This document shows positions 1 through 64,000 of a DNA stretch of 64,000 nucleotides, piece by piece. The position numbers and the translations under genes are program-made. The stretch's first letter is position 1, and each line of letters opens with the position of its first letter. Source of the stretch: Candidatus Krumholzibacteriota bacterium. Lineage in GTDB: Bacteria > Krumholzibacteriota > Krumholzibacteriia > JAJRXK01. The stretch lies in NCBI GenBank assembly GCA_963727455.1, contig CAVSGG010000009.1, forward strand, positions 192,001-256,000, given 5' to 3'. The notes under the pieces are model-generated. The model saw only the letters and a program-made list of their open reading frames with translations, searched no databases and was not told where the DNA came from.

Positions 1-107
1 TCTTTTTCGCTCCCTTTTGCCAGCATCCCATCGTGTGCTATCTTGGCCGCCGGACATCCGCGGTCCGGTCAAGCCTTCGTGTCTCTTTCTCTCAGGGGTA
101 GCTTCCG

Positions 108-1648
108 ATGCGCGATTTTCTCAAGGAGCTGGGTCTCTCCGGTGTCAATTCCGGCGTCTACGGACAAGGCTGGGTGGAACATCCCAATGGCGGTGAACTC
201 ACGAGCTACTCCCCCACGAGCGAAGAGCCCGTGGGGAAGGTTCTGCAGGCCAGCGACGAGGACTACGAAACCGTGGTCGGCGCGGCGCAGGAAAGATTCG
301 ACAGCTGGCGTATGCTGCCGGCTCCGCAACGCGGCGAAATCGTGCGCCAGCTCGGCGAGGAGCTACGCAAGTACAAGCGTCCGCTGGGCAAACTCGTCTC
401 CTTCGAAATGGGCAAGATTCTCAGCGAAGGAGTGGGCGAGGTGCAGGAGGCCATCGACATCGCCGATTTCGCGGTTGGCCTGTCGCGTCAGCTCTACGGA
501 CTGACCATGCACTCGCGAGCGTGCCGCGCCACCGGATGTACGAGCAGTGGCATCCCCTCGGCGTCATCGGCATCATCACCGCCTTCAACTTCCCCATGGC
601 GGTGTGGGCCTGGAACGCGATGATCGCGGCGGTTTGCGGCGACACCATGATCTGGAAGCCCTCCAGTCAAGACCCCGCTCATGCGCCATCGCCATCCAGC
701 ACATTCTGCGATCGCGTGATGAAGAAGCACGGACTGCGCGGGCGTCTTCAACCTCTGCGTGGGCGCCGGCTCGGTGGTGGGTGAGCGCTCATCAACGACC
801 ACCGGGTTCCGCTGATCAGCGCCACGGGCTCGGTGCCGAATGGGCCGCCACGTCGGCGCAGGCGGTCGGCGAGCGGCTCGGCCGCTGCCTGCTCGAGCTG
901 GGCGGCAACAACGCCATCATCGTCGACGCACGATGCCGACCTCGATCTCGCCCTGCGCGCCATCGCCTTCGGTGCCGTGGGCACCGCTGGCCAGCGCTGC
1001 ACTCACACCCGCCGGCTGTTCCTGCACAAGCGTCATCGCCGAGGACGTTCACCGGAGCGGCTGGTGGAGGCCTATGACGAGCTCCCATCGGGCGATCCGC
1101 TCGATCCCGAGCACGCTGATGGGACCGCTGATCGACGAGGTCTGCGATCGAGGACATGAGGCCGCGCTGAAGACAGCGCAGGCCGAGGGGGCGAGAGTGC
1201 TCACCGGCGGCAAGCGCGTCGACCGGCCCGGGCTACTTCGTGAAGCCGACCATCGTCAAGGCCGCGAAGCACGACATGCCAGATCGCCAGCGAGGAGACC
1301 TTCGCGCCCATCCTCTACGTCATCGAATTACGAGGAGCTCGAAGACGCGATCGCGATGCAACAACGACGTCCCGCAGGGTCTGTCCCGCGCGATGTTCAC
1401 CACCAACTTGCTGCTCCGCGGAGACGCTTCCTCGCGCGCGAAGGTAGCGACTGCGGCATCGCCAACATCAACATCGGCACGTCGCGGCGCCGAGATCGGG
1501 GGCGCCTTCGGCGGCGAGAAGGAGACCGGCGGCGGACGCGAGGCCGGCAGCGATAGCCTGGAAGGTCTACATGCGCCGCCAGACCTGCACCATCAATTAC
1601 AGCCGTGAAATGCCGCTGGCGCAGGGCGTGAAGTTCGAAATCGAGTAG
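108..1648 (+). CDS. Aldehyde dehydrogenase family 7 (antiquitin/aminoadipate-semialdehyde dehydrogenase-like), broken by many frameshifts
   Basis: Successive frames give [71 protein letters not shown] and end at [13 protein letters not shown] (1646-1648). Dense indels suggest sequencing error rather than true decay. Confidence 0.85.
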
Positions 1649-1884
1649 AGAGTCCGGGCCACGCGAGGCCCACTTCCAACGAGGAATGAGCTGAGCACCA
1701 GCGCGCATCCTCCCCGAGTCTTCGTCTCGGTGCCTTGCCCCGACTGTGCGGAGGAGCCTTCGCGGCGCGCGCACTGCGCGCGCTGCAAGGGGGACGGGAT
1801 TCTGCTTTTGAGCGTGAAAGCGGAGCACGCCGGCCTGCCCGCGCCACAACTCTTGAGCCTCTACTTCAGCCAGGATCCGGGGGC

Positions 1885-3156
1885 CTAGGCCGCGACCTGT
1901 CCCGCCTCCACCATCCGCCGCAACTTCTGCTTGGCGCTGCGCAGCTTCGCGTAATATGCCGCGGAGAACGCGGTATGCATCGCCTTGAGCTTCATGCGAT
2001 GCGCCAGGTAGGAACCGCGGTGCTCACTCAGTCCGGCGCACTCTTCGGGCAACATGACCAAACTCACGTGAATGTTGGGCGCGACGCCGATGGGCAAGTG
2101 CTTCTGCATGCAGCGGTCGTAGAGGCGCGCGAAGATGGGAACCATGTCCTCGGTGCTCGGAACGTCCACGGATTCGTAGTCGGTACCCTTCAGCGGACGG
2201 AAGACGCAAACGGTGGGAACTGCACCCTGCTCGGTGATCCAGTCGATGGCTTCGATGCTGTCGGCCGGGCTTTCCAGTCCGGCGATGATCTCTCCGTTCG
2301 TGACCCAGGGCTCGAGCCGTGCCAGGTCTCCGTTGCCCAGGGACGCACAGTAGCGAATCGCCTCCAGGTAACGGTCCAGGCCGTATTGGGTGTGCTTGCC
2401 GGGACAAACCTCGATGAATCGCTCGCGATTGTAGAGTTCGAAGCAGAAGCTCACGCGGTTGACGCCCATCTTCTTGAGTTGGTCGTAACGTGAAAGATCG
2501 GCGTGCGGTGGCGTCTGTACCCCGACGAGCAGACCGGTTTCCTTCTTGATGGCGGCAATGTAGGGCTCGAGTAGATCGAGATAGCTCTCGCCCGGGTAGT
2601 GACCCGTATTGAAATCGACATAGGTGATTCCGCTCTCGAGTACCGCGGCCCGCACCACTTCCATCACCTCCTCCACTTCCTTCTCGTCCGCGTCGTCGTG
2701 GCCCAGGTTCAGCCCCACGCTGCAGAAGTGGCAGTTCACCTTCGTGTCGCGCGTCCAGTACTCGCAGACCTTGCCGGGGTAGATTCCCAGATAGGTCCCC
2801 TGCAAACTCCCGATCTGCCGCATCTTTCGTCCCGAGCTGGTGCTACGCTCGTACCAGGCCGGCTTTGGCGAAAGCTGAGGGTTGCAGATGAACTCGCCCT
2901 CGCGCTCCAGCACCAGCTGATCGCCGTCCATCCTCAAAAGGTAGGGAGAGCGATCCACGAAACTCTCGGCCACCGGGACGTTGGTCCACAGCCCGTCCGG
3001 AAGAATCAGTTCGAGACCACTACCCAATCCGGCCCGCGTGCGTAGAATGGGACGGCCACCGGCCCGCTCGAGGTAACAGCTCTCGTCGATGCGTGAGCCC
3101 TTGCAGTAGAGATCGAGCTTGAGATAAGCCGGATTGGTCTTGGGATCCAAACGCAC
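1885..3156 (-). CDS. Radical SAM protein with non-canonical Cx10Cx2C motif (MSMEG_0568-like)
   Basis: CEYWTRDTKVNCHFC cluster motif; later FCFEL, VCPGK, IIAGLES and FRPLKGT segments typical of the biotin/lipoyl-synthase-like fold. Confidence 0.8.
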   Translation of the reverse strand: MRLDPKTNPAYLKLDLYCKGSRIDESCYLERAGGRPILRTRAGLGSGLELILPDGLWTNVPVAESFVDRSPYLLRMDGDQLVLEREGEFICNPQLSPKPAWYERSTSSGRKMRQIGSLQGTYLGIYPGKVCEYWTRDTKVNCHFCSVGLNLGHDDADEKEVEEVMEVVRAAVLESGITYVDFNTGHYPGESYLDLLEPYIAAIKKETGLLVGVQTPPHADLSRYDQLKKMGVNRVSFCFELYNRERFIEVCPGKHTQYGLDRYLEAIRYCASLGNGDLARLEPWVTNGEIIAGLESPADSIEAIDWITEQGAVPTVCVFRPLKGTDYESVDVPSTEDMVPIFARLYDRCMQKHLPIGVAPNIHVSLVMLPEECAGLSEHRGSYLAHRMKLKAMHTAFSAAYYAKLRSAKQKLRRMVEAGQVAA

Positions 3157-3277
3157 CTGCGGCCTCCGGGGGGATAGAGCTGCACCATCAAGGCGAAGAA
3201 AGTTCGATCAGGGGCGGCGAAGCTGCTTCAAGTATGGGAGTCTGAGAGGGTACGGGTCAAGGAACCAGGGAGGAATC

Positions 3278-4273
3278 ATGCGTTTCGAATGGACGGTGAG
3301 CGATGCGGATGCCGGCCGGCGCCTCGATCGCTTTCTTCTCAGCCGCTTCAGATCGCAGCTCGATTCGGTCTCCTCCTCGCACATCCAGCGCATGTTGCGT
3401 AAGGGTGACGTCAAGTTGAACGGGGTCAAGGCCCGCCCGGGCGTCAGCTTGAAGTCGGGAGACGTGGTCGTCGCCCATCACCCCGTGAAGGGAACCAGGC
3501 CTTCTGCGAATCAGGAAGCTGAGGCAGGTCTGTCGCCCATTCCCCGCTACCAGGGACCGCCCATCACCGTGTTGCACGAGGCGGACGGCTTCCTGGTGGC
3601 GAACAAGCCGGCCGGCGTGAGTTGCGATCATGGTGAGGGAGGGACCCCCGGACTCTTGAACTGGGTACTGTCGCGTTACGAGGAGGACGCGGCAGCCGGC
3701 AAGGTGCGGCCCGCCGCCGCGCACCGTCTGGACGCGGGAACCACCGGCGCGGTCTGCCTCGGACTGACCGCGCGCGCGCTGGAGAGCTTTCGCAGTGCCC
3801 AAGCGGAGAAGCGAACTCGCAAAGTCTACTGGCTCGTGGTCTGGGGCCGCCCTTTGGAAAGAAACTTCGAGCTGACGATTCCGCTGCGCCGCCTTGCACA
3901 TTCCAAACGAAACGCACCCAAAGTCGTCGTGGCCGAGATGGGAGAGAAGGGACTCTCCGCGCGCACTCGATTTCGCTGGATCGCGGCCGGTGACGAGTGC
4001 TCTCTCCTTCAGGCCGAGGTCCTGACCGGACGCACCCATCAGATAAGAGCCCACTGCAAAGCGCACGGACTGCCGATCGTGGGAGATCCGCGCTATGGAG
4101 ATCGCGCCAGGGACGAGCGTTCGGGTATGCGCTCGTTCCTGGATCATCAGCTGCTGCACGCGAGGCAGCTCGAACTCGAAGATCCCTCGGTGGGATTTGA
4201 GGTCACCGCCCCGCTACCCTCGGAGTTCCGCCGCGCCCTGCGACACTTTCGCATCGAGATGGTCGACGATTGA
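3278..4273 (+). CDS. RluA-family (RluC/RluD-like) pseudouridine synthase with S4 domain
   Basis: GRRLDRFL S4 domain, NKPAG, HRLDAGTTG, TGRTHQIRAH, PIVGDPRY, LHA; GGAGG upstream of ATG 3278. Confidence 0.93.
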   Translation: MRFEWTVSDADAGRRLDRFLLSRFRSQLDSVSSSHIQRMLRKGDVKLNGVKARPGVSLKSGDVVVAHHPVKGTRPSANQEAEAGLSPIPRYQGPPITVLHEADGFLVANKPAGVSCDHGEGGTPGLLNWVLSRYEEDAAAGKVRPAAAHRLDAGTTGAVCLGLTARALESFRSAQAEKRTRKVYWLVVWGRPLERNFELTIPLRRLAHSKRNAPKVVVAEMGEKGLSARTRFRWIAAGDECSLLQAEVLTGRTHQIRAHCKAHGLPIVGDPRYGDRARDERSGMRSFLDHQLLHARQLELEDPSVGFEVTAPLPSEFRRALRHFRIEMVDD

Positions 4274-4422
4274 GCCCAAAGCGCTCAACGTTGCTCGGCG
4301 CACCCTGTGCGATTAGACTGAAGTTCTGCACCCGAGCCTCGCGCGGAGCGGAGAGCTCCTGGCCGAGCTCTCGGGGCAAAGAACGAACTGATCCCCAACG
4401 ATGCGCAAGTAAGGAGAGATCC

Positions 4423-4848
4423 ATGGATCGACGTCAATTCATCCAAGTGGGACTCGTAGGCACCGCAGGTGCCCTGGTCATCCCCAAAATGGTCTTCGCG
4501 CAAATTCCCGACAGCCCCATGGCGGGCGGGGTGTACTACACCGAAAAGGCGCCGGGACGTTGGAGCAAGAAGGTCGCGCTTCACTTGCCCAGCATCGAAA
4601 TCGAGAAGGGCAGCGATGGGCTCACGGTTCAGGTCCGCACCTCGCATCCGATGGACGGCTACGAACACTACATCGTGAAGCACGTGCTCCTGGACAAGAA
4701 CTTCAGCTTTCTCGATGAGAACATGTTCGACCCCACGAAGGACAAGGCGCCGTTCTCCACCTTCAAACTGGAGAGCTACGAAGGCGCCCTGTATGCGCTC
4801 AGTGTCTGCAACAAGCACGACACCTGGCTCAACGTGGTCGAGGTCTGA
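4423..4848 (+). CDS. Tat-exported superoxide reductase/desulfoferrodoxin-like protein
   Basis: DRRQFI twin-arginine signal; HLP, HPM, HYI and CNKH metal-ligand pattern; AAGGAG RBS. Confidence 0.75.
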   Translation: MDRRQFIQVGLVGTAGALVIPKMVFAQIPDSPMAGGVYYTEKAPGRWSKKVALHLPSIEIEKGSDGLTVQVRTSHPMDGYEHYIVKHVLLDKNFSFLDENMFDPTKDKAPFSTFKLESYEGALYALSVCNKHDTWLNVVEV

Positions 4849-4879
4849 CAGGCTGATTCGGCGCCATTTTGCCAGCGGC

Positions 4880-6490
4880 TCAGCCTCTGATGCGGGACAT
4901 CAGATTACGAACTCTGGACGCGACGACCTGCCGGGTGCGCAGCCGCCAGTCGACACCAACTACCTCTCTGGGAAGAACGAGCCAGGCGGTGAGGGTTCCT
5001 CCCAGCGCGGTCAGGGCAGAGTCGGCCAGCAGCAAGGACCAGCTGCTGGGCTCCAAGGCATGGATGGCCCCCCATCCCGTCGCGAGGGTGACGAAGAACA
5101 CGATGAGCCCCGGTCCCAGCGCTTTCAGGTAGAGTTGGCGGATGGAGTACTGCAGAACCCGGCTCATGTAGGAAGGGAACCAAATCAGATCGACCAGCAG
5201 ATAGGCGACCAGGGTCGCGATCGCCACCCCATAGATCTCGTAGTAGCGCATGAGGACCAGACTCAACACGACCTTCAAGACTCCCGAGCTCACTCGCATC
5301 GTGTTGTAGGTTCCGATGCGCGCCGTCCCGGTGAGCACTGAATAGCCCAAGCGTGAGCTGGGATTGAAGAGCTGCGGGAAGATCAGGATGGCCATGAGCA
5401 CGCCGCATTCTCCGTACTCGGGCCCGATCCAGAGTCGAAAGAAAGCCTGCCCCAGCATGATGCCGCCGGCGGCCAAGATCCCGCCCATCGCGTACATGAA
5501 GACGCTTCCCTCGAGAAATACCGCCCGCACTCCGCGCGTGCCGCTGCGCGCGAAACTCTGCGCCGCATAGGGATCGACGACCCGCACGATGGAGCTGACG
5601 AAACTCCCGGTGTAGCGCAGCATGGTAGAGGCAAGGGCATACACGGTGATCCGCTCGGGAGGAAAGTAGATCCCGATGAGCACGAGGTCGGACTGGGTCA
5701 TCAGCAGATCCGCCGCGATTCCCACGAGCGACTTGCCGCCGAAGGTGAAGAGTGCTCTCAGAGAAGCGCGATCCGCCTTGCGCAAGTCGAGCTGCCAGTG
5801 GGGCTCCTGCCGGCGCGCGGCGAAGTAATAGAGCACTCCGGTGAGAACCGCGATTCCGAGGGTGAGATAGGCCAGGGCCAGGATCCCGAATCCAGCCTTG
5901 AACAGAATCACGATGAGGCCCGCCCGCAGAATCAAGCCGCCCACCGCGATGCCGTTCATGGTGTCGAAGCGCTGGTTGGCCACGAGAAGGCAGCTGAACA
6001 CCGCGAACCCGAAGGTCGCGCCCACCGCTACTGACGCGATCACGATCGTATGCCGCGCCAGGTGCAAGAGGTTCGGCGGGATGTTGAACTTGTCCGCACC
6101 GAAGATCGCGACCAGGATACCCCCCAACACACAGAGTCCGGCGGCGGGCAAGAGAATGCTCAGAGCCGCGTTCACATAGCGCGTCTCCATCTTGGGATCT
6201 TCGTGTCCGATCGCGTAGGCGAGATAGCGAGTGGTGGCGCTCTGGATCCCCCCCGCGAACAGTCCGTAGTGGCCAGTGAACGCCACGATGAGCGACCAGA
6301 CTCCATAGAGTTTGTCGCCCAGATTCCTCACGATGAAGGGCGCCATCAAGAAGCCGATCACGAGCGGAAAGAAGAAACCCGCTTGATTGGCCACGAGGTT
6401 TCCGAACACCCTACGGCTCAACGAATGCTGCGGCCGCGAATCCTCTGGGGGAGTCGGCGTCGTGCTGGTCTCGATTCGATCCGAGTTCAT
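4880..6490 (-). CDS. Polysaccharide flippase (Wzx/MOP family)
   Basis: Many TM segments, PFIVRNLGDKLYGVWSL; start overlaps the upstream GT stop (ATGA). Confidence 0.85.
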   Translation of the reverse strand: MNSDRIETSTTPTPPEDSRPQHSLSRRVFGNLVANQAGFFFPLVIGFLMAPFIVRNLGDKLYGVWSLIVAFTGHYGLFAGGIQSATTRYLAYAIGHEDPKMETRYVNAALSILLPAAGLCVLGGILVAIFGADKFNIPPNLLHLARHTIVIASVAVGATFGFAVFSCLLVANQRFDTMNGIAVGGLILRAGLIVILFKAGFGILALAYLTLGIAVLTGVLYYFAARRQEPHWQLDLRKADRASLRALFTFGGKSLVGIAADLLMTQSDLVLIGIYFPPERITVYALASTMLRYTGSFVSSIVRVVDPYAAQSFARSGTRGVRAVFLEGSVFMYAMGGILAAGGIMLGQAFFRLWIGPEYGECGVLMAILIFPQLFNPSSRLGYSVLTGTARIGTYNTMRVSSGVLKVVLSLVLMRYYEIYGVAIATLVAYLLVDLIWFPSYMSRVLQYSIRQLYLKALGPGLIVFFVTLATGWGAIHALEPSSWSLLLADSALTALGGTLTAWLVLPREVVGVDWRLRTRQVVASRVRNLMSRIRG

Positions 6491-7473
6491 CGTGCCGTGC
6501 GTTCTCGATAGTGTGAACTGAGCCGGCTCAGGTTGCGGGAGCAAAAGCTCGCAAGAGGTGAGGGAAGAGACATCACCGCGTTCTTCAAACTCAACTTCAG
6601 ATGCCGCTGCGATCTGGGAACTTCGCGGACCAACTTGCGAAACGCAGCAACTTCGGCGCACTCGAAAGCGACTTCAGCCGCGACCCCGCTTCGATAAGTA
6701 ATCTCATCGTCGATGATGGCGGAGTAATCCGCCTTCGTGGCGTGGTTGGCGCGGGCGTGGTAGAGGATCTCGATCTCCCCCTGTAGAGTCGCCAAGAGAT
6801 CCCCGGAGAAATTCTCCCCATGCCTCCTGATCCCCACCGTGGCCGCCTCCAGTGCGGCGACTTTCGAGTGTTCCACACTGCGCAGGATGAAGTCGAGATC
6901 TTCCGAAGGAGTGCGGCTGAATTGCGGATCGAAGCCTCCGATCTCCTCGAAGTGATCGCGCGACATCACCACCGCTGAAGGGAAGATCGGTTGGAATCGC
7001 AGTACGCGACCGTACATGTCCACGATCGGCCACCAGCCGCCGGGAATGGCCTCCGCACCGACCCAAAAGCCCTCCGGAGCTTCCTCGAACTTCGTTTTCT
7101 CCTCCCAGATCCCGTCGCGAACGATGCGGAAGTTAGAGAAGGAGAAGGGAACCTCTCCCAAACGCTCCCGCAACTCGCTGTGCAGCTTCAGATGGTTTGT
7201 GGTCCAAAGATCGTCGCTGTCACAAAACGCCACCCACGGCGAATGGCTCAGGGAAAAGCCGTGGTTTCGCGCCCGGCAGACCCCTCCGTTTCTCACGCGC
7301 GTGTAGTGCACCCTGCCGCCAAAGGACGCGATGACCCGCTGGGTGTCATCGGTCGATCCATCATCCACCACGATGATCTCTTGTGGGGGCAGACTCTGGC
7401 CCAGAATGCTGCGAATCGTCTCACCGATGAGGTGGGCCCGATTGTAGCTGGGGATGATCACGCTGATATCCAT
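6487..7473 (-). CDS. Glycosyltransferase family 2
   Basis: SVIIPSYN, VVDDGSTD, ARNHG, FCDSDD. Confidence 0.92.
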   Translation of the reverse strand: MDISVIIPSYNRAHLIGETIRSILGQSLPPQEIIVVDDGSTDDTQRVIASFGGRVHYTRVRNGGVCRARNHGFSLSHSPWVAFCDSDDLWTTNHLKLHSELRERLGEVPFSFSNFRIVRDGIWEEKTKFEEAPEGFWVGAEAIPGGWWPIVDMYGRVLRFQPIFPSAVVMSRDHFEEIGGFDPQFSRTPSEDLDFILRSVEHSKVAALEAATVGIRRHGENFSGDLLATLQGEIEILYHARANHATKADYSAIIDDEITYRSGVAAEVAFECAEVAAFRKLVREVPRSQRHLKLSLKNAVMSLPSPLASFCSRNLSRLSSHYRERTAR

Positions 7474-7500
7474 GCCTGCCTCGACCTCGTCCTGAGCGGG

Positions 7501-8460
7501 TCATCCTCGAGAGGAACTAACGCCGTCAGAGCTCTTCCGGTTTGCGCGATGCTGGGCCATCGCGCCCAGAATGCTCCACAGTTTGGTCTCGTACGCGAAG
7601 GCAACCGCCGGCGCACGAAACAACCAACGCCAACCGCTGGCAAGCGCATACTCAAGCGCCTGGCGGTAGAGGTAGCGGGGTATGCCCAAGAAGAAAGCTC
7701 CTTCGGCGGGAAACTGAGTACCTCGCAAGACGGAACTCTGCCCGTGGGCGTAGAACCAGCGGCGAAAGTAGTTGAGCCGGGTGCGACGGGCATCGAAACA
7801 GTGCAGGACCACGCTTTCCGGCTGATAGTACACGCGCCGGCCCGCGCGCAGAATCCGATCGCAGATCTCGGTATCCTCGCCCATCAAGAGACCGCTGCCG
7901 ACGCGATTCAGAGTGACGGACCAGCGGCCCAGCTTGTCCACCGTGTCCTTGAGGATCGCCGCGTTGGCTCCGAAGAAGCCGTCGTCACCGATCTTCAGAT
8001 CGAAGGGCTCATTCCCCAGATCCAGAAGGGCCAGCGCCGGGTCGAGCCGGGACGAGTACCACGAGGGAACCCCGCCGGGCCAGCGCGGCAGAATCCGCCC
8101 GAAGACCGCATCGACAGCTTGCTCCCGAAAGGCCCGCAGAGTGGCCCCGAGCCAAGCGGGATCAGCCTGGACATCATCGTCGGTGAGCAGCAGGATCCGC
8201 CCCTCACACAGATCGAAACCGCTGTTCAAGGCGTGACTCTTGCCCTGCTTCTCCTCATGTCCGGCCACCAACGGTAAGCGCCCGGCGAACGAGGCGATGG
8301 TCTGTTGCGTGTCGTCGGTCGAAGCGTTGTCCACGACGACGACCTGCCAGCGCAAGCCTGGCTCGACTTCGAGACGTACGAAGCTCTCGAGAGTCCTGCG
8401 CAGACTCTGCGAGCGGTTGTAGGTGCACACGAGGATCGAGAGGTCCATCTGGGTCATCAA
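7501..8460 (-). CDS. Glycosyltransferase family 2
   Basis: SILVCTYNR, VVDNASTD, LTDDD, GED. Confidence 0.92.
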   Translation of the reverse strand: MMTQMDLSILVCTYNRSQSLRRTLESFVRLEVEPGLRWQVVVVDNASTDDTQQTIASFAGRLPLVAGHEEKQGKSHALNSGFDLCEGRILLLTDDDVQADPAWLGATLRAFREQAVDAVFGRILPRWPGGVPSWYSSRLDPALALLDLGNEPFDLKIGDDGFFGANAAILKDTVDKLGRWSVTLNRVGSGLLMGEDTEICDRILRAGRRVYYQPESVVLHCFDARRTRLNYFRRWFYAHGQSSVLRGTQFPAEGAFFLGIPRYLYRQALEYALASGWRWLFRAPAVAFAYETKLWSILGAMAQHRANRKSSDGVSSSRG

Positions 8461-8750
8461 ATCCGGGCAAAGGACGGAAACGTCTCTCCGTGGCAGAGAG
8501 TGGCGTCATTTCCCTAGCATGCTTCGAGCCTAAGGGGTGTTCCTCAAAATGTCATCTAAGTGAACGGAGGGCTGCAAGATAGCCAATCAAGCCCCATGCT
8601 TTCTTCTGCTTCTATCCCGGGCTTTCGCCACGACGGCTGAACCCGCCGTAGTCTCACCCGCATCAGCCTGCTAGACTCTCCTCTTTCCACGGGACACAAG
8701 CTGCGCGGCGGGAATCCGCCGTACGCCTCCCCGAGCCCATAGGAAGTGCG

Positions 8751-10139
8751 ATGTACCTGCTTCGGCCGTTGCCCCTCGCCCAACGCCTCTTGCGACCCTT
8801 GGCGATCTCGCTCGTGGGCGCCCTCGTCCTTCTCTCGCTCTCCGCCGGCCGTGCCGCAGCGGAGGATCCCCCGCCCGAGATTCAAGAGCATGTGCTGCAG
8901 AATGGGATGAAGGTCCTGCTCTGGCCGGTGCAGAGCATTCCGAATCTCTCGCTCTACACCTTTTGGCACGTCGGCAGCCGCAACGAGGCGCCGGGCATCA
9001 CGGGTCTGGCTCACTTCTTCGAACACATGATGTTCAACGGTTCCAAGCACTATCCCCCCGGAGCCTTCGACCGCACCATGGAGGCGGCGGGAGGATCCAA
9101 CAACGCCTACACCAGTCGGAACCTCACGGTCTACCAGGATTGGATTCCGGCCAGCGCGCTCGAGACGACTCTCGACCTGGAGGCGGACCGCATCGCCTCG
9201 CTCTCCATCGATCCGAAAGTCGTCGAGAGCGAGCGCGGCGTGGTGATGAGCGAGAGACGAAGGAGCATCGAGGATTCCAATACACGGCTCATGCTTTTGC
9301 AACTCTGGGCCGCTGCGTTCATCGCCCACCCCTACCAGTGGCCGGTCATCGGCTGGCGGAGCGACATCGAGAACTGGCGTCAGGAAGACCTCGAAGCCTT
9401 CCACGAGCGCTACTATGCACCGAACAATGCCACGATGGTCCTGGTGGGCGCGTTCGATCCCGACGAGGTGCTCCCCATGCTGCGCGAGAAGTTGGGCACG
9501 ATCCCCGCCCGCGAAATCGGCCGCGACGTGGTAACCGTGGAACCGGTTCAGCGCGGAGAGCGGCGCGTCATCCTGCACAAGGACGCGCAGCTCGCGAGCG
9601 TGGCCGCGGCCTGGCACGTTCCGCAGGCATCGAGTGAGGACTACCCCGCCCTGCGGCTTCTGGATCTCGTCCTCACCGACGGGGAAAGCTCGCGGCTCTA
9701 TCGCCGGCTCGTGGACCAGGACCAGACCGCCCTCTCGATCTGGGGGGATCTGGGAGAGGCCTTCGACCCCACCCTCTACACTCTCTTCGCCGAAGTCAGG
9801 AAGGACGCGTCGAGCGCCGAGGTGGAGAGGGCGCTGTACGAGGAAATCGACCGGGTCGCGCAGGAAGGGATCGAGGAACGCGAGCTGCAAAAGGCCAAGA
9901 ACATCCTCCTGGCCGACTTCTATCGCGGGCTCTCCACTCTGAGCGGCAAGGCCCAGTCGCTCGGTGACTACGAGATGTTCCACGAGGGGTGGCGCCACCT
10001 CTTCAGCGCGGCCCAGGATTACGAAATGGTGAGCACCGAGGATCTCAAACGCGTGGCCGCCCAATACCTCACCCAGGACAATCGTACCGTCGTCACTCTC
10101 GTCCCGATTCAAGCGGAGCAAGCCGATGAGAAGAAGTAG
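8751..10139 (+). CDS. M16 (pitrilysin-like) zinc peptidase, catalytic subunit, exported
   Basis: Signal peptide; GLAHFFEHMMF (HxxEH), NAYT, ERGVVMSE. Confidence 0.93.
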   Translation: MYLLRPLPLAQRLLRPLAISLVGALVLLSLSAGRAAAEDPPPEIQEHVLQNGMKVLLWPVQSIPNLSLYTFWHVGSRNEAPGITGLAHFFEHMMFNGSKHYPPGAFDRTMEAAGGSNNAYTSRNLTVYQDWIPASALETTLDLEADRIASLSIDPKVVESERGVVMSERRRSIEDSNTRLMLLQLWAAAFIAHPYQWPVIGWRSDIENWRQEDLEAFHERYYAPNNATMVLVGAFDPDEVLPMLREKLGTIPAREIGRDVVTVEPVQRGERRVILHKDAQLASVAAAWHVPQASSEDYPALRLLDLVLTDGESSRLYRRLVDQDQTALSIWGDLGEAFDPTLYTLFAEVRKDASSAEVERALYEEIDRVAQEGIEERELQKAKNILLADFYRGLSTLSGKAQSLGDYEMFHEGWRHLFSAAQDYEMVSTEDLKRVAAQYLTQDNRTVVTLVPIQAEQADEKK

Positions 10140-11595
10140 TCAGCCCGATGTAGCTCTCAGTTCGAACTCGACACTTCGGTCGCGCGCAGCGTCCCTGCGC
10201 ATTCTTTTGCTCGCGCTGATCGCCGTCTGCTTGCCGGGGATGCTCTGTTTCACTTCCGCGCGGGCGGAAGCACCCACTTTGAAGCTGCCGGAGTACCAGA
10301 CCCGCAAGCTGGACAACGGAATGACGCTCCTGCTCATGAAGCACGGCGAAGAGCCACTGGTGAATTTCGAGATGTGGATCCTGGATGGCTCGGCCGCGGA
10401 TCCCACGAAGCACGCGGGGCTGGCCTCTCTGTGCGCCGAGTCGCTGCGCAAGGGCGCGGGCGATCGTGACGCCGCCGCGTTCGCCGAAGCCCTGGATTTC
10501 CTCGGCGCGAATTTGACGACGGGAGTCGATCACGATCGCACGGCCATTTCGTTCCAGTGCCTCAGCAAGGATTTCGACGAAGGGCTGGCTCTCTTCGCCG
10601 ATGCCGTGCTCAGGCCGAGCTTCGACTCACATGAAATCGAGAAGCTGGCGCAGCAGATGTCCGAGAACGTGAGCCAGGCCAAGGACAATCCCCGTTTCGT
10701 ACTCGGCGAGTACCACGACGCTCATCTCTACGGAGACCACCCCTACGGCCAACCCGTCGACGGAACCGAGAAGAGCCTGGTGGGAGTGAAAGCGGAGGAC
10801 CTCCGCTCCTTCTATCGCGATCACTATGGCGCTGACCGCGCCGTCCTGGCCGTGGTGGGGAACTTCGATATGGACCATGCGGCGAGCCTCCTTCAGAAGA
10901 CCTTTGCGGGCATGCCGGCGGCGCGAGTCGCGCGAACCAAAGTGCCGGCCCCCAAGCCCGTGAAGGGGCGAGAGGTGTTGCTGGTGAACAAGCCCGATAC
11001 TCCGCAGACCTGGTTCCATATCGGCAGTCTCGGTCCCAAATGGGGCGATCCGGATTACGCGGCGGTGGAGCTCGTGCGTACGGTTTTCGGAGGACGTTTC
11101 ACCTCCTGGCTCAACACCAAGCTGCGCATCGAAAGCGGCCTCTCTTACGGCGCGGGCTACACCATCGACCGCAGACGGCAGGCGGGATCGGCCTACATCT
11201 CCTCCTTTACCGCCAAGGAAACGACGGAGAAGGCCCTCGATCTGGCTCTGCAGACCCTGAAGCGTCTGCACGAGAAGGGCCTCGACCAGGACGAGCTGAA
11301 CTCGGCCAGGGCCTACCTGAAAGGGCAGACGCCTTACCGCTACGAGTCGAATGGCTCTCTAGCTCGGGTCCTGTGCCTCATCACCGCATATGATTTGGGA
11401 CGGGAGTTCGTGGATGGCAGGTTCGCCGCGCTGGATGAAGTATCACTCGACGATTGCAAGGCGGCGATCGCGAGGTGGTATCCCGAGGAGAATCTCTCGT
11501 TCACCTGTATTGGCGTCGCGAGCGAAGTGAAGGACGTGTTGGCCAAGTACGGTAAGTTGCGCGTGCGCGAAAACGACGAGCCGGGATTCCACTGA
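10126..11595 (+). CDS. M16 peptidase non-catalytic partner subunit
   Basis: M16 fold without HxxEH; LRIESGLSY motif; overlaps the previous gene. Confidence 0.9.
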   Translation: MRRSSQPDVALSSNSTLRSRAASLRILLLALIAVCLPGMLCFTSARAEAPTLKLPEYQTRKLDNGMTLLLMKHGEEPLVNFEMWILDGSAADPTKHAGLASLCAESLRKGAGDRDAAAFAEALDFLGANLTTGVDHDRTAISFQCLSKDFDEGLALFADAVLRPSFDSHEIEKLAQQMSENVSQAKDNPRFVLGEYHDAHLYGDHPYGQPVDGTEKSLVGVKAEDLRSFYRDHYGADRAVLAVVGNFDMDHAASLLQKTFAGMPAARVARTKVPAPKPVKGREVLLVNKPDTPQTWFHIGSLGPKWGDPDYAAVELVRTVFGGRFTSWLNTKLRIESGLSYGAGYTIDRRRQAGSAYISSFTAKETTEKALDLALQTLKRLHEKGLDQDELNSARAYLKGQTPYRYESNGSLARVLCLITAYDLGREFVDGRFAALDEVSLDDCKAAIARWYPEENLSFTCIGVASEVKDVLAKYGKLRVRENDEPGFH

Positions 11596-11602
11596 GACCG
11601 AG

Positions 11603-11977
11603 TCAGGCCTCGATGGATTGCGGACGCTGGTCGTCGCCGACATTGACGTAGACCACGCGGGCTTCGGTCACCAGTACCGATTTTCGAAGGTCCTCGCACT
11701 GCGCGTGGACTCGCACCACCACGGTGATCGAGGTGCGTCCGATCTTCTCCACTTCGGCGTAGAAACTCACGAGGTCCCCCACGCGAACCGGTTCGTGAAA
11801 TTCGATCTGATCCATGGCGACAGTAACCACTTTGCGGCAGCCGGCCCGATGCGCCGCCACCGCTCCGGCCTGGTCGATGTAGGAGAGAATGATGCCACCG
11901 AAAATGGTGCCATGGGCGTTGGTGTCACGCGGCATCATCAGGACTCGGATCTCGGGTTCGTTTCTTTCCGTCTTCAT
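11603..11977 (-). CDS. Acyl-CoA thioesterase (hotdog fold, YciA-like)
   Basis: DTNAHGTIFGG, IGRTSITV. Confidence 0.92.
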   Translation of the reverse strand: MKTERNEPEIRVLMMPRDTNAHGTIFGGIILSYIDQAGAVAAHRAGCRKVVTVAMDQIEFHEPVRVGDLVSFYAEVEKIGRTSITVVVRVHAQCEDLRKSVLVTEARVVYVNVGDDQRPQSIEA

Positions 11978-12164
11978 GGCGCACTCAGCCTAGAGTTTCC
12001 GCGCCCCGCCGGCAAGTGTGGATCGAGGGGGGACCGCTTCGCGGCGAGGAGTGTGGCCAGCCTCCGCGCTTGGGCATATCATGCCCGCTGGTATCTCTTA
12101 CGACTGCCCATTGCGCGCGAGCCGAACCCCCTTGGGCTCTCGCGGAAAGCTCATGGATGGAGGC

Positions 12165-12653
12165 ATGACGATGACGGAGTTGATGATCGGCCGCAAGGCA
12201 CCCGCGTTCACCGCCAAGGACACTGACGGAAAAAGCGTATCTCTGAACAAGGATATCGTGGGCAAGCCCGCGGTCATCTACTTCTATCCCAAGGACGACA
12301 CTCCGGGATGCACGAAGGAGGCTTGCTCCATTCGGGACCAGTGGTCCGAGCTGAAACGCCGACGCATCCAGGTGTACGGAATCTCTCCGGACGATGCGGA
12401 GAGCCACGCGAAGTTCCGCGACAAGTTCAAGCTCCCCTTCCCCCTGCTCTGCGATCCCGGCCACAAGATCGCCGAGAAATACGGAGCCTGGGGTGAGAAG
12501 AACATGTACGGCAAGAAAAGCCTTGGTATCAAGCGCAGCACCTTCCTTTTGGACAAGGAAGGTCGCATACAGCACATCTGGAAAAAGCCGGACGTGAAGC
12601 GGCACGCAGAGCAGATTCTCGAGAAGCTCGATGAGATCAAAGCCAAGAAGTAG
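12165..12653 (+). CDS. bcp: Peroxiredoxin Q / BCP
   Basis: YFYPKDDTPGCTKEAC, RSTF. Confidence 0.93.
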   Translation: MTMTELMIGRKAPAFTAKDTDGKSVSLNKDIVGKPAVIYFYPKDDTPGCTKEACSIRDQWSELKRRRIQVYGISPDDAESHAKFRDKFKLPFPLLCDPGHKIAEKYGAWGEKNMYGKKSLGIKRSTFLLDKEGRIQHIWKKPDVKRHAEQILEKLDEIKAKK

Positions 12654-14517
12654 CCGCTTTGTGATGCTGTGCGAGGGCGCGCTGGCCGGCGCGCTCTTCG
12701 GAGTGCTCGACGCGCGCTGGGCAATTCAGGGGACGCATCCCCCGTTGCTCTCTCTCTCCGAGTGGTGGAGCACCTGGATCGTCGCGCTCGTCCTTGGCGC
12801 AACTTGGGGACTGGTCGCCGCATTCGTGCTCTCGCTTCTGGCGAGACGCGCGACGGCGGCCGTCCATGGCCTCACCGTGGGATTGGCCCTCTCTCCGTTG
12901 GTCTTCGCCGCGGTCTTCCTGCGCCTGCGCCCCCACTTCGGGCCCGAGGGCAGAATGGCCACCCTCGCTCTGGCCAGCGGGATCGCCACCTTGAGCCTCG
13001 CCCTGCCCGTCTTCTTGACGCCCACTTTGCGCCGCCGATTCTTGCTCCCCTTGGGCCTTGCCGCCGCCTTCGCGGCCACCCTCAGCGGCGTTCTCGAGGC
13101 TCCCCATGCGACGCAAGACACTTCCACCAAGGCTGAAGGAAATGCGAGTTCCTCCCCCTCGCTCCTTCTGATCACGCTCGACACGACGCGCTTCGATCAC
13201 CTGCCCCCCGAAGCGAAGTTCCTCGATCCCGAGGGCTTCCTGGAAGAACTCGATCACAAGGCCACGCGCTGGACCAACCTGACCGCGCCCATTCCCTTGA
13301 CCGGGCCCTCGCACAGCAGCCTTCTCACGGGACTCACACCACTCGAGCACGGAGCCCAGGACAACGGCTGGCCCATCCGGCCGGGGGTGAGAACTCTGGC
13401 GCAGCGGCTTCGTGAGCGAGGGTACCGTACCGCTGCGATCCTCTCGTCCGCGGTACTGCATCCCGACCTCTGTGGTCTGGACCGCGGCTTTCAGGTCTAC
13501 GACGATTCGTTCCGTCCCGCGGCGCCCATGCGGCGGCTCGCCGTCGTGGCCAGCGCCGAACGCATCGCCCGCTGGCTCACCCGGCGTTCCAGCGGACTGA
13601 GCCGCCAACGCCGCGCGCAGGAAACGGTGCAGAACGGTCTTCGTTTTTTGCGCCAGCGTACGAGCCAGCCCTTTTTTCTGTGGTTGCATTTCTACGACGC
13701 TCACGCGCCCTACGAGCCCCTGGGAGCCCCTCCCACTCCGGGCGTTCTGCCCGCGCTCGCGCGCGAACCAGAGTTGGGCGAAGACTCCGACTACTGGCAA
13801 AAACGTCAGGCCTACGCGCAGGAAATCGTGGAAGTGGATCAGGCGCTCACGCGCCTTGATCGCGAACTGGCGCGCATGGGCCTTCTCAAGCAAACGCTCA
13901 TCGTGGTGGTCACCGACCACGGCGAGAGTTTCGGCACACACGGTCACGGTTTCCGCTTCGACCACGGCGCCTACCTCTACGATGACGAGCTGCACCTCGC
14001 CGCGTGGTGGCTCGAACCGAAGACCGAAGAGCGGTCGCCAGGGATCGAAGCAGAGCGGAACGAAGGCAGCCAGGGGCCGCGCAGCATGGCGCGCGCGGTG
14101 GGCATGGATTCGCTGGGTCGCGCGCTGCTCGCGCGATTCTCGCTGCGAGCGGACAGTCTGGACTCCCGCGGCTTCAGCCTCTCGCACTCTTCGGTGGCCA
14201 ACGACACCCTGTGGTTCGATCTGCGCCGGCCCGATTCCAAGTTGATCGCGGGCCGCACCCCCTCCGGCGCGATTCTCTACGAAGCCTACGACCTGCGGAA
14301 CGATCCCGACGAGACCAGAAATCTTCTGGTGGATCTGAAGCCCCCGAGCCAGCACGACGAAGCGGTACTGGGGTCAAGAGACCGCGTGGAGTGGGAAGAG
14401 GACGAGACGATTCTCTCCAATTATGCCCAGCGAATCTTGAAAAGCCTGGAGCAACCCAGGCCACAGCTCTCCGAAAGCGCGCGCGCCCGCTTGAAGAGTC
14501 TGGGTTACGTGCGCTGA
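12631..14517 (+). CDS. Membrane-anchored alkaline-phosphatase/sulfatase-superfamily protein (Thr at the nucleophile position)
   Basis: N-terminal TM helices; LITLDTTR, LTGPSHSSLLTG, HFYDAHAPY, TDHGE, C-terminal LKSLGY. Confidence 0.82.
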   Translation: MRSKPRSSRFVMLCEGALAGALFGVLDARWAIQGTHPPLLSLSEWWSTWIVALVLGATWGLVAAFVLSLLARRATAAVHGLTVGLALSPLVFAAVFLRLRPHFGPEGRMATLALASGIATLSLALPVFLTPTLRRRFLLPLGLAAAFAATLSGVLEAPHATQDTSTKAEGNASSSPSLLLITLDTTRFDHLPPEAKFLDPEGFLEELDHKATRWTNLTAPIPLTGPSHSSLLTGLTPLEHGAQDNGWPIRPGVRTLAQRLRERGYRTAAILSSAVLHPDLCGLDRGFQVYDDSFRPAAPMRRLAVVASAERIARWLTRRSSGLSRQRRAQETVQNGLRFLRQRTSQPFFLWLHFYDAHAPYEPLGAPPTPGVLPALAREPELGEDSDYWQKRQAYAQEIVEVDQALTRLDRELARMGLLKQTLIVVVTDHGESFGTHGHGFRFDHGAYLYDDELHLAAWWLEPKTEERSPGIEAERNEGSQGPRSMARAVGMDSLGRALLARFSLRADSLDSRGFSLSHSSVANDTLWFDLRRPDSKLIAGRTPSGAILYEAYDLRNDPDETRNLLVDLKPPSQHDEAVLGSRDRVEWEEDETILSNYAQRILKSLEQPRPQLSESARARLKSLGYVR

Positions 14518-14534
14518 AGCGGGCTACAGCACGC

Positions 14535-15368
14535 TCAGCGTTCGCGCTTCACCGGCTCCAGGTACTGGTAACTTCCAGTGACGAGAATCTCCGCCAGAAG
14601 GGGAATGGCGCCCAGAACTCCCGCACCCAGTACGGGGGTGCCGTAGCGCAGCGCGAAACTCGGTCTCAGTAGGTAGTGATCTTGATGCGCGGCGCGAAGC
14701 CCCGCTGCGCGTGCCGCCCTTCTCAAGGAGGAAAGGGTGAGGCGCGTGGCGCGGATCCTCTCGATCTCCTCCCATTGCGGATCATCGGTGCCGTCGGCGC
14801 TTCTGGCCAGACTCCTGAAGAGCTCGCGCGGCAGACAGTGCGCCCACGGCAAGCGCGCCAGCGGGAGTCCAAGTCGAGTGGGAGGATGCAGGAGTTGTTG
14901 ATGCCCACCGAAGGGAGAGTAGTACGGGGGGAACACCACCACGATTCCTCCCGTCTCGGCCAAGAGCGCTCGGCAATTGGAGAGAGCTTTTTCTCGCGCG
15001 GGAATGTGCTCCAAAACGTCGCGGAAGAGAATGAGGTCGAAGGGGCCGGGCAGATTCGAGAGACTGGCGGCATCGGTGACGTCGGCCAGTTCGAGTCGCA
15101 GCCGCAAGCCTTCCGCCTCCACCTGACGAAGCGCGCCCTGCAGGCGTCTCGGCTCGATTTCGATGCCGCACAGTCGAGCGCCCGCCTGGGCCAGGGCGAT
15201 CGCGGCTCCCCCGTCTCCGCAGCCGACATCGAGGATGCGCAACCCCTCGTGCCACCTGCCCCAGCGCCGCAGAGCGGGAAGGAGGGCCTCCCTCGTCAAG
15301 CGAATCTGGTATTCGCGATAATAGCTCGTCCAGTCGGCGAAGTCCTGGAGCCGAAGTCGTGTGGACAT
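14535..15368 (-). CDS. Class I SAM-dependent methyltransferase
   Basis: ILDVGCGDG, FDLI..DVLEHI. Confidence 0.88.
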   Translation of the reverse strand: MSTRLRLQDFADWTSYYREYQIRLTREALLPALRRWGRWHEGLRILDVGCGDGGAAIALAQAGARLCGIEIEPRRLQGALRQVEAEGLRLRLELADVTDAASLSNLPGPFDLILFRDVLEHIPAREKALSNCRALLAETGGIVVVFPPYYSPFGGHQQLLHPPTRLGLPLARLPWAHCLPRELFRSLARSADGTDDPQWEEIERIRATRLTLSSLRRAARAAGLRAAHQDHYLLRPSFALRYGTPVLGAGVLGAIPLLAEILVTGSYQYLEPVKRER

Positions 15369-15558
15369 GAATGGCATCTTGGCGCAAAGCCCAGGCGGGT
15401 TCAAGCAGGAGCCAAGGGTGGTGCTTGTCGTTCTCTGCCGCTGCGGCTAAGTTCAACCGGAGCTGGGGATGAAGCTGCGGCGGGCACGATCCATCCGCCC
15501 TTCGTCCCGGTCTCTCACTCCTCCCACCCATTCCCCTTCGAGGTTTTCCGCGGTGAGC

Positions 15559-16152
15559 ATGTCCGATCTCGAGCTCGAATACGTGCGACAGGGGATTCGC
15601 TCCAGCATCGAAGTGAAGCAGTCTCTGCTGGATCAGGCGGAGACCATCGCCGCGATGGCCAAGGCGGTCGCCGACGCCCTGGGAAGGGGGGGCTCACTGC
15701 TGGCCTTTGGTAACGGTGGCAGCGCCGCCGATGCGCAGCACATTGCCGCCGAACTCAGCGGCCGCTTCGAACGGGAACGCCCGCCTCTGTCGGCCGAAGC
15801 ACTCACCGTGAATTCCAGCGCGCTCACCGCCATCGGCAATGACTACGGTTTCGAGGAAATCTTCGCGCGCCAACTGCAGGGACGGGCCCGGCCGGGGGAC
15901 ATCGCACTGGGCATCTCCACCAGCGGGAACAGCCCCAATGTCTTGAGCGCTCTCAGGCTGGCCAAGTCGATGGGACTGCGCAGATTGGGAATGACGGGAA
16001 TTGGTGGCGGAAAAATGGCGAGCGAGGGACTCTGCGATCATCTCCTGATGGTCCCCAGTTCGAACACCGCCCGGATCCAGGAATGCCACATCCTGGTGGG
16101 TCATCTTCTCTGCGGATGGCTCGAGCGAGAACTTCACGGCCATACGAAATGA
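15559..16152 (+). CDS. gmhA: D-sedoheptulose-7-phosphate isomerase
   Basis: GNGGSAADAQH, NDYG, STSGNS, RIQECH. Confidence 0.95.
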   Translation: MSDLELEYVRQGIRSSIEVKQSLLDQAETIAAMAKAVADALGRGGSLLAFGNGGSAADAQHIAAELSGRFERERPPLSAEALTVNSSALTAIGNDYGFEEIFARQLQGRARPGDIALGISTSGNSPNVLSALRLAKSMGLRRLGMTGIGGGKMASEGLCDHLLMVPSSNTARIQECHILVGHLLCGWLERELHGHTK

Positions 16153-17366
16153 TGAGATCCCGGTGGTTCGTTCTCTTCGCCCTGCCGATCTACGCGTTCG
16201 CCATCGCCGCTCCCCTCTCCGTCGCTGTTGGAGCAATCTGCGCCGGGACGCTGGCCGCCTTTGCCCTCGCGCGTTGCTTCCTGAGCCCGCGGCCCAAGGG
16301 CGCCGTACCACGATCCCTCGTCCTGGTTCTCCTCGCCTACTACCTCGCTCACCTCTGCGCGACCGTGTTCGCGGCTCCCTACCCCAGTAACTGGAGCAAG
16401 CTACTGGGTGAAATGTGGCTCAAGCTGTTGCTGGTTTCGGTGCCTCTTGCGGCCTTCGGTCAGGTCGACCACGTCCGGCGCGCGGTCAAGCTCCTCCTTC
16501 TGGTCGGCGCCGGGGTCGCCGTGTACGGGATTTGGCAACACTTCAGCGGAATCGATTGGTGGCACCATCGCCCCGCCCCCATGACCGGGGGCCAGTACAT
16601 GTCGGTGGCCTTCTTCGGCCATCATCTGACCTACGGCGGCCACGTCATGCTGCTGTTCATCGTGTCGGCGTCCTGGGCTCTCCTCAGCCGCGACACAAAA
16701 CGACTCGAGCGCGCGCTTTCGATCTGCGCGACGGCCTTCACCGGCCTGGCTCTGCTGTGGTCCTTCGCGCGCAGCGCCCAGATCGGAGCACTTGTCGGAA
16801 TTCTCGTCCTCGGCATCGCTCTGCCCCGGCGCCACAAGTGGTTCGCTCTGGCTCCTCTTTTGGCGATGGGCGTGGCCCTCCTCGCCACCCCCGCCCTCAT
16901 GGCGCGTGTGACGGCGCTCTTTCAGCCGGGCGCCGAAGAGACGCGCAGAAACCTCTGGAGCTCCTCGGTGCACGGAATTCTCGCGCGGCCCTGGCTGGGT
17001 TTCGGGCCGGGGAATTTCAGCCGCATGATGCAGAGCTATGAAGTCCCGGGCTTCTACGACACGAAGTCCCACGCACACAACGACTTCCTGATGCACGGGG
17101 TCAATGCCGGCCTGGTGGGACTTTTGGCCGCCCTCGCGCTCTTGATCCTCAGCATGGTTCTCTTGTGGAAAGCGCGCCGCGGCGCGGGCCGCGAGGCCTG
17201 GATCCTCACCGGGGTCTTCGCCTGCCAGGCCGGGATCTCGATCGCGGGGCTTTTTCAGGTCTACCAGACCGACGACGAGGTGGAGATGCTGCTCTATTTC
17301 CTCCTGGGAGCGGCCTTCGCCCTGGCCGCGCGACGCCACCAGCCCTCGCCGCCGGACAGCCCCTGA
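16149..17366 (+). CDS. O-antigen ligase (WaaL)/Wzy-like membrane protein
   Basis: Multi-TM protein; RPWLGFGPGNF and HAHNDFL motifs. Confidence 0.85.
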   Translation: MMRSRWFVLFALPIYAFAIAAPLSVAVGAICAGTLAAFALARCFLSPRPKGAVPRSLVLVLLAYYLAHLCATVFAAPYPSNWSKLLGEMWLKLLLVSVPLAAFGQVDHVRRAVKLLLLVGAGVAVYGIWQHFSGIDWWHHRPAPMTGGQYMSVAFFGHHLTYGGHVMLLFIVSASWALLSRDTKRLERALSICATAFTGLALLWSFARSAQIGALVGILVLGIALPRRHKWFALAPLLAMGVALLATPALMARVTALFQPGAEETRRNLWSSSVHGILARPWLGFGPGNFSRMMQSYEVPGFYDTKSHAHNDFLMHGVNAGLVGLLAALALLILSMVLLWKARRGAGREAWILTGVFACQAGISIAGLFQVYQTDDEVEMLLYFLLGAAFALAARRHQPSPPDSP

Positions 17367-17491
17367 CCGCCCGCCTCGCGGGCTGGCTCCCTCTCATCCA
17401 CCCTCCTGTCCCGCGCCCTCGCCGGAGCCGTTCTTTCCGGCTGATTCCCACGAAGATTCTCTGACCGCGCACTCGGCATCCGCCTTGCTGG

Positions 17492-18427
17492 ATGGCGCTG
17501 TGCCCGGGGCTTCCCTCGCCATCTCCTCCCCCGAGGGAGCGGATGTGCCCCGGGCGAAACATTTTCAAAACGGGGATGGGAACGATGCCGTGCCGAGCTG
17601 CCGCGAGATTGGATGGACCGGGAATTCTGGCCAGCGTGAACCCGCCACGACAGAGCAGCAGCTTCAAACCTTCGATCATCGCCACCGTAGCTTGTGGCAC
17701 CCCGATTTTGCGCGGCGCGGACCTGATACGCGTGGATGCGTCCCACGGAACACTGGCTGAAATTACCCGCACCCGAGCTTCCTACTCCTGTCCCGTCATC
17801 CTGGACCTGCCTGGTCCGTCGAGTCACGCGCGCACCAGCCTTCTCACCACGAGTGAATTTTTGATCTTCGCCTCGGCCGAGGGTTTCGATTGGATCACCC
17901 TGAATGGCGTGCGGGAACTCCGCGAGCTCCAGCACGCGCGCGAGCTTCTTTTGCCCTCGATTCAAATCGCGAGCTGCGTCTCGATGCCCGATGAACTCGG
18001 TGACACCCAGCTGGAGTCGATCGTGGCCGCCAGCGATGCCCTGGTTCTTCCTTACGGAGAGCTCGTGGCGAGAAGCGGGGGGGATCGGGCGCGTCAACAG
18101 GTGGGACGGGCCCTGGTTGCGTGCGCGAGACGACGCCGGCCCCTCCTGCTCTCGGGGGGACTCTTGAGCACCATGGTGGATTCCAGAATGCCGGAGATCT
18201 CGCAACTGGAGTGGATTGGCGAATTCGCCAACGCCGGCTGCGCCGGCTTCATCCTCACCGAGGAGACCGCCGCCTCCCCCCACGCGCAACTTTGCGTCGA
18301 TACCCTCGAGTTCGTGCTGGCTCCCCTCACGGCGACGGTCTGCCGGCGCCAGGCCGGCTTCGCGCGGGTCGCGGCCGCCCCCGGACTCTTCACTGAGGCA
18401 GCCGCAACGCAAGCCGAAGAAGAGTAG
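17492..18427 (+). CDS. Degenerate pyruvate-kinase barrel-only protein (true start probably later)
   Basis: IIATV, RVDASHG, ILDLPGP, ASDALVLPYGEL and ILTEETA align in order with PK motifs; B and C domains absent. Confidence 0.65.
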   Translation: MALCPGLPSPSPPPRERMCPGRNIFKTGMGTMPCRAAARLDGPGILASVNPPRQSSSFKPSIIATVACGTPILRGADLIRVDASHGTLAEITRTRASYSCPVILDLPGPSSHARTSLLTTSEFLIFASAEGFDWITLNGVRELRELQHARELLLPSIQIASCVSMPDELGDTQLESIVAASDALVLPYGELVARSGGDRARQQVGRALVACARRRRPLLLSGGLLSTMVDSRMPEISQLEWIGEFANAGCAGFILTEETAASPHAQLCVDTLEFVLAPLTATVCRRQAGFARVAAAPGLFTEAAATQAEEE

Positions 18428-18443
18428 CCGGAGTCCGAGATTT

Positions 18444-19520
18444 TCAGCTGAAGAGGCCTTCGCGCGCGCCGCACTGCGCTCCCAGAAGCTTGAGGGCCTG
18501 CACGGCGCGTCGTACCGAATTTCCATCCACCGGCCCCAAGATCTCGCGTGAAGCGGCCTTGGGCGCGCGCATCATCTCGATCGGTTCACAGCGCAGCCAA
18601 GCGCGCGCGCGGGCCAGTTGGTCCCTGTCCTCCACCCACTCGAAAGCTCGCAGGGCCCGGGCCAGCGGCGTCTCTCTCTCGCTGAAGCTCCCTCTGGGAT
18701 GGCACGATCCCAGACCAAGAGCTGGCCGGCCCAGAGCGGCCGCCCGCAAGAGTGTCGTACCTGCTTCAGCCAGAACGAGATCGCTGGCGGCGAGAAGCTC
18801 GGCCTCGGGAATTTTCCGATCGGCGAGGTAGATCCCGGGGCCCGCGAGGGCTGCCCCGAAGGGACGTGGATCGAGCAGACGCCGCGCGGTGGAGCAGCTC
18901 AGGACCAGATCCGCCTCGACCCTGAGGGAGGCCAGGGCCTGGGTCATGGCTCGGATGCCCTCGCTTGCGGCTTCGGCTCGCAGCAAGATCAGGGGACGGC
19001 AGCTGTCGGCGGAGAGTCCCAGTGCGTAGCGGGCGCGACTGCGCGCGCCCGGCTGCAGGGCGGTGTCCAGCGCAGGATCGCCGATGACGACCTTCGCGCG
19101 GGAGGGGTCCTCGTCGCACAGCGAGGGTCCGGATACGAGAGTGAGGGTGGCGGACGGGATTCTCCCGGGAATGCCGGGATCGCGCCACTCCACCAGGGCG
19201 CCTCGCTCCCGCAGCCAGGCGCGGAGACTGGACTCGGGCACTTCTCCTTGACTCACCAGGAGGTCGAATTCGCCTTGGGGTTCGCTCAGCGGCTCGAGTC
19301 CGTGTTCGAAGGCGCTGCGCAGCACTTCCGCGCGCGGATTCAGCTCTCGGGAAGGCCAGCGGCCCTTGGCGACGAGAATCCTCGAGCCGGGGGTTCGGCG
19401 CAGCACGGCTTCGAAAGATTCGAGTTGTTCGGGAAGAGTGACCAGAAAGCCGGTACGCATGCGGATCGCGAACGCGCCCGTCCCCACGACGGGACCGCGC
19501 TCATCCGGTGCTGCTTTCAA
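18444..19520 (-). CDS. Putative GT-B fold protein (CDP-glycerol glycerophosphotransferase-like)
   Basis: VIGDPALD, ELLAASDLVL, DGNSVRRAV; glycan-cluster context. Confidence 0.5.
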   Translation of the reverse strand: MKAAPDERGPVVGTGAFAIRMRTGFLVTLPEQLESFEAVLRRTPGSRILVAKGRWPSRELNPRAEVLRSAFEHGLEPLSEPQGEFDLLVSQGEVPESSLRAWLRERGALVEWRDPGIPGRIPSATLTLVSGPSLCDEDPSRAKVVIGDPALDTALQPGARSRARYALGLSADSCRPLILLRAEAASEGIRAMTQALASLRVEADLVLSCSTARRLLDPRPFGAALAGPGIYLADRKIPEAELLAASDLVLAEAGTTLLRAAALGRPALGLGSCHPRGSFSERETPLARALRAFEWVEDRDQLARARAWLRCEPIEMMRAPKAASREILGPVDGNSVRRAVQALKLLGAQCGAREGLFS

Positions 19521-19551
19521 GAATGGTGCCGTCTGGATCCCAGCCGGGAAA

Positions 19552-20037
19552 CTAGCCGTGGTACAAGACGCGCGCGGGGACTCCCGCGACCACTTCCTTG
19601 GCCGCCACGTCCCGCGTGACCACGGCGCCGGCTCCGATCACCGCGCCTTTGCCCACGTGGATGCCGCCCATGATGATGGCACCCGAACCGATGGAAACCT
19701 GATCGCCGATCTCGGTGGGCACGAAGCGATCCGCCCAGTCCTTCTCCTGTTCGGGTTTCCCACTGGGAGTCACCGCGCGCGGATGGAGATCGTTGATGAA
19801 AATGACGCCGTGACCGACGAAGCAACCGTCTCCGATGTGAACCCCTTCACAGATGAAGGTGTGAGAGCTGATCTTGCAGTAGCGTCCGATGACCGCGCCC
19901 TTCTGGATTTCCACGAAGGTGCCGATGCGGGATTCGTCTCCGATCTTGCAGCCGTAGAGATTCACGAAGCGATAGATCTTCACGTCCTTACCCAAGACGA
20001 CATCGTCTGCAATGCTCACGAATTCCAAGATCGTCAC
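19552..20037 (-). CDS. Hexapeptide-repeat sugar N-acetyltransferase (WbpD/WxcM-like)
   Basis: CKISSHTFICEGVHIGD, FIND, IGAGAVVTRDV, GVPAR. Confidence 0.9.
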   Translation of the reverse strand: MTILEFVSIADDVVLGKDVKIYRFVNLYGCKIGDESRIGTFVEIQKGAVIGRYCKISSHTFICEGVHIGDGCFVGHGVIFINDLHPRAVTPSGKPEQEKDWADRFVPTEIGDQVSIGSGAIIMGGIHVGKGAVIGAGAVVTRDVAAKEVVAGVPARVLYHG

Positions 20038-20145
20038 CTTCTCTCGAGTTTGCTCTCATCCCAGCGCCCTTCGCGCCATCTTCTTCGTGATTCAAACCGC
20101 GTGCTGCTTCGAGAATAAACGGCTGGCCGCGGGGAAGCGAGTAGC

Positions 20146-20178
20146 AAAAAAAAGCGAGGTGAGCCTCGCTCACCTCGC
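20146..20178 (-). terminator. Intrinsic terminator
   Basis: Perfect 11-bp stem GCGAGGTGAGC/GCTCACCTCGC (20154-20178) followed by U8 on the minus strand (A8 at 20146-20153). Confidence 0.85.
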
Positions 20179-20612
20179 CTCAGAGAAAATTCAGTTCACT
20201 TGGAAGAACACCCCCCTGCCCGTTCATGCTCAAGTTGCGCTACCGGTGGGAGCCGATGCTCGATGAAGCGCACAGGGGGGTGAAGAAGGTGCGCGGGCCG
20301 TACCCAACTTGGAGACCTTTGATCATGAGGATTGGTCCCAGTACCTCATGAGGAATGCCAAGTGCATGCAGCGTGAATGAGAATCCTCGCCACGCCCTGC
20401 GAGTGCATTCTCGCTGAGATGAGCTGACGGCGCCCGTGTGTCAGCCTCATCTCCAATCGCCACAAAGCGGTCCGACCCGCACGTGGTCGTGAAAAATCTG
20501 GACCGCAGTTTCCGCAGGCGGCCGGGAGCGGTCGTCCCGGGGAACGGTTTTGCACCGCTTCCGTTACCAAGAGAATCCAATCTCCAGGGCGGCGCAATGA
20601 CTTCTCTAGAAT
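20146..20612 (-). ncRNA. Candidate large structured ncRNA or leader RNA (unassigned)
   Basis: No convincing ORF; a series of inverted repeats; minus-strand TAGAAT at 20619-20624 upstream and a terminator at the 3' end. Confidence 0.45.
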
Positions 20613-20668
20613 GGAATGATTCTACCCATTCGAGTTCGTAAAGACCCGAACAGCCTTTCGTAGCAGGC

Positions 20669-23470
20669 TCAACGCGGCAGACTGGGGGCCAGAAGAACCG
20701 CGTTCAACAGGAGACGCGTGGTTACCGGCCAGATGCCCCGGAAGCTGGGATCTTCGGCGAAAAGGACGACCCTGCCCTTCTCGTGCTCCTCACAGATGAG
20801 GTAGGGCGCCCCCGCAAGGGCCTGTACGGTCTCCGGCCAGGCGAAACCGGCGATCAGGGGCTCGTGTTCTGCGTAGTTGACCACCGTTTGCTCCTGCTCT
20901 CCCGCGCGCAGCTGGCGTCCCTGCTGCACGAGCGCACAGATGGGCCTGCTCAAGCCGTAGCACAGGAAGTGGTAGGGAGCCCTCTCCAGGCGGAAGATGG
21001 CGCCCGGGATGGAAGGAGGCGAATCGGAGGGCTTGCTGGCGGCATGGCGCGCCTCGGCGGAGCCCTCGACGGCGGGTGGAGAACTTGCGTCCTCTTCGTT
21101 CGGATAGGGACTAGTTTCCGCTTCGGGCTCCGCTTCCAAGGCCGGCGCGGACTCGTCCCCCTCTGGCTGGGCCCCATCTTCCAGCGAGGCGGACAACCAT
21201 CCCGGCAGGTCCATGAGGGCCTCACTGGCCCTGCCCAGCGCCACCAGGGTCCCTCCCTGGTCCACCCAGCTGCGCAGATCCGGCAAGAGCGGAGCGTGCT
21301 TCTGGAGGTCCGGAATGACGATCACGTCCACCTCACGCAGGCGCAGCTCATCCAGTTGGTCCAGGAGCACCGTCGAGCAGTCGACTCCCATGTGCTCCTG
21401 CAGGACCCACAGCACACTGCCCAGGCTGGTCGGGCGCACTCCCGGTCCACCGGCGACCACGATGCGCGGCTGACGCAAGCGCAGCACGGCATCGCTTCCC
21501 AGGGATGGTCCCTCATCACTCCATGCGCTGCTGACGGGAACGACTTCAACCCCCGTGTCGCGCGCGACTCTTTCGAGCAAGGAATCCAGCGCGAGGGTGG
21601 AGTCCTGGACCGAACGCTTGAGCACCAGGCTACCCGCGGGAAAGCTCTCTTCGCTCCGCTTGAATGCTTCGCGGGCGAGGTAGACTCTCGCGCCCTCGCG
21701 CCAGAGCGCGGCCAGCGCGGCACAACTCGCGTTGTCTCGATCGGGAATCAGGTAGCCGTAGGACGCTTTTGCGGGATCGAGCGCCGGGCTCGACGGTATC
21801 TTCTCTGTCTTCACGCGAACGCTGGCGACTTCCAGATTTTTCGCGCTGTAGTAGGTGGTCAAGCCAAAGGCGAGCGGGAGACTCCACGCCGTCACGTCGT
21901 AGAAACGATCGCGAAGTCCCGCGCGGTGGCGTTCGGTCTCATCTTTCAGAAAGCCCTCATCCATGGGCTGATCCCAGCCCAAGAGATTTTGCAGAAGCGG
22001 ATAGGCTGCCTGCCTGAGCACGATACGGTAGCTTCCCGCGGGGAACTCGTGCTTGTTTTCCTCGCCGCTCTCCTGAGTGGAAACTCTGGCCTCGAAGCCA
22101 CGCTCGCTTCGCAGGACCTGCACCCCTTGCATGCTCAGAAGGCGCGCCAGGCGCCGCGCCTCCGCCGGAGCCTGGCCGAGGTCGAAGAGAATCTCCTTCG
22201 CATCGGCCTTGTCCGCCCTGCGCAGGGCCTCGTCGCGGAAGCGGCGCGAATACTGGAGCAGTTCCCTGCTCTTGGCGGCGCTCGTCCGGCAGCTCGTCAG
22301 CGCCGCCAAAAAATGATGCTGAACCGCATCGCGGTAGCTGCGGATGGCTCCGCTGCCATCCTCGATCCGCAGTCCGTCCGAGCTACCCTGTTCGAAAGTC
22401 ATCCCGATTGCGCCCTGTAGACTGGGCCAGGAATCTCCGTAACCGGGGTAGAAGAGATCGAAGTGCTCGCGCACGAAGTAGTCCACTCCAGCCGCATCAA
22501 ATGCCTTCGCATTCGCTTTCCCGTAGAGTTCGAGCCAGGATTGCAGCTCCTGGGGAAGCAACGGATTGTGCGGCAAGGCCGAGGGCGGAAAAAAGTAGGT
22601 GGAGGACGATCGCATTTCGTGCAAATCCAAAAAGACCTGGGGGCGCCAGCTTAGGAAGGCGGCAACCCTCGCCCTGGTCTCGGGCTGCGTGAGAAAGGCC
22701 CAGTCGCGGTTGAGATCGAAGAAGTTGTGGTTGTAACGGCCAGTTGGCCAGAGCTGCGTGTGTTCGATGGCCTCGGGATGGGGATCGGGACCGCCGACCT
22801 GACGCGTGAACGATCGCAGGTGCTGCAAGAAGCGACGTCTTCCATCGGGGTTCTGGCAGAGGTCGATGAGAACCACGAGGTGTTCGAGCAGCTCCTGGGT
22901 CTGTTCGCTACGATCGGCCGCCAAGTGGTAAGCCAAGAACATGCCCGCGTCGCAGCCGCTGGCCTCGTCCCCGTGAATTCCGCAAGCAACCCACACCGCG
23001 GGCAAAGGCGCTTGCGCGCCGCTCGTCTGCGCCTTGACGCTCGCGGAGAAATCCAGTGCGGTCCGCGACTGCAACAGTCCCTCTTGATCCTTCGAAGCGC
23101 TGATCGCCAACAGGAGCAGAGGATCGCCTTCGACGCTGCGGCCGATCTCCTGCACACTCACCCGATCGCTCGCCTCGGCCAAGAGCCGCGCGTAGGCGAG
23201 AAGCTGCTGGACCGAGGCCGGCCTCTCCCCCAGCGGGTGCCCCAGGAGCGAAGCCGGCGTGGGGACGGCCGGATCGTAGTCCGCGTCCCGCACCCACTGG
23301 AGGGCGGGATCATCCCCGGTGGTAGCCGCTGCCGCTTCCGGGGCGCACAGTACGCCGATCAAGAGAAAGAGTCCGAGCAAGCCCAGGGAGGCCGGGCCGA
23401 GAATCGCTCTGCATTTCCAGAAGGAAGAACGCACCGCCACCTCTCCGCGTTCGAGCGCCTCAAACTCCAC
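20669..23470 (-). CDS. M14 zinc carboxypeptidase, exported, with C-terminal GATase-like domain
   Basis: IHGDE, NPDG, DLNRD, DLHEM, MTFEQ. Confidence 0.9.
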   Translation of the reverse strand: MEFEALERGEVAVRSSFWKCRAILGPASLGLLGLFLLIGVLCAPEAAAATTGDDPALQWVRDADYDPAVPTPASLLGHPLGERPASVQQLLAYARLLAEASDRVSVQEIGRSVEGDPLLLLAISASKDQEGLLQSRTALDFSASVKAQTSGAQAPLPAVWVACGIHGDEASGCDAGMFLAYHLAADRSEQTQELLEHLVVLIDLCQNPDGRRRFLQHLRSFTRQVGGPDPHPEAIEHTQLWPTGRYNHNFFDLNRDWAFLTQPETRARVAAFLSWRPQVFLDLHEMRSSSTYFFPPSALPHNPLLPQELQSWLELYGKANAKAFDAAGVDYFVREHFDLFYPGYGDSWPSLQGAIGMTFEQGSSDGLRIEDGSGAIRSYRDAVQHHFLAALTSCRTSAAKSRELLQYSRRFRDEALRRADKADAKEILFDLGQAPAEARRLARLLSMQGVQVLRSERGFEARVSTQESGEENKHEFPAGSYRIVLRQAAYPLLQNLLGWDQPMDEGFLKDETERHRAGLRDRFYDVTAWSLPLAFGLTTYYSAKNLEVASVRVKTEKIPSSPALDPAKASYGYLIPDRDNASCAALAALWREGARVYLAREAFKRSEESFPAGSLVLKRSVQDSTLALDSLLERVARDTGVEVVPVSSAWSDEGPSLGSDAVLRLRQPRIVVAGGPGVRPTSLGSVLWVLQEHMGVDCSTVLLDQLDELRLREVDVIVIPDLQKHAPLLPDLRSWVDQGGTLVALGRASEALMDLPGWLSASLEDGAQPEGDESAPALEAEPEAETSPYPNEEDASSPPAVEGSAEARHAASKPSDSPPSIPGAIFRLERAPYHFLCYGLSRPICALVQQGRQLRAGEQEQTVVNYAEHEPLIAGFAWPETVQALAGAPYLICEEHEKGRVVLFAEDPSFRGIWPVTTRLLLNAVLLAPSLPR

Positions 23471-24590
23471 GATCTCGGCCCGCGGCCCAGCTGCTCACGG
23501 CGCGAATCACTCGCTCCTGATCGCTGGACTTCATCCGCGCCGAGAAGGGCAAGGACACGACTCGCTGACACAGGGATTCCGTAACTGGAGTCGCGAGGGT
23601 CCGCGGGCAACGGTCTTTGAAAGCAGCCTGGATGTGCAAGGGATGAGGATAGTGCACCACGGTGGGGATGCCGCCTGCGTCGAGCTCCTGGATGAAACCG
23701 GCGCGCTGCTCGGCGCCTGCGAGCTGGATGGTGAACTGCGCCCAGGAGGAGCGGCAACCCTCGCGCGTTCGGGGGACTTCCACCGCTCCGTCCAGCGCTT
23801 CGCAGTAACGCTCCGCGATACGTTGGCGCATCTGGAGTTCATCGGGGAAGGCGCGGGCACGAACCAAGAGCGCGGCGCACTGCAGAGCATCGAGACGCGC
23901 GTTGGTGCCCAGTTCCTGGTGGAGGTGGTGCCCCACCTCCCCGTGCTGACGCAGTCGACGCAAAGTGTCGGCGAGTTCGCCATCCTCACAAAAGATCATC
24001 CCGCCGTCGCCCAAACCGCCCAGCGGTTTCGCCGGATAGAACGAGGTAAAAGCGGCGCGTCCGAAGGCGCCGCTCATACGGGTGGGGCTCTTCGCGCCGA
24101 GGCTCTGGCAGGCATCCTCCAGCAGCGCGATCCCGCGTTCCTCACAGAGTGCCTCCAATTCGGCCAGCCGCGCCGGATGCCCGAAGAGGCTCACCACCAC
24201 GACCGCTTTCACTCTGTCCGTGAGCGCCGCGCGGACCGCCTGCGGATCCATGGTGAAGGTCTCGGGCTCGACGTCCACGAAAACCGGGCTCGCTCCCGCG
24301 AGCAGCACCGCCTCGGCCGTGGCGGCGAAAGTGAAATCGGGCACCAGCACCTCGTCGCCGCGGCCGATTCCCAGAGCCATCAGTAGGAGTTGTTCGGCCA
24401 CGGTGCCCGAAGTGCAGGCCACGGCGTGCTTCACGCCAACGAACGCAGCCAGAGTTTCTTCGAGCTGCGCTACTTTGGCGCCCCCGATGAAGCGTCCGGA
24501 GTCCAGGACCTCCAGCAGAGCTTGGCGCAGTTCCTCTTTCTGCGGCGCCAGCATCGCCTGAAGATCCAGAAAGGGCAGTCGTGGTTCCAT
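23460..24590 (-). CDS. DegT/DnrJ/EryC1/StrS aminotransferase
   Basis: EDACQSLG, SFYPAKPLGGLGDGG, GTNARLD. Confidence 0.93.
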   Translation of the reverse strand: MEPRLPFLDLQAMLAPQKEELRQALLEVLDSGRFIGGAKVAQLEETLAAFVGVKHAVACTSGTVAEQLLLMALGIGRGDEVLVPDFTFAATAEAVLLAGASPVFVDVEPETFTMDPQAVRAALTDRVKAVVVVSLFGHPARLAELEALCEERGIALLEDACQSLGAKSPTRMSGAFGRAAFTSFYPAKPLGGLGDGGMIFCEDGELADTLRRLRQHGEVGHHLHQELGTNARLDALQCAALLVRARAFPDELQMRQRIAERYCEALDGAVEVPRTREGCRSSWAQFTIQLAGAEQRAGFIQELDAGGIPTVVHYPHPLHIQAAFKDRCPRTLATPVTESLCQRVVSLPFSARMKSSDQERVIRAVSSWAAGRDRGV

Positions 24591-24603
24591 GAACTTCGTA
24601 CTC

Positions 24604-25197
24604 TCAGTCTCGATTGCGTCCGGGTTGCCAGAGCACGTCCTTTTCGCCCTTGCCGTTGGCCATCCGCGAGGCAACGAAGAGATAATCGCTGAGCCGGTTC
24701 AGATACTTCAGAGCATGGGGATTGATCTGCTCCTTGCGGCTCAACGCGACCGTGTGCCTTTCGGCGCGCCGGCAGATGGTGCGCGCCAGATGGAGTCGCT
24801 GACTCAGAGCGGAACCACCGGGAAGCACGAAACTGTTCAGAGGAGAGAGTTCTTCGTTGGCGGCATCGATCAACTTCTCCAGGCGCTGCACCTGTTTTGC
24901 GACGATGCGCAGCGCCTCGTCCTCCGTGGAATCCGTTTCCTTCTTCTGAGTTCTTTGCGGGGTGGAGAGGTCGGCTCCGAGATCGAAAAGATCGTGCTGG
25001 ATGCCACACAGAGCATCGCGCGTGTCCGCGTCAGCGCTCTCGCAGGCGCCGATGCAGATGCCGATGGTGGCGTTCAGCTCGTCCACGCAACCGTAGGCCG
25101 CGATGCGTACGTCATCCTTGAAGACACGGCTGCCGTCGCTGAGCCCGGTCGATCCATCGTCGCCGCTACGCGTGTAGATTCGATTCAGTTTGACCAT
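24604..25197 (-). CDS. pduO: ATP:cob(I)alamin adenosyltransferase, PduO type
   Basis: IYTRSGDDGST, YGCVDELN, RTICRRAER, YLNRLSDYLF. Confidence 0.95.
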   Translation of the reverse strand: MVKLNRIYTRSGDDGSTGLSDGSRVFKDDVRIAAYGCVDELNATIGICIGACESADADTRDALCGIQHDLFDLGADLSTPQRTQKKETDSTEDEALRIVAKQVQRLEKLIDAANEELSPLNSFVLPGGSALSQRLHLARTICRRAERHTVALSRKEQINPHALKYLNRLSDYLFVASRMANGKGEKDVLWQPGRNRD

Positions 25198-25245
25198 GAC
25201 CCCAGTCTAGCCGCAGTCGTGTTCCGCGACCAGCATGGATGAGAT

Positions 25246-26238
25246 TCATCTGCCTCGCGCTTTGAGCAAGAGCACCAGGAAGAGCGGAGCGCCCACGATT
25301 GCGGTCAGCACACCCACCGGAAGCTCCGCTCCGCGGCCGGCCAGGGCGATGCTGCGGGTGATGGAGTCGGCCAGAACCAAGAATCCTCCCCCCAACAAAA
25401 ACGAGCCGGCCAAGAGACGCCGGTGCGCGGGACCCAGCACGCGGCGCGCGGCGTGCGGAGCCAAGAGTCCGACGAAACCAATGGGTCCGGTCACCGCCAC
25501 CACCACTGCGGTGAGGGCCGAAGCGGAGAGCAAACAGATGGTCTGACTGGATTCGACCTCGACGCCGCGGCTGCTGGCCAGTTCCTCGCCGAAGGCGAGT
25601 TGATCCAGCGCCCCCGCCTGCAGCGCCACCAGGAGGAGAGCGGGGAGCAGCACCACCGGCAGGGGTGCAAGCGAGCTCATGCCGCCCACCGCCAGGCCTC
25701 CCATCATCCAGTGGTCCATCGCGCGCAGCCGGAAGGGATCGCTCAGGAAGCGTAGGAGGAGAATCGCGGCTCCAAAGAAGAAATTGAGGGTGACGCCGGC
25801 CAAGAGAAGCTCGTTGGTGTCCAGGTTGCGCCCACGGCGCGAGAGCAGATAGAGCACTCCGACGTCGATCACCGCGAACACGAATGCGAAGAGCGTCACC
25901 GAGGAGAGCGGCCCGATGGCGAAGGCGAGACCGGGAACGCTCAGGGCGAGAAAGGCGCCCAGGGCGCCGGCGAAGGAGACTCCCAGGGTGTAGGGAGTGG
26001 CCAGGTCGTTGCGCAAGAGAGTCTGGAAGACAGCGCCCGCGACGGCGAGACTGCCTCCGGCCAAGAGCCCGAGCAGAATGCGGGGCGCGCGCAGGAGAAG
26101 AATCTGCGCCCGGGGACTGTGTACCCCGTGCAAGAAGTCGAAGAGAGCCCCGCGCACGTCGATCGAGGTGCTGCCCAGGAAGGGGGCGGTGACAAGAACC
26201 GCGAGACAGAAGAGCGCGAGCAGAAACATGCGCTTCAT
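25246..26238 (-). CDS. FecCD/BtuC-family ABC permease
   Basis: RAPRI, RNDLATPYTLGVS, GEELASSRGV, GPIGFVGL. Confidence 0.92.
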   Translation of the reverse strand: MKRMFLLALFCLAVLVTAPFLGSTSIDVRGALFDFLHGVHSPRAQILLLRAPRILLGLLAGGSLAVAGAVFQTLLRNDLATPYTLGVSFAGALGAFLALSVPGLAFAIGPLSSVTLFAFVFAVIDVGVLYLLSRRGRNLDTNELLLAGVTLNFFFGAAILLLRFLSDPFRLRAMDHWMMGGLAVGGMSSLAPLPVVLLPALLLVALQAGALDQLAFGEELASSRGVEVESSQTICLLSASALTAVVVAVTGPIGFVGLLAPHAARRVLGPAHRRLLAGSFLLGGGFLVLADSITRSIALAGRGAELPVGVLTAIVGAPLFLVLLLKARGR

Positions 26239-27029
26239 GGCTGGTCCTTCCCGCGCGGAATCGCCGGCAGTACCACGACCCTGTCGCCGGCCGGATGAGC
26301 GCCCACCCAGAGGCCATCACCGTAGACCTTCCGCAAAAGCGGGCCCTTCAGGACCTCGGCCGGATCCCCTTCGGCCACGCACTCCCCGCGGTGTAGCATC
26401 ACGACACGGCTGGCGAAGGCGGCCGCCAGATTCAAGTCGTGGGTGGCGCAGAGCACGGCGCGGCCCTCGCGAGCCAGGACATCGAGCAGAGTCATGAAAC
26501 GCACCTGATGGTGCAGATCCAGCGAAACGGTCGGCTCGTCCAGAAGCAGAAGATCCCCTCCCTGGGCCAGCGCCGCCGCCAGATGAACTCTCTGCCGTTC
26601 TCCACCGCTCAACTCCAAGAGCGTGCGTGAGGCGAGCGCGGTGATCTCGGTGCGCTGCATCGCCAGTTCCACCGCTTCGAGATCCGTGGCGCCGGGTCGA
26701 CCCCAGCTTCCCAGGTAGGGATAGCGTCCCAGGGCGACGGTCTCTCTCACCGTGTGGACGTGGATGCTCTCGACCTGTTGCGGAAGGAAGGCGATTTTGC
26801 GCGCGCGCTCGCGGCGCGAATAGTCGCTCAGTTCGCGAGCTTCCCATTCCACGCTCCCCTCTCCGGCGGGCAAAAGCCCGGCCGCCAGGCGCAGGAGCGT
26901 ACTCTTCCCGCTTCCGTTGGGGCCCAGGAGCATCACCAGCTCGCCGCGCTTCACTTCGAGCGAGAGCCGCGTGATCACACGCACTCCCTCGGAATAGGAG
27001 AAGCCGAGATTGCTCAGGCGAAGCGCCAT
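26235..27029 (-). CDS. ABC ATPase (BtuD/FecE-like)
   Basis: GPNGSGKST, LSGGERQR, LLLDEPT, HDLN. Confidence 0.95.
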   Translation of the reverse strand: MALRLSNLGFSYSEGVRVITRLSLEVKRGELVMLLGPNGSGKSTLLRLAAGLLPAGEGSVEWEARELSDYSRRERARKIAFLPQQVESIHVHTVRETVALGRYPYLGSWGRPGATDLEAVELAMQRTEITALASRTLLELSGGERQRVHLAAALAQGGDLLLLDEPTVSLDLHHQVRFMTLLDVLAREGRAVLCATHDLNLAAAFASRVVMLHRGECVAEGDPAEVLKGPLLRKVYGDGLWVGAHPAGDRVVVLPAIPRGKDQP

Positions 27030-27032
27030 GTT

Positions 27033-27971
27033 TCAGTTTCCTCGCGCTCTGATGATCGCGTCCTGGAAGTTCTGCGCGGTCTGGGCAATCCGCGGCCCGG
27101 GTATCAGAAGACCATCGAAGGTCACCAATTCGACGGGACAGGATACACCTCCTTCGTGCCAGATCGCCGCCAATTCATCGGCTCGCTTCTGGTTCCATTC
27201 TTCTTCGGGACGCAGCTCGAGGACGAGGTCGGGAGGACGGGCGAGCACGGATTCGAGGCTGGGTTCGAAGTACCCCAGGGGGGAATCGTCGTACAGCGGC
27301 TCGCCACCGGCCAGGCGAAGGAGTTCTCCCAAGAAGCTCTTGCTGCCAACCGTCCACAGTCGGTTCAAAGCAACCGGATCGTGCCCCAGGGAAAGGAGCA
27401 CCTCGGGCCGTGGTGAAGACTGAAAAATGGAATCGGCGCGAGCCTGGATGCGGTGCAGCTCTGCTTCCACTTTCGCGCGCAGGCGCTCGCCATCCGGTCT
27501 CACCCCTCCAGCCAAAATGGAGTCCATCGCACAGAAACCCTCGAGGATGGAGTCGAGCCCGCGGTCCATGTCCACTCGCGCCAGAGGGATGGAGTGCTCC
27601 TTCGCGAAGCGCGAGAGCACTCGGCTTCTGCCCTGCACCACCAAGAGATCGGGCGAGAGGGTGAGGATCCTTTCGAGTTTCGGATCGAGGGCCCCTCCCA
27701 CTTTGGGCAAGCCCAGAAGGGAAGGCGGCCACACGCAGTAGTCCGTGGTCGCCAGAATTTCGTTTCCGTAGCCCAGGGCATAGGCGGTCTCTTCGAGATT
27801 CGGCGCGAAGAGAATCACTCCTCGCCTCGTCTGGCGCTCCTGTGGGGACGCCGCAGCATTCTTCTCGCTCACAGTGGGCTGCGGCAAGGGCCCGGATTCA
27901 CTCAAAAGGTAAGACAGCGCGAATCCCGCGATCAGAACGAAGACCAGTGCAAGTGTGGTTTTGAGGCGCAC
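27033..27971 (-). CDS. Periplasmic binding protein (BtuF-like)
   Basis: TDYCVWP, LERILTLSPDL, PGPRI; operonic with pduO. Confidence 0.85.
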   Translation of the reverse strand: MRLKTTLALVFVLIAGFALSYLLSESGPLPQPTVSEKNAAASPQERQTRRGVILFAPNLEETAYALGYGNEILATTDYCVWPPSLLGLPKVGGALDPKLERILTLSPDLLVVQGRSRVLSRFAKEHSIPLARVDMDRGLDSILEGFCAMDSILAGGVRPDGERLRAKVEAELHRIQARADSIFQSSPRPEVLLSLGHDPVALNRLWTVGSKSFLGELLRLAGGEPLYDDSPLGYFEPSLESVLARPPDLVLELRPEEEWNQKRADELAAIWHEGGVSCPVELVTFDGLLIPGPRIAQTAQNFQDAIIRARGN

Positions 27972-28073
27972 TACTGCTTGAAGACCCCACGGAGTTGCGT
28001 GTTTCTCGACACCCAGTTTCCCTGATGGTAGGGTACCTCATTCCGCTCGGGAAGGCTTGGTGAGGAGAATTTC

Positions 28074-28991
28074 ATGACGCAGCCCAAAGTGCTACTAAAT
28101 CTGGGTCACGCCCTCATTGCGGCCGCCTGGGCCGATGGTGAGCTGAGCCACAAAGAGCTGCAGAGCCTCAAGGATCTGCTCTTCCACCTGCCGGGGCTCA
28201 GACCGGAACACTGGGCCGAACTCGAACGCCGCGCGGAAATCCCGGTGGAGGAAGCGGAGCGCGAACGGCTCATCGGCAATTTGAGTCAGAGCATCGCCAC
28301 GGAGGAGGACCGGCAGTTGGTGCTCGGCGCCATCGACCAGCTCCTGCGTACCGACCGTGAGTTCGGGCAACCCGAACGCGAGGTGATGGAGGAGATCCGT
28401 CGCGCGACCGAAGTGAACGACACGAGCGTCTGGCACGAGCTGAAACGCTTCCTCCAGGGACCTCTCCGTTTGCGCGCCAGCGCGCGGGGTGCCGAACTCC
28501 CCCAACAGCGCTTGAAGGAACTCAACCGCGCCATCCTGCGCGAAGTTTCCGACCGCATCGCCGAGGATGAACGAGAGCTGGATCTCTCCGAGCGTGAGCT
28601 CAAGCGCCTCTGCCTGGCCGGCGGACTCTTGGCCCACGTGGCCGAAGTGGATCGCCGCGTCGATGAAGGCGAACGGGGGGTCATGGTGGAGGCGCTGAAG
28701 GACGGCTGGGGACTGAGCGAGGCAGTGGCGCGAGCCGTGACCGAAGTCGTCCTCATTCACTCGGGCGACGATTTCGACCTCCACCACAGCCTGCGTGAGT
28801 TCTTTTCCCTCACCAGCGAGGCCGAACGTATTTCTTTCCTCGACGTACTCTTCGCGGTGGCGGCGGGCGACGGGCAGGTCAGTTTTCAGGAGCAGGAGGA
28901 GATCCGTCTCATCAGTATGGGCCTGAAGCTCTCCAACGTGCACTACATCGCCGCGAAAACGCGCGTGCCCGAAGACAAGCGCGAAGTGTGA
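28074..28991 (+). CDS. Tandem TerB-domain protein
   Basis: AWADGELSHKE, VAEVDRRVDEGE and AAGDGQVSFQE TerB-type motifs. Confidence 0.8.
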   Translation: MTQPKVLLNLGHALIAAAWADGELSHKELQSLKDLLFHLPGLRPEHWAELERRAEIPVEEAERERLIGNLSQSIATEEDRQLVLGAIDQLLRTDREFGQPEREVMEEIRRATEVNDTSVWHELKRFLQGPLRLRASARGAELPQQRLKELNRAILREVSDRIAEDERELDLSERELKRLCLAGGLLAHVAEVDRRVDEGERGVMVEALKDGWGLSEAVARAVTEVVLIHSGDDFDLHHSLREFFSLTSEAERISFLDVLFAVAAGDGQVSFQEQEEIRLISMGLKLSNVHYIAAKTRVPEDKREV

Positions 28992-29033
28992 AGCTCCTTG
29001 CAGGACAATGCTCGCCGAGAAGATTGAACTCGC

Positions 29034-30368
29034 TCAGACTGCGCTATGCGCCGGTACTGATCTCGAATCCGAGCCCTTGGGACGGCCGGGAAGGCCGTAG
29101 ATCTCGGCGGGAAAGAGGTAGGGGAAGACCCCTTCCAAGAATTGCCGCCGCTTGTAGGCGCGGTGGCTGGTGTTGTCGCGCCGCACGAGGGTCCGCAAAT
29201 AGCTCTCCACCGTCAAAATCTGCAGCTCGACCGGGAAGATGTAGGGCTGAATCGCCTCGCCCCTTGACGGCGCGTAGAGCACGTCGACGTCTTCCTTGAA
29301 TACTTTGAAGTCACTACTGCTGAAGCGATTCATCTCCTGGTGCTGTTCGGGATAGCGGAAGAGATCGACCTGATTGCGGAAGGCAAGCGGTCCGCCGAGA
29401 ACGTAATGCAGAAGATCCGCCAGCTGGTGCACGCTCTTCTCATCCTTCACGATGAATCGCAGACCCAGTATGTCGGTGATGGCGACGGGATCGTTGATGC
29501 GTTTGCGCAGCATCTTGGAGAGAACAGACGCTGAACGGATTCTCTCCAGTCGCGGCAAGTCCTCGGCGCGGCGGTCCCTCTGCCGCATGCCGGCGACCGG
29601 CGCCCCGTCCATCTTGAATCGCGCTGAAACGTGGTAGATGGGCAAGTCGAAGGGCCCACCCGGCAGATCGCGCACCACTCTGCGGGTGCTGAAACGGAAC
29701 CAGTGGCAGTCCGATCGCTTACCGCGCGCTTCGGTGAGACGCACTCCGGATTCGTCGAGAGTATAGCTCACCTCGACGTCCCCCGACTCCTGCACGTAGG
29801 CCCAGAGCTCCCGATCGAGAATCGAGAGAAGATAACGCTTGTGACGCGGGCCCTCCTGGATGCGGCGCGTACGATCGATTTGGATGAGAACTCGGGCGAG
29901 GTAGAGCTTGCGCCGCGCCTCGAAAGCACAGCGGCTGCTGTGGTCGCAGAAGAGGTGCTCGACCAGTTGATGGAAGTCGTTGCAGTTGGCGATGCTCGGA
30001 TCGCAGGAGAAGTGCTTTCTCTCCTCCTCGGGCAACAGAAGCACGAGCTGCGCGAGATAGGCGCTGGCGTCGTGAAGGTAGGAGGAGATGATTCTCTCGT
30101 TCACCTCCAGGGAATGTTGTTCGCTCACCGGATGCAAGAGGCGGTTGAGCAGGCTCTGGTAGCGCCAGGGGTTGCTCATGTTCTCGCGTAAAAGACGCAC
30201 GTAGTGGCGCATCGCATTGCGATCGCGTTCGAAAAAGTGCGGGTCCAGTAGCGGGTGTGCGGAATAGTCAGGTTGTTCGCGATCGCTCATCTGGCGATCG
30301 GATGCCTTGGGAACGATCGAGATGGTACGAGCCATCCGGTCTAACTCCTGAGGAAGCGTCGAAGCCAA
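29034..30368 (-). CDS. RelA/SpoT-synthetase-fold nucleotidyltransferase (TIGR04552/TIGR04562-like)
   Basis: SVLSKMLRK, DILGLRFIV, ELQILT. Confidence 0.7.
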   Translation of the reverse strand: MASTLPQELDRMARTISIVPKASDRQMSDREQPDYSAHPLLDPHFFERDRNAMRHYVRLLRENMSNPWRYQSLLNRLLHPVSEQHSLEVNERIISSYLHDASAYLAQLVLLLPEEERKHFSCDPSIANCNDFHQLVEHLFCDHSSRCAFEARRKLYLARVLIQIDRTRRIQEGPRHKRYLLSILDRELWAYVQESGDVEVSYTLDESGVRLTEARGKRSDCHWFRFSTRRVVRDLPGGPFDLPIYHVSARFKMDGAPVAGMRQRDRRAEDLPRLERIRSASVLSKMLRKRINDPVAITDILGLRFIVKDEKSVHQLADLLHYVLGGPLAFRNQVDLFRYPEQHQEMNRFSSSDFKVFKEDVDVLYAPSRGEAIQPYIFPVELQILTVESYLRTLVRRDNTSHRAYKRRQFLEGVFPYLFPAEIYGLPGRPKGSDSRSVPAHSAV

Positions 30369-30420
30369 GGTGGCGTCCTTGGTCTACGCCGTCAAGCGCG
30401 CAACAGTTCCACTCCTTCGC

Positions 30421-31386
30421 TCATTCTACTACAGATGCACGAACCAGGCCTACCAGACTCCTCACGAAGGCCGGATGATCGTTGAGACAGGGCACGAGCT
30501 TGAAATCGCCGCCACCGGCCTCCTGGAAGAGCACACGCCCCAATTCGCCGATTTCGTCCAGGGTTTCCAGGCAATCGGTGGTGAAACTCGGTGTCATTAC
30601 GTACAGGCTCTCCGTGCCGGCCTTCCCCAGGGCCACCAGCCGCTCCTGCGTGTTGGGAGTAATCCAGGGCTCGGGTCCGAAACGGCTCTGGTAGCCGAGT
30701 TCCCAGCTGCCTTCGGGCCAGTCCATTCTGGCCGCGAGGGCGCGCGCGGTCATTTCGCACTGCTTCGCGTAGGGGTCTCCCTGTTTGATGTAGCGGCGCG
30801 GAAGACCGTGGAAGCTCAAGAGCCAGTGGCGGGGCTCACCCCAGCGCTCCCGCGCCTCGCGCGCGGTTTGCGCCAAGGCCTCCAGATAGCTCTCGTGTGT
30901 CGCGAAGCCGCGCAGCTCCACCACTTTCGACTCACGACGGCTCTTGGGCCACAGGAGTTCGAGCTTGTCGTAGACGCTTTCGCTGGTCGAACGCGAATAC
31001 TGTGGAAAGAGCGGTAGCACCACCATCTGGTCGAATCCAGCTTCTTGAAGCTCCTCGAGCGCCGCCTTCAAGGATGGATTCCCGTAGCGCATGCCCAGGG
31101 CCACCTGCCACTGCGATCCCAGGGCTTGCGCCAGGGTTCTCTGTAGGCGCTGGCTGTAGACGAGCAGGGGCGATCCCTCCTCCATCCAAACCCGGCGGTA
31201 CAGGGCAGCGCTCTTCTTGGGCCTGACCCGCAACACGATTCCGTGCAGGATGGGCAGCCACAGCCAGCGCGGATAGTCGACCACGCGAAAGTCGCTCAAG
31301 AACTCCGCCAAATAGCGGCGTACCGCCTCGGGCGTCGGGGCGTCGGGCGTTCCCAGCTGGGCCAAGAGAAGCGCTCGCTTGCTCAC
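30421..31386 (-). CDS. hemH: Ferrochelatase
   Basis: LGTP, LGMRYGNP, PLFPQYS, SFHGLP, QSRFG, DCLETLDEI. Confidence 0.96.
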   Translation of the reverse strand: MSKRALLLAQLGTPDAPTPEAVRRYLAEFLSDFRVVDYPRWLWLPILHGIVLRVRPKKSAALYRRVWMEEGSPLLVYSQRLQRTLAQALGSQWQVALGMRYGNPSLKAALEELQEAGFDQMVVLPLFPQYSRSTSESVYDKLELLWPKSRRESKVVELRGFATHESYLEALAQTAREARERWGEPRHWLLSFHGLPRRYIKQGDPYAKQCEMTARALAARMDWPEGSWELGYQSRFGPEPWITPNTQERLVALGKAGTESLYVMTPSFTTDCLETLDEIGELGRVLFQEAGGGDFKLVPCLNDHPAFVRSLVGLVRASVVE

Positions 31387-31392
31387 GATCTC

Positions 31393-31827
31393 TCACTCCT
31401 TCTCGGGGTCGACGGCGCGGCGCTCCCGCTTGCGCTGAGAGCGGCGCCGTTTGGCCTCTTTTCGCCTGCGGCGGCTGGCCGCGGTCGGCCTGGTGGCCTT
31501 GCGTGGGCGCGGGCGACGCAGGGCTTCCGTCAACAACTCCTGCAATCTCCGCACGACTTCGTGCCGATTTTGCGTTTGGCTGCGGTGCGCTGAGGAACTG
31601 AGGTGCAGCACCCCCCGTCCGTCGAGACGCGAGGACAGCTTTTCCAGCAGCCGGGCCCGCTGTCGGGGCCCCAAACTGTCACTCTTCGCCACGTCGAAGA
31701 GCAATTCCACCTGGGTGTCGCTGGTGTTGACGTGTTGGCCTCCGGGTCCGCCGCTGCGCGAAGTTCGAAAGCGCAGTTCGGAGCGCCGCAAGCTCAGCGA
31801 GGGAGTGATGCGGATGTAGCTTTCCAT
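31393..31827 (-). CDS. arfB: Alternative ribosome rescue factor B
   Basis: SGGPGGQHVN, RSQTQNR, basic C-terminal tail. Confidence 0.93.
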   Translation of the reverse strand: MESYIRITPSLSLRRSELRFRTSRSGGPGGQHVNTSDTQVELLFDVAKSDSLGPRQRARLLEKLSSRLDGRGVLHLSSSAHRSQTQNRHEVVRRLQELLTEALRRPRPRKATRPTAASRRRRKEAKRRRSQRKRERRAVDPEKE

Positions 31828-32021
31828 GGCTTCTCCATGCTTCGCGCGGGACGGCCTCACTCTCTGGCAAATCGCCGGTCACCGCAAGTTCGGCTTGAGG
31901 CCCAAGTTTCTTGCGGGATTCGCGGGCTTGGCGTAGCCTGCCAAAATCCTGAGGAACTCATGTTCCCGGTTCGGCCATCGTCCCACGCCAGGCCGGCAGC
32001 GACTCATTTTTAGGAGGAAGT

Positions 32022-32852
32022 TTGATCATGCGACGCACCATCCTCTTTGCGATTCTCGTCGCTCTGCTCGTGCTCTCGGCCGGAATTGCCACCGCTCAAG
32101 AGACGCAGACGAAGAACATGGAGGGCTCCACGACGAGCTCTTCCACGGTCACCGCGAGGACGCAGTCCAATCTGAGCTATCGGGGGCAAAGCGAAGATGT
32201 CCGTCCTTTCGTGGCCTGGATGAAGGATACGGTGATCGCCCCCGGTGTCGTGGTCGAGCCCTTCTTCGCGCTCAACGACTACAATCATGCCAGCGGCTGG
32301 AATTTGGGAGGGCAGGCCGGTTTTCGCGCTGCGCCCGATTTCGAGACCGGGCTGCGCTGGAGTCTGGATCATTTCAGCGTGGACAATGGCGGAGATGAAA
32401 CCGGCCTCTCCGATCTGCGCGGCTACGTCCGTTATCGCATCCAGCCGCAGAACCCACAGTTCTCGCTCGGTGCCTGGGTCGACCTCCCCGTGGGTAAGGA
32501 AGAGGTCGGGGCCAGCAACTTCAACGTCGATCTCTTCGGAGCCATGCGCTACCACCTCGATTCGGGCTTGGTGGTGCTCGGCAACGCGGGAATCGAGAGC
32601 GTGGAAAAGGGCGGCGACAACCGCGACACCGGCATTCACTTCGGCGGCGGGGTGATCTATCCCCTCTCGCAGGATCTCAGCGCGCTGGGCGAGCTGAACT
32701 GGGGCAGCGCCAGCGAGTACGGCTTGATCAACGGCGGGCTGGACTACCTGGTCAGCAACAACGGTCACATCCGCGCCTCCCTGGGCTTCGGCTTCGACGA
32801 TGGCGCTCCGGATCTGACTCTGCTCTTGGGATTCCTCCTGGGAATTGACTAG
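32022..32852 (+). CDS. Putative outer-membrane beta-barrel protein
   Basis: Signal peptide; alternating amphipathic strands rich in Gly and aromatic residues. Confidence 0.65.
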   Translation: MIMRRTILFAILVALLVLSAGIATAQETQTKNMEGSTTSSSTVTARTQSNLSYRGQSEDVRPFVAWMKDTVIAPGVVVEPFFALNDYNHASGWNLGGQAGFRAAPDFETGLRWSLDHFSVDNGGDETGLSDLRGYVRYRIQPQNPQFSLGAWVDLPVGKEEVGASNFNVDLFGAMRYHLDSGLVVLGNAGIESVEKGGDNRDTGIHFGGGVIYPLSQDLSALGELNWGSASEYGLINGGLDYLVSNNGHIRASLGFGFDDGAPDLTLLLGFLLGID

Positions 32853-32923
32853 TTTCCTCCCGCGAGGGTAAGGCTGCGCGCGAGCAGTCCAAAAGAGCCT
32901 GAAGAAATTCGAGGAGAGAGATC

Positions 32924-34556
<1,633 letters not shown>

Positions 34557-34694
34557 TCCCTGCCGACGCGAGTACCTGGGTCGGCGCTCAAGGGGGACCC
34601 GTCTCGAAGGTCCGTCCTCGCGTTTCGGCCAAAGCGCCCTATACAATTCACTCTCCGTCTGTCCGTTGTCCGTCACTGTCCCTCCTGGAAGTGT

Positions 34695-36758
34695 TCACGT
34701 TGACGCCATAAGTCTCTCGTCGCGGTAAACCCTGAAGGGGCGCCCGTGCTCATCGAGGCCCATCTCCCAGGTGAGCCCTTTCCCGTCGGTCCCAACTTCG
34801 CCGCGTACGCGCAAAAGCCCCTGGTGCTCGCCGATCTGGTGGTGGAACGCGCAGAGTGTGATGCGGTTGGAGTCGCGATCGTCGCCCCCTCGCGCCCGGT
34901 ACTGCAGGTGATGGACCTGGAGGTTGCGGCGTTGCGTACACTCCGGAGTGGCGCAACGCCAACCATCGCGATCGAGAATGCGCCGTTGGGAAGCCGGGAT
35001 CGACTGGTGATGGTCCGCCCACACCTTGCGTGCGCGATAAAAGAGGCGACACAACGCGAGCCACGCCGGGATCCGTCGCGGCGCGGGAACTTCGGCCTGG
35101 GCTCGCACGCGATCCTGTTCGCTGGCGAGCTGCATCAGGAGCTCGTCGCGGGTCTGAAGACTGAGGCGAAAGCGAGCGGTGCCCCGGGGGGCGTCATTCC
35201 AGGCCAAGAGTGCCTCGTGGAGAGCGGCCCCTTGCGCATGCTCCGGATTTCGCACGAGTACTTCCAAAGAGTGGTTGCCGGTTCGGAGTTGGTCCTCATC
35301 CGGAGGAGCGCAACCGGCCAGAGACCACGCGCGATAGTCGGTGAGGAGCTGTCGGCGCGCCCAGGCCATGGCGGCGCGCAGGCCGCGCACGGTATGGCGA
35401 AGTGCGTAGCGGATCCACTTCCATAGGTCAGAGACGGGAACGTGGCAACGCCGATGCAGGAGCGCCAGGAGGTCGGCCTGCACGGTGGAGAGTTTGCCCC
35501 GGGCGCGGGCGAGGGCGATGGGGTGTTTTCTCCGCCTCTCTCGCGCGCGACGCAGGCGATCGGTGCAGGTCGACTGCGGCAGATCGAGAAGCGCGCGCGC
35601 GAAGCGCTCGAAGTTGGAGTACCCGTAGCGCTCGTGTAGACCGTCGAGCATCCATTCATAGAGCTGATCTTCTTGGCGGAGGCGCAGGCGATTGCGTCGC
35701 GCCAAAAGACGCTGCAAGAGGGCGTGCAGACGGAAGGCGTAGCGACGTTGGGCAATCTCTCCCAGGACGGGAAGGCGCGGATGGGGGAGGGTTCGCGCGG
35801 TGCGTTCCAAACGCGCGGACTGTTCCCGTGAAAGGGGAGTGTGCGTGCGCCCGTCCCGAACCCCGAAACGGCGCCGTGCCCGCGCCGCATCAACGGTTGA
35901 TTCGCCTTCGCCGCCTGCCTCGGCGAGGAGGGCGCTGATGGCTTCTTCGTCGCCCTGGCAGCGTCCCACAATTGCACGGGCGAGCTCGAGGGAGTCCTCG
36001 AGATAGAGGACGGCGGGAGCGGGTGCGGAAAAGGAGATGTTGGTGAACTCGCCGGACTCGTCCCCTCCCGCAGTGCCGGTGGTTGCCGGTTCGGAGTTGG
36101 TCCCCTTCCGTTCTTGTTTGTCTGCGCGGTGGGCGGATGCGCCCGGAGCGTGGTCCTCCCCGCTGCCCTTGGCATCTTGCTCCTTAAACCCATGCCGCGC
36201 GATGAGGTCGAGCGCACGAAGGGAAGTATGCCCTTCGCGAAACTCGGCCCGCAGATGCGGCTGCTGACAGAGCAGGCGACCTACTCGAACCCACTCCAAG
36301 AGGGTCGAGGGGGAAACGCCGAGCAACGCGTTGGCGTAATCACGTTGCGAATGGGCCATCCAGCGCGGCCCCCGCAGCGCGATGAAATAGGCACTGGCCA
36401 GACAGAGGCGGAGTAGGAGCCGCGAGTCGGCGGCGCGATAGGCGGCGAAGGTGTCGCGCAGCTTGTCGCAAGAGACTGCAGTCGCGCGGGAGCCAGAGGA
36501 CGCCGGGGAGCCTAGCTTCGCCGAAGTGCCGGCGGTCGCGCGAGAGCGAGCCACGCCCGACCCAGAGCTTGCGCATAACGAGTGAAAACTCTGTATCTCC
36601 TGCTCGGAGGGCGACGGGAGCAGCCGCGGACTTCGGGGAGAAGACAGCTGATCTCGTAGTTTGTTGCTGCTCGTGGTAGGACACGCCGCTCTCCAGAAAT
36701 TGGGTGGCAAAGGTGGCGGTGCGTAGATGCAATATAGTACAAACAGATGAGTGTGCAA
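34695..36758 (-). CDS. Large HNH endonuclease (C-terminal HNH; true start uncertain)
   Basis: RDGWRCATPECT..LQVHH..RGG..SNRITLCAFHH. Confidence 0.8.
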   Translation of the reverse strand: MHTHLFVLYCIYAPPPLPPNFWRAACPTTSSNKLRDQLSSPRSPRLLPSPSEQEIQSFHSLCASSGSGVARSRATAGTSAKLGSPASSGSRATAVSCDKLRDTFAAYRAADSRLLLRLCLASAYFIALRGPRWMAHSQRDYANALLGVSPSTLLEWVRVGRLLCQQPHLRAEFREGHTSLRALDLIARHGFKEQDAKGSGEDHAPGASAHRADKQERKGTNSEPATTGTAGGDESGEFTNISFSAPAPAVLYLEDSLELARAIVGRCQGDEEAISALLAEAGGEGESTVDAARARRRFGVRDGRTHTPLSREQSARLERTARTLPHPRLPVLGEIAQRRYAFRLHALLQRLLARRNRLRLRQEDQLYEWMLDGLHERYGYSNFERFARALLDLPQSTCTDRLRRARERRRKHPIALARARGKLSTVQADLLALLHRRCHVPVSDLWKWIRYALRHTVRGLRAAMAWARRQLLTDYRAWSLAGCAPPDEDQLRTGNHSLEVLVRNPEHAQGAALHEALLAWNDAPRGTARFRLSLQTRDELLMQLASEQDRVRAQAEVPAPRRIPAWLALCRLFYRARKVWADHHQSIPASQRRILDRDGWRCATPECTQRRNLQVHHLQYRARGGDDRDSNRITLCAFHHQIGEHQGLLRVRGEVGTDGKGLTWEMGLDEHGRPFRVYRDERLMAST

Positions 36759-36959
36759 TGGGCTTCGATGAAGTTTTTCAAGGGGGCGACGGCGCGACTA
36801 TACGATGCCGCCCAGGCTTCCGACGGACGAGTAACGGCGCGAGTTCAACAAACTTGATCGCCGGCCCAAGTCTACGCGAAATCACATGCACCTGAAGAGC
36901 CCGTGCCACCTCGACAAGGGTTGTGTTGCCATGCTCTCTGGCCTCCCCTATCCATGCAG

Positions 36960-37338
36960 GATCCGCCGTCTGTGCGCCCAGATCCCCGCACCGCGCCAGC
37001 ATTTGGTCAGATACTACGGCTGGTACTCGCACCGGGCCCGAGGGGCAAGAGCCAACCCCCAGGACGCGCCGATCGCCAGGGCACCCTCCACTGCGCGCAG
37101 CCGCAGCTGGGCACGCCTGCTGCGCAGGATCTTCGAGCTGGACCCCATGCTCTGCCCGCAGTGCGGGGGAACCATGAAGATCGTGTCGGTGATCGACGAA
37201 GCAGCCGTGGTGGACCGGATTCTCAGACACCTGGCACGGATCGGCGGCAACGACCCGCACGAGGGAACCGCGCAACGAGCTCCGCCAAGAGCATGAACCC
37301 CTACCAGTACCCTGAGCCTCCCGACGAATGCGCAGGGC
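36960..37338 (+). mobile_element. IS91/ISCR-type transposase remnant, copy 1 (internal fragment)
   Basis: Near-identical to about 52925-53303; HLVRYYGWYS, WARLLRRIFELDPMLCPQCGG. Confidence 0.85.
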
Positions 37339-37481
37339 CACTCCTATGGACTCGAGTCCATGCTTCGCGCGGCTGATCGGCGTTTCGCTGGCTTTCTCCC
37401 CGACGTCTATCGTACACTTGGCGCACGCGACGCACTGCCGTCGTGCGGTTACCGTACTTCCCCCGGTTCCGGAGGTATGGG

Positions 37482-38672
37482 ATGCGATCGCGCCTCCTCC
37501 CTGTCGTATTGGTATTCCTAGCACTCTCACTTGGTTGCGGCGACAGCAGCACGAGCCCCGACACGACCGGCGTCCAAGCGCTGAGGTTCGAGACTTTCCA
37601 ACGCGCGAGTCTGGAATTCGGCCAGCTCGACATGACCTCCGGAGACGCCAACCGGGGCACCGTGACCAACCAGATCGGCCTCAGTTCGCCGAGCGGCGCG
37701 GGTTCCGGGTTGTTTTACCTCCCCGATCCGGGTAACAACCGCGTGCTGGGGTACACCTCATTTCCCACGACCAACGGCGCCGCCGCGGACTTCGTCGTCG
37801 GTCAGACCGGTTTCGGATTCAATCAGTCAGGGACATCGATCCAGCGCTTCCGGCGACCGACGGCCTGCGCGGTGTCCGACGGTAAGCTGTTCGTCACCGA
37901 CTATTTCAACAACCGCGTGTTGATCTGGAACTCGCTCCCCACGGGCCCCGATTCGGCCGACGTCGTGGTCGGGCAGCCCGATTTCACGACAGCAAGCTCC
38001 GGGCTCTCGTCGACGAAACTGGGCGGTCCGATCGATCTCGCGGTCGCGGGAGGAAAGCTGTTCGTGGCCGAGTACGGCAACCACCGGGTCCTGATCTGGA
38101 ACACCATCCCCACGACCAACGGCGCGCCCGCGGACGTCGTCGTAGGCAAGCCCGACTTCACGTCCGGGGGCGCCGGACCCACCGCCTCGATCACGGGCAA
38201 CGTGTCAGCAGTATGGAGCGACGGAAGGCGGCTCGTGGTGACAGACGAATACAATGCCCGCGTCCTGATCTGGAATTCGATTCCAAGCACGAACGGCGCT
38301 CCGGCCGACATCGTGCTGGGAGCGTCCGATTTCGAGAGCGAAGGTTGCTGCCGAGGAGGCTTCGACAACGCATTTGACCACCCGAGCGGACTGGCCTCGG
38401 ACGGCTACAGCCTGTTCGTCGCCGACACCAGCGAGAATCGGGTGATGATCTACACGCCGTTTCCCCGCAAGAACAACGAGGCGGCGAGCCGGATCCTGGG
38501 GCAGGGCGCGTTCCACCGCGCCAGCCGGAACGACGACAACCAGGATGGGGTCGCCGACGCCCAACCGTCCGACCGGACGATGTACCTCCCGACGGGGCTC
38601 AGCATCGTCGGCCGGCGGCTGCTGGTGGCCGATCAGTACAACAATCGGGTCCTGGTCTTCGACAGCAAGTAG
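37482..38672 (+). CDS. NHL-repeat beta-propeller lipoprotein
   Basis: Lipobox LSLGC; repeated NNRVLIWN..ADVVVGQPDF units. Confidence 0.85.
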   Translation: MRSRLLPVVLVFLALSLGCGDSSTSPDTTGVQALRFETFQRASLEFGQLDMTSGDANRGTVTNQIGLSSPSGAGSGLFYLPDPGNNRVLGYTSFPTTNGAAADFVVGQTGFGFNQSGTSIQRFRRPTACAVSDGKLFVTDYFNNRVLIWNSLPTGPDSADVVVGQPDFTTASSGLSSTKLGGPIDLAVAGGKLFVAEYGNHRVLIWNTIPTTNGAPADVVVGKPDFTSGGAGPTASITGNVSAVWSDGRRLVVTDEYNARVLIWNSIPSTNGAPADIVLGASDFESEGCCRGGFDNAFDHPSGLASDGYSLFVADTSENRVMIYTPFPRKNNEAASRILGQGAFHRASRNDDNQDGVADAQPSDRTMYLPTGLSIVGRRLLVADQYNNRVLVFDSK

Positions 38673-39002
38673 CGGTGGTATCTGCGAGGCGGGAAAGCTC
38701 GGCGCGCGAGCGGTCCCGCTGTCTCCTGCGCTGCGCGCACGAGGCGACCCAGCGCCGGCTGCCCGAGAAGTCAGCGCTTGGTATGCTCTGTGTCCAAAAA
38801 CGTCACAGTGGACGAGGTTACCGAAATCTCTGATGGTCCCAGCGTCCCGTAGATGGTGTTCTCCGTCGGACGGATGACGAATGCGTGATGCAGCTTGGAA
38901 TCGCCAAGGGCCATACTATAGTCTCTCGCGAGGCGTGGAGACTCCCGAGGATCGACCGTTGGAGTGTCGGTTCTCTATTGTCAGGTCGAGGGGAAGGACG
39001 GT

Positions 39003-40229
39003 ATGAAGTACTTCATGGTCGGGATGCTGGCTCTTGATCTTCTGCTGTTCATCACTTTCCCCTGTCGAGCCCAAGTCATCCCGGATGACCCCCTGTACCC
39101 CGAGCAGATCTACTACGCGCACAATGCAGGTCGGACGACGTTGATTCTGGACTCAAGCCGGCCCAAGTCGCGTGAGGTCGAGGTCGATCCGAAGGTGTTG
39201 TTGGACCTGCCATCGGCCTGGCAATACACCACGGGTAGTAGAGCGGTCGTCGTGGCTGTCCTCGATGATGGCTTCTTCTATTGGCACGAGGACATCCAGG
39301 ACAATCTCTGGCAGAACCCGGGCGAGGTCGGGGTGGACAGCTCAGGATATCCAAGACAGACCAACGGCGTGGATGACGACGGCAATGGGCATGTAGACGA
39401 CGTACTCGGATGGGACTTCGCGTTCGAAGATCCCGATCCGGATCCCTATGTTTTCGACGGGATGGACAGGAACCGAGTGCAGCCGTATTCCCACTCGATC
39501 CCGGCGCTTGGGATCATTGGAGCCAAAGGAAACAACCACCGGGGAATCGCCGGCATCAACTGGGACGTGTCACTGATGCTACTGAAGATTGGCGCCCAGG
39601 GGGTCCGATACAAGGCCCCCGATACCGAGCGAGCCGCCAATGCTGCGAGGGCGATTCGCTATGCGGTGGACAATGGAGCCCGAATCATCAACTGGAGTGG
39701 CTACGTTTCCATCGATGATCCAGCGCGGTTGGAGCCTCTGAAGGAATCCATCGATTACGCACGGGATCACAACGTACTGCTCGTCTTGGCGGCCGGCAAT
39801 GACGGGGTGGATGTGGACAGCGACGAGAACTGCTTGTATCCCCAGTGCTTTGACCTCGACAACATGATACGTGTGGCCGAACTGGGTTATGACGGCACAC
39901 TGATCCACTACAAGACCGGAAGTCGTTGGCGTGGTTCGAACTATGGTGTCAAGCGGGTCGAGATCGGAGCGGTCGCCGAAAATCTGACCACGGCGTTCAG
40001 AGACGGAGTAAGTACCTATGCCACTCGGGGGGGAACCTCCAATGCAGCGCCGGTGGTCGCAGGAGTTGCTGCGCTCGTACTCTCGATTCGACCCGATCTG
40101 ACGCCACCGGCTCTGATCCAACTGCTGATGGACACCGCCACCCCGATCGATGCACTCCGAGGCAAGGTCCGGTCGGGCGGTTCCGTCAACGCCTACAAGG
40201 CGGTTCATCGCGCCGTCCATGGTGGATAG
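39003..40229 (+). CDS. Secreted S8 subtilisin-like serine peptidase
   Basis: VAVLDDG, His in SHSIPALGII, LAAGN, GGTSNAAP; NGVDDDGNGHVDD insert. Confidence 0.88.
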   Translation: MKYFMVGMLALDLLLFITFPCRAQVIPDDPLYPEQIYYAHNAGRTTLILDSSRPKSREVEVDPKVLLDLPSAWQYTTGSRAVVVAVLDDGFFYWHEDIQDNLWQNPGEVGVDSSGYPRQTNGVDDDGNGHVDDVLGWDFAFEDPDPDPYVFDGMDRNRVQPYSHSIPALGIIGAKGNNHRGIAGINWDVSLMLLKIGAQGVRYKAPDTERAANAARAIRYAVDNGARIINWSGYVSIDDPARLEPLKESIDYARDHNVLLVLAAGNDGVDVDSDENCLYPQCFDLDNMIRVAELGYDGTLIHYKTGSRWRGSNYGVKRVEIGAVAENLTTAFRDGVSTYATRGGTSNAAPVVAGVAALVLSIRPDLTPPALIQLLMDTATPIDALRGKVRSGGSVNAYKAVHRAVHGG

Positions 40230-40558
40230 ACGCCAACAGTCGGAGTCCTGAACAGCTGAGCATGGCACCGCGTCACCTTCTTGGGAGGAGTGGGGCGTAC
40301 GGCCAGCGCGCAAGCACGCGATTGGCCCTTCAGAACGGACGGAGATGGTGCGGACCGAGCCGCGGGCGGTTCCGTGGCGCGTCCCGTAGTCCAGCTACCC
40401 GGTCTTCCGTTCCCAGGCGACGGCAGGGATGTGGATGGTGGAGGCCGGGGCTCGGATCGAGGGCAGAGAAACGATCTCTGGGGAAAAGTGCATCCGGGCA
40501 TTGATCTCCGAACCGGTTCGGAGTAAGCTGTCGGGGGGTTGACTCTAGGAGGGAGACC

Positions 40559-40933
40559 ATGCGGCCACTGCCGTCCGATGGTGAGCTGGCGATCCTGCGG
40601 GTTTTGTGGGCTCGAGGACCGAGCACCGTGGGAGAAGCCCACGATCGGATCCGTCGGAACCACTCGGTGGAATACAACACCGTGGGCAAGCTCTTGCAGA
40701 TCATGACGGAAAAGGGACTGGTGAGGGTGGACGATCGCAAGAGGGCACATGTGTTTTCGGCGGCGGTGAAGGAAGAAGACGTGCAGAACCGTCTTGCGGC
40801 GGACCTAGCGAGGCGCGCTTTCGGAGGCTCGGCCGCACAACTGGCCCTACGAGCCTTGACCGGGGAGCGTTGCACGGGGGCGGAGGCAGCTGAACTACGA
40901 CGCCTACTAGACGAACTAGAGAGGGAGGACTAG
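40559..40933 (+). CDS. BlaI/MecI/CopY-family repressor
   Basis: ELAILRVLW..GPSTV, YNTV..LLQIM.EKGLV, FGGS. Confidence 0.93.
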   Translation: MRPLPSDGELAILRVLWARGPSTVGEAHDRIRRNHSVEYNTVGKLLQIMTEKGLVRVDDRKRAHVFSAAVKEEDVQNRLAADLARRAFGGSAAQLALRALTGERCTGAEAAELRRLLDELERED

Positions 40934-40937
40934 CGGC

Positions 40938-42173
40938 ATGCCCGGGTCGATGGCGCTGGTGACAAACATTCTCGGCTGGGGCGTTCTGCAGCTCGGTTGG
41001 CAGACTGCAGTGGTGGCGGGCTTGGTGTGGGTGCTGCGTCGAGCCGGTAGGAAGGCGCCCCCCCATTGGCGATACAGGATAGCGTGGTTGTCGCTGGTCT
41101 CACTTCCGATCCTCCCGGCGGCTACCGGCGCCGTCCTACTGTCAGGGGACGCCCCCGCGGCGATCCGCACAGGGGGTGTAGCGAGTAGTCCTGTGGTGAG
41201 GTCCGTGATGCCGGTCGCCGACTCCCTCATACAGCGCACGACCAATGTAGTCCCTTGGCTCGGGCTGGCATGGTGGGTGGTGATCGTGGCGGCCTGTGTT
41301 TGCTTTATCGTCGGAGTCTGTTCGGCGCGGCGAGTCGTGCGACGAAGCACGGCGCCGCCAGAAGAGCTCCAAGCCATGTACTTGGAGGTCGCGGCACGCC
41401 TGAATGTTCGGGCGAGACTGCGAGTGTCCGCGGAGGTGCAGGTCCCTACGATTCTCGGGGTTATTCGCCCGACAGTGCTCGTTCCTGAAGGTTTGGTGCA
41501 TGCGCCGCGAAGCGAGCTGTCGCCCTTACTCGCACATGAACTGGCCCACGTCCAGCGGGGTGATCATCGAGACAACGCCCTTCAGTTCCTTGTCCGCGCC
41601 ATCCTGGTCTTCCACCCGTTGACGCGGTGGATCTGTCGTCAGATCGATCTGGACCGCGAGTGTGCGTGTGATGATCTCGCAGCCGTTGCAGTGGAGGACC
41701 GTCGACGCTACGCTGCGTCGCTCGCCAGGCTCGAACTGAGTCTCGGGCGCACGGGAGTAGAATTGGCGCTCGGCGGTGACGGTGCACCTATCGTAGAGCG
41801 AGTTCGTCGTATGGTCGCACCACCCCATCGCCTTGGCGCAGTCGGTTGGGTCCGAATGGCCGCTATCGCGATCCTGGGTGGGACCATTCTAATCTTCGGG
41901 GCGTGCACGGGGGTGGTGACCGGCGCGGAGGCCACGCGCGACGTGATGCATCGGGTCACAGCCATCCACACTGTGCGAGCATCCGACCCTGCCGGTGTGT
42001 TCACCCTGTCGATTCGCCGCGGGCTGGCCGTGGCCGCCACCATCGATGGACGGTCTGTCAGATTCGTCCAGCATCGTGACAGCGTCACGCTAGTTCCTGA
42101 CCCCCGGTTGCTGCCCTTCACTGTTCGGGTAGGGCCAAATGGGGGAATTCACTGGTCCGCCCGAAAACCCTAA
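40938..42173 (+). CDS. M56 (BlaR1-type) antirepressor metallopeptidase
   Basis: LAHELAHV, FHP, RECACDD; adjacent to BlaI. Confidence 0.9.
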   Translation: MPGSMALVTNILGWGVLQLGWQTAVVAGLVWVLRRAGRKAPPHWRYRIAWLSLVSLPILPAATGAVLLSGDAPAAIRTGGVASSPVVRSVMPVADSLIQRTTNVVPWLGLAWWVVIVAACVCFIVGVCSARRVVRRSTAPPEELQAMYLEVAARLNVRARLRVSAEVQVPTILGVIRPTVLVPEGLVHAPRSELSPLLAHELAHVQRGDHRDNALQFLVRAILVFHPLTRWICRQIDLDRECACDDLAAVAVEDRRRYAASLARLELSLGRTGVELALGGDGAPIVERVRRMVAPPHRLGAVGWVRMAAIAILGGTILIFGACTGVVTGAEATRDVMHRVTAIHTVRASDPAGVFTLSIRRGLAVAATIDGRSVRFVQHRDSVTLVPDPRLLPFTVRVGPNGGIHWSARKP

Positions 42174-42274
42174 CAAGTCGGGAGTGAACCGTGGAATTCC
42201 GTAGCTGGAATCAAGGTGACGCGATCTCCGAATCGCTTCGGAGTTCTGGGATGAGCAACCCATGGAGGTCGAAG

Positions 42275-43741
42275 ATGTACAGACAGCATCCAGCCCTCGT
42301 CTCCCTATTGGTCTTGGTGATCACGTTCCCATGCGCCTTTCCACCGGGTGCCGGGGCGGGTGCGACAGCGGAGCCGGTGAAGATGAGCGGGTCTCGAACG
42401 GCGCCGGAGTGGACCCTTCGAGTGCTTCCCATCGACCATCTGGTTCAACTCGCGGGCCGGAGGCCGCTCCTCTGGCCGGACTTCCGGCCGGAGGTTGTGC
42501 CGACGCTCTACAACGTGAGGGGTCACGGCATGGTGTACGCGAACCCGGCCACTCCGTTGCCAGGCGAGTTCGCTCCCGTTCCCGGTTTGGTGGGCGGGTG
42601 GACCGACGAATCACCCTTCGCGTTGCTGGAGGGTCGGCAGTTTGCCATGAGTTCGATTCTTCCGAACGAGTCAGTCGCGAGCAACGCTGGACTCGCGATC
42701 CACGAGATGTTCCATCAGCACGAGGCGAGAGTTCGGTCGGAGGGGAGGATGTTCGGTGGGGCGGAAGATCCTCCCGGAATCCGGCTGTATCCCGCCTTTG
42801 ACGCGGTCAACATGACGCTGCTCGGTCGCGAGGGAGACCTGATCGCGCGGGCGCTGGCCACCACGTCTCTCGCGACGGTCCGCAACCTGGCTCGGGAATT
42901 CCTGGCCGTGCGCGCGACTCGCAGGTCTCGGCTTTCCGAGTCTGTGGTCGTCTATGAGGACATGACGGAGTTGAACGAGGGTTTGGCCGAGTACGTTAGG
43001 CTCCGGGCTCTGCAGCGGTGGGCCTCTGAGGCGCAAGCGCCATGGAACACTCAGGCGGAGCAGGAGCGCAGAAGCTTGTTGGCCCGGCAAGACAAGCTTC
43101 ACCGATTGAGCGCCCCACAGCTTCGACGCGTCTTCTACGTCACCGGTTCTGGTATCGGCTTGCTTCTGGACCGACTTGACCCGGGCTGGGCAGTGCGTTT
43201 GATTCGCGAAAACCGCACGCTGGTAGGGCAATTGAACCATGTGGTCGGCGGCCGAGCCGACACCAGAGTGTCTCCCAGTGCCGATCCTGGGGTGGCTGAG
43301 TATCTCCGGTCGCTGGAGGGCCGACGGGTGGTTGAAGCCGACAGTCTTCTTGGAGGCGAGGGGCTGGTCGTGGAGATCGTGTGGCAGGACGGCTCCGGCT
43401 TCCACGTCTGCGGTCTGGATCCTCTGAACGCCAAACCAGTCGGTGATGGGCGCGTACTGCATCGCTTTCTGCGGCTGTGCCACGACGACGAGCTGGTAGC
43501 GACGATTGGAGAGTCATCCGTGGAGGGCCTCGATGGGCACTTCATCGCTGTGCCTCTAGGGATTGACTCCCCTGACTCGTTTGTGACTGTGGACGGAGTT
43601 CCGCTGAACGAGTGGATCGACGCAGGCGCGCCCCCAGCCAAGAAACTGGCTGTCGATCACGGGGGAGTGCACATCGAGAGTCCAGTGGAACGTGTGACCT
43701 ACGCCGACTCCCACTTGAAAGCCTGGCTACGAGCGCCGTGA
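42275..43741 (+). CDS. Secreted gluzincin-like protein
   Basis: Signal peptide; IHEMFH (HExxH) plus NEGLAEY. Confidence 0.65.
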   Translation: MYRQHPALVSLLVLVITFPCAFPPGAGAGATAEPVKMSGSRTAPEWTLRVLPIDHLVQLAGRRPLLWPDFRPEVVPTLYNVRGHGMVYANPATPLPGEFAPVPGLVGGWTDESPFALLEGRQFAMSSILPNESVASNAGLAIHEMFHQHEARVRSEGRMFGGAEDPPGIRLYPAFDAVNMTLLGREGDLIARALATTSLATVRNLAREFLAVRATRRSRLSESVVVYEDMTELNEGLAEYVRLRALQRWASEAQAPWNTQAEQERRSLLARQDKLHRLSAPQLRRVFYVTGSGIGLLLDRLDPGWAVRLIRENRTLVGQLNHVVGGRADTRVSPSADPGVAEYLRSLEGRRVVEADSLLGGEGLVVEIVWQDGSGFHVCGLDPLNAKPVGDGRVLHRFLRLCHDDELVATIGESSVEGLDGHFIAVPLGIDSPDSFVTVDGVPLNEWIDAGAPPAKKLAVDHGGVHIESPVERVTYADSHLKAWLRAP

Positions 43742-43988
43742 ACGTGGGATGGCTCGCAGTGATGACACGACGACCAGTGCGTGGGCCGCTCGAACACGGC
43801 TGCGAGTGGGCGTGTAGGGAGTGAGAGGGGCTGTTCTCGGGTCATACGGTCCAGTACTTGGTAAGGCGTGTTCCGAGGCATGAATTGGGACCCCTAAGCC
43901 GGTGGGTGTCAGCACGAGACGGGGTCGAGTCGAGTCGTCCAATCAGGGGCGGGTGGGCCACCGTACCCCCCAGCATGGGAGAGAGAGC

Positions 43989-44693
43989 ATGGAGCAACGC
44001 GTCCGACGCCTCGAGAAATCACTGAGGCGAATGCAGTGGTTGGCCACTTCGACGGGGCTATTGGTGGTAATGCTAGTCGCGTATGGTGCGAAACAGAAGG
44101 CCGAACCCCAGGTCCTCCGGGCACGAGGCTTAGTTCTCGTAGATGATCAGGGGCGGGAGCGCATTCTGATCGGCGCACCCATACCATCGGCCAGTCATCG
44201 AGTCCGCACTGACGATGCTCGTGTAAGAGAAGCCTGGGCCGGCCGATACCCGGATCCCGACGAGTACATGAAGTACTACGCCGGGTATGATAACAGTACG
44301 AATGGGATGCTCATTCTCGATGAGAACGGCTTTGACCGGGTCGCGGTCGGCAGCCCGACCCCAGACCCAAACATCGGGCGACGCTTGGGACCCTCCACTG
44401 GCATTGTGATAAACGACGCACAAGGGTTCGAGCGATCCGGATACGGACTCCTCACGGTGAACGGATCGGACCGAGTGGTCCTTGGTCTTGATTCGAATCG
44501 AGGTACGGAAGGGTTAGTACTCTCGCTTCACGACGAGAGTGGCTACGTTGGAATGGACGTCGCCAGTGGGTCCGATCGGATCTTCGTGGGAAGTAAGAAT
44601 GGTCAGAAGCCTGACGGAGAGCCTAGCTCGGAGCTGGCGATCACACGTGGAGACAGCATCCTCTACTCGACTCAAGCGCACGGGTCCAAGTGA
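43989..44693 (+). CDS. Hypothetical single-TM anchored protein
   Basis: Short coiled coil plus TM, then repeated L.D..G.ER beta units; RBS-like GGAGAG. Confidence 0.6.
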   Translation: MEQRVRRLEKSLRRMQWLATSTGLLVVMLVAYGAKQKAEPQVLRARGLVLVDDQGRERILIGAPIPSASHRVRTDDARVREAWAGRYPDPDEYMKYYAGYDNSTNGMLILDENGFDRVAVGSPTPDPNIGRRLGPSTGIVINDAQGFERSGYGLLTVNGSDRVVLGLDSNRGTEGLVLSLHDESGYVGMDVASGSDRIFVGSKNGQKPDGEPSSELAITRGDSILYSTQAHGSK

Positions 44694-44771
44694 ACGTGAC
44701 CCGCCCGCTGCGTAGAGGGAATGGCGATCGGGCCACCATCACTCTGGAGAGGCCTGTCCCTTGTCCCCACC

Positions 44772-45820
44772 CCGAGTTCAATAAGCAAGTGCAACACTTC
44801 TGGCTTAGCGACTTCCGCGCTAGAATGCGCGGATTATGTCTAAACACTACAAGCACTTGTCCGAAGAGGAGCGGGATCGTCTGGCGATCCTCAAGGGCCA
44901 GGACCTGCCGATGAGAGCGATCGCGGCTCAACTCGGTCGGTCTCCCTCGACGATCTCACGGGAGCTGCGTCGTAACGCCTCCTCCGGCAGATCAAGCGGC
45001 TATCTGCCCCATAAAGCCCAAACCGAAGCCGACCTTCGTTGGAGGCAAAGTCATCGTCGGCCGCGTCTGAAAGCCCCCTTCCTGAGGTCATATGTCCGAA
45101 TCGGTCTCAAACGAGGCTGGTCACCCGAGCAGATCGCCGGACGACTTCGATACGAAGGTCACTCGCTGACCGTCAGTCACGAAGCCATCTATCAATGGAT
45201 CTACCTCGAGGCTAGGGAGCTGATCCCTCGGCTCGCCAAGTCTCACCGCAAACGACTACCGCGCCGGTATTGCAAACACTCCCGATTCCGTATCCCCAAC
45301 AGGGTTTTCATCTCCGAACGCCCCCAGCATGTGCTTACACGGGAACAGCCAGGACACTGGGAGGTCGACACCGCCAACTCACCTCGCGGGACGGCGGCGC
45401 TCGCTGTTGCTGTCGAACGCAAGACTCGGTACATGAGGATCAAGGCCATCTCTCGAAAAACGGCTATGGCGTTCCGCAAGTCGCTGGTTGAAAGTCTCGG
45501 CAGCTATCCCGACCACATCCGAGCGACAATCACTTACGATAACGGTGCAGAGAACACATGCCATTGCTGGGTCGATCGCGCCCTGGGCACTCAGGCGTAC
45601 TTCTGTGAACCTTAGCACAGCTGGGAAAAGGGGACTGTTGAGAACAGCATCGGCTTGGTCCGACGCTACTTCCCAAAGGGAACATACTTCAACAAAGTGA
45701 CAAGGAATCAGGTAGTATCGGTCGAGAGAAGACTGAACAACAGGCCTCGTAAGTGCCTGAATTGCCAAACACCTGCGGAGGCGTTCAGACAGGCGTGTTG
45801 CACTTAGTCGTTGAATGCAG
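44772..45820 (+). mobile_element. IS30-family element
   Basis: 26-bp imperfect IRs (44772-44797 and 45795-45820) sharing TTCAA..AAGTGCAACAC. Confidence 0.88.
44836..45807 (+). pseudogene. IS30 transposase with premature TAG at 45613-45615
   Basis: STISRELRRN, WSPEQIAG, GHWEVDT, TYDNG; the frame continues HSWEKGTVEN..LNNRPRK after the stop. Confidence 0.85.
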
Positions 45821-45834
45821 TGTAGGGACACTTC

Positions 45835-45927
45835 GTGAAGACGATTCTGGGTATTTCTGCCTTCCATCATGACAGCGCGGCGTGCCTGGTCGGCGACGGA
45901 AAACTCGTCGCCGCGGCCGCGCGCTAG
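45835..45927 (+). pseudogene. N-terminal fragment of a NodU/CmcH-type carbamoyltransferase
   Basis: Manual translation MKTILGISAFHHDSAACLVGDGKLVAAAAR* matches the family N-terminus. Confidence 0.65.
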
Positions 45928-46110
45928 CGCCGGCTTTCCCAGCATCGAATTTGGTTTTTGGTCCCCTTCGGGTGTCACACTTCCCGAGGTGGAACGACCC
46001 TTTCTCTGCGAACGCCCCGATTCGTCCGCGCGCCGCGCCGTTGCGAGCATTCCCCCCGCGTTCGCATCCCATCCTGACCTGCGCCGCGCCCAGGCGAGGA
46101 GGAGGCCCCA

Positions 46111-48858
46111 ATGCCCGGATTCCGCCGTAATCTCTGTATTCCCGCCCGAGCTTTCTCGGATTCTCGGGCTCGAGGCCTGATGGTCCTTTTCCTCGTCGTG
46201 TTCGGGGTATCATGGACTTCCGGTTTGTCTGCGCGCTTGAGCGATGCGGCAGAGCCGGCTTCCAAATCACTGCCCCCGGGAACCCCCAGCGTCACGAACT
46301 CCATCGTGAAATTGCCCGGGGGGCCCAGCGTCATTACCTGCCTACCCGACGGGTCTGGACCCTCGTTGGCCGATGCCGGCGCTACCATTCAGGTACAGGT
46401 TCTCGACGACGTCAACCATCCCATTCCCTTCGTGGCAGCAAGTCGCATCACACTGAAGGCTCTACCCAACAGTGATCTCAGCTGGTGCTCTGGACCACTT
46501 ACCGCAGACGCACCCACCGACGATGCCGGGTATACCGAATTCACCATGCCACTTGCCGCCGGTGGCTATGCCCAACAGATGGAGGTTTGCATCGACGATG
46601 TCCCGATCGGCGGCAGCCTCACCCCCATTCCGATCAATCTCGAAGTGCGGTGCTTCGACCTCGACAAGGACTTGAACTTGACTCTCCTGGACTGGGTTCT
46701 CTTCGACGAGCTGGGCTCCATGGACGACCAGAGAGTGGACTATAACCAGGACGGAGTCGTGTCTCAGGTCGATACGGAGATCTTCCTGGCCCATCTCGCC
46801 CTCGATTTCGACTGTCCTTCCAACCCACCAAACATCGGTCCCGCGCAGGGAGTACTCGGCATCTATTTTGATGAGGCGGGAACGCAGACGATTGGGAACG
46901 CAGCTCCCGGATCGACTTTCGACGTATACGTCATCGCAAGAGGACTCACCGCGGGGTACCCCAAGAGAGCATTCGAGCTCGGGCTTCCCTTCCTCGACGA
47001 CCCTGCCATCGAAGTGGTCTCCACGGAGTTTGGCCCCGCTCCCGCCTACTGGAGGCCTGGGAACTCCGTGCCACCTTCTGACTTGAGTTTGGTGTGGTAC
47101 TCTGCAGTGATTTCCATCCTTCCCTATCCGGATACTGACGAGTTGATGCTCTTACATCTGAGGCTACGGCTCCGGTACACGATCGAGGGCCTCGAGCTGC
47201 GGCCGGGTGCGTACTCCCATTCCAGCTTCGGAAGCCCTGGTGTGCCAGGCTGGGTCGGCGGCGACCCGAATATCGTCAGTCATCCCTTCGTAGGCACGAC
47301 CAGCGCCACTCTCAATCCCTTTCCGGGTGAGGTCTATGCCGGCCTGGTGACCGAAGCCTTCGATGCCGCCACACTCACGAGCGTCTCGGGAGGTCTCGAG
47401 CTCGGCGGACTCGATTTTTCCATGGGCGCGATGAACATCGACCTGATGGGGGGAGGAGGATCCTCTTCCAAAGTCGGAACCGCCGGGGTGGACGGAGCCG
47501 GCATCGTCTTCGCCAACTCCATGCCCACCGCAAATCTGGTTGACGGCGCAAGCCTGAACTGGAGTTACCAGAGCCCGGGCGGTGCCTCGCTCGTCACACT
47601 TCAGTCCACCGCGTCCTCCGGCGTCATGACCCACCAGGTGGACATGAGTGCGTTGGGATCTCCCACGCTTTCGCTGAACTTCACCCAGGACGACCAAAGC
47701 GTCTTCTCGCAGAGTGGCTTCAACGGCAGCTGGCAATGCGACGAGGGACTGCCCGCCGTCCTGGGTCTCTTTACCATCGGTGAAGAACTGAATCTGCTGT
47801 GCGACTGGGGGAAGGACGTGACGGTGTCCATCGGGGGACAGGATTACGTCGGCGATCAGTTGATCCTGACCTCGGAGACGGGTGGCACCGTGCCGCGGGG
47901 TCTCTTCGGACGAATCCACCTCGCGGCCAACCACGTCCCCCCCATTCAAATCTCCTCCTTCGGGATCCAGCGCTTTGACCAGATCTACCGCGATCTGCAA
48001 AACGGCTACTACGTGAACACCAATGCGGGCCTGGAAGTCATTCGCTCGGACTGGAACAACCCGGCGTCGTTCCTGGTGGAGCGGCTCGACGGTCAACCCG
48101 TGGCACTGAATTTCCCCGGTCCCAACATGACCACCGAACCCGATGGCGCGGTGGACGTCGTGTTCCAGGGCAACAATACCGGTAGCGAGGTGAAGTGGAG
48201 CCTGCGCAATGGTCCCACTGTCCAACTCGCGACCGACTTCAGCGGCGTGGGCGCCAGCGGCTGGACGGTGCAGGGCTTGGTCGGCGGCATCAAACAGTGG
48301 GAGTACGGCGGAAGTACGCCGGAACTCGCGTCCCTCGAGAGTTGGCCTTTACGCCCGGCGATGACCGCGACTGGCGTGAGCACCGAATGGAACTCCCCTA
48401 CCGTGGTCAGCGAGCCCGGTGGCACTCCACACACCGCCGTCAGCGCGTTGCAGGTGGATGCGGTCCAACCCACGCAGCCCTTGCCCGATGGCAGCAAGGC
48501 CACGGTCAGCTTCTCGGATATGCGCGAGCTTGTCCTGACCGAGCAGCAGTTCTCGACCGCCAATCCGAGCGTGACGCGTCGAGTCAGCGGTCTTCTTGAG
48601 CCCTATCCCAATCCCTTCAATCCGTCGACCAAGATCAGAATGTACCTGGAAAACCAAGGCCACGTGCGCTTGGAGATTTTCGACGTGCGTGGACGTAGAG
48701 TCCGTCGCCTACTCGACGGACCGATGCCGGCCGGCGAATCCTACATCCGATGGGATGGGCGCGATCAGAATGGCGGCGCCCTGGCTTCGGGAATTTACTT
48801 CGCGCATCTGGTGACGAGCTCGGGAGAATTCAGCGAAAAGCTCGCGCTGGTGCGCTAA
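46111..48858 (+). CDS. Large secreted protein with dockerin/EF-hand-like repeat and C-terminal FlgD-Ig/T9SS-like domain
   Basis: DLDKDLNLTLLD and DYNQDGVVSQVD pair; PYPNPFNP..IFDVRGR..WDGRD..ASGIYF. Confidence 0.8.
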   Translation: MPGFRRNLCIPARAFSDSRARGLMVLFLVVFGVSWTSGLSARLSDAAEPASKSLPPGTPSVTNSIVKLPGGPSVITCLPDGSGPSLADAGATIQVQVLDDVNHPIPFVAASRITLKALPNSDLSWCSGPLTADAPTDDAGYTEFTMPLAAGGYAQQMEVCIDDVPIGGSLTPIPINLEVRCFDLDKDLNLTLLDWVLFDELGSMDDQRVDYNQDGVVSQVDTEIFLAHLALDFDCPSNPPNIGPAQGVLGIYFDEAGTQTIGNAAPGSTFDVYVIARGLTAGYPKRAFELGLPFLDDPAIEVVSTEFGPAPAYWRPGNSVPPSDLSLVWYSAVISILPYPDTDELMLLHLRLRLRYTIEGLELRPGAYSHSSFGSPGVPGWVGGDPNIVSHPFVGTTSATLNPFPGEVYAGLVTEAFDAATLTSVSGGLELGGLDFSMGAMNIDLMGGGGSSSKVGTAGVDGAGIVFANSMPTANLVDGASLNWSYQSPGGASLVTLQSTASSGVMTHQVDMSALGSPTLSLNFTQDDQSVFSQSGFNGSWQCDEGLPAVLGLFTIGEELNLLCDWGKDVTVSIGGQDYVGDQLILTSETGGTVPRGLFGRIHLAANHVPPIQISSFGIQRFDQIYRDLQNGYYVNTNAGLEVIRSDWNNPASFLVERLDGQPVALNFPGPNMTTEPDGAVDVVFQGNNTGSEVKWSLRNGPTVQLATDFSGVGASGWTVQGLVGGIKQWEYGGSTPELASLESWPLRPAMTATGVSTEWNSPTVVSEPGGTPHTAVSALQVDAVQPTQPLPDGSKATVSFSDMRELVLTEQQFSTANPSVTRRVSGLLEPYPNPFNPSTKIRMYLENQGHVRLEIFDVRGRRVRRLLDGPMPAGESYIRWDGRDQNGGALASGIYFAHLVTSSGEFSEKLALVR

Positions 48859-48949
48859 ACGATGCGGAATTGACTCTCTCTCCATCATAGGACACATTTG
48901 TCTCTTATGTGAGCCCAGTGTGTTCCAGTCCTTACATGGAGAGGGTCGA

Positions 48950-49776
48950 ATGATGAGTGTTTCCAAGCGCCTTCTTCTGTGCTCTGTACTGTTCTTTGTT
49001 CTGATCGTTCCCATCTCCGCGGTCGCGGAGTCCATATGGCTTCCCCGGCCTGATCAAGGCGATGAGCTGCGCTTGGAAGCGGTTCTCCCCAACGTGGATG
49101 ATGGGAATTTCACGACCTTTTCTCTGGCCTGATCTTATCCGGCACCTTCGAGACCAAAGAGACCCTCGCCCTCAGTGTGGACGTCCCGTTCGCCCACGTC
49201 GCCAACCCAGAAGGACCCGAGTCCTCTACGGCCATCGGGAACCCCTACATTGGTCTGCGTTTGGGACCCCGTGATGCAGGAGTCATGGGTGAGATCGGTG
49301 TCCGTCTGCCCTTCGCCCCGGACAACGAAGAAGCAGCTCTGTTCGGCTTTCTCATCGATCAGGTGGACCGGCCGGAGGCCTTCCTCCCCGAAGTGGCTTC
49401 GGCGACACTGGGCCTCAATTACCGCTACCGTTCCGCGGAGGGATTTGGTGTGAGATTGCGTCTGGCACCCATCCTCTGGTTCGACTCGGGTACGACCTTG
49501 GCCGACGACTTCGAAGCTTGGGTCAGCTATAGCGTGCATGGCACCTATCGCGCGGGGCCTGCCTCCTTCGGCGCAGGTTTTGTGGGACGTTATTGGGCAT
49601 CCGATGATTCCGACGCCAATTTCGGCCAGAAGTCTGTTCATGAGTTCGATATTTTCACGAACCTCGATTACGGCCGCCTGAAGCCCAGCATTCGTATTCG
49701 CATTCCTTTGGACAAGGACCTCACGGAGATTTACGACCCCAGTGCCGTGCTGAGTTTGGGCGTCGGTTTACCCTGA
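48950..49776 (+). pseudogene. Outer-membrane barrel-like protein with a 1-nt frameshift near 49130
   Basis: ORFs 48950-49132 and 49177-49776 join if GCCTGATC is read as GCC TGG ATC; signal peptide; GNPYIG. Confidence 0.6.
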
Positions 49777-49798
49777 GCGTAAAGGCAGTCTTGGTGCG

Positions 49799-52099
49799 CT
49801 AGACGCTTCTCGGGCGGCGCTTTTGGTACAGCAAGGAGATCGCAAGAACCAACACGCCCAGACCAACGAATGCCGCGATCCGGTAGCCCTGTTCCAAGCT
49901 AGTCAGATCGACCACGAAGACTTTCGCGATCGTGATGGCAAGCATCGTAATCCCCAAAAGTCGCATGGGTTTGAACTGCGCGAGGAAACCGACCGCGATC
50001 ACCGCCGCGGCGTAGAACGCCCATACCAGGGAGAGGGTCAGCAGGCTCTCGCGTTCGCTCGAAACCATCCCCGCATGCGCGCGGAACGAGAAGTGATAGA
50101 GAATCTCGGCGGAGATAATCCAAATGAGTGCGCAGAGAGCACTGAGCACCAGCGGCATTGGTAGTTTGTACTCGCCCGCGCTAACTCGGGCGCGATACCG
50201 GTGGAAGCTCCAGGCCACCCCGGCGAGGAGCACCGGCAGCACGAGCTCGATTGAGAATTGAAAGTTGAAGAACGGCCGCAGCCCCGCCTCATACGCGCGA
50301 TCGGACAGGATGTCCCACAGCAGGATCTTCGCCGTCGTCAAAGTGAGCAGCGCCACTCCCAAAAGTCGCAGCGGCCGGAAGCGAGTCAAGAGTCCGGTCG
50401 CGAGCACCGCACCCGTGGTTAGCAGCCAAAACAACGAAATCGATGCCATGCGTTGGGGCGCATACTCGAGATCTGTGCCAAGGCCATGAAGTTTCCACCA
50501 AGCAGCGATCTCGAAACTCCCCTTCCACCACAGCACCAATGCAGCGAGCAGGACCAATGGCACGATCAAGTGCTCCTCGAAGCGCGCCAACTCGAAACGT
50601 CCCCGCTGGTAGGACCACCCCGACCAGGCCAAAAGACCCGTCACCGCGAGTCCGGTGAGGAATTGCCCGTTCAAGAGGAAATGAAATGCCTCAGGGTCTC
50701 TCTGCGATATGGGAAGGTCGAAGGCGAGAACCCGCACCAGCGCCAGCACCAGGACGGTCAGTCCGGCGATACGGTGGTTGCGATCCGCGCCGAGAATTCC
50801 GTGCACCAAAAGAACGCCCGCCAGAGCCGTCCAGCCCAGAGTGATCCAGCTCAGATCGAATTGCACCGGTACGGCGAGTGCAGCCAAGGCGATCGCGGTG
50901 TAGAAGTTCATGCGGGCGCCGGCATCGCTGATGCGGGCGTTGGCGCTGGAGCGATACACGGTGAAACTCAGCAGCAGGTATGCAAATGCAAGCAAGCCCA
51001 AGGCGAGACCTTGATACCGAAGCGCATCGGGCCTGAGCACGTGGTAACAAAAAAGGCCGAAGAGCAGGCCGTTGGCGACGGTCAGGATTCCCCGTGCCAC
51101 GCTCCAAAACTCCGCCGGAGGTCCAAAGCGTCTTGGCCGAACATCCAAATTTCGACGTCCATACAGCCCGCGGAACCTCGGGCTCAGGGCGAAGATCAAC
51201 CAGGAGGCGCCGACAAACACAAAGGCAAACAAGCGGCTAGAAGTCTCGTATTCGGCGTCCATCCACAGGGCAATCAGGAGACTCGCGCCGGCGAAAGAAG
51301 CCAGGGGCAAGCCGGCCCATCCACGCCTCAATCCCACCAGGACCGCGCCCAGGTTGACTGCCACCAGATAGGGAAGCAGTGCGTTGGTGAGTCCTTCGGT
51401 GTGGGGAAAGAGAACCGGAGTCAACAGCGCGCCGGTGAGGGTCAAAGAAGCGATGGTCAAGGAGTGGCGCTCGAGGGCGAGCCAGGCGCCAGCCACCGCG
51501 ACCAAAAGGAGCATGGGCAGGACCGCCCCCAGCGGCACGAGGTGGTGAAAGCCGTAGGCCGAATAGGCGACCAGAAAGAGCAGCGCCACTCCCCCACCAA
51601 GCAGACCCAATCCGAGGAAATGCAGACTCTCGCTGCGGCTCCATGCGCGGCCGATGACACAAAAGGCGAGCGCCACCGCAAGTCCGATGATCAGCTGCGG
51701 CAGTCCGGCCAGAAAACTCGCACCCAGGTCGACGCCCAAGAAGAAGGCGGTGCCAAAAAAGAGTGCCAGCACCCCGATCCAGGTGAGCCACTGTCCTCCC
51801 AGAATCGCTTCCAGATCGAGCGGCCGGCCGCGATCCTCCTCGCCGCGGCTGCTGGGTTCCCCGCGGCCGCTGCGGGCTCTGCGCAATCTTTCGGCGAGAC
51901 CGGCGCTGCCTTTGCTCGCTACTCGAGAAGTCACCGCGACCGGAGGGGTTGAGCTCGGCGCGGTAGCCCGCGTTGTCGCTGCGAGGCCGAGCTCGGCGCG
52001 TAGACGGTCGATCCGGCGCAGGCAAACGATGCCCACGGTCAGACCGACGGGACCGGCCAGAACGGCCACGAGCACGAGGATGATGACGATTGCCTCCAC
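49799..52099 (-). CDS. DUF2339-family membrane protein
   Basis: LEAILGGQWLTWIG; C-terminal KVFVVDL..L..GYRIAAF. Confidence 0.85.
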   Translation of the reverse strand: MEAIVIILVLVAVLAGPVGLTVGIVCLRRIDRLRAELGLAATTRATAPSSTPPVAVTSRVASKGSAGLAERLRRARSGRGEPSSRGEEDRGRPLDLEAILGGQWLTWIGVLALFFGTAFFLGVDLGASFLAGLPQLIIGLAVALAFCVIGRAWSRSESLHFLGLGLLGGGVALLFLVAYSAYGFHHLVPLGAVLPMLLLVAVAGAWLALERHSLTIASLTLTGALLTPVLFPHTEGLTNALLPYLVAVNLGAVLVGLRRGWAGLPLASFAGASLLIALWMDAEYETSSRLFAFVFVGASWLIFALSPRFRGLYGRRNLDVRPRRFGPPAEFWSVARGILTVANGLLFGLFCYHVLRPDALRYQGLALGLLAFAYLLLSFTVYRSSANARISDAGARMNFYTAIALAALAVPVQFDLSWITLGWTALAGVLLVHGILGADRNHRIAGLTVLVLALVRVLAFDLPISQRDPEAFHFLLNGQFLTGLAVTGLLAWSGWSYQRGRFELARFEEHLIVPLVLLAALVLWWKGSFEIAAWWKLHGLGTDLEYAPQRMASISLFWLLTTGAVLATGLLTRFRPLRLLGVALLTLTTAKILLWDILSDRAYEAGLRPFFNFQFSIELVLPVLLAGVAWSFHRYRARVSAGEYKLPMPLVLSALCALIWIISAEILYHFSFRAHAGMVSSERESLLTLSLVWAFYAAAVIAVGFLAQFKPMRLLGITMLAITIAKVFVVDLTSLEQGYRIAAFVGLGVLVLAISLLYQKRRPRSV

Positions 52100-52112
52100 G
52101 GGAATCCCTCCT

Positions 52113-52595
52113 CTACGAGCTGAGCCCGTCCTCCACCTTCACCAGTCCGAGACGAAGTTTGCGGGTCAGTCGAATCAGGGTTTGGCACTCGCTCTTGCTG
52201 AGTTCCTGCATGGCTTCGCCCACCATTTCGTGATAGGCGGGATCAATGGCATCGATTTGCGTGCGGCCGGCCGCGGTCAGAACCACGTGATAGCGGCGCC
52301 GGTCCTCGGGATCGACTTCGCGGCGGATGAGACCTTCTGTTTCGAGCCGGTCGATGAGAGGAGTGACATTCGATTTGTCGACGAGCAGGCGCTCACTCAA
52401 GTCACTCTGGCTCAGATCGGTCATGGCATGACGCAAAACGAGCAGCAGGTTGAACTCCGCCTCGGAGATCTTGGAGCGGCGAAAGAAGCGACGAGCCATT
52501 CGTTTCATCAAGGTCCCCGTCCACCAGACGTTCACCAGGGCCTCGTGATCGGTGTAGCGAAAGACCTGGGGGATGTCGACCCGCGCGTCGCCCAT
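52113..52595 (-). CDS. MarR-family regulator
   Basis: SQSDLSERL, LIDRLETEGLI, DRRRYHVVLT. Confidence 0.92.
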   Translation of the reverse strand: MGDARVDIPQVFRYTDHEALVNVWWTGTLMKRMARRFFRRSKISEAEFNLLLVLRHAMTDLSQSDLSERLLVDKSNVTPLIDRLETEGLIRREVDPEDRRRYHVVLTAAGRTQIDAIDPAYHEMVGEAMQELSKSECQTLIRLTRKLRLGLVKVEDGLSS

Positions 52596-52621
52596 GGAGC
52601 ACTCCTTTAATTGAGTTAAAT

Positions 52622-52656
52622 ATAGTTTCGTTTATAATTATTATAATATCAACTAT
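52622..52656. promoter_or_regulatory. AT-rich palindromic operator upstream of marR
   Basis: ATAGTT-N4-TTATAAT-T-ATTATAA-N4-AACTAT dyad. Confidence 0.65.
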
Positions 52657-53541
52657 TGCTGCAAGAGCTCCGGCGCGCGAAGCGCCTGCGCGAGGAGACC
52701 GAGGCCATGCTCTTGTCATGGCAGCACTCGGGCTTTGGGGTCCATGCCGGCGAGCCGGTGCTGCCCGATCACACCGAGCGCCAGGAGCATCTCGCGCGAT
52801 ACATCACCCGCGCGCCAATCCGGCTCGACGCGATCACCCCGCTCGACGCCAAGCAGGTTCGGGTTCGGACACCGATCCATCCCAGCACCGGCCAACGTGA
52901 TCTCGAACTCGATGTTCTGGAGATGATCCGCCGTCTGTGCGCCCAGATCCCCGCGCCACGGCAGCATTTGGTCAGATACTACGGCTGGTACTCGCACCGG
53001 GCCCGAGGGGCAAGAGCCAACCCCCAGGACGCGACGATCGCCAGGGCACCGTCCACTGCGCGCAGCCGCAGCTGGGCACGCCTGCTGCGCAGGATCTTCG
53101 AGCTGGACCCCATGCTCTGCCCGCAGTGCGGGGGAACCATGAAGATCGTGTCGGTGATCGACGAAGCAGCGGTGGTGGACCGGATTCTCAGACACCTGGT
53201 ACGGATCGGCGGCAACGACCCGCACGAGGGGACGGCGCAACGAGCTCCGCCAAGAGCATGAACCCCTACCAGTACCCTCAGCCTCCCGACGAACGCGCAA
53301 GGGCACGAGCGTCGGGGGTACGGTGTGCCCAAGGATAGGTGGAAGCCGCTCAGGTGGGCGCATGTCGGGCGAACAGAGTTGCGGTAGGGTGAGTCGGGGA
53401 TCGACAATCAATCCTCATCGTGATCATCGCACCGAGAACACAGCGCAAAGAGCACCCGTTCTGAAGTTCGGTGCTCGCTTTTCAGCTAAAGCGCCGTATA
53501 CAATCCACTATCCGTAAAGCGCCGTATACAATCCACTATCC
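52657..53541 (+). mobile_element. IS91/ISCR-type remnant, copy 2 (5'-truncated, ori end present)
   Basis: HSGFGVH, LARYITR (catalytic Tyr region), zinc-finger tail; subterminal hairpin; ends CTATCC followed by GTTC. Confidence 0.88.
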
Positions 53542-53542
53542 G
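53487..53542 (+). repeat. Exact tandem duplication (2 x 28 bp) of the element tip
   Basis: TAAAGCGCCGTATACAATCCACTATCCG twice. Confidence 0.95.
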
Positions 53543-53640
53543 TTCCAGGAGGAATCAGCTAGCTGGCAAATCGTGTGGATTGATTGGAACATCAGAAGGG
53601 TGGATCTAGATTCGAACCATCTGACCCATCGGGGGATGTA

Positions 53641-54753
53641 ATGAGTAGAGTGAAGATTTCTATATTCTTGGTGATTCTACTGCTTTCCGCTCGAGCGCAG
53701 GCCAGCGGAGTGGTGCTGGGAGTATGTGTGTTCCCAGACAGCTTGCCAATGGACACTCCAATGTACTCAGAACTTTCAGTGACCCCCTGGGTGCCGACAG
53801 ACCTATATGTCTGCGCATATGGATGGGGCGATTCGCTCTTGATTACGGGCTGGGAAGGAAAATTGGAGGGTCCTGCATCACATGATTCAACATTGTACAG
53901 AGGCGCTACGACTCTCTATCCTGCTAGTGCATTGAACTATGGAGATGACTCGATCTTTCGAGTTGGGCTCGGAGAATGTGTGGCTGCTCCGCCTGAATCC
54001 GTCATCGTCCTTGCAAAGGTTTCTTACATACCTTCTGCTGAATTCAATGCAGGAGCATTTACCTTACGAGGATTGGGTGGTCTCTGTAGTTGCCGCGTAA
54101 CGCTTCGTTCAGGCGAGCTGATATCCGCAACATCCTCCTATTCTGCTATTTTCAAGAACATTAATGTCTATGGAAACGATCCATATCCGAGGCCAGACCC
54201 CCCCTTACCCCATCCGCCTTTTCCTAATCGGGTTCAACCGGTTATTGCTGCGATTGGGGTAGTGACGGATTTCCGCACACCGTTCAAGGCCGACTGTTGG
54301 TCCTATAGCATTGTTGATGTAACTATCGAACAGTCAATCGTGGGGAACGCATCCGGCACGCAATCATTCTTGAGTCTAGGAGCCATAATCCCTCAAGAGG
54401 GAGCAGCGACATCGATGGTAGAGGGGTTTCCGAAATATGATTATCAGTATTTCAAACCTGGGGATCGTATTATTTTCGCTGCCGCGACCTTTGAAGAAGG
54501 TAGACGAAGGATCACGTATGATCCATTTCCGGTTCCCTACCGCATTCGTTGGGCCGAGATTCTGCTGCAGTCCGCAGACAATGAAACTCAATTGACCTAT
54601 GAGCAAAGCGAGATCGTGCCGACATATCCTCCCCCAAGCGGTTCAACTGTGAATGGAAAATACAATGCGTCATACATAGAGCGAACTCTGATTGACTCTG
54701 GAGCTTCTCTCGAAGATCGCATTACCGAGCTACTCCAGTATTACGGGGGTTGA
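53641..54753 (+). CDS. Secreted hypothetical protein (lower GC)
   Basis: Signal peptide ending AQA; visibly more AT-rich than the core genes. Confidence 0.7.
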   Translation: MSRVKISIFLVILLLSARAQASGVVLGVCVFPDSLPMDTPMYSELSVTPWVPTDLYVCAYGWGDSLLITGWEGKLEGPASHDSTLYRGATTLYPASALNYGDDSIFRVGLGECVAAPPESVIVLAKVSYIPSAEFNAGAFTLRGLGGLCSCRVTLRSGELISATSSYSAIFKNINVYGNDPYPRPDPPLPHPPFPNRVQPVIAAIGVVTDFRTPFKADCWSYSIVDVTIEQSIVGNASGTQSFLSLGAIIPQEGAATSMVEGFPKYDYQYFKPGDRIIFAAATFEEGRRRITYDPFPVPYRIRWAEILLQSADNETQLTYEQSEIVPTYPPPSGSTVNGKYNASYIERTLIDSGASLEDRITELLQYYGG

Positions 54754-55361
54754 TCACAGTGTGTCGTGTTATCAAGCACAGCCTGTTCATATTCTTCTTC
54801 TTCAGCGTCCTGGATCCTGGCACTTGCATTGGGCAACCGAGCGGTCACGAGACTCTCCGTGCGAGCTGTTACCAGTGGATGGCAGATCAGAAGGCTAGTC
54901 TGACGGCCCCTTGGCCAATTGCCTTTTGGTTGAATGCCATGAACACCGCAAGCAACGCGAATATTGTCTTCTCGGAAACTCAGGAGGAGAGCAAGGCCGA
55001 CATCACGATTAGTAGTGCCGGTTTTTCTAGCGGGGAACCAGGTGCTATCGGGGAGACGACTTTCACCACTGGACATATCAGTGTGACGTATGACCCCAAT
55101 GTAACGTGGGATGCTGACGGTGACCCGGTCGACGCAAAGTCATACGCGCTGCAAGGGTTACTTTACCATGAGGTGGGGCATGTGTTTGGGGCTGAACATG
55201 AATATTCCGGTTGTCCAGCGCAGGGAGCAGAGACTCCTGATGGCGTTGTAAGCACCATGTGGTCTCGAGGCAACGATACGACCTGTGGCTACGATCCAAT
55301 CTATGAGAAAGACCATTTCTCGACGCCTTTGGCTACCGATACAGACTGGATGGCCACTACC
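54750..55361 (+). pseudogene. Matrixin/metzincin-like metalloprotease domain truncated by an IS
   Basis: HEVGHVFGAEH (HExxHxxGxxH) and STM Met-turn; the frame runs into the IS left end. Confidence 0.72.
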
Positions 55362-55450
55362 TGTTTCCCGTCAGACTGATTGAGACAGATCCAAGCTAAA
55401 AATAGAGGACACTTCTGAGGTATCCTTAAGAACCCCAAAGGGAGTGTACC

Positions 55451-55813
55451 ATGTCCGAATCTACGAGTCCCGAGTCGAAAGTCCGTGAGATCCGCCGCAA
55501 GACACGCAGACGTTACAGCGCGGAGGAGAAGATTCGTATCGTCCTGGACGGATTGAAGGGTGAGGACAGTATTGCCGAGCTCTGTCGTCGGGAGGGGATT
55601 AGCCCGAATCTCTACTACACCTGGTCCAAGGAGTTTCTGGAGGCCGGCAAGCGCCGTCTGATGGGCGACACCAAGCGCGAGGCGAGCAGCAGCGAGGTAG
55701 AGGATCTTCGTCAGGAGAACAGCGAGCTGAAGCATACGGTCGCCGATCTGACGCTGCGTGTCCGTGGGCTCAAAAAAAATATCAGTGGCTTAGACGGCGG
55801 ACGGGGCCGCTGA
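55451..55813 (+). CDS. Transposase OrfA (HTH)
   Basis: RYSAEEKIRIVL, SIAELCRREGI; A8 slippery run at 55772-55779. Confidence 0.9.
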   Translation: MSESTSPESKVREIRRKTRRRYSAEEKIRIVLDGLKGEDSIAELCRREGISPNLYYTWSKEFLEAGKRRLMGDTKREASSSEVEDLRQENSELKHTVADLTLRVRGLKKNISGLDGGRGR

Positions 55814-55815
55814 CG

Positions 55816-56841
55816 ATGCGATTCAGTCAGCCGGAAAGGATGGAGATCATCCGCCTGGTCGAGGAGTCGGAGCTGGGAGTGAAGCAAACGCTGCAGGAGC
55901 TGGATGTTCCTCGGAGTACCTTCTACCGCTGGTATCGGCGCTACGAGGAGGCAGGCTACGAGGGCCTGGCCTTGAGGCAATCAGCGCGGCAATTCTGGAA
56001 TCGGATTCCCGATCCTGAGAGGCAGCAGGTTGTGGAAACAGCGCTGGAGAAGCCCGAGATGAGCCCCCGGGAGCTGGCCTGGCACATCACGGATACCCAG
56101 GGGCTGTACATCTCCGAGTCCAGCGTCTACCGCATCCTGAAGGACTTCGATCTGGTGACCAGTCCGCACTACATCGTGATGCACGCCGCGGATGAGTTTG
56201 CGCGGCCGACGCGGGCGATCCACGAGCTGTGGCAGACGGATTTCACCTACTTCCGGATCGTCCACTGGGGCTGGTACTACCTGCTGACGATCCTGGACGA
56301 TTACAGCCGCTACATCATCGCCTGGAAGCTCTATACGGGGATGGGGACTGCGGATGTCACCGATCTCCTCGATGAGGCGATCGAGAAGACAGGCGCGGAT
56401 CACGTGGCGGTGAAACATCGACCCAGGCTGCTTTCGGACAATGGACCTTGCTTCGTCTCTCAGGAGCTGAAGGAGTATCTGCAGGCCCATGAGATGAGGC
56501 ACACCCGTGGCAAGCCCTACCATCCGATGACGCAGGGGAAGATCGAGCGTTACCACCGGACGATGAAGAACGTGGTGAAGCTGAAGAACTACTACGCACC
56601 GGGGGAGCTGAGCGAAGAGCTCGAGCGCTTCGTCCACTACTACAATCACCAGCGCGTCCACGAGTCGCTGAGCAACCTGACCCCGGCCGACGTGTACCTC
56701 GGTCGGGGGCGGGAGATCCAGACGGCCAGGCAGCGGCTGAAGGCGCAGACGCTACGCCGCCGCAGGCGCTACAACAAAGGTCTCAAACCAGGAAAGGAGG
56801 AGCTGATTCGACCGTCGATCTATCGTGAAAGTGTCCTTTAG
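55816..56841 (+). CDS. Transposase OrfB (rve DDE)
   Basis: WQTDFT, LSDNG, QGKIERYH; in the -1 frame relative to OrfA and open from the A8 run. Confidence 0.92.
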   Translation: MRFSQPERMEIIRLVEESELGVKQTLQELDVPRSTFYRWYRRYEEAGYEGLALRQSARQFWNRIPDPERQQVVETALEKPEMSPRELAWHITDTQGLYISESSVYRILKDFDLVTSPHYIVMHAADEFARPTRAIHELWQTDFTYFRIVHWGWYYLLTILDDYSRYIIAWKLYTGMGTADVTDLLDEAIEKTGADHVAVKHRPRLLSDNGPCFVSQELKEYLQAHEMRHTRGKPYHPMTQGKIERYHRTMKNVVKLKNYYAPGELSEELERFVHYYNHQRVHESLSNLTPADVYLGRGREIQTARQRLKAQTLRRRRRYNKGLKPGKEELIRPSIYRESVL

Positions 56842-56880
56842 CAATCGGCGCAATTTGTCCCAATCAGTTGACGACGTACA

Positions 56881-57602
56881 GCCTATCCCTTTGCTTCGAA
56901 TACACTGTTACGCAATGATGGAGGAACCTTCACCGATGTTTCTTCGAGTCCTCTGAACAGTGACCAAGGCACCGTTGGTGTCGCGTGGGGTGACTACGAC
57001 TGTGATGGCTATCTGGATCTGTATTTGGCGAACCTAGACCACCCAAGTCAACTGCTTCACAACCGTGGTGATGGGACTTTCGAAGATGTTACTCCGCCCG
57101 TTCTCGCGGACAGTGGTGGTAGCAGAAGTCCGGCATGGATCGATTTTGACAACGACGGATGGTTGGACCTCCATCTGACTAGCGGACCCGATCCAAGCCG
57201 ACTATTCCACAATTTGGGAGGCACCTTCTCTGACGTATCCGCCCCGCCTCTCAATGCTGGCGGGGTCCAGAATGGCGCCGGTTGGTCGGATGTCGACGGG
57301 GACGGGGATCTAGACGTCTTCATGGCGACCGACGATGCCGATTCATCAAGCCTCCTTCTGAAGAACCAACAGAATTCGGCGAACCACTGGATCGAGGTCG
57401 AGCCTTATGGCACGGTCTCCAACCGATTTGGAATCGGCCTTCGCCTCCGCGCCATCACTGGTACCCATTCCCAGATCCAAGAGATCACTGCAGGATCTGG
57501 ATTCTGGTCGCAACACTCAAGGATTGCTCACTTCGGTCTTGGGACAGCAACTACCGTCGACTCCCTATTTCTGCGTTGGCCCAGTGGCATCGTGCAGACG
57601 CT
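56881..57602 (+). pseudogene. FG-GAP repeat + ASPIC/UnbV (CRTAC1-like) segment of a disrupted gene
   Basis: WGDYDCDGYLDL, DFDNDGWLDL, DVDGDGDLDV, GSGFWSQ..HFGLG..RWPSG. Confidence 0.85.
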
Positions 57603-57652
57603 GTAACCGGTCGCTCTAGGGAGTCTTGCGTTCTCGGTTTTGTCGCGGATTC

Positions 57653-59221
57653 CTATCTCTCATCTGCGATGGAGCGCATGGGATCGTCAGCGAAGTTCTC
57701 TTTCCACAGCCTCGGGGTCAGCTGATGGACCTTGTTGGCGGGGTGCGTTGCGATCCGCTGCAGCACATCGACCAGGTAGACGTAGGGATCGATCTCGTGC
57801 ATGCGACAGGTTCGTAGTAAACTCTGGACCACGGCCACCTGCTGCGCTCCCATCTCCGTCCAACAAAAGAGCCAGTTTTTTCTTCCCAACGCAATCGGCC
57901 TGATCTCACGCTCGAGATGATTCGTGTCCAAAGGCACGTCGGGATTCTCGAGAAATACCCTCAAGGCCTTCTCTCGATCCAGCGTGTAATGTGCCGCTTT
58001 GGTAAATAGGCTGCTGGGTAAGAGCAAGTGATCGTGAAAGGCCTCGGCAAGCCACGCAAAGAAGCGATCGACAGTCGGTTTACAATGTACCGCCCGGTAA
58101 AGCAGCGCCTTCTCTTCGGACCGATGCTTCTCCTTTAGAATCGATTCGTGCTTGTACAGCTCGGCAATCCAATCCAGAGCCTTCTTTGCCAAAGCCGGCT
58201 CGCTCGCTTCGGCCTGCACAAACTTGCGGCGAGTGTGACTCCAACACTGCGCGCGGGTGACACCCTCGCTTGCTTTTGCAAAGCGCTCGTAGGCCTCATA
58301 GCCATCGCTCAGGAGCACACCCTGGTAGGCTCCCAGTGCCTCGTGAATCACCCGCGTCGCCCGCGTTGCAGCAAAGACGAAGGCGATCTCCTTCTTCTCA
58401 CCGAAGATCGGCCAAAAGTAGCCGGTCTTCATCTTCCCCTTGCCCTTACGCCCCGCCTTGATCGGCGTTTCGTCCATGGCCAGCACCTGACTGTCGAGGA
58501 TCGAGGAGAGCTGGGCCTGGTAGAGGGGCACCAGGAGCTCGCTGGTGCGCTGCGCCCAATTGGTCAGCGTGGAGCGACTGAGGTGGACCCCGGCCTGCTC
58601 CATGCGCTGGTGCTGGCGATAAAGGGGTAAGTGATACACAAACTTATCGATGAGTGTACACGCTAAGACGCTCACGTCGGCCACACAGCGTTCGAGCACG
58701 GTAGGAGGGAAGTCGGGCGCAAGGAAGGCCCCATTGTCCTTGCGTTTGATCACGGGTCTGCGGTAGCGCACGATCTCGTAGGTAGCGGGCTTCTGGAGAA
58801 GACGGCTCGTGGTCTTGTGGCCGACAATATCATAGCTACCAGGATCGAGGGCCTCAGCCTCGGGGCACGCGAGAGTTTCCTCCCGCACCGGCAGTGAAGG
58901 GTCAAATCGAAGTTTGGTGCTGTCACTGGGCCCAGAAAACCGTTTGCGCCGGGCATGGCCTTCGACTTTGGTCTCCTCCACGGGTGTGGCCTCTATGGCC
59001 TGAAGGCTTTCTCCCAGGGACAGCTGGCGGGATTCATCGAGGGTCAGGCGGCGCTCGGACTTCTCCCCGAAGAGCTGGCGTTTGAACCAATCGAGTTGGT
59101 GCTGCAGCTCGTCGATGCGCTCAGTAAGTTGTTCGTTGGTTTTCTCGATCGCAGTCTTGGCCTCGAGCAGCGCGGCAATCTCTTCGCGGTTCATCGTGTC
59201 TGCGCGCTCTAAAGAAGTCAT
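57653..59221 (-). CDS. tnpC: IS66 transposase TnpC
   Basis: LFGEKSER, HLPLYRQ, MDETP, SDGY, CWSHTRRKF, DTNHLEREIR..LGRKNWLF. Confidence 0.95.
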   Translation of the reverse strand: MTSLERADTMNREEIAALLEAKTAIEKTNEQLTERIDELQHQLDWFKRQLFGEKSERRLTLDESRQLSLGESLQAIEATPVEETKVEGHARRKRFSGPSDSTKLRFDPSLPVREETLACPEAEALDPGSYDIVGHKTTSRLLQKPATYEIVRYRRPVIKRKDNGAFLAPDFPPTVLERCVADVSVLACTLIDKFVYHLPLYRQHQRMEQAGVHLSRSTLTNWAQRTSELLVPLYQAQLSSILDSQVLAMDETPIKAGRKGKGKMKTGYFWPIFGEKKEIAFVFAATRATRVIHEALGAYQGVLLSDGYEAYERFAKASEGVTRAQCWSHTRRKFVQAEASEPALAKKALDWIAELYKHESILKEKHRSEEKALLYRAVHCKPTVDRFFAWLAEAFHDHLLLPSSLFTKAAHYTLDREKALRVFLENPDVPLDTNHLEREIRPIALGRKNWLFCWTEMGAQQVAVVQSLLRTCRMHEIDPYVYLVDVLQRIATHPANKVHQLTPRLWKENFADDPMRSIADER

Positions 59222-59230
59222 GCATTCTTT

Positions 59231-59584
59231 CTAGCGCATTTGTGATCTTCTTCCAAGTGGAATCCCATCCAAGAGCAAACGGAACGCCTTCTCGCTCAGC
59301 TCCTGTTTCGCCGAGGAATCCGGCAGGACAAAGCGGCCGCGTTCGAGGCGTTTCGCAAAGAGACAAAAGCCAGTGCGATCCCAGTACACCAGCTTCAGAT
59401 AATTGCGGCGGCGGTTGAAGAAGACGAAGAGCGTCCCCGTGAGCGGGTCTTCTGCGAGCACACTTGTAACCACTCCCAAAAGCCCATCGAACTGTTTGCG
59501 CATGTCGACCGGCTCGCGGTAGGCGAGGATACGAGGGACAGTGGACGAAAACAGCACGCCTAGCTCCGCAGCCGGAGAACGCAT
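59231..59584 (-). CDS. tnpB: IS66 accessory protein TnpB (start uncertain)
   Basis: PVDMRKQFDGL, FVFFNRRR, KRLERGRF. Confidence 0.92.
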   Translation of the reverse strand: MRSPAAELGVLFSSTVPRILAYREPVDMRKQFDGLLGVVTSVLAEDPLTGTLFVFFNRRRNYLKLVYWDRTGFCLFAKRLERGRFVLPDSSAKQELSEKAFRLLLDGIPLGRRSQMR

Positions 59585-59871
59585 CCGCCGGGCAGCTCGA
59601 GCTCGACGGTCCAGGGGGCAAGCTCTTCCCTTTGCGGAGTGATCTCCACGAAGGACTCCTGCGCAGTCTGCGAATTCGTCTCGGCCAAAGTAACCTCAGA
59701 ACGGCGTTGCGAACTCCTCAACTTCCGATGCCAGCGCGCGAAGCTGGCCGCATGGATGTGCTCTCGTTCGCAGAACTTCTCACGGCTCAATCTGCTCTTA
59801 TCGAAGCTATCGAAGATCTCCGACCACTCCGCGGCGCTGCGGTGAACCTTACCATCGGCGGTGACTCGCAT
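59560..59871 (-). CDS. tnpA: IS66 accessory protein TnpA
   Basis: W..S.LS..FC..F..W..KL, FVEI, VELELPGG. Confidence 0.85.
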   Translation of the reverse strand: MRVTADGKVHRSAAEWSEIFDSFDKSRLSREKFCEREHIHAASFARWHRKLRSSQRRSEVTLAETNSQTAQESFVEITPQREELAPWTVELELPGGCVLRLRS

Positions 59872-59977
59872 GAAATCCTCCTCGTTGGAACTCCAGGACC
59901 AATCACCGATCCTGGCTACGAAAAGGATGTAGCAAATCATGAGCAGTATGGGAATACTCCCCAGAGTGACCGGTTAC

Positions 59978-60346
59978 CAGACGCTGGTCGATGTTTCTGT
60001 AGATCAGCGATTCAGGGTCATTGAAAGCGATGTGTCCACGGATGTGCCTGAAACTCCTACGCGGTCCATCGCTTTTCACTTGGGCAATGCAATCCCTAAT
60101 CCTTTCAACCCACGTACCACGATTACCTACTCGATTCCTCAGGAAGGGGCCGTCCTGCTGGAGATCTATGACCTCGCTGGTAGGCATGTGAATACGTTGG
60201 TCAGCGAGCACATCGATGCTGGTGAGCATCACATCCAATGGAACGGCAAGGATGACGCAGGAAACCAAGTGGCCTCAGGGGTCTACCTGTATCAACTCCG
60301 TGCTGGGGACTTTGTGGATACCAAACGGATGGTTTTGTTGAAATGA
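59978..60346 (+). pseudogene. C-terminal FlgD-Ig/T9SS-like domain of the disrupted FG-GAP gene
   Basis: Rejoins in frame after removing IS66 (QTL|VDVSVD); PNPFNP..IYDLAGR..WNGKD..ASGVY. Confidence 0.85.
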
Positions 60347-60426
60347 GGCGCACACAATTCCGTGACGTTCACGCAGGGAGCAGGTGGCACAACAGAGGTT
60401 TCACACCACAACTAGGAGCTGGTTCT

Positions 60427-60496
60427 ACCGTCGATCTATCGTGAAAGTGTCCTTTAGCAATCGGCGAGGTTTGTCTCATTCAGTTGACGACGTACA
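60427..60496 (+). mobile_element. Isolated right-end relic of the IS3/IS481-type element
   Basis: About 70 bp matching 56811-56880 with a few mismatches. Confidence 0.85.
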
Positions 60497-60507
60497 ATCA
60501 ACTCTAT

Positions 60508-61311
60508 TCACTTAGCCCACCGGATCTCCTTCACTTCGCGCTGAGGAATGGCGACGACTATCCGGCTTCGTTCGTCGTAGACAAGAAGTCGTTCATCGTT
60601 TGAGTCGACAATGTCAACCACACGGCTTGAATGGTAGCCCCTGTCGTTGGCATCGGTTTGCGCGCCCAAGAAGACTGTCGCGGGAAATTTTTGTCTCACT
60701 GGGTTTGGGCCTAGCGCTCCGAAAAGCAAAGCCAATGGGATCTGCACATATAACAGGAGCATTGCCAGCAATCCCTGCGCAACACGCAAAAACCACGACG
60801 TGCGACGGCGTTCAACGGCCGGATGCGTTAATCGGCTCCGCAATATACCAAATAGTCGTCGGATCGTAAATCCCACGACCAACAAATGAGTGACAACATA
60901 TATGGTGCTACCGCTAGGGCCGGATCTGATTGCTGAAGTAGTATTGTGGGCAATAATATTTGATGCTATTGAGATCGCAAATATTGATAGGGCCCAGAGT
61001 ACAAGCTCTCCGAAAACACGCACTTCGCGCCGCCTTGGCCACGGCAGGCGTATCAGGCTTCTCGAGCCAACGACTACTGCGAAAACTGCAGCCAACACTA
61101 ATGTTACTGTATAACAAATTCCCGGCACCAATAACCCTGAGATACCAATTTTCGGCGCCAAGTTCGCGCCATAGAGTTGTAGCGACGGAGCCACCCACAT
61201 GAAGTACCCCGCGCCATAAACGACGCCTGGCAGCAATACAATAACGGCAAGCGCGTCGCCTAGCGACAGATTCACACGACGATCTGCATCAGGTTCCAGA
61301 ACACTAGACAT
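60508..61311 (-). CDS. Hypothetical membrane protein (cassette-like)
   Basis: About 5 TM segments; starts right after GTTATGG of the attC-like site. Confidence 0.65.
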   Translation of the reverse strand: MSSVLEPDADRRVNLSLGDALAVIVLLPGVVYGAGYFMWVAPSLQLYGANLAPKIGISGLLVPGICYTVTLVLAAVFAVVVGSRSLIRLPWPRRREVRVFGELVLWALSIFAISIASNIIAHNTTSAIRSGPSGSTIYVVTHLLVVGFTIRRLFGILRSRLTHPAVERRRTSWFLRVAQGLLAMLLLYVQIPLALLFGALGPNPVRQKFPATVFLGAQTDANDRGYHSSRVVDIVDSNDERLLVYDERSRIVVAIPQREVKEIRWAK

Positions 61312-61319
61312 TTGCTTCT

Positions 61320-61453
61320 CCATAACGTGTTCGCTCAGCAGCGAGACCACTTGGCGGGACTGATGCTGAGCCACCTCTAATCCCGAGCCTCATGATGCAC
61401 CCGCAGCACTTGGCGTGACAACGGGTCTCGACTGCTGGAGTGGAGAGCTAGGG
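61320..61453 (-). other. attC-like integron recombination site
   Basis: Minus strand: R'' CCCTAGC containing the upstream gene's stop, arms CTCCAGCAGTCGAGACC / GGTCTCGCTGCTGAG with two extrahelical bases, R' GTTATGG. Confidence 0.7.
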
Positions 61454-62317
61454 GCCCTCATGCCGTTCGAACTCGAACTTGTCGGAGTTCTTGAGAGAGA
61501 ACATAGACACTAGGTATTTCTCGTCTTGGACTCGTTGCGCGAGAACCTTCGCATCTGATCTCCAGTTGTTCAGGATGGCAAAGTGAACCCTAGCCGGGTC
61601 GAGTGAATCGAACGCAGCTCGGAGCTTGGTTTTCTCCTGAGCAACGTTCGTGACGATCCACGCTCCCTGCAGCACTTTGTCGGGAGAGGCGGGAGCAAAC
61701 TTCTGTTCAACACTCCTGAAGAGAATCTGTGGATCGTGTTCTGGAGGCGGGAGCTCTCCACACCCGCGATCCGCGCCAAGCACCAGCTTCTCGCTGTGTT
61801 GGTAGAGATCCGCTACTCGACGCTTTACCTCCAGCATTACTCTAGCACCGGTCGGATCGATGAAGAGCCAATCCGCATCGCGCCCGCCGGCGCCGGTTCG
61901 AACCTCAAACCTAGCTTCGATCTCAGGGGACAGCCTGATCATCGGTGAGAATTCGGTTAGTGCATCTAGATGCTTGTTTGCGTCTGAGAGGCGACGCAAG
62001 TAGGTCTTCTCCTGGTCTCCTTGAAGCTGGATCTGGACGCTGGCCAGTACAGAAAACAGCTTGCGCACTTCGATCCAAATGTGCGCCCCGACGAACTCCT
62101 TGCCTCCAACTTCTGCGGGCACTCCGAACTCGTAGCGCCATAACCCAGTAAGACGGTCGAGAAAACAGCCCACGTCCGGCAGAGGGGCAGGCAGAAGGTT
62201 GAGGACTGCCTCGATCTCTTGCGTCGGGACTGAACGTGACTCGCCTTCTCGATGCAGTGCAGCCGGGAGGGACGACTTCTCAGCCACCACTTGTGGAAAG
62301 TATCGGTCGATCAACAA
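61448..62317 (-). CDS. Hypothetical protein, possible PD-(D/E)xK nuclease fold
   Basis: DADW..(x)..LEVKR motif. Confidence 0.55.
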   Translation of the reverse strand: MLIDRYFPQVVAEKSSLPAALHREGESRSVPTQEIEAVLNLLPAPLPDVGCFLDRLTGLWRYEFGVPAEVGGKEFVGAHIWIEVRKLFSVLASVQIQLQGDQEKTYLRRLSDANKHLDALTEFSPMIRLSPEIEARFEVRTGAGGRDADWLFIDPTGARVMLEVKRRVADLYQHSEKLVLGADRGCGELPPPEHDPQILFRSVEQKFAPASPDKVLQGAWIVTNVAQEKTKLRAAFDSLDPARVHFAILNNWRSDAKVLAQRVQDEKYLVSMFSLKNSDKFEFERHEGP

Positions 62318-62554
62318 CCAAGTCCCTCTCTAGTGCGGCTAATCTAGATTCTACTGCCCCACAAAAGGGTCCGCTGCGAATTATCCAGTATCGGTAATTA
62401 TCCTACGCCTCACCGGGAAGCCGAGCAAGCGTATGATTTCCGAGGGTCTCGAGCTTGCCCAGCACCTCCGTTCGAGGGTCCGACTCATAAGTTTTGCACC
62501 AAATCGGTTCCAGGAGAGTATGTCAGTCTTCCCTCTCTGTTCTGCGCTTTACGC

Positions 62555-63166
62555 TCAACGTCCTTTTGTCACTGATTTACTAGCCATCGAGGCCTTCAGT
62601 TTTCCTACGCTGCGGGAGGGGGTCAGGACGACGCTACTATCGTCTGCGATGTTACCAACGTACATCCACTCGGCATTGCGCGGCTTACGATACCATTCCC
62701 CATGATCAGTCAAAGCATGCTGGCGGCCGTCGGCTGGGGCATACATGTAGCTGCCGTTGACCGTTAGTGCAACAAATTGTCCAGTAGCAGGGTGTCCTGC
62801 AAGTGTGCCTATGTTGCCCTCGTGGGTCCACCTGCTGCCATGCGCAAAGGACTGGAAGAAATACTCACCCGATGCTGTAACCGAGCATTGGAGCTCCGAT
62901 GTGGGGGTCTGATGAGCAAGTGCAACAATCTTATCACCTGCGTTGGCGTACCCAGCTTCGTCAAAGATATTACGTTCTAGTCGCCATCTCATGTCCTCCC
63001 CTTGACTAACAATGTCGCCAGATCCAGTCACCGCGTAGAATGCGAGGGCCGTGTCATTTCCATAGAGACCGTGCGGGAAGATTGCTACGAAGCTGTCGGT
63101 TGTTTGGGGAAATGCAGGGGACACAAGACTAAAAATGGTGAATGTTAGAAGTAGCCAAATCTTCAT
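62555..63166 (-). CDS. Secreted hypothetical protein (cassette-like)
   Basis: Signal peptide MKIWLLL..; C-terminal SVGKLKA; GGGAG RBS. Confidence 0.65.
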   Translation of the reverse strand: MKIWLLLTFTIFSLVSPAFPQTTDSFVAIFPHGLYGNDTALAFYAVTGSGDIVSQGEDMRWRLERNIFDEAGYANAGDKIVALAHQTPTSELQCSVTASGEYFFQSFAHGSRWTHEGNIGTLAGHPATGQFVALTVNGSYMYAPADGRQHALTDHGEWYRKPRNAEWMYVGNIADDSSVVLTPSRSVGKLKASMASKSVTKGR

Positions 63167-63410
63167 CGGAACTCCCTTCGGTTCGATCAATACGCTCAGC
63201 TACGCACCCATGACGTATGCCAGCGAGAACTATTCTATATACTGACCTAAGAGACTTGTCTAGGTAGTGTCCAGAATCTTTCACACATTCTCTGAGAGAT
63301 TGCTCTCGAGCTGGTCGCTCCAGATCGAGGACTACCCCTCACCTTCAAATGTGCAAAAGAAACCGTACGTTATCACTTGCTCGCTAATACACCGATTTTC
63401 CTAGGTTTTC

Positions 63411-63939
63411 CCCAGGACGCGACGATCGCCAGGGCACCGTCCACTGCGCGCAGCCGCAGCTGGGCACGCCTGCTGCGCAGGATCTTCGAGCTGGACCCCA
63501 TGCTCTGCCCGCAGTGCGGGGGAACCATGAAGATCGTGTCGGTGATCGACGAAGCAGCGGTGGTGGACCGGATTCTCAGACACCTGGTACGGATCGGCGG
63601 CAACGACCCGCACGAGGGGACGGCGCAACGAGCTCCGCCAAGAGCATGAACCCCTACCAGTACCCTCAGCCTCCCGACGAACGCGCAAGGGCACGAGCGT
63701 CGGGAGTACGGTGTGCCCAAGGATAGGTGGAAGCCGCTCAGGTGGGCGCATGTCGGGCGAACAGAGTTGCGGTAGGGTGAGTCGGGGATCGACAATCAAT
63801 CCTCATCGTGATCATCGCACCGAGAACACAGCGCAAAGAGCACCCGTTCTGAAGTTCGGTGCTCGCTTTTCAGCTAAAGCGCCGTATACAATCCACTATC
63901 CGTTTTTTCAGCTAAAGCGCCGTATACAATCCACTATCC
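63411..63939 (+). mobile_element. IS91/ISCR-type remnant, copy 3 (shorter 5' truncation, ori end present)
   Basis: Near-identical to about 53022-53514; ends CTATCC followed by GTTC. Confidence 0.88.
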
Positions 63940-63942
63940 GTT
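63867..63942 (+). repeat. Exact tandem duplication (2 x 38 bp) of the element tip
   Basis: TTTTCAGCTAAAGCGCCGTATACAATCCACTATCCGTT twice. Confidence 0.95.
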
Positions 63943-64000
63943 CGCCTGTAGCCTATTTCTCACAGCACCAGGATATTCCCAGGAGCAAGACCACCTCGAC

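What the first reader, a model, noticed from the sequence alone, without database searches (positions are those of the whole stretch)
20146..20624. Candidate undescribed ~460-nt structured ncRNA with its own -10 box and terminator
Seen: a 630-bp gap with no credible ORF in an otherwise tightly packed region. It carries back-to-back inverted repeats: AACGG/CCGTT (20543-20565), CCGGGA/TCCCGG (20522-20540), GCGGTCC/GGACCGC (20467-20506) enclosing CGACC/GGTCG, GAGATGAG-CTGAC/GTCAG-CTCATCTC (20416-20453), GAGAAT-CTCGC/GCGAG-ATTCTC (20379-20412), TCATGAGG/CCTCATGA (20323-20351), a long rod CACCCCCCTG/CAGGGGGGTG (20209-20282) with inner TTCAT/ATGAA, and an 11-bp terminator stem plus U8. A minus-strand TAGAAT (20619-20624) sits just upstream. 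Established: I see no RNase P GAGGAAAGUCC motif, tmRNA ends or SRP domain IV. Inference: a stand-alone large ncRNA, or an attenuator leader for the sugar acetyltransferase 110 nt downstream. The 3' rod is loosely 6S-like.
Basis: partly seen in the sequence, partly recalled or inferred. Interest (0 to 1): 0.8.

Follow-up and report, generated by a model that had tools for sequence, protein, structure and literature searches.

The report
New large structured RNA family
The gap holds a gene for an intricately folded non-coding RNA of about 470 bases that matches no catalogued RNA family and was found only in one family of the uncultivated phylum Krumholzibacteriota; what it does is unknown.

Summary
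The 631-bp gap (20038-20668) has no conserved reading frame. On the minus strand it carries a conserved structured RNA of about 470 nt. It runs from a conserved TAGAAT box (20619-20624) to a covarying terminator (20152-20180) with a U-tail.

Five genus-level homologues support 146 pairs, 24 with compensatory changes against 3-4 in slid controls. The central 192-nt domain (20291-20482) defines a wider family. In 17 distinct sequences, 57 of 65 pairs show compensatory changes and 91.7% of cells pair, against 35-42% in controls.

Rfam 15 gives no match. 6S, SRP and tmRNA lie elsewhere in this genome, and RNase P RNA is found in 30 of 30 relatives.

All 10 genomes of one Krumholzibacteriota family carry the RNA. 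It was not found in 141 sampled genomes of other families. There are two architectures: this one, always downstream of an M14-peptidase gene, and a compact paralog with its own promoter. Short metatranscriptome contigs from four studies cover only the RNA.

Best reading: a new stand-alone ncRNA class whose invariant hairpin loops are contact sites. Its function is unproven. A cis-regulatory role is the main rival.

The parts
20619..20624 (-). -10-like box TAGAAT, within the conserved motif GGTAGAAT
   Evidence: GGTAGAA is invariant in the 5 genus-level homologues (A3); the hexamer's sixth base is C in G002 (TAGAAC). In another genus it reads TAGACT or TAGTAT. The tmRNA gene of the same genome is preceded by TTGCGC-N16-TAGAAT. 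No -35 box was found, and the promoter scan gave 0 sites.
20146..20612 (-). Predicted RNA transcript of about 467 nt. The 5' end is inferred from the -10 box and the 3' end from the terminator U-tail.
   Evidence: The conserved block starts at GGTAGAAT and ends at the terminator in 5 homologues. There are 146 consensus pairs, 24 of them with compensatory change. The ends were not mapped experimentally.
20601..20606 (-). 5' strand (GAGAAG) of the outer helix that encloses the 5' domain and the core
   Evidence: It pairs with 20283-20288 (CTTCTT). RNAalifold helix 2 has 80% of cells paired and 1 compensatory pair. Support is weak.
20483..20600 (-). 5' domain: five short hairpins, specific to the genus-level form
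   Evidence: Helices 3-8 pair in 75-100% of cells and have 4 pairs with compensatory change. This is the least conserved part: 86.9% identity between the C9 and C8 copies.
20291..20482 (-). Core domain of 192 nt (P1 to P5), the part that defines the family
   Evidence: Covariance models R1 and R2 were built on it. In 17 distinct sequences, 57 of 65 pairs show compensatory change and 91.7% of cells pair, against 35-42% when partners are slid; 0 of 500 shuffles reach the observed values. A MAFFT-only alignment recovers P1, P3, P4 and the P5 tip, with 26 of 33 pairs compensatory.
20429..20439 (-). Loop L3, ACACGGGCGCC, containing the 6-nt palindrome GGCGCC
   Evidence: CGGGCGCCG is present in all 14 matches found by covariance model alone, that is 13 plus L075.
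20391..20398 (-). Loop L4, AGGGCGTG
   Evidence: GGGCGTGG is present in 12 of the 14 matches found by model alone. It is replaced in L017 and L075.
20331..20343 (-). Loop L5, TACTGGGACCAAT
   Evidence: GGGACC is present in all 14 matches found by model alone.
20209..20282 (-). 3' rod, a long hairpin with a conserved apex (GGCTCCCACCGGTAGC)
   Evidence: Helices 17 and 18 have 24 pairs, 4 with compensatory change, and 98-100% of cells paired. Identity between the C9 and C8 copies is 97.3%. The rod is absent from the compact paralog and from the other genera.
20144..20180 (-). Intrinsic terminator: stem-loop 20152-20180 and a U-tail
   Evidence: The terminator scan finds it. Helix 19 has 13 pairs, 4 with compensatory change, and 98.5% of cells paired; 4 of the 5 homologues have a U-rich tail, and G004's is only GUCGUU. 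The changes in the C8 copy keep G-U pairs on the minus strand only.
20669..23470 (-). Upstream gene: a 933-aa M14-peptidase-family protein. This is the constant neighbour of this form of the RNA.
   Evidence: Pfam PF00246, E 4e-22. Orthologues lie directly upstream of the RNA in all 12 distinct loci of this form.
19552..20037 (-). Downstream gene: a hexapeptide-repeat sugar acetyltransferase. This neighbour varies between genomes.
   Evidence: Pfam Hexapep, E 1.6e-24; NeuD/PglB/VioB-like, below the family cut-off. It is the downstream gene in 4 of the 5 genus-level loci.

Best explanation
The gap holds a gene for a structured non-coding RNA of about 470 nt, read from the minus strand. It is one member of a previously uncatalogued RNA family that, with these searches, is confined to one family of Candidatus Krumholzibacteriota.

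Shown:
- The RNA has a conserved, covarying fold. An outer helix encloses a 5' domain and a 192-nt core (P1 closing P2[P3, P4] and P5). A 3' rod and an intrinsic terminator follow.
- Stems and junctions vary freely between homologues, while three terminal hairpin loops stay fixed: L3 ACACGGGCGCC, L4 AGGGCGUG and L5 GGGACC.
- The same core occurs in a compact paralog with a full promoter and no co-directional downstream gene.
- In this genus the RNA is kept although the CYTH gene that follows it in the other genera is missing.

Inferred:
- It is made as a discrete, stable transcript, starting about 7 nt after the conserved TAGAAT and ending at the U-tail.
- It acts as an RNA in its own right, not as a leader.
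- The invariant loops are its working surfaces. L3 (CACG) and L4 (CGUG) could kiss within one molecule. The GGCGCC palindrome of L3 could pair with the same loop of a second molecule to give a symmetric dimer, or bind a protein. Such dimers are known for OLE and GOLLD.
- The cellular role is unknown.
For: Structure:
- Genus-level alignment (5 sequences): 146 pairs, 93.8% of cells paired against 41-46% when partners are slid, 24 pairs with compensatory change against 3-4.
- Core (17 distinct sequences): 57 of 65 pairs compensatory, 0 of 500 shuffles as high.
- The same helices come out of a structure-blind MAFFT alignment, with 26 of 33 pairs compensatory.

Strand: G-U/U-G outnumber A-C/C-A by 66 to 13 and 93 to 25. 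The terminator changes in the C8 copy are compatible only with G-U pairs on the minus strand.

Not coding: substitutions fall 63/64/70 on the three codon phases. Indels of 1-4 nt are frequent, and the open frames differ between homologues.

Selection: between the two about 85%-identical syntenic contigs, the 3' rod is 97.3% and the core 94.3% identical. The upstream peptidase CDS is 78.0% and the spacer 55%.

Own transcription unit:
- GGTAGAA is invariant in the five genus-level homologues (A3); the hexamer's sixth base is C in G002. The tmRNA gene uses the same TAGAAT hexamer.
- The terminator covaries.
- The paralog has TGGAAA-N17-TAAACT or TAATCT about 95 nt or more before the core. The next ORF there is convergent.

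Independence from neighbours: CYTH follows the RNA in 7 loci of other genera and metagenomes. It is in 0 of 5 genomes of this genus, which nevertheless keep one or two copies.

Expression hint: in 4 RNA libraries from 4 studies, short contigs (110-220 nt, 90-95% alike) cover only 20237-20476, not the flanking genes.

Precedent for palindromic loops as intermolecular kissing sites: passages of PMC12286853 read.
Against: - No transcript end has been mapped. The RNA-library rows are assembled contigs of relatives, which cannot show strand, ends or level.
- The promoter scan found 0 sigma-70-like sites in 19500-21200, and I see no -35 box before TAGAAT.
- This form always lies directly downstream of the peptidase gene on the same strand (12 of 12 distinct loci), so it may be co-transcribed and processed.
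- A co-directional gene follows in 11 of 12 of these loci: acetyltransferase in 4, CYTH in 7. A cis role is therefore not excluded.
- The invariant loops cannot covary, so neither the L3-L4 contact nor the L3 dimer has comparative support. L017 keeps L3 although L4 is replaced.
- Many family members were collected with a pattern that required the three loops. Loop invariance rests only on the 14 matches found by model alone.
- Nothing here shows function.
Confidence: 0.7

Rival explanations
1. A cis-acting leader, riboswitch-like or attenuator. The folded domain senses a ligand or factor and decides whether transcription reads through the terminator into the next gene. That gene would have been CYTH in the ancestral arrangement and is the acetyltransferase operon in this genus.
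For: A co-directional gene follows this form in 11 of 12 distinct loci. CYTH starts within about 30-120 nt of the end of the core domain in 7 loci. One metagenome locus (L044) has a terminator-like hairpin between RNA and CYTH. In the window a terminator lies 110 nt before the acetyltransferase.
Against: - The downstream genes are unrelated in function (CYTH, sugar acetyltransferase), and in G004 the next gene is a convergent Dus gene.
- The paralog with the same core has no co-directional downstream gene.
- The genus that lost CYTH (0 of 5 genomes) kept the RNA under strong constraint.
- Conservation sits in terminal loops while junctions vary. That is the opposite of most small-molecule aptamers; this generalisation is my own knowledge.
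- I found no alternative pairing between the core and the 5' half of the terminator; this was by inspection only.
Confidence: 0.15
2. An operon-internal or 3'-UTR element of the peptidase mRNA. It would be transcribed from the peptidase promoter and serve as a stability, processing or termination module, or be cut out as a 3'-UTR-derived RNA, with no promoter of its own.
For: It lies directly downstream of the M14-peptidase gene in 12 of 12 loci of this form. No terminator was seen between the peptidase stop codon and the RNA. No -35 box was found. G003 lacks both the peptidase match and this form of the RNA.
Against: GGTAGAA, invariant in the five genus-level homologues (A3; G002's hexamer reads TAGAAC), matches the -10 hexamer used by tmRNA. 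The paralog is clearly promoter-driven and is not next to a peptidase gene. Peptidase orthologues in 21 loci of other families have no such RNA downstream. About 470 nt of covarying structure is far more than a stabiliser needs; that last point is inference. This rival concerns biogenesis and could hold together with a trans-acting function.
Confidence: 0.1
3. Not an RNA gene at all: a small protein gene, a decayed pseudogene, a repeat or mobile element, or a divergent copy of a housekeeping RNA (6S, RNase P, SRP, tmRNA).
For: Mechanical ORFs of up to 85 aa overlap the region. A second copy exists in the same assembly. RNase P RNA is not detected in this assembly.
Against: - There is no codon periodicity and no conserved frame.
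- The second copy is part of about 225 kb of collinear, about 85%-identical sequence, not a dispersed repeat.
- The genome search finds only the two syntenic copies by DNA.
- RNase P RNA is present in 30 of 30 relatives, including all 9 other genomes of the family that also carry this RNA.
- 6S, SRP and tmRNA are found elsewhere in G000.
- None of the 6 viral-contig pattern hits matches the model.
Confidence: 0.03

Closest known systems
Large ornate bacterial ncRNAs of unknown or partly known function (OLE, GOLLD, ROOL; also HEARO and raiA)
   Same: It is several hundred nucleotides long, made of many covarying helices, restricted to one lineage, and not tied to one downstream gene. It has conserved terminal loops, including a palindromic one. 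In OLE and GOLLD, palindromic loops form symmetric intermolecular kissing contacts (PMC12286853, passages read).
   Different: No sequence or structure match to any of these Rfam models was found, even at E up to 10. The taxon is different (Krumholzibacteriota). It is smaller than GOLLD, ROOL and OLE; those sizes are recalled, not checked. No oligomerisation has been shown here. The membrane-protein or phage contexts I recall for OLE, GOLLD and ROOL were not seen.
6S RNA (Rfam RF00013)
   Same: It is a stable, highly paired bacterial RNA with a long rod-like hairpin, and a stand-alone gene with a terminator.
   Different: RF00013 does not match the window. The genome has a separate 6S gene at G000:C5:583654-583833 (60.2 bits). 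The rod here is only the 3' quarter of a branched RNA and has no central bubble flanked by long closing stems (by inspection).
CsrB/Rsm-type protein-sponge RNAs (Rfam clan CL00106)
   Same: Several hairpin loops display a similar G-rich motif: GGGCG twice and GGGAC once. One relative (L013) gives a weak sub-threshold RsmV match of 15.1 bits against a gathering score of 100 (E 0.038).
   Different: CsrA is found in 0 of 5 genomes of this genus, although they keep the RNA; it is present in 5 of 5 genomes of the other three genera. Only L5 contains GGA. The score is far below threshold. It is not a member.
Riboswitch or leader RNAs with terminator expression platforms
   Same: A structured domain is followed by an intrinsic terminator and, in most loci, by a co-directional gene.
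   Different: It is three to four times larger than typical aptamers (my own knowledge). The invariant positions are in terminal loops, not junctions. The downstream genes are unrelated. The paralog has no downstream gene.

Membership tests
Any Rfam 15 family (4227 models) | Covariance-model score at or above the family's gathering score | tested here: not met
   There were 0 matches at gathering score in the whole window and 0 in 8 loci of distant relatives. At permissive E-values only far-sub-threshold hits appeared: P31 16.9 against 40, snoU82P 16.1 against 42, GlsR4 15.2 against 70; MIR7991 21.5 against 58; RsmV 15.1 against 100.
6S RNA (RF00013) | Match to the 6S model, and being the genome's 6S locus | tested here: not met
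   There is no hit in the window. The true 6S gene is at G000:C5:583654-583833, at 60.2 bits and over the cut-off.
Bacterial RNase P RNA type A (RF00010) | Match to the RNase P model; one essential copy per genome | tested here: not met
   There is no hit in G000 at all (the assembly is 88.85% complete). All 30 relatives searched have a standard RNase P RNA at 273-334 bits, including the 9 other genomes of the family that also carry this RNA.
SRP RNA (RF00169) and tmRNA (RF00023) | Match to the model, and being the genome's locus | tested here: not met
   SRP RNA is at G000:C5:156930-157028 (78.4 bits). tmRNA is at G000:C18:13942-14297 (166.6 bits). Neither hits the window.
CsrB/Rsm sponge RNAs | Presence of the partner protein CsrA/RsmA in the same genome | tested here: not met
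   PF02599 is found in 0 of 5 genomes of this genus, G000 included, and in 5 of 5 genomes of the other genera.
CsrB/Rsm sponge RNAs | Many GGA motifs in hairpin loops | tested here: not met
   Of the three invariant loops, only L5 (GGGACC) contains GGA; L3 and L4 carry GGGCG. Enrichment of GGA over the whole RNA was not computed.
Riboswitch or cis-regulatory leader | Consistent association with functionally related downstream genes | tested here: not met
   The downstream gene is CYTH in 7 loci, a hexapeptide acetyltransferase in 4, and a convergent Dus gene in 1. In the paralog locus examined the next ORF is convergent.
Riboswitch or cis-regulatory leader | Ligand-dependent switch between terminator and antiterminator | not testable with these tools
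   This needs in-line probing or transcription assays. By inspection I saw no conserved antiterminator pairing.
Ornate homo-oligomeric RNAs (OLE, GOLLD, ROOL) | Homology to the OLE, GOLLD or ROOL models | tested here: not met
   No Rfam hit. That these models are in Rfam is recalled, not checked.
Ornate homo-oligomeric RNAs (OLE, GOLLD, ROOL) | Self-assembly through intermolecular contacts such as palindromic kissing loops | not testable with these tools
   Only the prerequisite is seen: an invariant GGCGCC palindrome in the 11-nt loop L3, in 14 of 14 matches found by model alone. There is no covariation, because it never varies.
Protein-coding gene or small ORF | A conserved frame, three-base periodicity of substitutions, and indels in multiples of three | tested here: not met
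   Variable columns fall 63/64/70 by phase. Gaps of 1, 2, 3, 4 and 14 nt occur. The longest open frames differ in frame and position among the 5 homologues.

The most novel reading that the evidence does not exclude
This is a new class of ornate RNA that works without being a leader. The invariant palindromic loop L3 (GGCGCC) and the other fixed G-rich loops would drive RNA-RNA self-assembly into a symmetric dimer or a higher oligomer. In this genus that could include heterodimers between the long form and the compact paralog, which share the same L3. Alternatively the loops could dock a lineage-specific protein. Either way it would be a new RNA machine or scaffold that arose within a single family of an uncultivated phylum, next to an M14 peptidase and a CYTH triphosphatase-family gene.
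Probability: 0.22. Interest if true: 0.85.

Novelty: new member of a known kind. Interest (0 to 1): 0.62.

Why it matters
Structured bacterial RNAs of several hundred nucleotides are few. Each class that has been studied (RNase P, tmRNA, OLE, GOLLD, ROOL) turned out to do or build something unexpected.

This one has unusually clean comparative support for so few sequences, and it has clear boundaries. It comes in two natural architectures that share one core. Its loops are invariant, and one of them is a palindrome. These features make it directly usable for in-vitro work such as native mass measurement, chemical probing and cryo-EM, even though the host is uncultivated.

It also adds a first lineage-specific ncRNA to Krumholzibacteriota. 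My paper searches found no ncRNA literature for that phylum. Rfam could take it up as a new family.

The weight is limited by its narrow range (one family) and by the lack of any functional evidence.

Tried and rejected
- Known RNA families: Rfam at gathering score on the window and on 8 relatives' loci, and at permissive E-values on three regions. Only noise came back. The RsmV hit (15.1 bits against a cut-off of 100) was followed up through CsrA and dropped.

- RNase P in disguise: RF00010 is missing from G000, so I tested this idea. It is rejected because all 30 relatives have a normal RNase P RNA.

- 6S, SRP and tmRNA: all found elsewhere in G000.

- Coding potential: rejected.

- Dispersed repeat or mobile element: the second copy is part of about 225 kb of collinear sequence. 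PADLOC gave 0 families for the four neighbouring proteins tested. The 6 viral-contig pattern hits do not match the model.

- Wider distribution:
  - The pattern scan of genome contigs gave 13 stretches. Eight match model R1; the 4 Streptomyces stretches and 1 'Proteobacteria' MAG stretch do not.
  - The metagenome scan gave 15 stretches. Eleven match; L046, L051, L052 and L055 do not.
  - Whole-genome model searches of class and phylum samples found nothing outside the family: 0 of 141 each time, mostly the same genomes, and 0 of 30.
  - These searches missed G006. Its 45-bit copy appeared only when the locus was scanned with filters off, so divergent members elsewhere could also be missed.
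  - The pattern scans required all three loop motifs and so cannot find members that lack them.

- Synteny route: 21 loci next to peptidase orthologues in other families gave no hit better than E 0.075. From I left out of this scan L066-L072 and L079, which were already known hits. The downstream genes there are different, including an ECF sigma factor, an LVIVD-repeat protein and a radical-SAM protein.

- RNA libraries: the nine runs listed hold only small shares of the words (0.04-0.09). I laid four of the nine. The parts without cover (20146-20236 and 20477-20640) say nothing, because the contigs come from relatives at 90-95% likeness. I draw no habitat conclusion.

- Papers: no paper holds both 'Krumholzibacteriota' and 'noncoding RNA', and none holds 'CYTH', 'RNA motif' and 'riboswitch' together. 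The loop string occurs in 2 unrelated papers, seen in the listing only. A search for ncRNA discovery papers listed nothing on this RNA, seen in the listing and abstracts only. Supplements are closed, so a table of motifs in one of those surveys could hold it unseen.

- Protein atlas on the peptidase C-terminal part: only M14-family or unnamed clusters.

- Not used: structure prediction, complex prediction, the search for homologous proteins, the search of protein representatives, the look-up of encoding contigs.
Full report
WHAT IS THERE

The window is G000:C9:192001-256000. Two minus-strand genes leave a 631-bp gap at 20038-20668. Upstream is a 933-aa M14-peptidase-family ORF (20669..23470; Pfam PF00246, E 4e-22). 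Downstream is a 161-aa hexapeptide acetyltransferase ORF (19552..20037). Only six mechanical ORFs of 41-85 aa touch the gap.

The stretch 20146-20624 folds much better than shuffles on both strands. The minus strand gives -205.6 kcal/mol (z -4.39) and the plus strand z -5.26, with 0 of 100 shuffles as good in each case. A strong terminator-like site lies on the minus strand at 20181..20151: 14 pairs, 8 G-C, then a T run. TAGAAT sits at 20619-20624 on the minus strand.

IT IS CONSERVED AND IT COVARIES

A DNA search of 41 related genomes found full-length homologues at 84%, 74% and 73% identity in three other genomes of the same genus, and a 90% copy on contig C8 of the same assembly.

Aligned in RNA sense, the conserved block begins exactly at GGTAGAAT. 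It ends at a terminator stem in all five sequences, with a U-rich tail in four of them (G004 has only GUCGUU).

RNAalifold predicts 146 pairs. Counted against controls, 93.8% of cells pair, against 41-46% when the 3' partners are slid by 1-3 columns. Twenty-four pairs show a change on both sides, against 3-4 in the slid controls. No shuffle out of 500 reaches the observed value on four of the five measures. The fifth measure, further pair types, is not significant (66 of 500).

With only five sequences, the weakest parts are the outer helix (80% paired), hairpin 5 (75%) and the supposed hairpin across the TAGAAT box, which has no covariation. That last one probably does not exist as RNA if transcription starts after the box.

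STRAND AND CODING

In paired cells G-U/U-G outnumber A-C/C-A by 66 to 13 in the full-length set and 93 to 25 in the core set. The two substitutions in the terminator of the C8 copy give G-U pairs on the minus strand but A-C mismatches on the plus strand. The RNA is therefore read from the minus strand.

Variable columns fall 63/64/70 on the three phases. Gaps of 1-4 nt are common, and the longest open frames differ in frame and place among homologues. It is not a protein gene.

A WIDER FAMILY WITH ONE CORE

I built a covariance model of the central 192 nt (20291-20482; model R1). It matched 9 of the 10 genomes of the taxonomic family over its full length, with 13 matches in all and distant ones at 37-66 bits.

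Pattern scans of the public genome and metagenome collections used the three invariant loops.
- The genome scan returned 13 stretches. Eight match the model, and all eight carry Candidatus Krumholzibacteriota or Krumholzibacteriia or 'uncultured bacterium' MAG titles. The 4 Streptomyces stretches and 1 'Proteobacteria' MAG stretch do not match.
- The metagenome scan returned 15 stretches, of which 11 match.

On the resulting 24 sequences (17 distinct), 57 of 65 pairs have compensatory changes. 91.7% of cells pair, against 35-42% in slid controls, and 0 of 500 shuffles reach the observed values. That alignment is fitted to the model. A structure-blind MAFFT alignment of the same 17 still yields P1, P3, P4 and the tip of P5, with 26 of 33 pairs compensatory.

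The tenth genome of the family (G006) has a 45-bit copy. It appeared only when the locus next to its peptidase gene was scanned with filters off. So 10 of 10 genomes of the family carry the RNA.

In samples of the class and the phylum, nothing was found in other families: 0 of 141 each time, largely the same genomes, and 0 of 30. Nothing was found next to peptidase orthologues in 21 loci of other families either. Because G006 was missed by every whole-genome search, 'not found' elsewhere is soft.

ANATOMY OF THE CORE

P1 closes a junction that carries P2 and P5. P2 in turn closes the two hairpins P3 and P4.

Stems and junction strands vary freely. Three terminal loops do not:
- L3 (ACACGGGCGCC, 20429-20439): its CGGGCGCCG is in 14 of the 14 matches found by model alone.
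- L5 (GGGACC, within 20331-20343): 14 of 14.
- L4 (AGGGCGUG, 20391-20398): 12 of 14. It is replaced in L017 and L075.

L3 contains the six-base palindrome GGCGCC. CACG in L3 is complementary to CGUG in L4.

TWO ARCHITECTURES

The form in the window is here called type A. It lies directly downstream of the M14-peptidase gene in all 12 distinct loci: five in this genus, five in three other genera, and two metagenome contigs.

In this genus type A has an extra 5' domain (20483-20600), a 3' rod (20209-20282) and a terminator. In the other genera it is compact and is followed within about 30-120 nt of the core's end by a CYTH-domain gene. That gene was confirmed by Pfam PF01928 (E 6.6e-15) in L013 and recognised by the ExExK start motif in six more loci.

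A second form, type B, occurs at G000:C6:106207-106386 and in G001, G003, G004 and metagenome contigs. It has the same core. P1 is extended by GAGGGG/CCCCUC, and there is a 5' hairpin. A clear promoter (TGGAAA-N17-TAAACT or TAATCT) lies about 95 nt or more upstream of the core. In L021 the next ORF is convergent. The downstream DNA of the other type B loci looks homologous to it by eye.

NEIGHBOURS IN THIS GENUS

Downstream of type A the acetyltransferase follows in 4 of 5 loci. In G004 the next gene is a convergent dihydrouridine synthase.

CYTH is found in 0 of 5 genomes of this genus. CsrA is also found in 0 of 5, while all 5 genomes of the other genera have it. The RNA is thus retained, and present in two forms, where the gene it precedes elsewhere is missing.

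SELECTION

Contigs C9 and C8 of this assembly are collinear over about 225 kb at about 85% identity. The 'second copy' is therefore most likely the orthologue from a co-binned relative or part of a very large duplication. It is not a dispersed repeat.

Across that pair the 3' rod is 97.3% identical, the core 94.3% and the 5' domain 86.9%. The peptidase CDS stretch is 78.0% identical, the spacer before the acetyltransferase 55%, and the acetyltransferase CDS stretch 93.8%.

TRANSCRIPTION

The promoter scan found no sigma-70-type site, and I see no -35 box. GGTAGAA is invariant in the genus; the hexamer's last base is C in G002. The hexamer reads TAGACT or TAGTAT in another genus. The tmRNA gene of this genome is preceded by TTGCGC-N16-TAGAAT. 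The box is therefore a credible -10 element, but co-transcription with the peptidase gene is not excluded.

Nine RNA-library runs hold small shares of the stretch, and I laid four of them. Short contigs (110-220 nt, 90-95% alike, from relatives) cover only 20237-20476. Beyond that, two contigs lie weakly on the hexapeptide gene at 19903-19977 and run on into unlike sequence. This fits an abundant stable RNA, but contigs cannot show strand, ends or level.

WHAT IT IS NOT

- Rfam 15 gives nothing at gathering score in the window or in 8 relatives' loci. At permissive thresholds it gives only far-sub-threshold noise.
- 6S, SRP RNA and tmRNA have their own loci in G000.
- RNase P RNA is missing from this 88.85%-complete assembly. 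It is present in all 30 relatives searched, including the nine family members that also carry this RNA.
- PADLOC finds nothing in the neighbouring proteins.
- The viral-contig pattern hits do not match the model.

HOW IT MOST LIKELY WORKS

Shown: it is a conserved, covarying, non-coding fold on the minus strand. Its loops are invariant. It has a covarying terminator. A promoter-driven paralog lacks a downstream gene. The RNA is retained where CYTH has been lost.

Inferred: it is a stand-alone stable RNA that acts through its loops. Conservation concentrated in terminal loops, with free junctions, points to contacts with a macromolecule rather than a small-ligand pocket; that generalisation is my own knowledge.

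Two concrete contacts are possible but untestable by covariation.
- An internal L3-L4 kiss (CACG/CGUG). L075 has changed both partners, but L017 keeps L3 without L4, so the evidence is mixed.
- A symmetric L3-L3 kissing dimer through GGCGCC. Palindromic loops do exactly this in OLE and GOLLD (PMC12286853; I read the passages found and the abstract, not the whole text).

I put the stand-alone reading at about 0.7, a cis-regulatory leader at about 0.15, and a purely operon-internal or 3'-UTR element at about 0.1.

COMPARISON AND NOVELTY

It works like, and belongs to the general kind of, the large lineage-restricted structured bacterial RNAs (OLE, GOLLD, ROOL, HEARO, raiA). It is not a member of any of those families or of any other Rfam family.

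My four paper searches found no description of it. Supplementary tables of ncRNA surveys could not be read.

I rate it a new class within a known kind. Interest is moderate to high for RNA biologists because of its size, its clean covariation, its two natural architectures and its palindromic invariant loop. Interest is limited by its narrow, uncultivated host range and by the absence of functional data.

Noticed in passing
G000 contigs C9:1-229000 and C8:260690-498684 (the window lies in C9): The two contigs are collinear over about 225 kb at about 82-95% identity (mostly about 85%). The assembly is therefore either a mixed bin of two related organisms or carries a very large duplication. Its stated contamination is 6.68%. 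Counts of 'copies per genome' in G000 should be read with that in mind.
   Followed up: partly
G000:C6:106207-106386 (+), locus L021: This is a compact paralog of the RNA core (type B) with a clear promoter, TGGAAA-N17-TAAACT. It lies between a DUF4252 gene and a convergent 199-aa ORF that has no family. The 180-nt core is identical to that of G003:C13:57563-57742.
   Followed up: partly
whole assembly G000: RNase P RNA (RF00010) is not detectable in this assembly, although all 30 relatives searched have it. It was presumably not assembled or not binned (88.85% completeness).
   Followed up: yes
genus level (G000-G004) against the other genera of the family: Both a CYTH-domain gene and CsrA are missing from all 5 genomes of this genus. 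In the other three genera CsrA was found in all 5 genomes by family search, and a CYTH gene lies beside the RNA in each (Pfam-confirmed only in G008). The genus seems to have lost both, while keeping the RNA and gaining a second form of it.
   Followed up: partly
window 23460-23470: The DegT/DnrJ/EryC1-type aminotransferase ORF (23460..24674, minus strand) overlaps the start of the M14-peptidase ORF by 11 bases. This suggests one operon. The aminotransferase and the hexapeptide acetyltransferase (19552..20037) look like a sugar-modification pair, split by the peptidase gene and the RNA.
   Followed up: no
L012 (G004:C1) 1712-2884, minus strand of the locus: The convergent dihydrouridine synthase ORF (Pfam Dus, E 6.4e-65) runs about 120 nt into the 3' rod and terminator of the RNA before its first stop codon. 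This is either a real overlap of two convergent genes or an ORF tail without meaning.
   Followed up: no
L044 (metagenome contig), between the RNA core and the CYTH start: A G+C-rich hairpin followed by a U run lies between the RNA and the CYTH gene. In this relative the compact form also seems to have its own terminator.
   Followed up: no
window 20038-20145: The spacer between the terminator and the acetyltransferase start is only 55% identical between the C9 and C8 copies and carries two insertions in C8. It keeps one conserved block (CGTTTATTCTCGAAGCA), which may be the acetyltransferase promoter.
   Followed up: no
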